Shown: piece after piece, positions 1 to 21,273 of the stretch | Position numbering within the stretch: position 1 is the first letter of the stretch | Layout of the letters: every line of letters starts with the position of its first letter | DNA from: Promethearchaeota archaeon | GTDB taxonomy: Archaea > Asgardarchaeota > Lokiarchaeia > Sigyniarchaeales > SOKP01 | NCBI GenBank assembly: GCA_030599585.1 | Contig: JAUVNS010000031.1 | Coordinates: 1 to 21,273, forward strand | DNA: 21,273 bases | Direction: 5' to 3' | Made by a program: the position numbers and the translations under genes | The notes under the pieces: model-generated | Told to the model about the DNA's origin: nothing | Databases searched by the model: none | What the model saw: only the letters and a program-made list of their open reading frames with translations

Positions 1-80
1 CTTAATTTCAAAGACTCATTTCGGATAGTTGATCTAAGGTTATAAAGTTCTTTTCTTATTTCCTTTACATTTTCATTCAT
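1..80 (-). CDS. 5' end of a hypothetical protein running off the window (MNENVKEIRKELYNLRSTIRNESLKL...)
   Basis: Minus-strand ATG at 80 preceded by a GAGGT SD-like motif (88-92). The frame is open to the window edge. Confidence 0.55.
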   Translation of the reverse strand, partial: MNENVKEIRKELYNLRSTIRNESLKL

Positions 81-239
81 TAGAAATACCTCTTTTTTAT
101 TTTTAATAAAGTTTAATTCTAGATCTCTCGATGAATTAGCGAGATTTTCAACCTTTTCAGGAAAGGAAGGTCTTACTATTTCTGAATTCTGTCTCGTTTT
201 TTAAATTTTAATCTTTATTTTTTCACTTTCCTGAAAACC

Positions 240-275
240 TTATCATAGTCGACACTCATGTCAAAACTATGGTAA
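240..275. promoter_or_regulatory. Imperfect inverted repeat between divergent ORFs, possible operator
   Basis: TTATCATAGT (240-249) pairs with ACTATGGTAA (266-275) at 9/10, with an inner GACA/TGTC pair. Confidence 0.3.
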
Positions 276-381
276 CAAAAATTAAGAAGAGTTCACATAT
301 TTAGTAGATCTTATCGAACTTTGATTGGACTTTTAGATTCTTATTGGATTTTCTTATACAATCTATTACATTTTAAAATAA

Positions 382-531
382 TTTCTCTCTCTCAAATGTA
401 TAGAAGCTTTAGAAGAATTATGCAAAGAATCCAATAAAGATGGTTCTAAACTATTTAGAGCATTTATCAAATATTTCAAATTTAATCTTAAAGAATTTCA
501 AAAAATAAAAAATGGTGATTACGATTCCTGA
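382..531 (+). pseudogene. Startless small ORF, weakly ribbon-helix-helix-like
   Basis: The frame reads FLSLKCIEALEELCKESNKDGSKLFRAFIKYFKFNLKEFQKIKNGDYDS*. It is preceded by an in-frame TAA and begins in a (TC)n tract where a frameshift could have occurred. Confidence 0.25.
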
Positions 532-591
532 AACCTGTTGGTGCATTGCCACAGATAAACAAATGATAAAAAAAATTAGAGGTAAAAAATA

Positions 592-783
592 ATGAAAAAA
601 AAATATTACTGGTTGATTGGAATATTAGGTTTAACCACACTTGCAATAATGATCCTATTTAGAATTCTACAAATCTCTGAACCACTGGGTATAGGATTCA
701 ATCTATTTATAGACGTGTGTATATCATTACTCTTAGCTGGTATCATCATGGGTATAATTTTAGCTAAGAAAAATATAAAATAG
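592..783 (+). CDS. Small two-TM membrane protein
   Basis: GAGGT SD upstream, two hydrophobic segments and basic termini. Confidence 0.65.
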   Translation: MKKKYYWLIGILGLTTLAIMILFRILQISEPLGIGFNLFIDVCISLLLAGIIMGIILAKKNIK

Positions 784-812
784 AAAAAATTAAAATAAAG
801 AGGCAAAGAAAA

Positions 813-1151
813 ATGTGTAATCAATTAATGATTTTACCATTTGAAGGAAATGATCATTCCAATTCAGTACTAAGATTATATGGTTTTGCTGGTGATGATT
901 ATTTAAGTAAATTATGTGAAAAAATATACAAATTGAGAGAAAATGCTGAAGAGAACAATCAATTTGTTCCAGATGATTTTTGTTCACATTTAAGTTTTGT
1001 TGATAATGATGATGATAAAGATTGTTATTATGGAATTACAAATGGTTTAATCTACGTATTTGCAAAAGACTTGGTTGAATTAGAAAACATTCATAAAGAA
1101 TACTACAAAGAAACTGATTTTTTCTATATTGTATGGGTAATTTTCTTTTGA
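813..1151 (+). CDS. Hypothetical acidic protein
   Basis: 112-aa ORF with a GAGG motif upstream, 29 nt downstream of the preceding ORF. No family recognised. Confidence 0.6.
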   Translation: MCNQLMILPFEGNDHSNSVLRLYGFAGDDYLSKLCEKIYKLRENAEENNQFVPDDFCSHLSFVDNDDDKDCYYGITNGLIYVFAKDLVELENIHKEYYKETDFFYIVWVIFF

Positions 1152-1274
1152 TAAGTTTAAAACTTATTTTTAATTCGAAATTTCAATCGATTTTTAAAAA
1201 GTAGTATAAAAATATTAAGAGATAAGAAATAATTATATCTTGTTAAAACATTAAATATTAGTAAAGAAGGGTTA

Positions 1275-1307
1275 ATACATTTAGACCCAATGAGATACAT
1301 TTAAATA
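1275..1307 (+). promoter_or_regulatory. Direct repeat ATACATTTA x2 (20-bp period) overlapping a TATA-like TTTAAATA
   Basis: Copies lie at 1275-1283 and 1295-1303. TTTAAATA lies at 1300-1307, about 35 nt before the RHH start codon. Confidence 0.4.
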
Positions 1308-1341
1308 CCCTATTTCACATGATAATAATGGTGATTTAAAA

Positions 1342-1494
1342 ATGGTAAAAAAACAAATTTGTTTTACTGTTGATGAAGAAACTGCTAAAGAATTGGAAAA
1401 AATTAGAGACGAAACAGGGATTCCAGTAAGTAAACAAGTTGAATTGTCATTAAAAGGATATAAAATCGTAAAAAAAGAAGGATCAGAAGAATAG
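1342..1494 (+). CDS. Ribbon-helix-helix (CopG/Arc/MetJ-like) DNA-binding protein, 50 aa (below the ORF-track cutoff)
   Basis: Translates as MVKKQICFTVDEETAKELEKIRDETGIPVSKQVELSLKGYKIVKKEGSEE: an alternating beta strand, helix, G-I-P-V-S turn, then a second helix. GGTGA SD at 1330-1334. Confidence 0.8.
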   Translation: MVKKQICFTVDEETAKELEKIRDETGIPVSKQVELSLKGYKIVKKEGSEE

Positions 1495-1512
1495 TAATCT
1501 GTGAATCTTTAA

Positions 1513-1941
1513 ATGGCAGAGCTTGATTTAATTTTAGGTGTTGTTATAGGCATTTTCTTATCTTTAGGTGTTGATCTTTTAAAAGAAATCTTGGTAAAGA
1601 AATATACTTTTTGGAGAGGAAAAAAAGAAACTAAAATCCAAATTAAAGAAGATCTGAAAGCTTTTATAACAATGTTATTCGAAATGTGGGAAAATTATAA
1701 AATCTCATGCATTATATACAAGGATTTTAAAGAAGACCTTAAAACCCAACTTAAGGAAATAATTGATTTCTATACAAGAAGAGCAAAGGATTTAGAAAAA
1801 GTTTTAATTATCAAAATTCGAAAAACTAGTTTAGAGTTTTTAGAGCTTGCTAACACTTCTGAACCTAATTGGTTTGAAATAATAAAACCAGAGGGAGAAA
1901 AGCTCTGCAATGAATATAGAGAAATAGTCCAAGATCTTTAA
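1513..1941 (+). CDS. Hypothetical protein with N-terminal TM anchor and helical soluble domain
   Basis: 142-aa ORF 18 nt after the RHH gene, with hydrophobic residues ~5-23. A T-run follows the stop. Confidence 0.7.
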   Translation: MAELDLILGVVIGIFLSLGVDLLKEILVKKYTFWRGKKETKIQIKEDLKAFITMLFEMWENYKISCIIYKDFKEDLKTQLKEIIDFYTRRAKDLEKVLIIKIRKTSLEFLELANTSEPNWFEIIKPEGEKLCNEYREIVQDL

Positions 1942-2150
1942 TTTTTTTTACAAAATTATTCCTAATTATGAAATGATCTCTCTTCAGGTAATATTTTACT
2001 CATATAACTTAAACACAAGACAAATTTCGCACGATTATTTTAAAGTTGATATAAAAATCATTAAAAAAAATAGTATGGCAAGGAAAGAAAAAAATTAGGT
2101 TAGTTCTTTTATATTAGCTTTTCTTTTAGCTAATTTATCTTTAAGTTCTT

Positions 2151-2510
2151 TTACAACATCTCTAAAATCTTGATGAGTACCTCTTCCAAAACATATCTTA
2201 ATGCTATAAAAACACTTTTTAAAGCTTGTTTTAATTTTTCAGTAATACCAAACCTCAAAAGTTTAAAAATCTCTTCAATTTCAGTAGTTTCTATTTTGGA
2301 ATCTCGTGCTACTAACGGAAGCCGAATTCGATAAGGAATACAAATCCATTTTAGACTATAAAAAGAAGAACCTATAGAGCAGAATTTCTCTACCCATTCC
2401 TTTATTATAAGGAAAGACAAAAATAGGATAATTATTATTGAAAATAATAATGGGATAAGGTAAAATCTATGTAGTATAAGACTAGAATATTTTGTAGATA
2501 TTAAGCCGAT
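2151..2510 (-). CDS. Hypothetical membrane-anchored protein, start uncertain
   Basis: The tracked ORF 2151-2420 stays open upstream through a TM-like segment to an in-frame ATC at 2510, 6 nt after AGGTGAT. Confidence 0.4.
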   Translation of the reverse strand: MGLISTKYSSLILHRFYLIPLLFSIIIILFLSFLIIKEWVEKFCSIGSSFYSLKWICIPYRIRLPLVARDSKIETTEIEEIFKLLRFGITEKLKQALKSVFIALRYVLEEVLIKILEML

Positions 2511-2569
2511 ATTTATATCACCTACTGAAACCCTCGATTAACAAGAAAAATGAGAATTTATTTATTTTT

Positions 2570-3955
2570 TTATTGCTTTATCTCAACCTTGAAAGAAATC
2601 TCACCTGAGGTAGGATTTCTATAGATATCGGAAAGAAATATTCCTGAATTCATTGAAGCGAAAGAGGTTGAGATAGTTCCAGTATCACCTAAGGAATTCA
2701 CATTTTGATCTCCAGGAAATGGATCTCCTGGATCACCCCAATTATAATCAGTCTCCAAATCTAAATATCCATCAGCTTGAACGAGTAAGAGGGCAGGGTT
2801 TATAGGGCTCATCACATGTCCATTTAAATCAACTTTCCAAACAAGCAATCCTTCCCCCGGAAGATCTGAATCGAACCCTAGCTTATTTCGATTTTCTATG
2901 ATAATAAATTGCCCATCCTTAAACTTTGGACTAATTATTTTTAAAATATTACCTGAGGATTTTGAGTAAGGAAATAATACATATTTTTGGGGAGATTGTG
3001 GTCTACTGACAATATCCACTTTAATCCATTCATGCTGAGATTTATGGAGTCCCGCGGGGTGAGATAGGTTATGAACAAAACATCCATTACCCATTAAATC
3101 CCAATATCCTGATCCTGCCCATTTATGCGGATCAGTCTGAGAATAATCTGTGTCGTAAAAATCATCCCATTGAAACGCTAGGTGACCAAATTCATGAGCC
3201 AAAGTACCGAGATCAGGTTTTTGTGAGACAATAATAAAGCAATCAATATTTAAATTAAATGGTGGGCATTTTATCTTATTCCTTATTTGCCCCCAATGAG
3301 CTATTATATGTTTTAAGTTACCTGGCGGATCCAGATAAGCAGCTTCTTTTCCAGAATGTACGATCATGAGAGACCCGACCTTGCCGTTATTTAAGATATC
3401 TAAATCTTGCTCAAAGGTTGTGCCCTTATCTATCGCTATTGTAACTGCCTCTTCTACTAATTTTTGGGAATTATTGGGATAGGAATCTCCATCCATACCA
3501 GAGTCTTTTCCTATATAATAACTATATTTTTCGGGCATTCTAAACCAACCATGGACGGTACCGCATATTTCAACCTTCCCTAAAGATACTTCCTGATAGT
3601 ATTCTTTTAAACTATTAGCTGGAACTATGCTTTTCGAAAATAAGATATCTTCATAAAATTTTTTGCTCATTTTCCCTCTCCTATCTTTAAAATCAACCAA
3701 AAGTACTTTTATTGGGATTCTATCATTAATTTTAACTCTCGGTATATTGATTTTTTTTCTGTCAGAAACCCGTTTTATATTTGGTTGGTTATCATCATCC
3801 CCTTCCATAGATTTAGCCCTATCACGAAATCCTATGTCTATTAAATAATTTCGAAAGCTCAAATCTGGGAATTTTTTTTTTTTCTTTAAGTATTTTTTTC
3901 GCAGTTTTAATATAACATTTGGGTGTGTGGGTATTAATTTTAAAGGTGACATCAA
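2570..3955 (-). CDS. M6 family (immune inhibitor A-like) zinc metalloprotease
   Basis: Motifs VLLVDF, SLKEYYQEVSLG, MIVHSG, HEFGH...DFYD, WDLMGNG, IIENR...GFD..LPGEGLLVW and LVQADG...GDPGDPFPG. Confidence 0.88.
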   Translation of the reverse strand: MMSPLKLIPTHPNVILKLRKKYLKKKKKFPDLSFRNYLIDIGFRDRAKSMEGDDDNQPNIKRVSDRKKINIPRVKINDRIPIKVLLVDFKDRRGKMSKKFYEDILFSKSIVPANSLKEYYQEVSLGKVEICGTVHGWFRMPEKYSYYIGKDSGMDGDSYPNNSQKLVEEAVTIAIDKGTTFEQDLDILNNGKVGSLMIVHSGKEAAYLDPPGNLKHIIAHWGQIRNKIKCPPFNLNIDCFIIVSQKPDLGTLAHEFGHLAFQWDDFYDTDYSQTDPHKWAGSGYWDLMGNGCFVHNLSHPAGLHKSQHEWIKVDIVSRPQSPQKYVLFPYSKSSGNILKIISPKFKDGQFIIIENRNKLGFDSDLPGEGLLVWKVDLNGHVMSPINPALLLVQADGYLDLETDYNWGDPGDPFPGDQNVNSLGDTGTISTSFASMNSGIFLSDIYRNPTSGEISFKVEIKQ

Positions 3956-4338
3956 TATTTCATCTTCTATTTATAAGATTTAGTTTATATACAAATGTAT
4001 ACTAATTTAAGAATTTCGTAAATCCTATGTATATAAAGATTTTTAAAAGGAAGAATTAAAAACCCGAGAGTTTTTTTGTTTATAAATGGTTAGATTCTTG
4101 AAATATGTGGATTAGAACTTTTATCCATAAAGTACGCTAAAACAATCGAGTTCTACTACTCGCTTTCCTTTATTTCTTTAATAATTTCGATTATTAATAA
4201 GAAGACCTTTCTTCTAGTTTAACTGGGGCATATTTTTTGATTTTGATGGGTTTTCAAAAATATTATATACATTTCTGTATTAATGAAAATATATATTAAA
4301 AAAATATTTAACTAGATTTCCAATTGAGGTAAAACTAA

Positions 4339-4731
4339 ATGGTAGATTTACAGTTACCTAATCTTAAAGAAGCATTAGCTATGATAATTGCGATAGTAAC
4401 TCCTCTTTTTACAGGATTGCTCACTATATTCACAGACTTGAAAATAGTACTTACTTCAGATCAAAAATTCATTCTCGTTTTGGTATCATTTATCGTTGGT
4501 ACTTTTTTTTTAGTTTCAATTCTGTTTATATCTGAAATGCAGAAAAGAAGAGTTTATAAAGAGGATGTGGCTCATGCTACTGAAATATCTAAACATCGAT
4601 CTCGTCTTGTTCGATTTGTAAACGAATTACAATCTCACACAGGCGAAGGTGAATGGTTGAAAGATATTAAAACTCATATTGATACATTTTATGATGCAAT
4701 AAAACCCAAACCAAAACCCAAAAACCCATAA
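4339..4731 (+). CDS. Two-TM membrane protein with C-terminal (KP)n tail
   Basis: GAGGT SD, two hydrophobic helices, and a C-terminus of KPKPKPKNP. Confidence 0.7.
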   Translation: MVDLQLPNLKEALAMIIAIVTPLFTGLLTIFTDLKIVLTSDQKFILVLVSFIVGTFFLVSILFISEMQKRRVYKEDVAHATEISKHRSRLVRFVNELQSHTGEGEWLKDIKTHIDTFYDAIKPKPKPKNP

Positions 4732-4784
4732 ATTTTAGACTTATCAAAAATTATCAAAGAATGTATAAAAAATAATAATTACTT

Positions 4785-4819
4785 GAGTAAATTTTAACTT
4801 TAAATCCTTTTATTTTTTT
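4785..4819 (+). repeat. Left TIR GAGTAAATTTTAACTTTAAATCCTTTTATTTTTTT
   Basis: Reverse complement of 6591-6625 with one mismatch. Confidence 0.92.
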
Positions 4820-5080
4820 AACTTAATCTTTTATTAATTGCTTCCTTTATAATGGTTCTATACCTATTAGATTTATGTCGTGTGATTTGAGACCTTCATT
4901 GCATGAAAGGCGATCGCAAAATTTAAGCATCAAGATTAAATTCTCTAAGTAGTTATTCACAATAATAAATATTTAAATGATAAGATTTGTATTTAGTTAG
5001 TTATAGCTCTAATTATTAACCAAAAAGAATAAATAGGCGATTACCTAATACTTTATTATAGATCTTAAAATTGGCTCATC

Positions 5081-6565
5081 ATGATAATAATCTTATACAG
5101 AATAAAGCCCAGTATTTACCAAACACAATTGACCGATTTTACAGGGTTAAAATCTATTGAAAAATACGACATGAGCGTTCCAAAAGATTACAGAAACGCC
5201 CGAAAAAAATTTCGTTGGATTCCAATACATCCCACATGGGGGGCGCATACTAAGCAAACTCCGAGAACCATACCTAAATCCCAGAAAAGGATTCAAGACT
5301 TCATAGATTGGGAACCAAAACTAAAGGATATATACTTATATCGATTCCCGCGTGTCAAAATCCCCTGTTTTAAAGATTTTGGGATGGGAGTGATCTCTAA
5401 ATTGGAATGGAATATGCATCGATATCTAAAAGGATTTAGCGGATTCTTTGAAAACTTATTTGAATTTAACGATTTTAGCTTTTTCCAGGATCTCCAAGGG
5501 ATTCTTGAGGAACACGGCGTGTCATTTAAGAATATGTTTATTGAGGATGTGCTTGCATATGAAATGTTGCGAATTAACTTGGGCTTTAAAAATTACGCTG
5601 GAATTGAGAAAATGGGGAGGTTTCTTTCTTTTCCACCTCTATTCAGCATTACACATGACTCTAAATTCTTTCCAAAGGCACAAGATATCAGTTATGTAAT
5701 GACCAGAATCCCGCCTGAAGCGCTGTTTGAATTCTTTCAGCTGCTGGTAAAAGAATGCATTAATTATGGTATAATCGTCCCTAGAATCCTAATTTGGGAT
5801 GGTCAATTCATACGTTCAAATTGTAACAATAATAAAAAGAAAGGGCAACCGAAATATACTGATTCTGATGCGGGATATTGTCGCCATAATGGTATCAAGA
5901 AGGGTGTGGGCTATGATCCCGGAATATTATACGTTCATTGCTTTAATCGCTGGTTTCCCATATATTTCAAGATGTTTGCTGGAAATCGGAACGATATTCT
6001 CGCGTTTAGAGAAACAATGGAAGAATTTTTTACACATACGGAATATGAATGGCAAGTACTTATTGCAGATTCGGGCCATTATTCTCTACAAAACATGGAG
6101 AATATGCGATCTAAAGGGCTATTACCAATTATTCGAGCGCGGAAACATCTGAAGACCCATCCTATAAGGGAGTTAAAAAAAGGATTTTTTTTCAATACGG
6201 AATATATTCCAAAAGGATGGTCGGATGATTATTTTCTCAAGATCTACAGCTTTCGACCAATGATTGAGCAAGGAAATTCATACAATTATACGTTTTATAA
6301 TGCCTTTCGGATGAACACTAGGGGAATGGACGCGGCAAGAAAACATCGATCAATAATCTATATTCTAGAACTATTAAAAGCGCTGACTGCGTATAAAATA
6401 GGGCGCCCCAAGTTAATTATGAAGCCTTCTGCTTTTGAATCCTCTCGGCACTCCAATTTTAAACTCATGCTTCCTTACGAAGCACAAAAATCGGGATATA
6501 TTTACTTCAATTCCGACGAAGTATTACGCCGACGAATTAAAAATCGTTATGGGTTAATGTCCTAA
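5081..6565 (+). CDS. DDE transposase (DDE_Tnp_1-like)
   Basis: Catalytic triad contexts ILIWDGQ, LIADSGHYS and YSFRPMIE (Y-2-R-3-E), plus the motifs DSDAGY and AGNRND. The true start may be the ATG at 5171. Confidence 0.9.
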   Translation: MIIILYRIKPSIYQTQLTDFTGLKSIEKYDMSVPKDYRNARKKFRWIPIHPTWGAHTKQTPRTIPKSQKRIQDFIDWEPKLKDIYLYRFPRVKIPCFKDFGMGVISKLEWNMHRYLKGFSGFFENLFEFNDFSFFQDLQGILEEHGVSFKNMFIEDVLAYEMLRINLGFKNYAGIEKMGRFLSFPPLFSITHDSKFFPKAQDISYVMTRIPPEALFEFFQLLVKECINYGIIVPRILIWDGQFIRSNCNNNKKKGQPKYTDSDAGYCRHNGIKKGVGYDPGILYVHCFNRWFPIYFKMFAGNRNDILAFRETMEEFFTHTEYEWQVLIADSGHYSLQNMENMRSKGLLPIIRARKHLKTHPIRELKKGFFFNTEYIPKGWSDDYFLKIYSFRPMIEQGNSYNYTFYNAFRMNTRGMDAARKHRSIIYILELLKALTAYKIGRPKLIMKPSAFESSRHSNFKLMLPYEAQKSGYIYFNSDEVLRRRIKNRYGLMS

Positions 6566-6590
6566 CTCGAAAGATCAAGTAAAAATATCA

Positions 6591-6625
6591 AAAAAAATAA
6601 AAAGATTTAAAGTTAAAATTTACTC
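6591..6625 (-). repeat. Right TIR of the IS
   Basis: Reads AAAAAAATAAAAAGATTTAAAGTTAAAATTTACTC on the + strand. Confidence 0.92.
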
Positions 6626-6627
6626 AC

Positions 6628-6648
6628 TTTTTTTTTTTTTTTTTTTTT
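6628..6648 (+). terminator. T21 homopolymer, probable former terminator of the 4339-4731 gene
   Basis: Removing the IS places this T-run about 50 nt after the stop at 4731. Confidence 0.45.
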
Positions 6649-6810
6649 CATACGAAAAGAATTCCTTCTAATTCAAAAAGATGTATGACACATTTTATTT
6701 CAAAATTCATAGACTGATGTACCAAACATTTTTCAATTAGTTTATAAACAAAGGTACATAATTTATGTTGGAATATCTTTTTTGACAAAAATGACAACAG
6801 TGATTCTAAT

Positions 6811-8748
6811 ATGAGAATTAAAGACAAAAAATTTAAAATTATATGTATAGTATTAATCACCTTAATAATAAATATTGCATCAATATCTTCGACTTTTGGA
6901 TATCAAGAAAATCAATATGTAGAAGTTATCGTTTTTTTTGAACCGAACGAGAGTGTTGAAGTTTCTGGTGTTGAGTACATCTATCAATGGGAATCCTTAA
7001 ATGCATTTAATGGAAGAATACCATACTCAACATATGAGTTTTTAAAGAAATCACCTTCAGTGAAATTCATTACAACTGAAATAGAAGGAGAAGGATTTAT
7101 GCAACTTGATGAAACTTGTCCTTCTGGCGTTTGGCAAATTGAAGCTGATAGAGTTTGGGGAGGGGAAAGATCACATCCTGCTGTAGGGAACACATATGTA
7201 ATTCCCGGAAATCCATCTGGTCAAGGAATTAAAGTAGCTATTATTGATACTGGTGTAGATAATAACCATAATGATCTAGAAAGTAATTATGGAGGTGGAA
7301 TAAATTATATAGATCTAGGATACCCTCAAGTGGATTATGACGGGCATGGTACGGGATGTGCCGGTATTATTGCTGCAGTAGATAACGAAATAGATGTTAT
7401 AGGTGTAGCGCCACACACTACAATTTATGCCGCTAAAGGAATTACATCTGAGGGTGGGTTTTTTTTAGCTTCTCTATTAAATTGTATTTGTTGGAGTATT
7501 GATAACAATATGGATGTTATATCAATGAGTTGGGGAGCTTACCCTAATTGGAATCCAGCATTAATTGGTATAGCAATTGCTTTAGACATAGCATACGCAA
7601 ATGGCATAGTTCTTGTAGCTTCAACGGGAAATTATCCCACTACTCAGGAAGATCATGTGCTCTTTCCTGCTAGTTTGCCTAGTGTAATAGCTGTAGGTGC
7701 GTCAGATTACAATGGAGAGAGAGTTGATATCCCTGGCTGGTGGTCAAGTTGTTATGGTCCTGAAGTTGATTTTATTGCTCCAGGATTACGTATAATGACT
7801 ACTAAGTTAGGAGGTGGGGCTACTATTTATCCCCACTTTAGTGGTACTTCTGCAGCAGCCCCACATGTTGCAGGAATTTGCGCTTTATTGCTCTCTCAAG
7901 ATCCAACTTTAACTCCATCTGAAATAAAAACAATTTTACAGCTAACTGCTGAAGATGTTGGTGACCCTGGTCAAGATGACGAAACTGGTTTTGGTCTGGT
8001 CAATGCTTATGGAGCTCTCGATGTTGAAAATCCCATAGTAAGTATCACAAATCCATCTTCATATTATGTATCAGGGATAGTATCGATTAGTGCTTCTGCT
8101 TCTGATAATTACAGATTGTATAAAGTTCAATTCAAAATTGATTCTGGGTCGTGGCATATAGATTACGATGCTACAAATGGGTGGTCATGGAATTGGAATA
8201 CAAACAGTTATAGTGATGGAATTCATACAATTTATTGTAGAGCGTATGATGCTCGAGGAAACTGGGCTCAAACTCAGAAAACAGTCAGAGTCCTAAATGG
8301 TGGTGGTGGTGGTGGATGTCCAATTTTATCTGTTTATAACGGATCTGAGTTTATTGATGAAGGCCTATTAGATATCCATAACTCTGATGGTATTGATGTA
8401 GTTACTGTTCACGAACTTGTGACAGAACCGAAATTTGTTAAGAAAAGCTGTTTTCTTCGCCTTACTGAACATCCTTTAACCATTTCACATATTGATAAGG
8501 TAGAACTTTATGGTCGACTCTCCAATGGATCATTAGTACCATTAGCTCTTAAAACAGCGCTTCACTCTTCTCTAGGAAATGTATTACCCGAGTTAAAGTT
8601 TAGTGATGATAACCGGGTTGACGTTCTGGGAGCCATTCACAATAACGGGACCTCTGAGTTCATTGATATAGAATTTAAATCGCTTCCTAATCAGGTTTTT
8701 TCAGGATTTACATTTATCATTGAAGGGCACAATTATATCATAAAATAA
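6811..8748 (+). CDS. Secreted S8 subtilisin-like serine protease with prodomain, Ig-like domain and GGGCP-type C-terminal domain
   Basis: Signal peptide and catalytic triad motifs IIDTG, HGTGCAG and GTSAAAPH, with oxyanion STGN. An Ig-like segment (PIVSITNP...WNTNSYSDGIHTIYCRAYD) is followed by a Gly6 linker and CPILSVYNG. Confidence 0.93.
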   Translation: MRIKDKKFKIICIVLITLIINIASISSTFGYQENQYVEVIVFFEPNESVEVSGVEYIYQWESLNAFNGRIPYSTYEFLKKSPSVKFITTEIEGEGFMQLDETCPSGVWQIEADRVWGGERSHPAVGNTYVIPGNPSGQGIKVAIIDTGVDNNHNDLESNYGGGINYIDLGYPQVDYDGHGTGCAGIIAAVDNEIDVIGVAPHTTIYAAKGITSEGGFFLASLLNCICWSIDNNMDVISMSWGAYPNWNPALIGIAIALDIAYANGIVLVASTGNYPTTQEDHVLFPASLPSVIAVGASDYNGERVDIPGWWSSCYGPEVDFIAPGLRIMTTKLGGGATIYPHFSGTSAAAPHVAGICALLLSQDPTLTPSEIKTILQLTAEDVGDPGQDDETGFGLVNAYGALDVENPIVSITNPSSYYVSGIVSISASASDNYRLYKVQFKIDSGSWHIDYDATNGWSWNWNTNSYSDGIHTIYCRAYDARGNWAQTQKTVRVLNGGGGGGCPILSVYNGSEFIDEGLLDIHNSDGIDVVTVHELVTEPKFVKKSCFLRLTEHPLTISHIDKVELYGRLSNGSLVPLALKTALHSSLGNVLPELKFSDDNRVDVLGAIHNNGTSEFIDIEFKSLPNQVFSGFTFIIEGHNYIIK

Positions 8749-8823
8749 GAATATAACAACTAATCAAAAACATTAAAACATTTTATTACCTTTTTTTTTT
8801 AGAAAATCTAATAGGTTAATTCG

Positions 8824-9537
8824 ATGGAAAAAATAGAAAGATGGATATATGGATTTTGTTTTCTTCTTGGAGGGCTTTTCTTATTAATTTTTGCGGGAGT
8901 TTCCTTAATAGATTTATTATCAAAAACAATCATCTACTTTCTATTTACATTTGCAATCATAATAATGCTGTATGGTGTTATATTGATTCTAATTGGTACT
9001 TTTATTATGTCCGTTAACATTAGAGTTAAAAAAAGCGTTGCCCTTATTATTTTTTTAATAGGAATAGTAATCATAATCTTATCAATTACTGTGATAATTA
9101 TAGATTCTATTACCATCGTTAATATTTTCGAAATTATTTCAGGTATAGGATTAATTTTTCTCGGAATTAATTTGTTTTCCCACAAAATAAAGTTAAAATA
9201 TGATGAGCAAACAAAAAAAGAGGAAAAACAAAAAAAAGATAAAAAATTAATTGGGGTTGTATCATTCGTAATAGGGTTAATTATTTCACTTTTATGTGGA
9301 TTTTTAATCATCATCACAATGGTTTCATATAACCCTGAATATTTACTCTATAATTTTCCTTTTTTAGTGTTACCTTTTCTAATTGGAATTATTTTATTAA
9401 TTTATGGTGAATATTCGATAAAAGGGAGAAAAAATAAGGTTGTTTTACCAATTTTAAGAGGTTTATTTATCTTATTAATTTTTTTATATATCTTATCAAT
9501 CTTTTTATTTTCAAGAATAGTTTTACTCTTCTATTAA
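8824..9537 (+). CDS. Multi-pass (~7 TM) membrane protein
   Basis: Successive hydrophobic helices split by a charged K/E-rich linker. It lies directly downstream of the protease. Confidence 0.75.
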   Translation: MEKIERWIYGFCFLLGGLFLLIFAGVSLIDLLSKTIIYFLFTFAIIIMLYGVILILIGTFIMSVNIRVKKSVALIIFLIGIVIIILSITVIIIDSITIVNIFEIISGIGLIFLGINLFSHKIKLKYDEQTKKEEKQKKDKKLIGVVSFVIGLIISLLCGFLIIITMVSYNPEYLLYNFPFLVLPFLIGIILLIYGEYSIKGRKNKVVLPILRGLFILLIFLYILSIFLFSRIVLLFY

Positions 9538-9701
9538 AGGTTCAATTTTGAATATGTAAATATGAACCTTAATAAGCCCACAATCGATCCGAATAAAAAC
9601 TATCATACATAACCTATTTTTACAGCAGTACCATCGGTTCCTGGTTTTTTCAACTTTATGAATGTCCTTATATCTTCTTATTATATTATTTGTCAGACTA
9701 T

Positions 9702-9872
9702 TTACTCCCATATTCTACTCTTATTAAAATTTCTTTTTTCAATCATATGATAGAAAGCTTCTATCTCTTGAATAGCAAAATTAAAATGCTTATATGGGGG
9801 AATTTTATTCGTCTGATAATGTGTTTTTTAACAAGTGTGCCTATTACCACAACCTATACAGTCTTCTTTCAT
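9702..9872 (-). pseudogene. Small Cys-motif ORF interrupted by an in-frame stop
   Basis: Reads MKEDCIGCGNRHTC*KTHYQTNKIPPYKHFNFAIQEIEAFYHMIEKRNFNKSRIWE*, with the internal TAA at 9828-9830. Confidence 0.3.
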
Positions 9873-9923
9873 TTAAATTTCCACTATCGTATTAAATTAC
9901 TCTCTAATTCTCTTTTTTTTTAT

Positions 9924-10151
9924 CTAAAAAATCCTGAAGTATTTAATCCCAGTGTCAAGCCCACACACAGCCAAAAGTACGATGGACGCGATAATAGCGC
10001 CAATCATCTTATTTCGATACCGCTGACCGTCCCAGATTAGAAAAACTATCCCAATCATGAACCCAAATAAATCCACGATCGAACCAAGTGCAATTAAATA
10101 CTCAAATCCTTCTAAAAACCCTTCGAAATAATCAAAGGATTTTTGAAGTAC
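9924..10151 (-). pseudogene. Small two-TM protein lacking an obvious start (not in the ORF track)
   Basis: Reads VLQKSFDYFEGFLEGFEYLIALGSIVDLFGFMIGIVFLIWDGQRYRNKMIGAIIASIVLLAVCGLDTGIKYFRIF*. It is protein-like and GC-richer than its surroundings, but preceded by an in-frame TAG. Confidence 0.5.
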
Positions 10152-10177
10152 CTAAACTTTGATCTTTTATAGTAGAC

Positions 10178-10498
10178 TTATTTTATCCTGATCCAATTTT
10201 GAGGGTGGGACTGTTCTTTCTCAATTTCTTCTATTTGATTTTTAAGATAATCTATTTCCCACCGTAGTTTTCCTATAGCTCTTGAAGAATAGAATTCTCC
10301 AACGATGCACGCAATTGAAATACCGATTCCCACTACTATGTTCGCTAAATTCATATTAAATATTTCGAAAATAATAGCTATAATGGTCAAAACCAGTAGT
10401 ATTACTATTAATAAATTTAGGATCCAAATTGATTTGAGAAATTTTCTTTTACTTACAATTAAGGTTCTATTATAATCTATAATTCTTTGGTTATTCAC
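10178..10498 (-). CDS. Two-TM protein with C-terminal coiled coil
   Basis: GTG start with AGTGAT upstream, two hydrophobic helices, then LRWEIDYLKNQIEEIEKE. Confidence 0.6.
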   Translation of the reverse strand: MNNQRIIDYNRTLIVSKRKFLKSIWILNLLIVILLVLTIIAIIFEIFNMNLANIVVGIGISIACIVGEFYSSRAIGKLRWEIDYLKNQIEEIEKEQSHPQNWIRIK

Positions 10499-11083
10499 AA
10501 TAAATCACTTTATCTTTATTTTAAATGATCCTTCAGGATCTATTTAAACTTTACCGCATTATTTTTATATTTATATAAAATTTACTTATACAATTGAATG
10601 TCTAGATTTTTAAATTGTTGCTAGCACGAATTTCGCACCACACAATGATCCTAATGTATAAGATTTAGAAAAGAATGATGTGTAGAAACAATTCATCTTG
10701 GTATTAGTATGTTCTATTAGAGATAGGTGAAATTCAATACAGATAATAATTAGATATAGAAGGCTTAAAACCTGATTTTTAAAAGCTTTATCGATTTAAA
10801 GTTAAGCCACGCAATCATCATATAATTAATTACTTTTAAAAAGAAGATAGGAAAAACTAGGTAGGTAAAATAATAATACTTAATAAACCAATAAACAGCC
10901 TCCTTTCAAATACACAAAAAAGTAATTAGAATTGTTGTTTCATTAGATTCTTATTCATAAATTTTAAATTTAATCTTTTAGATAAGTTAATCTCAAATTC
11001 TAATAAAATGAAGAAACAATTTTAAAGTAGAAATTATATTTAATCATTAGAACCATAATTTATGTAATCCAAAATAAATTTTT

Positions 11084-11863
11084 ATGACTCAAAATACATT
11101 AGTTAGAATAATAAATAAGACTTTCAGCTTAATGCACCTAAGTTATAAAATTAAAAACATTTCAGATAGTAAGAAGAAAATTATGATTCCTTATGATATC
11201 GAAGATGATTTCCTTCAGTTATATTATAAATGTAAAAAATACACAGTATCTACTATCGGAAGCTTGTATTCTCATTATAAAGCAATAATTTTCATAGTAA
11301 AAAACAATATTCCAGGAGATATTGTAGAATGTGGTGTTTGGAAAGGAGGAAGTATGATGCTATGTGCTTTAACTTTATTATCATTGGGTGTTAATGATCG
11401 TAAATTATATTTATATGATACGTATGAAGGTATGAGTAAACCAACTCAATATGACATAAGAGGATTTGATGATCTTAAAGCTGTTTATGAATGGGACAGA
11501 ATGAGAAAATGTGGTGAAAAGTGGCATTTTGAACCTCTTGAAAATGTAAAAAAGAATGTTAATTCCACTCAATATCCTAAAGAGAATATTTTCTTTATAA
11601 AAGGGAAAGTTGAGAATACAATTCCAAGTGTAATCCCTGAAAGGATTGCATTTATAAAACTTGATACTGATTGGTATGAATCAACATATCATGAACTTGG
11701 GTATCTATATCCAAAATTAGCTAAAGATGGAATTTTAATGGTTGATGATTATGGTTATTGGAAGGGATCAAGAAAAGCAGTGGATCAATTCATGGAAGAA
11801 AATAAAATTAAAATATTCTTGAGTAGATATGATAAAACCGGTCGATTAGCAATAAAGCTTTAA
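11084..11863 (+). CDS. TylF/MycF/NovP-family (macrocin-type) SAM-dependent O-methyltransferase
   Basis: Motifs PGDIVECGVWKGGS, LYDTYEG, FIKGKVENTIP, LDTDWYEST and DDYGYWKGSRKAVD. Confidence 0.93.
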   Translation: MTQNTLVRIINKTFSLMHLSYKIKNISDSKKKIMIPYDIEDDFLQLYYKCKKYTVSTIGSLYSHYKAIIFIVKNNIPGDIVECGVWKGGSMMLCALTLLSLGVNDRKLYLYDTYEGMSKPTQYDIRGFDDLKAVYEWDRMRKCGEKWHFEPLENVKKNVNSTQYPKENIFFIKGKVENTIPSVIPERIAFIKLDTDWYESTYHELGYLYPKLAKDGILMVDDYGYWKGSRKAVDQFMEENKIKIFLSRYDKTGRLAIKL

Positions 11864-12113
11864 ATAAATTTTAACTTAAAAAGTTTAATGTGAATTTCTT
11901 CAGCATCTAAGGAATTAAATACAAAATTTGTAATTTTATATCTATCATTCTAATTAAAATAAAGGAAACACTGTTAATCTCAAATTATTCATAAAAACCT
12001 TAAATGACATTGATAGGTTAAAATCTTGAAAGAATATTCATGCAAAAATTGTGGTTAGATAATAAAAAGGAGCTGTATAGGTTACGAACAAGAATGATGA
12101 TGGGTGGTTTTCT

Positions 12114-12812
12114 ATGGTTGAAATTGAAATAAATTCAAATTGCAACCGTAAATGTCAATATTGCCCAAATTCTAAATTAAAAAGAACCAATTTACCTCTC
12201 TATATGGACACCGAATTATTTAATAAGATATTAAGTGAACTAAAAAAAATTAATTTCGATGGAAGAATCTCTTATCATTTTTATGGAGAACCACTTTTGC
12301 ATCCAAATTTAGGAAATTTAATTGAGAAAACCTCAAAAATGTTAAAAAAATCAAGGTTAATTCTTTATACAAATGGAGACTTATTGACTGAAAAAAAATA
12401 TTTAGAATTAGTTAAATCTGGTGTAGACTATTTTGTTGTTACGTCTCATTCATTAAAAACATTTCCGAATCGTCCAAAGCAAATAGTCTTATATCCTAAT
12501 AATTTGCATTTAACAAATCGAGGTGGTGTTATTGGGGTTTTAATTGAACCATTTAAGTTCCCGTGTTTTGCACCAACAACAACTTTAATTATCACAATAA
12601 CTGGTGAAATCTTACTTTGTTATGAAGATGCAAGAAGAGAACATGTATTCGGAAACATTATGTACCAACCATTGGAAGAAATTTGGTATTCAAATAAGTT
12701 TATTGAAATTAGAAAACAACTCGCAAGTGGTAATAGAGAAGCGGTTAATATATGCAAAATTTGCAATAATATCGCTCATTTAGAACCTATAAGATATGAT
12801 TATGTTTTATAA
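12114..12812 (+). CDS. btrN: BtrN-like radical SAM dehydrogenase (2-deoxy-scyllo-inosamine dehydrogenase family, Twitch domain)
   Basis: Cx3Cx2C motif (CNRKCQYCPN), GRISYHFYGEPLL, YTNGD, NRGG, four auxiliary Cys (PCFAP, CYED, CKICNN) and a YDYVL C-terminus. All match the BtrN sequence as recalled. Confidence 0.82.
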   Translation: MVEIEINSNCNRKCQYCPNSKLKRTNLPLYMDTELFNKILSELKKINFDGRISYHFYGEPLLHPNLGNLIEKTSKMLKKSRLILYTNGDLLTEKKYLELVKSGVDYFVVTSHSLKTFPNRPKQIVLYPNNLHLTNRGGVIGVLIEPFKFPCFAPTTTLIITITGEILLCYEDARREHVFGNIMYQPLEEIWYSNKFIEIRKQLASGNREAVNICKICNNIAHLEPIRYDYVL

Positions 12813-12945
12813 GTTTAGTATGATCCTAAATGTTAATTTTAAAAAACATAGTATTTTCATTTCTGAATTATTAATAAATTAATATTTTTAAACAATACTA
12901 ACTTATTTTTTTTACAAGGGTGTAAAACATTTCCATTATTTTATA

Positions 12946-14226
12946 ATGAAGAAAAAAAGCGAAATGCTTGCGATTAAGGGAGGAAAGCCAGTTTGGAACG
13001 GAGTATGGCCAAAATGGCCTGAAATAACAGAAAAAGAGCTTAGTAAAGTTATTGAAGTAATGAAATCCGAAAGATGGGCTATAAGCGGCCCTTCTTTAGG
13101 AAAAATATCTTGGGAAAAAAAATTTAGTATAGCTTTTGCAAAATATTGTGGTGTGAATTATTGCGTTCCAACTTGTAATGGTACAAGTGCTTTATTAATT
13201 GCTTTAGAAGCTCTTAACATTGGTTATGGAGATGAAGTCATTGTTCCAATTTTGACATGGGTGGCAACAGCTAGCGCAGTTACAAATGTCAATGCCATTC
13301 CTGTGTTTGTAGATGTAGATCCGAAAACTTTATGTGTATCTCCTGAAGCGATTAATTCTGCAATAACTCCAAATACTAAAGCCATAATACCTGTCCATTT
13401 ATATTCAGGGATGGCAGATATGGATAAATTATCAAAAATATCATCTCAAAATGAAATTCCAATTATTGAAGATTGTTCTCACGTACATGGTGCTTTATGG
13501 AGGGAATCACCAGCGGGATCGATTGGTAAGATTGGCACTTTTAGTATGCAACAGACAAAGGTTCTGACGGCTGGTGAAGGAGGGGCCACAGTAACAAATG
13601 AAAAATCTCTAGCGAATTATATGGAGCAATTACGTGCAGATGGTAGAATTTTTAAGAAAGGAGTTAATATTTTAGGGGAAATGGATATCGTAAAAATGGG
13701 AGATTTACAAGGTAATAATTATTGTTTAACAGAATATCAAGCAGCGTTATTATATGAAAAATTGAAAACTCTAGATTTACAACATGAAAAAAGATGGAAA
13801 AACGCAAAAATCTTAGATAAATTGCTTTTAGAAATTGATGGAATCGTACCATTATCAACATATAAAAGTGTTAAAAAAAGAGTTTATTACCGTTATGTTT
13901 TTAAAATAAATTCCAAAAAAATTAAAGATAAATCCATAGAAGTTATATGTGGACTGCTATCATCAGAATTGGGGATTTCAGTTGAACCTATTTATAAACC
14001 CCTCAATCAATCAAAAATTTATAATCCCTTAAGTAAGAAAAGGTTCCATATTAATGAAGAACATATTAGAAAATTAAAGACACAAGACTTGAACTTTCAT
14101 AAAGCAGAAAAGGCATATAATTCGTTTGTATCACTCCCCCATAGAGTACTATTAGGTAACTATGAGCATCTTCAAGCAATAGCTGATGCAATAACAAAAG
14201 TGTTAGAAAATATTTCAAATTTATAA
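12946..14226 (+). CDS. btrR: BtrR/StsC-like L-glutamine:(2-deoxy-)scyllo-inosose aminotransferase (DegT/DnrJ/EryC1/StrS family)
   Basis: Generic DegT motifs (GDEVIVP, IIPVHLY, IEDCSH) plus subfamily-type motifs WPKWP, RWAISG, FSMQQTKVLTAGEGG (PLP Lys), QLRADGR and GDLQGNNYCLTEYQAA. Confidence 0.82.
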   Translation: MKKKSEMLAIKGGKPVWNGVWPKWPEITEKELSKVIEVMKSERWAISGPSLGKISWEKKFSIAFAKYCGVNYCVPTCNGTSALLIALEALNIGYGDEVIVPILTWVATASAVTNVNAIPVFVDVDPKTLCVSPEAINSAITPNTKAIIPVHLYSGMADMDKLSKISSQNEIPIIEDCSHVHGALWRESPAGSIGKIGTFSMQQTKVLTAGEGGATVTNEKSLANYMEQLRADGRIFKKGVNILGEMDIVKMGDLQGNNYCLTEYQAALLYEKLKTLDLQHEKRWKNAKILDKLLLEIDGIVPLSTYKSVKKRVYYRYVFKINSKKIKDKSIEVICGLLSSELGISVEPIYKPLNQSKIYNPLSKKRFHINEEHIRKLKTQDLNFHKAEKAYNSFVSLPHRVLLGNYEHLQAIADAITKVLENISNL

Positions 14227-14478
14227 AGTAATAAAAATTGGGTATTAAGTTATTTCTTGAAAGAAATTCCCTTTGGTAATGAATTTTTTAGGTATTTATT
14301 CTAACGAAAATAAACAAAATATATTGAATTCATAATTAAATTCAGAAATTAATGGAATTTAGTTCATTACAATTTAATATTAGTTTATTTTAAGCCAGTA
14401 TTTAAGATAAATTTTAAATTCAAAGTATATTACAAAGTATTGACGCGAAATTTAGTTCTAAAATGATATAATCTTTTT

Positions 14479-15063
14479 ATGGTTAGTTTACGATTAGCAG
14501 CTAAATACTCTAAAAAGAGATTTGAAATGCAAGAAAAAACAAAATTTTTCTATATTTGCGCTATCCTCTCAATTATGCGGGTACCTTTCGCAATTTTAAT
14601 CTTCTTTTTTATTTTCCAGAGGATAATTATTGGAGCATTCATAATTTTTCTTATTGCTGCACTATCAGATATTCTAGATGGCAAAATTTCGCGAAAGTCA
14701 AAACAAGATAGTAGATTAGGATGGATACTTGAAAATATTGTAGATAATGTTCTTTTCTTCTTTACCTTTTTGTCTTTGGCTTTAAATAATTATTTACCTT
14801 ATTGGTTTTTTTCTATTAGCTTAATGATGATTTTTATTCAACTATTTTGTTTTTCACTCCTCGCAAGGGATAAAAATAGAGTAAATTTTGATGAATCATA
14901 CTATTTATACGGGAGCGTTCCTTTTTTTTGGGGCATTCCTATTTTGTTTTTTTTGGGAATTCTTAATAATGTAATTCTTCTTATTGCTACCATTATAATC
15001 TTATTTGCTTCAATAGATCTTTTTTATGAATTTTTTTCAGCTTATGGAAAGAAACTTGAATGA
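14479..15063 (+). CDS. CDP-alcohol phosphatidyltransferase family protein with a variant motif
   Basis: Multi-TM protein with LSIMR. DILDGKISR...G-WIL-E-NIV-D compares with the canonical DxxDGxxAR...GxxxDxxxD. The start may be 14527. Confidence 0.85.
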   Translation: MVSLRLAAKYSKKRFEMQEKTKFFYICAILSIMRVPFAILIFFFIFQRIIIGAFIIFLIAALSDILDGKISRKSKQDSRLGWILENIVDNVLFFFTFLSLALNNYLPYWFFSISLMMIFIQLFCFSLLARDKNRVNFDESYYLYGSVPFFWGIPILFFLGILNNVILLIATIIILFASIDLFYEFFSAYGKKLE

Positions 15064-15164
15064 TAACGAGTATCAATTCTAACAAGTACTATGTGAGAAG
15101 ATGTAAAAAACAATCTTGAAAGTGGACTTGATTTTTCTTAAAGATTTTGTTCGCGATAAACTAA

Positions 15165-15440
15165 GATTTCGCCCTAATTCGCTCCCTAAACATCCTTTAA
15201 TCAAGAGGTTATATATCATTTCCAACATGAGACTCTAAATAGAGTCTTAGATTTCTTATGGACTGAAAAGTAAAATTAGACTTACTTTTCAATTCCATGC
15301 GTATTTAACCTTTAATAAAAGAGAACAGGTGAATATTAAAAGAAAGAGAAGGGAAAAGAAATCTGAGCATTTTTATTTAAAATTAGGGAGAGTTTAAACC
15401 CAGTTGAGTTTAATAGGGGGCGAAATCCGATTTAGCTCAA
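15165..15440 (+). ncRNA. Candidate structured RNA or MITE-like element
   Basis: Five nested helices plus one crossing 12-bp helix (coordinates in findings). G-U pairs favour the + strand. Confidence 0.45.
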
Positions 15441-15697
15441 ATTGTCTTGGTATAAGGTTCCCTTTCTACATTTTATTAAGAAATTCAAATATTAAAACTC
15501 TATCGAAATAGCTATTAAAAAAAGCGGAATCGATAAATCAGAAATTGGGAATTTTGATACTATTTTGGATATTGTCTTTTTTTTTTAACTCCTTCAGGAT
15601 GGAAAAATTAATAAACAGTGCTATTTACAATTGAAATAATCCATAGACACATTTGTAATAAATATGAATATTATAAATATTTAGAGGAGGTTATAAA

Positions 15698-16006
15698 ATG
15701 AGTAATGAAAATGATGAAGTTTTTGACCTTTATTTCATAATAGAACCAGAAAAAGCAGAGATCGTGAGAGGAGAAGAAGATGAGAAGAAAATACCTAGAG
15801 TTATGAGAAGAATTGAAAAGAAGTACATAAATGGTATTAAATCTTTTGGTGCACGTATGTTTAAAATAATAGATGATGAGAATTTAGAATTGGATGAAAT
15901 CAACCTTGATTTTAAGGGGGATTTAAGTTCCAGATTAAATTTTGGAGTTTTTGAAATTGGTGGTGGGGTAGGAGCTTCGATATCTTTTAAATTAAAGAAA
16001 AAGTAA
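15698..16006 (+). CDS. Pepco/Trypco-like small protease-associated protein
   Basis: Strong GGAGG SD. An N-terminal strand and acidic loop with VRG are followed by a helix and a Gly-rich beta hairpin (LELDEINLDF...FGVFEIGGGVGASISFKLKKK). It sits directly upstream of a CHAT protease. Confidence 0.7.
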   Translation: MSNENDEVFDLYFIIEPEKAEIVRGEEDEKKIPRVMRRIEKKYINGIKSFGARMFKIIDDENLELDEINLDFKGDLSSRLNFGVFEIGGGVGASISFKLKKK

Positions 16007-16045
16007 AATAGGAAAGATTTGAGAATTTAGATTAAAAAATGAAAA

Positions 16046-17566
16046 ATGCCGATTAAAGGTTTAGCTGTCTTTTCCGCACCAAGAGGGAAGGAACGACTTA
16101 ATATTAGATTGGAAAAGGAAACTTTGGTTAAAGCTATAAATAACACAGGCTATGCTCATTTATTTGATATTACTCCAGAATTACATATAACTCTACCTAA
16201 ATTTAAAGAACTGTTAAAAGATGATTTTCAACTAATCCAATTTTCAGGACATTCAAATCAAACACATATTTTTTTTGAAAAAGAGGATGGTACTAGTCGC
16301 AGAATCCCAATAAATTCCTTTATTAAATTTATAGAGAAGAAACTTCAATCCCCTGACAATCAACTTAAATGCATGATTTTTAATTCGTGTTTTTCCTTCA
16401 AATTAGGTGAAGAATTATCCAAACTAGGTATATGTACGATCTCAATGGAACAAGAAATTAAGGAAGAAGCAGCTAGATTATTCACAGAAGGCTTTTATGA
16501 GGCTTATAGCCCTGAGACAACAATTCTCGAAATGTTTGAAAATGCTAAAAATAACATGCAACTACATAATCACCCTAACTGGAAGATACCTGAACTCAAA
16601 GGAGATGGAAATCTCAAGTTTGACATAATTGAAATCCCAGAATTTCAACCATACCAGGGAGTATTGCTCATTCAGGAACATTATGAAATATTAAAAGAAT
16701 TTGAAGGTTTAATTGGTAATAAATCTATTCCAATCGTAAATAAAGTCGAAATTGACACATTTGGCTTTTCTGAAAACGATGGTCGAATAATCTCTTTAGG
16801 ACTCCCAAGCTGTGGATTGACATTTCTACCATTTTCAATTAAGAATTTAAATTCACTTCAAATTCTTGGTTTAAATAACAATGAAATAACTACTTTACCA
16901 AAAACAATTGGACACCTTAATTCACTTCAAATATTATGGATTAAAAACAATAAAATAAAAATTTTACCAGATACAATTGGAAACCTTAAATCATTAACAG
17001 AACTTAATTTGAGTGCAAATCAGTTATTGAATTTACCGGAAAGCATTGGAAACTTACAATCATTAATAAAATTAGAATTATATCACAATCAAATTAAAAA
17101 AATTCCAAAAACTATTGGATCGCTAAATTCTCTCCAAACTTTAAATCTTTCTAAAAACCAACTCAATGAGATTCCAGATGAAATTGGACAGCTTAAATTG
17201 CTCACATATCTTGATTTGAGTGATAATCTAATAAAATCCCTTCCTTCAACAATTGGACAACTTAATTCACTCAAAAATCTTATTTTAAATAGTAATCGAT
17301 TAGTATCTCTCCCAATATCGATAGATGGCCTTACATCTCTCATCTACTTGTCTTTATGGAAGAATAAATTGAAAAAACTCCCGAATTCTATAGGAAATCT
17401 AAAATCTCTTGAATATTTAATTTTATCGGATAATCAATTAAAATCTTTCCCTATTTCAATTATATGCTGCAAAAATCTTGAAATCTTTAGTTTTAAAAAT
17501 AATCCAATTAAAATTGTCCCTCATGAAATATCTAGTTGGTTGAAAAAATTTAGAAAAAAAAAATAG
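16046..17566 (+). CDS. CHAT (caspase-like, clan CD) protease fused to leucine-rich repeats
   Basis: Motifs LAVFSAP...L...E, IQFSGHS (His69), MIFNSCFS (Cys115) and AARLFTEGFY. An LRR cap (GFSENDGRIISLGL) is followed by ten 23-aa LRRs. Confidence 0.9.
   Translation: MPIKGLAVFSAPRGKERLNIRLEKETLVKAINNTGYAHLFDITPELHITLPKFKELLKDDFQLIQFSGHSNQTHIFFEKEDGTSRRIPINSFIKFIEKKLQSPDNQLKCMIFNSCFSFKLGEELSKLGICTISMEQEIKEEAARLFTEGFYEAYSPETTILEMFENAKNNMQLHNHPNWKIPELKGDGNLKFDIIEIPEFQPYQGVLLIQEHYEILKEFEGLIGNKSIPIVNKVEIDTFGFSENDGRIISLGLPSCGLTFLPFSIKNLNSLQILGLNNNEITTLPKTIGHLNSLQILWIKNNKIKILPDTIGNLKSLTELNLSANQLLNLPESIGNLQSLIKLELYHNQIKKIPKTIGSLNSLQTLNLSKNQLNEIPDEIGQLKLLTYLDLSDNLIKSLPSTIGQLNSLKNLILNSNRLVSLPISIDGLTSLIYLSLWKNKLKKLPNSIGNLKSLEYLILSDNQLKSFPISIICCKNLEIFSFKNNPIKIVPHEISSWLKKFRKKK
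16817..17506 (+). repeat. Ten tandem 69-bp/23-aa LRR units
   Basis: Consensus LxxLPxsIGxLxsLxxLxLxxNx. Confidence 0.9.
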
Positions 17567-17577
17567 AATTCTATTTT

Positions 17578-18129
17578 TTATTGATTTAAAGATTGATCAA
17601 CTTTTATGCCAATGTCAATAAACATTTGACGAGCTCTATCTCCACTCATAGATTCAGGTTGTATATTTGCCAATTTAGTCAACTCATTATTCCCTATTTT
17701 TATTAATTTTCCGTCTTTAACTAAGTTTCTAATTTGCTCAAAGATTGGACCATATAATTGCTGATATGGTAATCCCGCTTGACAACTCATCTCCATAAAT
17801 TCCAATTGTGGGCAGATATATATTATATTAAATCCAAACCTAAAAGCTGCTGCTATCATTCCACCTAAAAATGTATCTATTTCAATTGATAAGGTATTTC
17901 TTACATCAAGACCTGCACGTGCGTTTTCTAAAATCTTTTCCTTTATTTTATTTTCCTTCAATTTTGATAAGGCTTTTTTCAATTTTTTTTTAGGAAAACC
18001 AATTCGGGAAGAGAACAATTCTGCTTGGGAGATCAAGTTTTTCCGTTCTTGAAAGCTTCCAAAATACCATGAAATCTTTGCTATTGTAAAACCTAGTCTA
18101 TATGATGCACCAATTTCCATATTTAACAC
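17578..18129 (-). CDS. Hypothetical helical protein with an internal two-fold repeat
   Basis: 183-aa ORF convergent on CHAT-LRR. IGASYRLGFTI (6-16) resembles IAAAFRFGFNI (92-102). The start may be the ATG at 18120. Confidence 0.72.
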   Translation of the reverse strand: MLNMEIGASYRLGFTIAKISWYFGSFQERKNLISQAELFSSRIGFPKKKLKKALSKLKENKIKEKILENARAGLDVRNTLSIEIDTFLGGMIAAAFRFGFNIIYICPQLEFMEMSCQAGLPYQQLYGPIFEQIRNLVKDGKLIKIGNNELTKLANIQPESMSGDRARQMFIDIGIKVDQSLNQ

Positions 18130-18231
18130 TCTTAAAATATTTTCTAATTCTATCTTATTATTATCTTAAATCAATTAATATTCAATTTCATATTTCATTA
18201 ATCAAATCCAATATTTAATGTTTAGGATAAT

Positions 18232-18471
18232 TTAAATATCTTTAAAATAGTCAATATTCCTATTCAATGCTCGTTCAATTAAAGTTTCAAAGGTTATTTC
18301 TAAAAAAATTTTAATATCCCAATAATGGAATAATTCCTTTCGTAGAAGAAAAATAACATCAAAAATGATAATAGTATTATCAGGAATCTTGATTAACTCT
18401 TGATTTAATTCGTGCTCCTTTTTGTAATTAAAAATCTTGGTAAAGATAGTTAACTTTCTTTTCCTTCTTCC
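18232..18471 (-). pseudogene. Internal fragment of a uridine kinase-like P-loop kinase
   Basis: Reads ...IFNYKKEHELNQELIKIPDNTIIIFDVIFLLRKELFHYWDIKIFLEITFETLIERALNRN. This fits the IIvDGiFLlRxEL..yWD..Ifl...ERa..RD pattern, but lacks a start and Walker A and is bounded by stops. Confidence 0.65.
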
Positions 18472-18647
18472 TTAAAGCTATACATTACGACCTTTCCAAT
18501 ATTTCGAGACATACTAATCTTCTTTTCTTTTACCAATACTTTTAAATATGTACTTACAGTATGATGATTTAGCTTTAGTTTATCCGAAATTTCTTTAATA
18601 TTAAAATCTTTAGGATAATTTCTTTGTAGAAACTGAACGAATTTTTG
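18450..18647 (-). pseudogene. Winged helix-turn-helix protein lacking its start
   Basis: Reads QKFVQFLQRNYPKDFNIKEISDKLKLNHHTVSTYLKVLVKEKKISMSRNIGKVVMYSFKEEGKES*. An in-frame TAA lies immediately upstream, within the 50-bp repeat. Confidence 0.7.
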
Positions 18648-18743
18648 TTATAGTATGAATTATTACATCATTTCATAATTTTTGTTAAGAATTTTTGTTA
18701 TACTATGAATTATTACATCATTTCATAATTTTTGTTAAGAATT
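18639..18743. repeat. 50-bp tandem duplication (2.1 copies)
   Basis: 18639-18688 and 18689-18738 differ at one base. Each unit contains two AATTTTTGTTA subrepeats and a TATGAA/TTCATA inverted pair. Confidence 0.92.
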
Positions 18744-19078
18744 CGCAGTTCAAAAAACCAATTATAAGCGCCCGTTGTAGGAATCTCGTGATTACCTAAA
18801 ACGAATACTATATAAACGCCTTGATTTTTTATGGTATAAAGTAAATCATAGATTCTCTTAAATTCGGGATTATTGCATAAGTTTCTAAAAGTATTCATAA
18901 TGATGTCAAATGTATCTCCAAGGATAATAAAAGTTTTCAATTGAGGTAGATTACCTCGTTCTATATCTTGAAATAAATTAAGGAGAAATAGCTCAAATTC
19001 GCTTATTTTACAATATAAATCACCTAAGTGAATGTCCGATATAACAATTACCAATGATTTTCTATTAAATGTAGTCAT
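18713..19078 (-). pseudogene. 3'-truncated calcineurin-like metallophosphoesterase
   Basis: SDIHLG, GDTFD and GNHE are present, but the later His and GHxH motifs are absent. The ORF ends inside the 50-bp repeat. Confidence 0.8.
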
Positions 19079-19183
19079 TATAACACTTATTTTGTTTTTA
19101 TGTAAGATAAGATAAATTTATAAATTATATTAAAACCTTGATGGCTTTTGCTATATTTATTTAGCATCTAGGGAGGTCTATTC

Positions 19184-19396
19184 TTATAATTTAGTGTATT
19201 TCTGTTTTCTTTTCTTTAATGAAAAGAATATTGTAGGGATTCCTATTAATTCACAACCAATACCGAACAATAAAAACAATGATTCTCCTGCGACTGGTCC
19301 GACATATGGAATTAGAGAGGGATTACTCAACATAATAAAAAATAAAAACCCCGTAAAGACAAACAATACGCCAAATACAAATAATGGATTCTTCAT
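19184..19396 (-). CDS. Small two-TM membrane protein
   Basis: 70 aa, with two hydrophobic helices and a basic tail. Confidence 0.6.
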   Translation of the reverse strand: MKNPLFVFGVLFVFTGFLFFIMLSNPSLIPYVGPVAGESLFLLFGIGCELIGIPTIFFSLKKRKQKYTKL

Positions 19397-19459
19397 TTTA
19401 ATTCAATTAACATTAAGATCTTCATTTTAAACAAGAAGACATTAAATATAAATATAATT

Positions 19460-19513
19460 GTTACTTTATGTGACTAAATATTATTATACTAATTATAATG
19501 TAACTTAAGTAAC
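19460..19513. promoter_or_regulatory. GTNAC-repeat candidate operator in a divergent promoter
   Basis: GTTAC-N5-GTGAC (19460-19474) and GTAAC-N4-GTAAC (19500-19513). The outer GTTACTT and AAGTAAC are inverted repeats. Confidence 0.4.
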
Positions 19514-19523
19514 TAGATTTTTT

Positions 19524-20396
19524 ATGTCGGATAGGTTAGCAAATGTAAAAGAACGTAGGGCAATGATTGTACCTGTAGGTCTTGAAGTAGCAAGAATTAT
19601 TGAGGGGTTTACTCCTTATGCTATAAATGTACTTTATTTAATAACAAACCCAGAAAACAATTCTGAAGGAAAAACAACTAATGTGAATGATAAAAAGAAA
19701 AAATTATCTTCAGTACAAAAATATACCCTCAAATTTGCTAAAATGATAAAGAGAAAATTCGAAGATTCTTACTTAATTGTGGAATTTAAATATGCCGCTT
19801 TAAATTCTTTTTATGAATGTTATAATATTTTAGATGAGATCTACAAAGAAGAGATTGCAACAAATAAATTAAAACACATTTTCATTAATGTATCTACCGC
19901 ATCTAAAGCCTTTGCGTTATCTGCATATGTTTTTGCTCTAATACATTTTAATATAGTGACAATTTTTTATATGAAGGCATCTAAATATCTTATTTTAGAA
20001 TATTTAGAAAAAGATGGTTCAATAAAAGAATTGGAAACAGAGTTTTTAAAAAATGGTTTAACAAAAGGGCCATATAAAATTGAGGAAATTCCAACTTTTC
20101 CTATATTAGAATTTTCTCAAGATGAAAAAACTTTGATAAAAATACTTGCTATTCAAGATCAATTTAACACTATAAAAGAAATCATAAGAGAATTCGTTAC
20201 TGAAACCGACCAATCTGTTGAATGGGACGATTTAAAAAAAAAAGATAAAAATCGTTATAGAACAAAGGTAAAACGGCTATTAGATAACTTGCAACGTAAG
20301 CGCCACATCGAATATGAAAAAAAAGCAAATAAAATAAATGTTAAAGTCAATGAAAGCTTAAAACATATTGATCAGATAATTAATTGGCAAGCATAA
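19524..20396 (+). CDS. CARF-like Rossmann + winged-HTH transcription regulator (DUF6293/HFX_2341/Csa3-like)
   Basis: Motifs IVPVGLEVARI, LYLIT, IFINVSTASK, IFYMKASKY and IEEIPTFPI, then a C-terminal wHTH (KVKRLLDNLQRKRHIEYEK). Confidence 0.78.
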   Translation: MSDRLANVKERRAMIVPVGLEVARIIEGFTPYAINVLYLITNPENNSEGKTTNVNDKKKKLSSVQKYTLKFAKMIKRKFEDSYLIVEFKYAALNSFYECYNILDEIYKEEIATNKLKHIFINVSTASKAFALSAYVFALIHFNIVTIFYMKASKYLILEYLEKDGSIKELETEFLKNGLTKGPYKIEEIPTFPILEFSQDEKTLIKILAIQDQFNTIKEIIREFVTETDQSVEWDDLKKKDKNRYRTKVKRLLDNLQRKRHIEYEKKANKINVKVNESLKHIDQIINWQA

Positions 20397-20462
20397 AACA
20401 ACAATTAAAGAGATTCCTTTAAAAAGAAAAGAGATTGTAATCTTAATCCCTGATTTTTCATA

Positions 20463-20486
20463 TCTAAGTGCATAGTTGCACTTAGA
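20463..20486. other. Perfect 10-bp inverted repeat TCTAAGTGCA-TAGT-TGCACTTAGA
   Basis: Seen directly. It is intergenic, between the regulator and the last ORF. Confidence 0.6.
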
Positions 20487-20710
20487 AATTCTAGGTTTTT
20501 AAATAAAAGCCTTGTGTGTGATAAAATAGATAAACTATCACGTTTCCCAGTATTGTTTATGATTAAACTTCCATACAGAAATGAAACTATCATAGAACTA
20601 TCGGAAGCTCAATTATAAATGGAACTGAATCTCAACCTTTAATTAATCATCATAAAGATGATAAAACCAAAATTTAAAAAAAAAGAGTTGAATAAAAAAA
20701 AATATTTGAG

Positions 20711-21007
20711 GTGAAAATGGTGGAGAAAATGAAACTAAAAGTGACTACAGCATTGATAGTATCATTGCTTTTGATAAATGTCATAGCATTTGTTACACCA
20801 GTGAAAGCTGCTGATCCTAATCGTATCTTAATGATTGATGCCATGGCAAAAGGAGATTACTTAGATATTTCTGGAGCTACTAATTCTATCATTGCAAAGA
20901 TTAAATATGATAAAGTCAGTGGTAACCCTTTGGCACAAGTAGAATTGCAATATCAGAAGAAGAACAAGCCTTCCATCGTGCAAGACCTTTACTGTATAAT
21001 GATGTGA
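20711..21007 (+). pseudogene. N-terminus of a secreted protein, probably truncated or frameshifted
   Basis: GAGGTGA SD before the ATG at 20717 and a signal peptide ending VTPVKA|ADP. The C-terminus is short and aberrant, and an overlapping frame stays open to ~21083. Confidence 0.5.
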
Positions 21008-21273
21008 AGGTGTATTTGTTGACAAATACATTGATTAAATATGAAGTCGTAGAAGCCTCTTTAAATTTTAAGCGGAATTCTTAATGTTGGAAAAAACGAC
21101 TCGGCTACATTGGATTATTGGCTTAAACTCAATTATGAACTGAATAAAAAAAAGAATAACATTTTACAAGATCCTCTAATGTCTTTAATATACGCGTAAT
21201 TCAAATTAATGTGATTATTAATATTTTAAGAATAGAACAATTCTTTTCTTAATAATTACCATGAACTTAAACA

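Follow-up and report, generated by a model that had tools for sequence, protein, structure and literature searches.

The best-described systems that resemble the genes considered here make the 2-deoxystreptamine core of butirosin/neomycin-type antibiotics with the 2-deoxy-scyllo-inosose (DOI) synthase BtrC, the glutamine:DOI aminotransferase BtrS/BtrR (PDB 2C81) and the DOIA dehydrogenase BtrN (4M7T), for which 2-deoxy-scyllo-inosamine is the characterised substrate. Streptomycin and fortimicin biosynthesis follows a logic that leads from inositol via scyllo-inosose to scyllo-inosamine. The rhizopine of Sinorhizobium is 3-O-methyl-scyllo-inosamine, which occurs in a context of bacterial symbiosis and involves enzyme families unlike those described below. 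On the side of lipid synthesis, archaetidylinositol-phosphate (AIP) synthase and the bacterial PgsA/ClsA enzymes have in common with the transferase described below a Pfam family, a six-TM fold and the signature residues D1, D2, G, R, G and D4. In Bacteroides vulgatus and Prevotella, a predicted “alternative inositol lipid cluster” combines MIPS (myo-inositol-phosphate synthase)-derived cyclitol chemistry with a neighbouring CDP-alcohol transferase and has been proposed to serve head-group synthesis (Heaver et al., 2022; PMC9246714). This predicted cluster is a tight, conserved bacterial operon with an NTP-transferase and a HAD phosphatase, whereas the enzymes of the locus described here are non-homologous to it, are not accompanied by an NTP-transferase and do not form a conserved set.

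In an Asgard archaeon with a genome of 4.85 Mb, we focus on a 21-kb contig, which was analysed over its whole length and is called the window in the following. Four ORFs lie next to each other on its + strand and encode a TylF/NovP/MycF-family SAM-dependent O-methyltransferase (11084–11863, 259 aa), a BtrN-type radical-SAM (twitch/SPASM) dehydrogenase (12114–12812, 232 aa), a DegT-family L-glutamine:keto-cyclitol aminotransferase of the 2-deoxy-scyllo-inosose/scyllo-inosose type (12946–14226, 426 aa) and an orphan CDP-alcohol phosphotransferase with six TM helices and a non-canonical signature (14479–15063). The initial annotation had read these genes as a route to an O-methylated aminocyclitol lipid or solute, and re-reading of the ORF coordinates reproduced the positions, the strand and the gaps of 250, 133 and 252 nt that it gave. 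The AT-rich first spacer (11864–12113, + strand), which was read directly, matches no Rfam family and lacks any ORF of at least 60 aa. The second (12813–12945, + strand) carries a T9 run just 5′ of the aminotransferase start. The third (14227–14478, + strand) did not match any Rfam family either; the true start of the transferase is probably M17 (14527; 178 aa), as in its only close relative, P0122, and this spacer would then measure 300 nt. The median same-strand gap of the genome is 74 nt, and the first and third spacers lie at about the 85th and the 85th–90th percentile of same-strand gaps, respectively. The composition of the contig matches that of the genome (r = 0.992). All four genes are accessory in this host, and 41 congeners either lack them or carry only non-orthologous copies. 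The TylF and BtrN genes are each single-copy, and the transferase belongs to a set of six paralogues; hence, direct adjacency of the four is unlikely under random placement. An IS element, a defence cassette and protease genes lie on the same contig as well, and clustering of unrelated accessory genes tends to occur in such accessory regions. The four genes are probably a loose accessory group with separate promoters rather than a demonstrated operon.

The two central genes encode full-length homologues with intact catalytic residues. The dehydrogenase matches the Pfam families Radical_SAM and SPASM (residues 151–218) and is recognised end to end by the structures of BtrN (4M7T/4M7S, E 1.7e-53), with residues 1–232 aligning to 7–250 of 4M7S. 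Its radical-SAM motif CX3CX2C (C10, C14, and C17) aligns to that of BtrN and is invariant among 22 homologues, as are the four cysteines of the auxiliary [4Fe-4S] cluster (C151, C169, C214, and C217); all seven Fe-S cysteines are present. The aminotransferase (Pfam DegT_DnrJ_EryC1, E 4.7e-89) matches 5W70 (E 2.6e-112), 5W71 (E 4.4e-110) and BtrR (2C7T/2C81, E 1e-109), so that three solved L-glutamine:2-deoxy-scyllo-inosose aminotransferases score between 1e-109 and 3e-112 as compared to 1e-48 for the next family. It is thereby likened to the RbmB type as well as to BtrR (E about 1e-110), and the PLP-lysine of its motif FSMQQ.K, K205, is invariant. The labels BtrN-like and BtrR-like, which both genes had been given at the outset, are thus accurate beyond the family level.

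Among 400 genomes of the phylum, three have a BtrN-like gene, and the other two copies share only ~35% identity with the one studied here. Its closest relatives (50–66% identity) are metagenomic or bacterial, the nearest being locus L097, which is linked to a DOI synthase (DOIS). In the aminotransferase tree, the archaeal protein falls into a clade (SH-aLRT 97) with aminotransferases of the aminoglycoside-type clusters L097, L072 and L152, and this clade mixes DOIS-linked (L097) and MIPS-linked (L072) relatives. These relationships support the assignment of the pair to a cyclitol-specific clade.

The surroundings of BtrN-like genes were compared in 162 loci (2.1 Mb in total). An aminotransferase lies within 6 kb of the BtrN-like gene in 50 of them and a TylF gene is nearby in one, while a credible CDP-alcohol transferase was found in none. 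As judged by this comparison, the conserved unit is the BtrN and aminotransferase pair only. The nearest relatives of the pair are found in bacterial aminoglycoside-type clusters with either a DOIS-type cyclase or MIPS: the partner is a DHQS-type (DOI-synthase-type) cyclase in about 35 BtrN/aminotransferase loci and MIPS in 12, including L102, L057 and L072, and at least three exchanges of this partner can be read from each of the BtrN and aminotransferase trees.

Compared to the 2-deoxystreptamine clusters, the window likewise places the BtrN and aminotransferase genes side by side. However, the homologous bacterial pairs are spaced by 7–70 nt as opposed to 133 nt here, and the Asgard spacers of 133–250 nt contrast with tightly coupled bacterial genes. 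The genome also lacks a DOI synthase (Pfam and tblastn searches returned no DHQS- or DOIS-family gene), and the GT4 glycosyltransferase, PIG-L deacetylase and resistance gene of these clusters are missing as well. Without a DOI synthase in the genome, the substrate of the BtrN homologue must differ from the DOIS-derived one or be imported. The MIPS-linked loci offer a closer parallel, since the only cyclase of the genome and its sole cyclitol source is one MIPS gene and the window aminotransferase groups with that of MIPS-linked L072. Yet, the Asgard MIPS gene resides on a separate contig (C8), and the bacterial loci carry additional functions: L102 a kinase, and L072 a GT4, a B12-rSAM enzyme and an NpmA-type resistance methyltransferase. 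Moreover, L072, L152 and L049 contain a glycosyltransferase or resistance gene, unlike the window. Gene context suggests that the MIPS-linked loci use inositol, and it is only from the context of these other loci that we infer the use of inositol-derived substrates by BtrN-type enzymes.

The O-methyltransferase upstream of the pair is a clear TylF homologue according to Pfam PF05711 (E 1.3e-38, 133 bits vs. a cut-off of 23) and the structures of NovP (2WK1, E 1.5e-21) and MycF (E 1.6e-17), and it is the sole PF05711 match in this genome. Its closest relatives (55–58% identity) are annotated as Promethearchaeota, Lokiarchaeia or Thorarchaeota. Copies in congeners (3 of 41 genomes, 50% identity) are sited in glycan clusters. 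TylF may thus act on a glycan instead of a cyclitol, as the Asgard origin of its closest relatives and these glycan clusters suggest. The one locus with a nearby TylF gene, L057, has the order TylF-MT-AT-BtrN-(MIPS-GNAT).

The fourth gene belongs to the CDP-alcohol phosphotransferases (PF01066, E 8.4e-16, 59 bits vs. a cut-off of 22), and its AF2 model (pLDDT 89) shows six helices. Foldseek with this model retrieves PgsA (7DRK/7DRJ) first, followed by PIP synthases and AF2299; the top matches are all CDP-alcohol phosphotransferases with a probability of 1.0, though at E-values of only 3e-3. The signature reads D-x2-DG-x2-SR-x8-G-x3-E-x3-D instead of the canonical D-x2-DG-x2-AR-x8-G-x3-D-x3-D. 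Hence, six of eight residues are canonical, Ala is replaced by Ser, and the third Asp by Glu, which retains the carboxylate and might possibly leave the enzyme active. Glu occurs at this position in one of 151 motifs among the nearest kin, namely in the sister protein P0122. Further changes near the active site are P70N, A72V and K74N, and the window protein alone has lost N12 and the conserved K127 (K127L), both of which are retained in P0122. In a search of 1.84 billion representatives, P0122 alone scored below E 1e-30, and an orthologue of the transferase was found in none of the 41 congeners. The other paralogues of the genome are four AIP-like proteins (74–159 bits with NF040950) and one PssA-like protein. 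The protein stays below all equivalog cut-offs, the best NCBIfam matches being ClsA (NF053678, 42 bits vs. 240) and PgsA (TIGR00560, 38 vs. 109), with 30.5 bits vs. 180 for the AIP-synthase equivalog NF040950. An ordinary PgsA or AIP synthase was rejected based on these scores. The distant kin all match PgsA/ClsA-type rather than inositol-type families, and by these sequence criteria the transferase is an orphan that is PgsA-like rather than AIP-synthase-like. Taken together, the initial annotation identified all four enzyme families correctly.

We consider the BtrN and aminotransferase genes to represent a horizontally acquired two-gene aminocyclitol module, which here would have lost the cyclase, glycosyltransferase, deacetylase and resistance genes of its bacterial counterparts. 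The rarity of BtrN in the phylum (3 of 400 genomes) and of TylF (3) and the transferase (0) among the 41 congeners supports an accessory character and horizontal acquisition. The BtrN-type enzyme would need neither O2 nor NAD to oxidise a ring CH-OH to C=O, and the glutamine-dependent keto-cyclitol aminotransferase would convert C=O to CH-NH2. In this way, the pair would most likely make a mono- or 1,3-diamino-cyclitol, of either scyllo-inosamine or streptamine type, from myo-inositol-derived scyllo-inosose/inosamine. An inositol-derived aminocyclitol would be the likeliest product of the pair because the genome has one MIPS and no DOI synthase. TylF might O-methylate a ring hydroxyl, as adjacency and the independent TylF-AT-BtrN-MIPS arrangement in L057 suggest. 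The predicted product, an aminated and O-methylated inositol, would be of the same molecule class as the rhizopine. The transferase would be separate from the module, and its coupling to the aminocyclitol has less than an even chance. For this explanation as a whole, we see about an even chance of being correct. Furthermore, a pseudo-oligosaccharide antibiotic is not made by the window since it contains no glycosyltransferase, deacetylase or resistance gene, which agrees with the earlier view that the product is not a secreted antibiotic.

That four accessory genes follow each other on the same strand with nothing intervening would also fit a single four-step pathway, in which inositol is oxidised, aminated and O-methylated and the orphan transferase couples the product to CDP-archaeol, yielding a cationic phospholipid, or to a CDP-polyol, yielding a phosphodiester solute. 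Congeners have no orthologue of any of the four genes, the host produces inositol phosphate and encodes four AIP-synthase-like paralogues, and there is no glycosyltransferase for making an aminoglycoside. That the transferase fits no known equivalog and is altered near the active site is what a new acceptor specificity might need, and K127L could, speculatively, suit a cationic phosphate-free acceptor. However, the combination does not recur: besides the missing transferase in the 162 loci and the single TylF neighbour, the closest relatives of the transferase (P0122), BtrN and TylF lie on three different contigs (8126, 11658, and 8872 bp), so that the synteny expected elsewhere for such a pathway was not found. 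The first and last gaps (250 and 252–300 nt) reach or exceed about the 85th percentile, the distant kin of the transferase are PgsA/ClsA-type, and Glu in place of an otherwise invariant metal-binding Asp together with the N12 and K127 losses of the window copy hints at relaxed constraint. The window also encodes no cytidylyltransferase and no kinase that could activate the cyclitol or add a phosphate to it, and no aminocyclitol phospholipid was found in the searched literature. Thus, of the proposed route the aminocyclitol chemistry is supported, given the cyclitol clade of the pair and the presence of MIPS, while its link to a lipid or solute is a conjecture based on adjacency in view of the missing co-occurrence, the separate contigs, the long gaps and the PgsA/ClsA-type kin. 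We regard the four-step pathway as possible but unlikely.

The pair might instead be an inactive remnant, given its DOIS-linked nearest BtrN relative L097 and the missing cyclase: a fragment of an aminoglycoside cluster without substrate, next to a TylF gene and a transferase that are unrelated neighbours without any functional link. The nearest BtrN relatives are mostly DOIS-linked, and the genome has no DOIS. The long spacers, the IS element, defence cassette and proteases on the contig, and the differing phyletic affinities of TylF (Asgard-like), the pair (bacterial-like) and the transferase (orphan) are in line with this. Yet, neither ORF is disrupted and every catalytic residue is kept, the GC content of the pair has drifted to the low level of the host, which argues for long residence under selection, and MIPS-fed versions of the module exist elsewhere, so that a substrate would be available. 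A remnant seems rather unlikely. Very improbable is the tailoring of an N-glycan or surface-polysaccharide sugar by anaerobic oxidation, amination and O-methylation through TylF, the BtrN-like enzyme and the aminotransferase, with the transferase making an ordinary phospholipid: congener TylF and the two other Asgard BtrN-like genes (~35%) do lie in clusters with GT2, GT1, PIG-L, CMP-sugar synthetase-like and GFO/IDH/MocA genes, but the window pair belongs to the cyclitol/aminoglycoside clade outside this 35%-identity glycan clade and the 21-kb contig contains no glycosyltransferase, nucleotidyltransferase or flippase.

The borrowed, inositol-fed aminocyclitol pair with a plausible TylF step and a separate transferase thus remains the preferred reading. 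A pair that normally belongs to bacterial aminoglycoside-antibiotic pathways is real in this genome and unusual for archaea. It is distinctly doubtful that a transferase re-tooled by the Asp to Glu exchange and the loss of the pocket Lys installs the O-methylated aminocyclitol as a cationic archaeol head group. If true, this would be a lipid class undescribed in any organism, built in an Asgard archaeon from parts of a bacterial antibiotic pathway.

All four genes lie on the + strand of contig C17, which the window covers in full (21,273 bp) and which is one of 52 contigs of the 4.85-Mb Asgard genome G000. They encode a TylF O-methyltransferase (11084-11863; Pfam TylF, E 1.3e-38), a BtrN-like radical-SAM (rSAM) protein (12114-12812; Pfam Radical_SAM and SPASM), an aminotransferase of the type acting on 2-deoxy-scyllo-inosose (DOI) (12946-14226; Pfam DegT_DnrJ_EryC1, E 4.7e-89) and a CDP-alcohol phosphotransferase (14479-15063; Pfam CDP-OH_P_transf, E 8.4e-16). 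ORF coordinates and Pfam assignments agree with the initial annotation, including gaps of 250, 133 and 252 nt, and all four gene identities hold. The rSAM protein can be aligned to BtrN over its entire length (4M7S/4M7T, E 1.7e-53) and contains a CX3CX2C motif plus four more cysteines, all invariant across 22 homologs. For the aminotransferase, the best solved structures are three L-glutamine:2-deoxy-scyllo-inosose aminotransferases (E 1e-109 to 3e-112), with the next DegT family sixty orders of magnitude worse. The PLP lysine is retained. The labels "BtrN-like" and "BtrR-like" were thus well chosen: the end-to-end match, the E values and the retained catalytic residues place the two proteins in cyclitol-specific clades, beyond generic family matches. 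Our literature searches found no BtrN-type enzymes or DOI-type aminotransferases described in archaea.

Wrong binning of C17 can be rejected, since its tetranucleotide profile matches the rest of G000 (r = 0.992) and its GC content (29% vs. ~32%) is that of other AT-rich contigs; a binning error is therefore unlikely. Other genes of the contig encode a transposase, peptidases and a CHAT-LRR cassette and mark it as an accessory region. For same-strand gaps in G000 (ORFs of at least 100 aa), the median is 74 nt and the 75th percentile 162 nt, and the three gaps of the cluster fall at approximately the 85th, 68th and 85th-90th percentile, respectively. Its intergenic spacers are AT-rich, and neither an Rfam match nor a hidden ORF or small gene was found in them. 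Judged from these distances and sequences, the four genes likely have separate promoters. Within positions 12900-12945, a T9 run (ttattttttttacaagg) precedes the start codon of the aminotransferase gene by 30 nt, where it could serve as an archaeal oligo-T terminator for BtrN transcription or belong to the promoter region of the aminotransferase.

The four genes have different affinities: TylF has Asgard nearest relatives, those of the BtrN/aminotransferase pair are bacterial or metagenomic, and the transferase stands alone as an orphan. Among 400 genomes of the phylum, three carry a BtrN-like gene; the two genes outside G000 are ~35% identical and situated in glycan-type contexts. The pair is rare in Asgard archaea, and its affinities are bacterial. 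No counterpart of the transferase exists in 41 congeners, and across the 134 genomes of the taxonomic family only 3 give matches (28-34% identity). TylF is single-copy in G000 and present at 50% identity in 3 of the 41 congeners; its nearest relatives are Asgard genes (55-58% identity) within a family of >7,500 members, and the annotated ones belong to Promethearchaeota and Lokiarchaeia. This sparse occurrence across phylum, family and congeners indicates that all four genes are accessory. The congener TylF copies reside in clusters with GT2, GT1, GNAT, PIG-L and a phosphodiesterase accompanied by a different rSAM/SPASM protein. In congeners G256 and G263 (L185:2323-9960 and L186:7434-12360; GT2, GNAT, PIG-L deacetylase, GT1), the phosphodiesterase/sulfatase-family protein adjoins a 366-aa rSAM/SPASM protein, a pairing that looks like an anaerobic-sulfatase-maturase arrangement.

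The initial annotation proposed that all four genes build an O-methylated aminocyclitol lipid headgroup or solute, a reading under which TylF and the transferase should accompany the btrN/btrR pair in other genomes as well. We surveyed 162 BtrN-like loci (2.1 Mb), comprising 80 from GTDB genomes, 80 from JGI metagenomes and two Asgard loci, using as tblastn queries the four proteins from the window and the five other G000 CDP-alcohol transferase paralogs, together with a six-frame motif scan whose regular expression was wide enough for the variant transferase signature of the window (positive control). While a DOI-type aminotransferase is near BtrN in 50 of the 162 loci, TylF was detected in one (L057, 27% identity) and a credible CDP-alcohol transferase in none by either approach. 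The L162 motif match was spurious, and the L156 candidate is a weak AIP-like tblastn match 8 kb away from BtrN. The expected co-occurrence is thus essentially absent, which speaks against the proposal. More indirectly, the database relatives closest to the transferase (P0122, 79% identity), BtrN (P0002, 66%) and TylF (P0273, 57%) are each on their own single contig (8126, 11658 and 8872 bp, respectively) and therefore not collinear in those assemblies. Hence, neither the transferase nor TylF has a conserved link to the pair.

Unbiased clustering of neighboring genes in the surveyed loci revealed which partners the pair does have. Its closest relatives have a DHQ-synthase (DHQS)-family cyclase directly upstream, as in L097, where cyclase, aminotransferase, BtrN and a class-III aminotransferase follow each other with spacers of 10-40 nt. 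The cyclase is found in ~35 loci, and myo-inositol-1-phosphate synthase (MIPS) takes its place in 12, demonstrating that MIPS-fed versions of the module exist in other genomes. Gene orders of such loci are MIPS, aminotransferase, BtrN, BtrN and APH-type kinase (L102); TylF, methyltransferase, aminotransferase, BtrN and a MIPS-GNAT fusion (L057); and MIPS, NpmA-type 16S rRNA methyltransferase, aminotransferase, methyltransferase, GT4, BtrN, rSAM and B12-rSAM (L072, a Solidesulfovibrio). L072 appears to be typical of aminoglycoside-type clusters, including a marker for self-resistance.

L072:4366-14224 is on the chromosome of Solidesulfovibrio sp. DCME, a sulfate reducer and strict anaerobe, and its NpmA-type enzyme is a 16S rRNA A1408 methyltransferase. 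The metagenomic operon L102:7491-12483 has two tandem BtrN-like genes between the DOI-type aminotransferase and the APH-family kinase, and resembles an anaerobic pathway to an aminocyclitol phosphate, fed by inositol and using a separate rSAM dehydrogenase for each oxidation step. L057:10699-12777, from a Thermoanaerobaculia MAG, encodes a 692-aa fusion of a MIPS domain and a C-terminal GNAT domain (Acetyltransf_6) directly after BtrN; GNAT (Acetyltransf_6) and carbamoyltransferase genes are also downstream of BtrN in an Acidobacteriota/Devosiaceae group. BtrN-like genes of Xenorhabdus and Photorhabdus (L023-L030; 48% identity) have a DHQS-type cyclase ~3.4 kb upstream but lack a DOI-type aminotransferase within a distance of 10 kb (E<=1e-4), which implies a different amination partner or product. 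A large clade from the predatory Bdellovibrionota (L045-L096 and many JGI loci; 36-43% identity) has no cyclase in its surroundings and no strong DOI-type aminotransferase either.

A quick BtrN tree leaves the window protein without a resolved position close to the base, its nearest row being L097. In the aminotransferase tree, the window sequence belongs to a clade (SH-aLRT 97) with DOI synthase (DOIS)-linked L097, MIPS-linked L072 and L152 (GT4, PIG-L). Given the well-supported branches of the two trees, the cyclase partner must have changed at least three times, and because DOIS- and MIPS-linked members interleave, the trees cannot tell which cyclitol is used. Pfam and tblastn searches of G000 detected neither a DHQS nor a DOIS gene, but the genome has one MIPS gene (contig C8). 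From this gene content we infer, as the most economical reading, that the pair in G000 works on inositol-derived substrates. Its product would then be an inositol-derived aminocyclitol, which TylF might O-methylate, as adjacency and one independent locus suggest.

The transferase probably starts at M17, as in P0122. Its confident AlphaFold model (pLDDT 89, pTM 0.83) has six helices and best matches S. aureus PgsA, followed by PIP synthases and AF2299. In line with the initial annotation, it is not an ordinary PgsA or AIP synthase, an assignment we reject on NCBIfam equivalog scores that are all far under the cut-offs (ClsA 42 bits, PgsA 38 bits, AIP synthase 30 bits). Searched exhaustively with HMMER, 1.84 billion representatives contained a single relative at E<1e-30 and five at E<=1e-10, and scanning metagenomes for the transferase revealed none. 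All of the distant kin were assigned to the PgsA/ClsA type. The signature of the window transferase, D-x2-DG-x2-SR-x8-G-x3-E-x3-D, departs from the canonical one (Heaver et al., 2022; PMC9246714). Of 151 motifs among the nearest kin, only that of P0122 shares the Glu in place of the third Asp. The lineage also carries P70N, A72V and K74N, and N12A and K127L, at sites that are 94% and 86% conserved and kept in P0122, are confined to the window copy. The transferase is thus an orphan with a variant motif, in the fold family but off its catalytic signature. Its acceptor is not readable from sequence and might, if anything, be of the glycerol-phosphate rather than the inositol type. The other G000 paralogs are one PssA-like and four AIP-like enzymes with no clear PgsA-type AGP synthase among them, and the repertoire suggests that inositol-type head-group chemistry is diversified in this Asgard lineage. 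The AIP-synthase-like paralogs on C40, C9, C45 and C20 (L003-L006) score 74-159 bits, all below the 180-bit equivalog cut-off.

With no conserved link between transferase and pair, attachment of an aminocyclitol to a lipid or solute by this enzyme is not supported, and it is unlikely that all four genes form one pathway. Literature searches found nothing on aminocyclitol phospholipids or on CDP-alcohol transferases acting on aminocyclitols; a CDP-inositol-based cluster in Bacteroides is predicted and unconfirmed (Heaver et al., 2022; PMC9246714). If the orphan transferase did use the product of the pair, this would constitute a new cationic archaeal lipid head group and bear on membrane adaptation in archaeal relatives of eukaryotes, a claim that the evidence at present does not carry. 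What the Asgard genome does contain is the pair, intact and adapted in composition, with no other parts of an antibiotic cluster, showing that this anaerobic "hydroxyl to amine" cassette is reusable beyond aminoglycoside synthesis. Across many bacterial phyla, the enzyme feeding the cassette has changed repeatedly, being a DOI synthase in some loci and an inositol-phosphate synthase in others, so that a wider range of natural aminocyclitols is to be expected.

Follow-up and report, generated by a model that had tools for sequence, protein, structure and literature searches.

BtrN/BtrR-type aminocyclitol chemistry is textbook antibiotic biosynthesis, known from Actinomycetota and Bacillota. Inosamines are also made by other enzymes: the scyllo-inosamine of the streptomycin pathway arises through a NAD-dependent dehydrogenase and StsC, and rhizopine is 3-O-methyl-scyllo-inosamine. 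In BtrN, the radical-SAM 2-deoxy-scyllo-inosamine dehydrogenase of butirosin biosynthesis, C16, C20 and C23 are the ligands of the SAM cluster (PMC9012708), and an auxiliary [4Fe-4S] cluster is ligated by four cysteines (PMC10337720, PMC9012708). For archaea there has so far been only a single prediction of aminocyclitol chemistry of the BtrN/BtrR type, made for a Thermoproteota MAG in a study that calls it exceedingly rare (PMC13635244). Calditol synthase (Cds) is a radical-SAM enzyme that makes an unusual cyclitol head group on archaeal lipids (PMC13459092).

Here we describe a BtrN/BtrR pair in a stretch of 21,273 nucleotides from a Promethearchaeota archaeon (contig JAUVNS010000031.1; hereafter the window). 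A sequence-only reading had taken two adjacent genes for aminoglycoside-type aminocyclitol enzymes in an archaeal genome. The pair is real, with two plus-strand open reading frames running exactly from 12114 to 12812 (232 aa) and from 12946 to 14226 (426 aa), but as a unit it is incomplete: it sits within a four-gene cluster, all on one strand, that also encodes a TylF-type methyltransferase and an orphan CDP-alcohol phosphatidyltransferase. The same four genes occur on an independent contig, L106 (Logan run SRR26080962), at 78-96% amino acid identity and with the TylF segment inverted and moved. The features of the locus are:

10834-10900, no strand assigned: 67-bp remnant matching the 3' end of the DUF362 gene that flanks the cluster in L106
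11084-11863, plus strand: predicted TylF/NovP/MycF-family SAM-dependent O-methyltransferase (259 aa; PF05711, 133 bits)
12114-12812, plus strand: predicted BtrN-family twitch radical-SAM dehydrogenase (PDB 4M7T match, cysteines and motifs)
12946-14226, plus strand: predicted BtrR/BtrS-family PLP-dependent cyclitol (inosose) aminotransferase (PF01041 and structure matches)
14527-15063, plus strand: predicted divergent CDP-alcohol phosphatidyltransferase (178 aa; PF01066, 59 bits)
15192-15547, no strand assigned: intergenic repeats just 3' of the cluster, common to other contigs of the genome

The motifs that had suggested BtrN are all present in the first protein of the pair, HFYGEPLL at residue 55, NRGG at 135, CYED at 169 and the C-terminal YDYVL at 228; they align to the same motifs in BtrN and occupy columns that are invariant or nearly so across 38 BtrN-like proteins. 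The proposed subfamily-level relationship is borne out by a match to the BtrN structures 4M7S/4M7T from end to end (residues 1-232, E 1.7e-53), the next PDB family following at E 4.7e-3; no NCBIfam equivalog was reached. The protein has exactly seven cysteines, in a group of three and a group of four. C10, C14 and C17 form a CX3CX2C motif that aligns with C16, C20 and C23 of BtrN, and C151, C169, C214 and C217 are invariant in the 38 homologues and would ligate one auxiliary [4Fe-4S] cluster, giving an enzyme of predicted twitch type and not a two-cluster SPASM protein. R136, within NRGG, aligns with BtrN R152. The orthologue in L106 is 92% identical (dN/dS 0.49). We assign the gene as encoding a predicted full-length BtrN-family twitch radical-SAM dehydrogenase. 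It resembles BtrN in being colinear over its full length and of similar size (232 versus 250 aa), with the CX3CX2C motif at the extreme N-terminus and with the four further invariant cysteines, the NRGG arginine, C(F/Y)ED and the C-terminal YDYVL. It differs in being only about 38% identical to Paenibacillus BtrN, in having an archaeal host whose genome lacks a 2-DOI synthase, and in lying on a different branch of the family tree, where its sister and closest relative (P0003; 66% identical, SH-like support 98) is encoded by a gene that abuts an inositol-1-phosphate synthase (MIPS) gene.

The second protein matches the DegT/DnrJ/EryC1 fold-type I domain (PF01041) with 300 bits and carries every motif that had been read in it: RWAISG at 43, QQTKVLTAGEGG at 202, QLRAD at 228 and QGNNYCL at 255. 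These align to the same motifs in Paenibacillus chitinolyticus BtrR, where RWAISG, QLRAD, QGxNYCL and the lysine of QQxKVLTAGEGG are conserved; K205 aligns with that lysine, BtrR K192, which we take to be the PLP lysine. Here too the subfamily claim held up, with 2-deoxy-scyllo-inosose aminotransferase structures (5W70, 5W71, 2C7T) matching at E ~1e-110 and 371-379 bits. All others reach at most 170 bits: AHBA synthase comes next (E 9.6e-49), NDP-sugar aminotransferases are weaker, and the "glutamine-scyllo-inositol transaminase" structure 7B0D reaches only E 5.7e-45. The protein is 44% identical to Paenibacillus BtrR and 90% identical to its L106 orthologue (dN/dS 0.18), whereas its identity to paralogues from the same genome is only 34-40%. 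We assign it as a predicted BtrR-family cyclitol aminotransferase. Its gene adjoins the BtrN-like gene, an arrangement seen in 39 of 74 named loci, and the difference from BtrR lies in the likely keto substrate, here predicted to be an inosose bearing a C2 hydroxyl in place of 2-DOI. An rSAM-SPASM-GT2 fusion near a 60%-identical BtrR homologue is no BtrN orthologue, being only 24% identical to the BtrN-like protein of the window, and we base nothing on it.

Both proteins thus group with BtrN and BtrR, and not with generic SPASM enzymes or NDP-sugar aminotransferases. That they only resemble these enzymes and act on a non-cyclitol, such as a sugar or nucleotide sugar of a glycan, is improbable. 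This reading could draw on the JGI annotation of many BtrR-like homologues as dTDP-4-amino-4,6-dideoxygalactose transaminase, on GT2 genes being the commonest neighbors of BtrN-like genes, and on the uninformative gene neighborhoods, with Vut_1 and QueF, of two close relatives (P0004 and P0005). It has to contend, however, with NDP-sugar aminotransferase structures that all score about 200 bits below the cyclitol aminotransferases, with the repeated linkage of BtrN-like genes to carbocycle-forming enzymes, both DHQS-like and MIPS, and with a window that contains no nucleotide-sugar gene.

The methyltransferase upstream of the pair has NovP (2WK1, E 1.5e-21) and MycF as its nearest structures. 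Acidic DxD (LDTDWY) and DD (VDDYGYW) motifs are visible in its translation, presumably the metal-ligand motifs as in NovP. It is 96% identical to its L106 orthologue (dN/dS 0.17), which is inverted and relocated there.

Downstream of the pair, the longest frame for the transferase begins at 14479; we placed the start at Met17, where the L106 orthologue begins. AlphaFold2 predicts six helices (pLDDT 87.8, pTM 0.83), and the top 28 fold matches of the model are all CDP-alcohol phosphotransferases. As modeled, the fold appears closest to PgsA (7DRK; TM 0.69 at a Foldseek E of only ~2e-3) and then to PIP synthases, enzymes that put small polyol or serine head groups on CDP-lipids. The signature reads DxxDGxxSR...GxxxExxxD: D1, D2, G1, R, G2 and D4 are kept, as in AIP synthase, PIP synthase and PgsA, with which the protein shares PF01066 and the six-helix fold. 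It departs from them at two positions, A to S and D3 to E, both also changed in the L106 orthologue; since these are nearly invariant among relatives (A in 138/140, D in 136/140), the donor, the acceptor or even the activity could be unusual. Scores fall far below every NCBIfam equivalog cut-off (AIP synthase NF040950, 30.5 bits against 180; PgsA, 38 against 109), and the gene is additional to one archaetidylserine-synthase-like and four AIP-synthase-like paralogues of the host, the latter scoring 74-159 bits against NF040950. The transferase represents an orphan lineage seen only with this cluster. A word-index search returned the L106 orthologue alone, an exhaustive search of 1.84 billion representatives gave no other close relative (the next is 28% identical, 74 bits), and 70 genomes of the same family lack the gene, which is present only on the two contigs that bear BtrN, BtrR and TylF. 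The nearest relative outside the cluster is encoded next to a CarS-like CDP-archaeol synthase gene.

All four genes are under purifying selection when compared with L106 (dN/dS 0.17-0.49; 0.20 for the transferase). L106, the only second instance of the cluster, comes from a close relative (dS 0.07-0.6), in which neighborhoods would be preserved by descent in any case. The 67-bp remnant, 94% identical by blastn to L106 6107-6173 in reverse orientation and abutting the inverted TylF segment, is a rearrangement scar. Intergenic gaps of 133-300 bp allow independent transcription, so that the four genes may not form a single operon. Rfam and tRNA scans of the window gave no match, a repeat search around the cluster gave just weak AT-rich matches, and a sigma-70 promoter scan gave fewer matches than shuffled sequence, sigma-70 promoter and terminator models being inapplicable to an archaeon.

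The cluster's TylF-type methyltransferase and CDP-alcohol phosphatidyltransferase make a product that is methylated and phospho-linked probable, and we give an even chance to a cassette that makes an aminocyclitol from inositol and conjugates it by means of the dedicated transferase. The inferred phospho-linkage of the aminocyclitol to a lipid falls somewhat short of that. In its favor are the fold of the transferase, the CarS-like neighbor of its nearest relative outside the cluster, its presence in addition to the host's own paralogues and its restriction to the contigs with BtrN, BtrR and TylF. Less likely again, though possible, is a soluble aminocyclitol: either an (O-methyl)inosamine like rhizopine that acts as a signal, an osmolyte, a store of nitrogen or an antibiotic-like compound and to which the transferase is functionally unrelated, or a soluble phosphodiester like di-myo-inositol phosphate, whose synthase DIPPS, a member of the same fold family that works on soluble substrates, is among the fold matches (4MND). 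In the bacterial cassettes of MIPS and DHQS type the partners are glycosyltransferases, carbamoyltransferases, MFS/ABC exporters and GNAT enzymes, which points to products that are soluble or secreted, and the intergenic gaps would permit a transferase transcribed independently. A search of all ORFs by blastp and signature regex in 84 other BtrN-like loci found no such transferase beside BtrN-like genes; their recurrent partners are GT2 and GT4 glycosyltransferases instead, so no independent, distant co-occurrence backs the coupling. Against a soluble product, the transferase shares its narrow distribution with the other three genes, has no orthologue elsewhere and has stayed under purifying selection beside them despite the rearrangement; the cluster contains no cytidylyltransferase for a CDP-cyclitol donor, and the best fold and HMM matches are the lipid synthases PgsA and ClsA.

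The claim of an archaeal genome was confirmed by a full-length archaeal SSU rRNA and four actin-family genes (best 442 bits), which together identify the host as an Asgard archaeon, of Lokiarchaeia type. The genome is a MAG estimated at 100% completeness and 8.9% contamination, and the contig could in principle be a bacterial or mobile-element piece that was binned with it by mistake. For this speak the overwhelmingly bacterial occurrence of BtrN-like genes, a transposase on the contig and the absence of the cluster from 27 congeners and about 300 genomes of the phylum; even the HFX_2341-like gene of the contig is lacking in 30 congeners. Yet its GC content (29% versus ~32% for the genome) and tetranucleotide usage (81st percentile) lie inside the genome's range, and GC3 of the four cluster genes (0.19-0.23) equals that of the neighboring LRR, S8 and HFX genes. 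The S8 C-terminal domain and the LRR protein have paralogues on other contigs of the genome, as does ORF 20711 (80% identical). The repeats at 15192-15547 further tie the contig (C17) to the rest of the genome: shared with contigs C30, C4, C39 and C52, they match C30 at 88% identity over 313 bp and C39 at 93% over 55 bp, and include a 48-mer that is 98% identical in C4 and 100% in the congener G258. Both the S8 protease and the membrane protein next to it recur in G258, at 94-95% amino acid identity. Contig C35 of the genome, which bears an actin homologue, also has a DUF362 gene with 73% identity to the one that is physically joined to the cluster in L106. A non-archaeal origin of the contig is very improbable in our estimate.

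None of about 300 other Asgard genomes yielded the cluster, which makes horizontal acquisition likely. In the congeners G258 and G264 it is absent at the DNA level. G038, the one further Asgard genome that has a BtrN-like gene (36% identity), was uninformative as a comparison, its gene lying among ferredoxin, FrhB and ETF genes without an aminotransferase. The MIPS of locus L006 is not Asgard-like and does not point to a donor lineage.

Elsewhere, BtrN-like/BtrR-like pairs are spread far more widely through bacteria than aminoglycoside producers are. The motifs had been read as signs of aminoglycoside-type chemistry; the family assignments stand, but the motifs mark a broad cyclitol-modifying family and not butirosin-type chemistry specifically. 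An Acidobacteriota MAG has a compact MIPS-BtrR-BtrN operon, and MIPS-linked BtrN/BtrR loci also occur in Acetivibrio, Solidesulfovibrio and Halarcobacter. In the BtrN tree, DHQS-linked members do not separate from MIPS-linked ones (MIPS-linked Acetivibrio, for instance, falls with DHQS-linked Paenibacillus), so that the precursor type is not readable from the BtrN sequence.

Pfam scans of all ORFs of at least 80 aa, minus four short ones nested inside or opposite longer annotated genes, confirm the earlier statement that the window has no cyclase, glycosyltransferase or resistance gene. A BtrC or DHQ-synthase paralogue, which the reading had proposed to look for, is absent from this genome of estimated full completeness, with no PF01761 match and no tblastn match to 21 BtrC/DHQS-like queries. 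The context that defines BtrN, DOIA supply by a BtrC-type 2-DOI synthase, is thereby missing, no gene of the DHQ-synthase fold being present, and DOIA is an unlikely substrate of the BtrN-like protein because the genome has no 2-DOI synthase. Inositol-1-phosphate synthase, in contrast, is encoded on contig C8, and the genome has two IMPase-family genes, CarS (CDP-archaeol synthase) and at least nine GFO/IDH/MocA oxidoreductases, the last of which keep an NAD-dependent first oxidation possible. The computational checks named in the sequence-only reading all came out as it had predicted.

These findings bear on whether the genes are a fragment of a genuine 2-deoxystreptamine/aminoglycoside-type pathway, in which 2-deoxy-scyllo-inosose from elsewhere would be converted by BtrR, BtrN and BtrR again toward a 2-DOS antibiotic. 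Both enzymes are closest to characterized 2-DOS enzymes, and DHQS-like DOI synthases lie beside BtrN-like relatives in 19 of 74 named loci and in the metagenome loci L092 and L093, the former also bearing an FmrO-type resistance methyltransferase; the Thermoproteota cluster, too, was predicted to be of 2-DOS type (PMC13635244). We nevertheless hold this pathway to be improbable: no protein of the DHQ-synthase fold is encoded anywhere in the genome, the window is free of glycosyltransferase, resistance and exporter genes, and the nearest BtrN relative is MIPS-linked. The proposal of a mono- or diaminocyclitol made from deoxy-inosose or inositol is supported, with inositol favored over deoxy-inosose, but probably not as a free aminoglycoside-style core. 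We judge with good confidence that the cluster makes an aminocyclitol and, granted that it does, regard inositol as the rather likely feed.

We therefore propose the following inositol-fed route. Myo-inositol or inositol-1-phosphate would come from the host MIPS and IMPase, encoded elsewhere in the genome. The BtrN-family enzyme would oxidize a ring CH-OH to a ketone, its 5'-deoxyadenosyl radical abstracting hydrogen and the electron passing to the one auxiliary [4Fe-4S] cluster, which is ligated by cysteines throughout, as in BtrN. The BtrR-family PLP aminotransferase would aminate the ketone to yield an inosamine; a second amination, to a diamine, is possible. The TylF/NovP-type enzyme would O-methylate a ring hydroxyl, and the divergent transferase would join the cyclitol by a phosphodiester to a CDP-activated partner, most parsimoniously CDP-archaeol, yielding an aminocyclitol phospholipid head group; modification could precede or follow lipid attachment. 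The sequences establish to which family or subfamily each of the four proteins belongs, apparently intact catalytic and cofactor residues, purifying selection, retention together on a second contig, the lack of a DOI synthase and the presence of MIPS, IMPase and CarS; which substrate is used, how often amination occurs, where the methyl group goes and whether a lipid is attached are inferred.

The route would share with those to streptomycin and rhizopine the sequence from inositol through inosose to inosamine, a DegT-family aminotransferase and, for rhizopine, O-methylation. It would differ in its predicted radical-SAM oxidation in place of a NAD-dependent dehydrogenase, in a methyltransferase of TylF/NovP type and in the CDP-alcohol transferase attached to the cluster. 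Cds offers a precedent for a radical-SAM lipid head-group enzyme in archaea, although it is unrelated in sequence and chemistry, contracting the ring of a glucose head group without amination. A literature search found no described aminocyclitol phospholipid, and we know of none. A new archaetidyl-inosamine class of archaeal membrane lipid, with a phospho-linked and possibly O-methylated inosamine head group, built by a horizontally acquired pair that aminates inositol with no need of an NAD-dependent dehydrogenase and installed by an orphan transferase, is a speculative possibility that we offer tentatively. On this view, MIPS-BtrR-BtrN cassettes would mark a hitherto unrecognized anaerobic radical-SAM path that leads from inositol to aminocyclitols in many bacterial phyla.

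Taken together, our findings place this enzyme pair in an Asgard archaeon, where cyclase, glycosyltransferase and resistance genes are lacking and a methyltransferase and a one-of-a-kind head-group-type transferase accompany it instead. MIPS-linked BtrN/BtrR pairs recur in cultured anaerobes such as Acetivibrio, which makes a radical-SAM route from inositol to inosamine directly testable. Should the product prove to be a lipid head group, archaea would gain a new zwitterionic phospholipid that might serve as a biomarker of the lineage, and genes of bacterial secondary metabolism would have been turned to membrane biology in the archaea closest to eukaryotes.

The cluster comprises four genes, not two. 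The sequence-only reading had taken its adjacent BtrN-like and BtrR-like genes as aminocyclitol chemistry in an archaeon; the subfamily identity of both proteins supports this interpretation, which was incomplete in that an O-methyltransferase and a CDP-alcohol phosphatidyltransferase gene accompany them, with gaps of 133-300 bp between cluster genes:

10834-10900: 67-bp remnant of a DUF362 gene
11084-11863, + strand: TylF/NovP/MycF-type O-methyltransferase (PF05711, 133 bits; NovP E 1.5e-21)
12114-12812, + strand: BtrN-like radical-SAM protein P0001 (232 aa)
12946-14226, + strand: BtrR-like DegT-family aminotransferase P0002 (426 aa, 300 bits)
14479/14527-15063, + strand: CDP-alcohol phosphatidyltransferase (PF01066, 59 bits)

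The same four genes are present on an independent 8.1-kb contig of 27% GC (L106, Logan run SRR26080962), with amino acid identities of 92% for the BtrN-like protein, 90% for the BtrR-like protein, 78% for the transferase and 96% for the TylF-like protein. L106 derives from an organism closely related to the window's host. On L106 the TylF segment is found in reverse orientation, downstream of the transferase gene, and the flanking DUF362 gene, of which the window retains the remnant, is 73% identical to a counterpart on another contig of the same genome as the window (C35), which also bears an actin homologue. The genes are co-retained and under selection, with pairwise dN/dS values of 0.17 (TylF-like), 0.49 (BtrN-like), 0.18 (BtrR-like) and 0.20 (transferase). 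A weak 47-nt inverted repeat (9500-9546/15303-15349, 70% complementary) flanks the 5.7-kb cluster-bearing segment near the breakpoint of synteny with the congener genome G258 (window 9595); it could be a random match in AT-rich sequence or mark the termini of a mobile cassette.

P0001 carries the Pfam domains Radical_SAM and SPASM and reaches no NCBIfam equivalog. In a search of all PDB sequences it aligns over its full length with BtrN (4M7S/4M7T) at E 1.7e-53, the next family following at 4.7e-3. It has exactly seven cysteines: C10, C14 and C17 align with BtrN C16, C20 and C23, the SAM-cluster ligands (PMC9012708), while C151, C169, C214 and C217 are conserved in every one of 38 aligned homologues. 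BtrN has a single, fully Cys-ligated auxiliary cluster (PMC10337720, PMC9012708), and the four invariant cysteines of P0001 fit a predicted cluster of this type. The arginine of the NRGG motif, R136, aligns with BtrN R152. P0002 matches three structures of 2-deoxy-scyllo-inosose aminotransferases (5W70, 5W71 and 2C7T) with E ~1e-110; AHBA synthase, the next class, follows at 9.6e-49, every NDP-sugar aminotransferase being weaker. P0002 is 44% identical to Paenibacillus chitinolyticus BtrR, its K205 aligning with lysine K192 of that protein, and just 34-40% identical to the genome's two further DegT paralogues. The eight motifs on which the two proteins had been placed in these subfamilies all occur, at 55, 135, 169 and 228 in P0001 and at 43, 202, 228 and 255 in P0002, and the placement itself holds because of the PDB matches, the aligned residues, including the cluster cysteines, and the identity to BtrR.

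A large protein collection contains 205 BtrN-like proteins; those in named genomes nearly all come from bacteria (Acidobacteriota, Bdellovibrionota, Actinomycetota, Xenorhabdus/Photorhabdus, Paenibacillus, Acetivibrio, Parachlamydiales and others). Within ±10 kb, 39 of 74 named loci encode a BtrR-like protein, 19 of 74 a BtrC/DOI-synthase-like (DHQS-like) protein and 5 of 74 an inositol-1-phosphate synthase (MIPS). Two types of cassette recur. The first combines DHQS, DegT, GT2 and BtrN (e.g., L092 and L093); L092:572-11184, on a metagenome contig, encodes a DHQS-like protein, two DegT proteins, a GT2, a BtrN-like protein and an FmrO-type 16S rRNA methyltransferase, and has the appearance of a true aminoglycoside-type cluster that includes self-resistance, from an uncultured organism of ~40% GC. 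The second combines MIPS, DegT and BtrN (L094, L014, Acetivibrio, Solidesulfovibrio, Halarcobacter). MIPS-BtrR-BtrN or MIPS-BtrN cassettes occur at L014:7498-10732, where an Acidobacteriota MAG has a compact operon of MIPS, BtrR and BtrN, at L055:8682-10735 and at L065 and L049, and their hosts also include cultured Acetivibrio mesophilus and A. straminisolvens, Solidesulfovibrio and Halarcobacter; in Acetivibrio the locus additionally has GH3, GT2, MFS and ETF genes. These MIPS-linked cassettes would form an uncharacterised class of inositol-fed aminocyclitol pathways in anaerobes. We also observed a 580-aa fusion of radical-SAM/SPASM and GT2 glycosyltransferase domains in a sugar-modification cluster (L114:3778-5520), which adjoins a 60%-identical BtrR homologue and has only 24% identity to P0001.

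In a FastTree phylogeny of 145 sequences with SH-like support, the sister of P0001 (support 98) is P0003, a 66% identical protein whose gene adjoins MIPS, followed by two further close relatives, P0004 and P0005. DHQS-linked and MIPS-linked members are interleaved (e.g., Acetivibrio with Paenibacillus, support 95), and the precursor type is therefore not readable from sequence, only inferable from context. Here, the genome yielded no protein of DHQ-synthase fold, either with Pfam PF01761 or with 21 BtrC/DHQS-like queries from other BtrN loci, so that the BtrC paralogue for which the sequence-only reading had proposed a search is absent, and the inositol-1-phosphate synthase named alongside it is encoded on contig C8. 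The genome also encodes two IMPase-family proteins, a CDP-archaeol synthase (CarS) and at least nine GFO/IDH/MocA oxidoreductases.

Judged from its sequence, the cluster transferase is an orphan. A word-index search found no relatives other than the L106 orthologue, after which the best match, when 1.84 billion representatives were searched exhaustively with HMMER, scored 74 bits at 28% identity; the gene of this relative adjoins one for a CarS-like CDP-archaeol synthase. The transferase is absent from the 70 same-family genomes searched, no comparable one accompanies any other BtrN locus examined, and it falls far under all NCBIfam equivalogs (ClsA 42, PgsA 38, AIP synthase 30.5 bits). Host paralogues elsewhere comprise one archaetidylserine-synthase-like and four AIP-synthase-like proteins. 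Its signature reads DxxDGxxSR...GxxxExxxD, with two deviating positions at which relatives show A in 138/140 and D in 136/140. An AlphaFold2 model has six helices (pLDDT 87.8, pTM 0.83), with PgsA as the top fold match (7DRK, TM 0.69), followed by PIP synthases, AF2299, PSS and IPCT-DIPPS.

The assembly (4.85 Mb, 52 contigs, estimated 100% complete and 8.9% contaminated) contains a full-length archaeal SSU rRNA (1458 bits) together with four genes of the actin family (up to 442 bits), which indicates an Asgard archaeon and bears out the archaeal host. The window is a whole contig (C17, 21,273 bp), and mis-binning would place the cluster in another organism. This is unlikely: its GC content is 29%, that of the genome ~32%, and in tetranucleotide distance it ranks at the 81st percentile among 20-kb chunks; the GC3 of the cluster genes (0.19-0.23) is that of the adjacent S8, LRR and HFX genes; the C-terminal domain of the S8 protease, the LRR protein and ORF 20711 (80% identity) all have paralogues on other contigs; intergenic repeats directly downstream of the cluster (15192-15547) recur on C30 (~313 bp, 88%), C4 (48-mer, 98%; 100% to G258), C39 (55 bp, 93%) and C52; and the S8 protease and adjacent membrane protein have G258 orthologues of 94-95% amino acid identity (DNA 96% over 2.9 kb). 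In this genus the repeats may constitute a small family of mobile or regulatory elements.

Among 300 further genomes of the phylum, just one has a P0001 match at E <= 1e-20 (36% identity, in unrelated surroundings with ferredoxin and FrhB genes). No such match occurs in any of 27 congeners, and the cluster is absent at the DNA level from the congeners G258 and G264. Because of this scarcity and absence, we consider the cluster an accessory, lineage-restricted acquisition; its donor was probably bacterial. The MIPS of one other locus, L006, was compared and is not Asgard-like. A 2-deoxystreptamine cluster has been predicted in a Thermoproteota MAG by a 2026 paper, which describes such pathways as exceedingly rare in archaea (PMC13635244).

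Elsewhere on the contig, a protein with an HFX_2341-like N-terminal domain and a DUF6293 winged helix (19524-20396) is absent from the 30 same-genus genomes searched, which together with the other results suggests that the entire contig is accessory DNA. An M6 (immune inhibitor A-like) metallopeptidase (2570-3955, - strand) has a GC3 of 0.44, twice that of nearby genes, and no paralogue was found in the genome; it is possibly another foreign gene. An IS4-like DDE transposase (5081-6565, 494 aa) has a GC3 of 0.37 vs ~0.2 in its neighbours, with no second copy found in the genome. The S8 subtilase (6811-8748) combines a Big_7 domain with a C-terminal domain of ~170 aa; the latter, found again on five further contigs of this assembly, in G258 (95% identical orthologue) and in G264, is a lineage-specific module of secreted proteases. 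A calcineurin-like metallophosphoesterase ORF (18713-19078, - strand, 121 aa) covers the first 81 of 191 profile positions and is probably a truncated gene.

We infer a pathway, from its substrate, the rounds of amination, the site of methylation and the order of steps to its lipid product, in which the BtrN-like enzyme would dehydrogenate one ring carbinol of host-made inositol or inositol phosphate by radical-SAM chemistry, the BtrR-like enzyme would transaminate the resulting ketone, possibly twice, and the TylF-like enzyme would O-methylate a ring hydroxyl. The orphan transferase would then phospho-link the cyclitol, most simply onto CDP-archaeol. This lipid link is the weakest step, since the transferase is lacking at the other BtrN loci examined, L106 stems from a closely related organism, 133-300 bp lie between the genes and a literature search found no published inosamine phospholipid. 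Calditol synthase provides a precedent for the formation of a cyclitol head group on lipids by a radical-SAM enzyme (PMC13459092). All four proteins belong to known families; the novelty lies in how they are combined, in the orphan transferase and in the Asgard host.

Follow-up and report, generated by a model that had tools for sequence, protein, structure and literature searches.

Protease-licensed pore-forming toxins, including Pepco, EACC1 and gasdermin proteins, are emerging as a dominant logic of prokaryotic immunity. Pepco, first described as Trypco1/Trypco2 (Kaur et al., 2020, PMC7159879), is activated by a neighbouring protease and forms pores, as reported for SsPepco and SsAvs4 in Streptomyces subrutilus (Evans et al., 2025, preprint, 10.1101/2025.11.14.688446). 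The described Pepco cases are bacterial, mostly with serine proteases. In bacterial gasdermin operons, a caspase-like (C14/CHAT) protease fused to a repeat sensor is encoded beside the latent pore-former that it activates; some of these proteases are fused to LRR, TPR, WD40 or NACHT domains, and the LRR fusions beside gasdermins are explicit (Johnson et al., 10.1101/2021.06.07.447441). A sensor domain also controls CHAT activity in SAVED-CHAT and TPR-CHAT/Csx29 (Craspase), two CRISPR-linked enzymes that are switched on by cA3-driven filaments forming or by target RNA and that cleave PCaspase or Csx30. In the eukaryotic inflammasome (NLR LRR sensor, caspase-1, gasdermin D), an LRR/STAND sensor likewise acts through a caspase-fold protease on a pore-former.

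A window of 21,273 nt, comprising the analysed stretch of contig JAUVNS010000031.1 (assembly GCA_030599585.1) from an Asgard archaeon, carries a two-gene locus that shares features with each of these systems. As in Pepco modules, a protein of about 100–117 aa is encoded directly upstream of a sensor-fused protease, the small protein has an N-terminal strand, an amphipathic helix, a C-terminal β-hairpin and predicted self-association, and the effector cassette is swapped between different sensors. Unlike those modules, the locus encodes a CHAT (cysteine) protease rather than a trypsin-like one, its small protein evades all Pfam and NCBIfam Pepco-type models, its host is an Asgard archaeon, and its sensor is an NTPase-less LRR array in the window but nSTAND3-HEAT in the sister loci. 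The likeness to bacterial gasdermin operons extends to the caspase-like protease, the repeat sensor and the adjacent latent effector, but the effector here is a 102-aa Pepco-like hairpin protein of a different fold which, by the SsPepco precedent, would be a pre-assembled barrel. The protease domain has its nearest relative, both by sequence and among solved structures, in SAVED-CHAT (PDB 8tl0), and the dyads align; the window locus shows neither a CRISPR link nor a SAVED or TPR domain. The parallel with the inflammasome is an analogy only, since the effector is non-homologous and there are no CARD or PYD adaptors here.

Gene layout and the CHAT-LRR protein

Both genes of the pair that a sequence-only reading of this DNA had described, co-oriented and 39 nt apart, were recovered as open reading frames on the forward strand: one for the 102-aa small protein (15,698–16,006, +) and one for a 506-aa CHAT-LRR protein (16,046–17,566, +). 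They are preceded by a conserved upstream region of the cassette (15,577–15,697, +), recognised by blastn and by reading of the sequence, which contains both a TATA-like stretch rich in AT and a ribosome-binding site, GAGGAGG; this Shine-Dalgarno-like site lies 8 nt 5' of the ATG of the small gene. The similarity found by blastn to relatives L001–L008 starts at positions 15,577–15,658, upstream of the small gene. The Rfam search of the window and PADLOC gave no match, the promoter and terminator scan of the window stayed at background level, and no further recognisable defence gene was found among the adjoining genes.

Residues 1–200 of the large protein (16,046–16,645, +) make up a compact CHAT protease domain of the clan CD caspase-haemoglobinase fold, and its dyad is intact, as the earlier reading had proposed. 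His69 (SGHSN; codon 16,250–16,252) and Cys115 (NSCFS; codon 16,388–16,390) are present and invariant in five homologues, and each comes straight after a core β-strand. The Pfam CHAT model PF12770 fails to score this domain at E≤1, and the assignment draws on more sensitive comparisons. In ESM-Atlas language-model features, CHAT clusters rank first (0.93). A profile of the domain (A2) matches the PF12770-bearing protein P0012 (E 3.4e-9; 98.4% in hhalign) and the SAVED-CHAT of PDB 8tl0 (E 8e-8), with the GH and NxC motifs aligned. H69 (FSGHS) and C115 (FNSCF) fall on HFIGHG and LNACC of 8tl0, at positions 47 residues apart; the published catalytic residues of SAVED-CHAT, H375 and C422, have the same 47-residue spacing (10.1101/2023.06.23.546230). 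The AF2 model of the domain (pLDDT 68, pTM 0.72) retrieved 8tl0 in Foldseek (E 2.8e-10, TM 0.70), followed by caspases and legumains at E ~1e-4.

The CHAT domain is followed by a linker and an LRR N-terminal cap (residues 201–247; 16,646–16,786, +), with a cap that resembles the N-terminal end of LRR proteins standing alone elsewhere in this genome. Next comes the domain presumed to act in sensing or binding (residues 248–500; 16,787–17,545, +). Pfam and reading of the repeats give 11 LRRs here, each exactly 23 residues long, in place of the ten counted previously. Translation of the reading frame ends in a short basic C-terminal tail, KKFRKKK, and the stop codon (17,546–17,566, +). The large protein had also been said to lack NTPase and TPR domains, and this holds: Pfam gives LRR families only, and no P-loop NTPase of the STAND/NLR type (nSTAND3, PF20720) was detected by Pfam in the window protein between the effector domain and the repeats.

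The small protein and its relationship to Pepco

The small protein (15,698–16,006, +) begins with an acidic segment that includes a short strand, continues with a basic amphipathic helix at residues ~32–58 and a Gly-rich β-hairpin or meander at residues 63–101, and closes with an invariant KKK. The acidic segment noted earlier is borne out (11 D/E among the first 30 residues, with AF2 pLDDT <50 there), as is the Gly-rich C-terminus (GGGVGASISFKLKKK). Helix 32–58 is strongly amphipathic, with a muH of 0.63 that was matched by 0.4% of shuffles, and the terminal strand is also amphipathic. The protein terminates with KLKKK straight after the last strand, without an Ile or Pro tail, and all of the invariant residues are kept in the window copy. 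The AF2 monomer model is poor (pLDDT 47) and unfit for a fold search.

The earlier description of this protein as Pepco/Trypco-like stands as a remote link, drawn from bridged profile–profile comparison, language-model features, gene position and the succession of helix and hairpin; the curated family models are silent. Neither the Pfam models for Pepco, Trypco1 and Trypco2 nor those of NCBIfam matched the small protein or three of its homologues, even at E≤1. PF24393 and PF19493, the Pfam models of the Pepco/Trypco1 family (NCBI 'CU044_2847 family'), also missed the small gene when run against the genome translated in six frames. An exhaustive search of 1.84 billion representatives with a profile of the small protein (A1) returned its own cluster only, and a tblastn search of plasmids with an Asgard Pepco gave no match. 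In ESM-Atlas language-model features, by contrast with the silent family models, Pepco/Trypco1 clusters rank first (0.88; 204 of 256 features). When A1 was aligned by hhalign with seven independent Pepco/Trypco1 sequences, the score was 24.0 (E 1.3e-3), a value reached by none of 400 column shuffles (mean ~11, sd 2.1, maximum 18.1). Direct hhalign probabilities between A1 and Pepco sets were low: 8% for a single bona fide Pepco, 22% for three sequences and 18.5% for seven. The bridge is provided by two Asgard intermediates, L012p and L013p, which score 95–96% against the Pepco set and to which A1 scores 94% and 88%, respectively, with the caveat that both were chosen by the A1 search itself (per-genome E 1.5e-5 and 4.2e-4 over 400 genomes). 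Against the enlarged Pepco set, A1 reached 86% (E 4.9e-6), covering the helix and the entire hairpin. An earlier hhalign value of 96.7% for A1 against Pepco was discounted because it was partly circular. These comparisons support the small protein as a remote relative of Pepco/Trypco1.

Modelling of homo-oligomers, which the sequence-only reading had suggested, predicted self-association that passed its controls. The four-copy complex gave an ipSAE of 0.43, against 0.00 for the best control; of proteins with solved structures, 20 of 30 homo-pairs and 1 of 23 single chains attained that mark. Runs agreed to 76% or more, and partner pLDDT was 64 or higher. In the model, strand 91–101 of one copy pairs with strand 65–76 of the next. 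The Pepco/Trypco1 family is characterised by a constitutive, denaturation-resistant β-barrel of 9–10 copies with amphipathic helices, for which the four-copy prediction and the muH of helix 32–58 are indirect evidence in the protein studied here. A BASS/Bell-type NLR-associated amyloid pair, in which the small protein's C-terminus and the NLR's N-terminus would share a short motif, was also considered and rejected: compared by BLASTP with P0005 and P0007, the small protein gave no match better than E 3.

Related loci and the LRR region

A single block of ~1.07 kb spans the promoter, the small gene and the CHAT domain, and it is 72–81% identical in five metagenomic or MAG loci; DNA comparison with these relatives places its limits at 15,577–15,658 and 16,638–16,655. 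Homology of the window protein to the relatives ends at residue ~200. In all five related loci, the CHAT domain is fused to an nSTAND3 NTPase and HEAT repeats (in P0007 and P0008, nSTAND3 occupies residues 223–378 and HEAT repeats follow). The small gene lies 30–40 nt upstream of the CHAT gene in L001–L007, and the pairing, whose conservation the earlier reading had proposed to check, is kept in every related locus found. Because the relatives all carry CHAT-nSTAND3-HEAT, the NTPase-less LRR architecture is a derived singleton and not the conserved state. Judged by sequence comparison, the LRR version is a singleton sensor swap on a conserved effector cassette. The dN/dS values against the relatives are 0.17–0.34 for the small gene and 0.27–0.32 for the CHAT part, and both genes are therefore under purifying selection.

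An Asgard origin is supported by one homologue from a MAG that NCBI lists as 'Promethearchaeota archaeon' and by the grouping of the window's genome with about 400 genomes of one phylum. Among 41 genomes of the same genus, none has the small gene. When 400 Asgard genomes were scanned with A2, only distant CHAT proteins came up (TPR-CHAT, HEAT-CHAT and long N-terminal CHAT), with no adjoining Pepco-like gene. The CHAT-LRR fusion is confined to one assembly among the collections scanned, and scans of these collections for other CHAT-LRR junctions or further relatives gave only the known contig and one distant CHAT. Among Asgard genomes the module is rare and scattered, in line with horizontal spread. 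A sister locus, L008/L009, shows decay, with a frameshifted small gene and a split STAND.

Probable mode of action, alternatives and candidate cleavage sites

The locus is probably a two-gene protease–effector cassette of the Pepco type, a cell-suicide module for abortive infection or conflict that consists of a predicted pro-toxin and a CHAT protease. The 102-aa protein would be a divergent pro-toxin of the Pepco/Trypco1 family, self-assembling via its β-hairpins into a small β-barrel with a collar of basic amphipathic helices. The large protein would be a cytoplasmic cysteine protease, in which the compact CHAT domain (His69/Cys115) is tethered to a repeat sensor. On meeting its trigger, the sensor would lead CHAT to cut the small protein at one site, and the cut would turn a latent assembly into a membrane-permeabilising pore. 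The order of events differs from that proposed earlier, in which cleavage released an effector that then oligomerised, given that the published Pepco barrel is pre-assembled and is licensed by cleavage. In the window, the sensor has given way, exactly at CHAT residue ~200, to an entire LRR unit of the type abundant in the host genome. A fuller version holds that an NTPase-less LRR array directly gates a caspase-fold protease licensing a pore-forming peptide in an Asgard archaeon, that this arose by exchange of STAND-HEAT for a host LRR, and that the Pepco subfamily has a new activation site; it is offered tentatively, as a rather doubtful extension of the cassette reading.

The LRR form might instead be a derelict or rewired by-product, in which a host LRR gene recombined in for nSTAND3-HEAT, the protease has lost its regulation as a defence sensor and is perhaps inactive or co-opted for some other LRR-mediated interaction or signalling, and the small protein is kept only transiently. 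The occurrence of nSTAND3-HEAT in all five related loci, the singleton status of the LRR fusion, the lack of the small gene in 41 genomes of the genus, the decay of the sister locus and the presence in the genome of at least ten LRR paralogue loci, all potential donors, are in keeping with such an origin. It is nevertheless unlikely: both reading frames are intact, neither the dyad nor any invariant residue of the small protein has been lost, the in-frame fusion takes in an entire LRR N-cap, and dN/dS between the window and its relatives is well under 1. There are also precedents for a working system of this type, as NTPase-less sensors (FGE and peptidoglycan-binding domains) have been reported to be fused directly to Pepco-associated proteases, and LRR-fused caspase-like proteases adjoin bacterial gasdermins. 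The frame, continuous across the junction with a plausible linker and the full cap, also weighs against an assembly chimera, according to which no CHAT-LRR protein exists. No repeated DNA that could seed a mis-join at the junction was found elsewhere in the genome, and GC content is uniform over the junction (0.29–0.30); a chimera is scarcely credible on these grounds, even though the fusion is a singleton and the source genome is a 52-contig MAG with an estimated contamination of 8.92%.

It is improbable, too, that the small protein regulates the protease, as inhibitor, chaperone or adaptor, and is neither its substrate nor a toxin, its likeness to Pepco being a common helix plus β-hairpin pattern only. 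One prokaryotic caspase is known to have an inhibitor gene next to it (PCi), the gating C-terminal tail of SsPepco is missing here, the direct homology statistics are weak and no family model matches. These points are set against bridging profile links of 86–96%, an hhalign score beyond the reach of all 400 shuffles, the Pepco/Trypco1 identity of the language-model neighbours, the amphipathic character of the basic helix and the terminal strand, and a predicted lateral strand pairing between copies that fits barrel geometry.

The class of mechanism is already published for bacteria, both in the proteolytic activation of Pepco and in the LRR-caspase-like proteases near gasdermins; the archaeal variant is what is new. 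With the pro-toxin reading of the cassette, the locus would place the Pepco family in Asgard archaea, add a divergent subfamily missed by current family models, and pair a predicted toxin with a minimal CHAT protease of 200 residues. Were the more doubtful version with direct gating by the LRR array true, the prokaryotes most closely related to eukaryotes would have a functioning 'LRR receptor, caspase, pore' death switch. The locus by itself has no bearing on the origin of eukaryotic inflammasomes: nothing indicates vertical descent of the module into eukaryotes, and its Asgard distribution is sporadic. It does provide a natural experiment, in which one effector cassette, at ~80% DNA identity, is wired either to nSTAND3-HEAT or to an NTPase-less LRR array. 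The same cassette with two sensors is therefore a compact system for asking how a repeat sensor alone switches a caspase-fold protease and where CHAT-associated Pepcos are cut.

Activation of SsPepco is defined by a Pro/charge-rich C-terminal tail of ~20 residues and a conserved Ile site, both of which are absent here, where there is only KKK. Because the small protein has no Ile or Pro tail, its activation site, if any, must differ from that of SsPepco. One candidate cleavage site is the invariant C-terminal K-[LI]-KKK, by comparison with the C-terminal trimming of SsPepco. Another candidate is Arg24 in the acidic N-terminal segment, which lies in a separase-like ExxR|G pattern at residues 21–25 and is invariant in four homologues. 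In canonical Pepcos of Streptomyces, inspected by eye, an Arg also ends the N-terminal strand segment, although the alignment puts it in a different column from Arg24; this residue may therefore be a trait of the family and not a point of cleavage.

The CHAT domain and its exchanged presumed sensor

The two genes lie on the forward strand at 15698..16006 (102 aa) and 16046..17566 (506 aa), separated by a gap of 39 nt, as the sequence-only reading had placed them, and a GAGGAGG site is present 5' of the start codon of the small gene. In the large protein, Pfam matched LRR families only (residues ~250-500), with no CHAT match even at E<=1, and PADLOC matched nothing. Residues 1-200 are, nevertheless, a compact CHAT domain, by four independent lines. 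The feature neighbours of this domain in ESM-Atlas are CHAT clusters (170-195 aa, score 0.93). A profile of five homologues (A2) aligned with a PF12770-bearing protein (E 3.4e-9, hhalign 98.4%) and with the CHAT chain of PDB 8tl0 (E 8e-8), placing FSGHS over HFIGHG and FNSC over LNAC. In 8tl0, 47 residues separate the aligned His from the aligned Cys, against 46 in the window protein; 47 is also the spacing of the catalytic dyad reported for the 8tl0 enzyme, H375/C422 (10.1101/2023.06.23.546230). Foldseek with an AF2 model of the domain (pLDDT 68, pTM 0.72) gave 8tl0 as the best solved match (E 2.8e-10, TM 0.70); caspases and legumains came next. The proposed dyad, His69/Cys115, is invariant across all homologues and aligned with the His and Cys of 8tl0, and the protein has no P-loop and, as had also been claimed, no NTPase. 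The LRR array (residues 248-500) consists of eleven repeats rather than the ten first counted, each exactly 23 residues long.

Wherever a small-protein homologue is encoded (L001-L007), a gene for the same MPIK...GHS...NSC domain follows 30-40 nt downstream; the pairing first seen in the window is, thus, conserved in every homologue-bearing locus. In these relatives, the fusion partners of the domain are HEAT repeats and an nSTAND3 NTPase (residues 223-378). DNA identity between the window and related loci is 72-81%, over a block from 15577-15658 (~40-120 nt 5' of the small gene) to 16638-16655, the latter corresponding to CHAT residue ~200; beyond it, similarity ends abruptly. What is conserved is therefore the unit of promoter, Pepco-like gene and CHAT domain, and the sensor is the part exchanged. 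Residues ~208-506 of the large protein resemble an entire stand-alone LRR protein of the same genome, N-terminal cap included (45% identity), and this genome has at least 10 LRR paralogue loci. Compared with the relatives, the window's small gene has dN/dS ratios of 0.17-0.34 and its CHAT domain ratios of 0.27-0.32. The CHAT-LRR junction was not found on any other contig searched, and no repeat able to seed a mis-join was found at this junction. One small-protein homologue comes from an NCBI 'Promethearchaeota archaeon' MAG, which makes an Asgard origin of the window plausible. The module is rare: among 399 further Asgard species genomes, 41 of them from the window's genus, none held a close copy of the small gene, and a scan of Asgard genomes for CHAT relatives yielded only distant ones with other architectures.

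Two side observations concern the related loci. In a sister locus (L008:597-916 and L009), the Pepco-like gene is split into ORFs of 47 and 49 aa; its C-terminal half is intact within one frame, and the N-terminal half falls in a different one. The downstream CHAT-nSTAND3 gene is detached from the HEAT part (409 aa and 202 aa). The picture is that of a decaying copy, or of sequencing frameshifts. The CHAT domains of the three closest relatives (L003, L007 and L008) have pairwise dN/dS values of 0.7-1.0 at dS ~0.09-0.1, versus ~0.3 at larger distances; relaxed or diversifying selection over short times may be the cause, or noise from small counts.

The small protein as a remote Pepco/Trypco1 relative

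None of the curated family models (Pfam, NCBIfam) matches the small protein, and an exhaustive search of 1.84 billion representatives with the profile of its homologues (A1) returned its own cluster only; it therefore stands as a sequence family of its own, isolated and with four known members. Pepco and Trypco1 clusters rank at the top in ESM-Atlas (0.88, 204/256 features in common), with one family or clan common to nine of the ten best family-bearing matches. An independent Pepco/Trypco1 set (n=7) comprised three Asgard members recovered with Pfam models, one of which has a trypsin-like protease immediately 3', and four Streptomyces plasmid members, three of them ('CU044_2847 family') immediately 5' of giant trypsin-like proteins. 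Direct hhalign comparison of A1 with this set gave a colinear alignment of modest probability (18.5%; score 24.0, E 1.3e-3), with all 400 column-shuffled controls scoring lower (mean ~11, sd 2.1, max 18.1). Two further Asgard proteins recovered with A1 (per-genome E 1.5e-5 and 4.2e-4) matched the independent set at 95-96% and A1 at 94% and 88%, and one of them was recovered independently by the Trypco1 model. Against the enlarged set, A1 reached 86% (E 4.9e-6) over the helix and the entire hairpin. These sequence comparisons support a remote relationship to Pepco/Trypco1; the similarity originally proposed thus holds through intermediates and ESM-Atlas, the curated models remaining silent.

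Structural features count towards the same relationship. The helix (residues 32-58) is strongly amphipathic and basic, and the last strand shows beta-strand amphipathicity. Homo-oligomer modelling, suggested in the earlier reading and run here with four copies, gave an ipSAE of 0.43, versus 0.00 for the best control (run agreement >=76%, partner pLDDT >=64). Of proteins solved as homo-pairs, 20 of 30 attain this mark, as against 1 of 23 for proteins solved as single chains. In the model, strand 91-101 pairs with strand 65-76 of the neighbouring copy and helix packs against helix, the geometry expected of a hairpin barrel; the model supports self-association as a prediction.

Relation to known systems

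Trypco1 and Trypco2 owe their definition to conflict systems, in which they partner trypsin-like peptidases (PMC7159879). According to a preprint (Evans et al. 2025, 10.1101/2025.11.14.688446), SsPepco assembles into beta-barrels of 9-10 copies that resist SDS and carry amphipathic helices. SsAvs4, encoded next to it, removes ~2 kDa from the SsPepco C-terminus, after Ile97, and toxicity is confined to the exactly trimmed form. Diverse sensors, some lacking an NTPase, are fused to the serine or cysteine proteases beside which Pepco genes lie (10.1101/2025.11.14.688446). Beside bacterial gasdermins, Johnson et al. (10.1101/2021.06.07.447441) describe caspase-like proteases fused to LRR, TPR, WD40 or NACHT. 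The sensor-caspase-pore logic put forward for the window was, therefore, already established for bacteria. The window locus differs from known Pepco modules in its archaeal host, divergent Pepco subfamily and minimal CHAT domain, and has LRRs in place of STAND-HEAT.

Unlike SsPepco, the small protein has no C-terminal tail beyond the invariant KKK, so any activation cut must differ. Clan CD enzymes frequently tolerate Arg or Lys in the P1 position, a preference with which a putative cut at the KKK end or at the invariant Arg24 would be compatible. The sensor-caspase-pore interpretation of the locus is supported, as far as computation allows; the main uncertainties concern the predicted biochemical steps and the putative function of the singleton LRR fusion.

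Genomic surroundings and other Asgard loci

The window is an entire 21.3-kb contig of a 4.85-Mb genome (52 contigs, estimated 100% complete, 8.9% contamination). Non-coding DNA of ~510 nt (15064-15576) separates the conserved cassette from a CDP-alcohol phosphatidyltransferase gene; it has no match in Rfam and a single terminator-like hairpin (15228-15249). About 9 kb 5' of the module, M6 and S8 peptidase genes flank a DDE_Tnp_1 transposase (IS element, 494 aa, 5081-6565). A convergent 183-aa ORF (17578-18129, minus strand) ends 11 nt past the stop codon of the CHAT-LRR gene. No family in Pfam, NCBIfam or PADLOC matches it, and it lies outside the block common to the window and its relatives. 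A 121-aa ORF (18713-19078, minus strand) is probably a truncated calcineurin-like metallophosphoesterase, of which it has just the N-terminal part; it adjoins a gene for an HFX_2341-like/DUF6293 winged-helix protein (19524-20396, plus strand).

In an Asgard genome of the same family (L022:1336-3031), the gene for a canonical Trypco1 protein (115 aa, above the Pfam cut-off) lies 14 nt before that for a 444-aa protein carrying GMSGG, a trypsin-like motif; Asgard archaea therefore also have Pepco/Trypco1-serine protease pairs of the classical type. A second Asgard genome (L012:184-3181) encodes a 93-aa Pepco-like protein (Trypco1 E 3.7e-4, marginally below the cut-off) flanked by a kinase-like HRDLHAGN-motif protein and a 348-aa multi-pass membrane protein, with no protease visible in the 3.2 kb covered. 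In a third (L019:3-1785), a bona fide Pepco (100 aa, PF24393 at 36.8 bits) lies 5' of a membrane-anchored acyl-CoA:6-APA acyltransferase/peptidase C45-like protein (PF03417), a candidate for a different processing enzyme.
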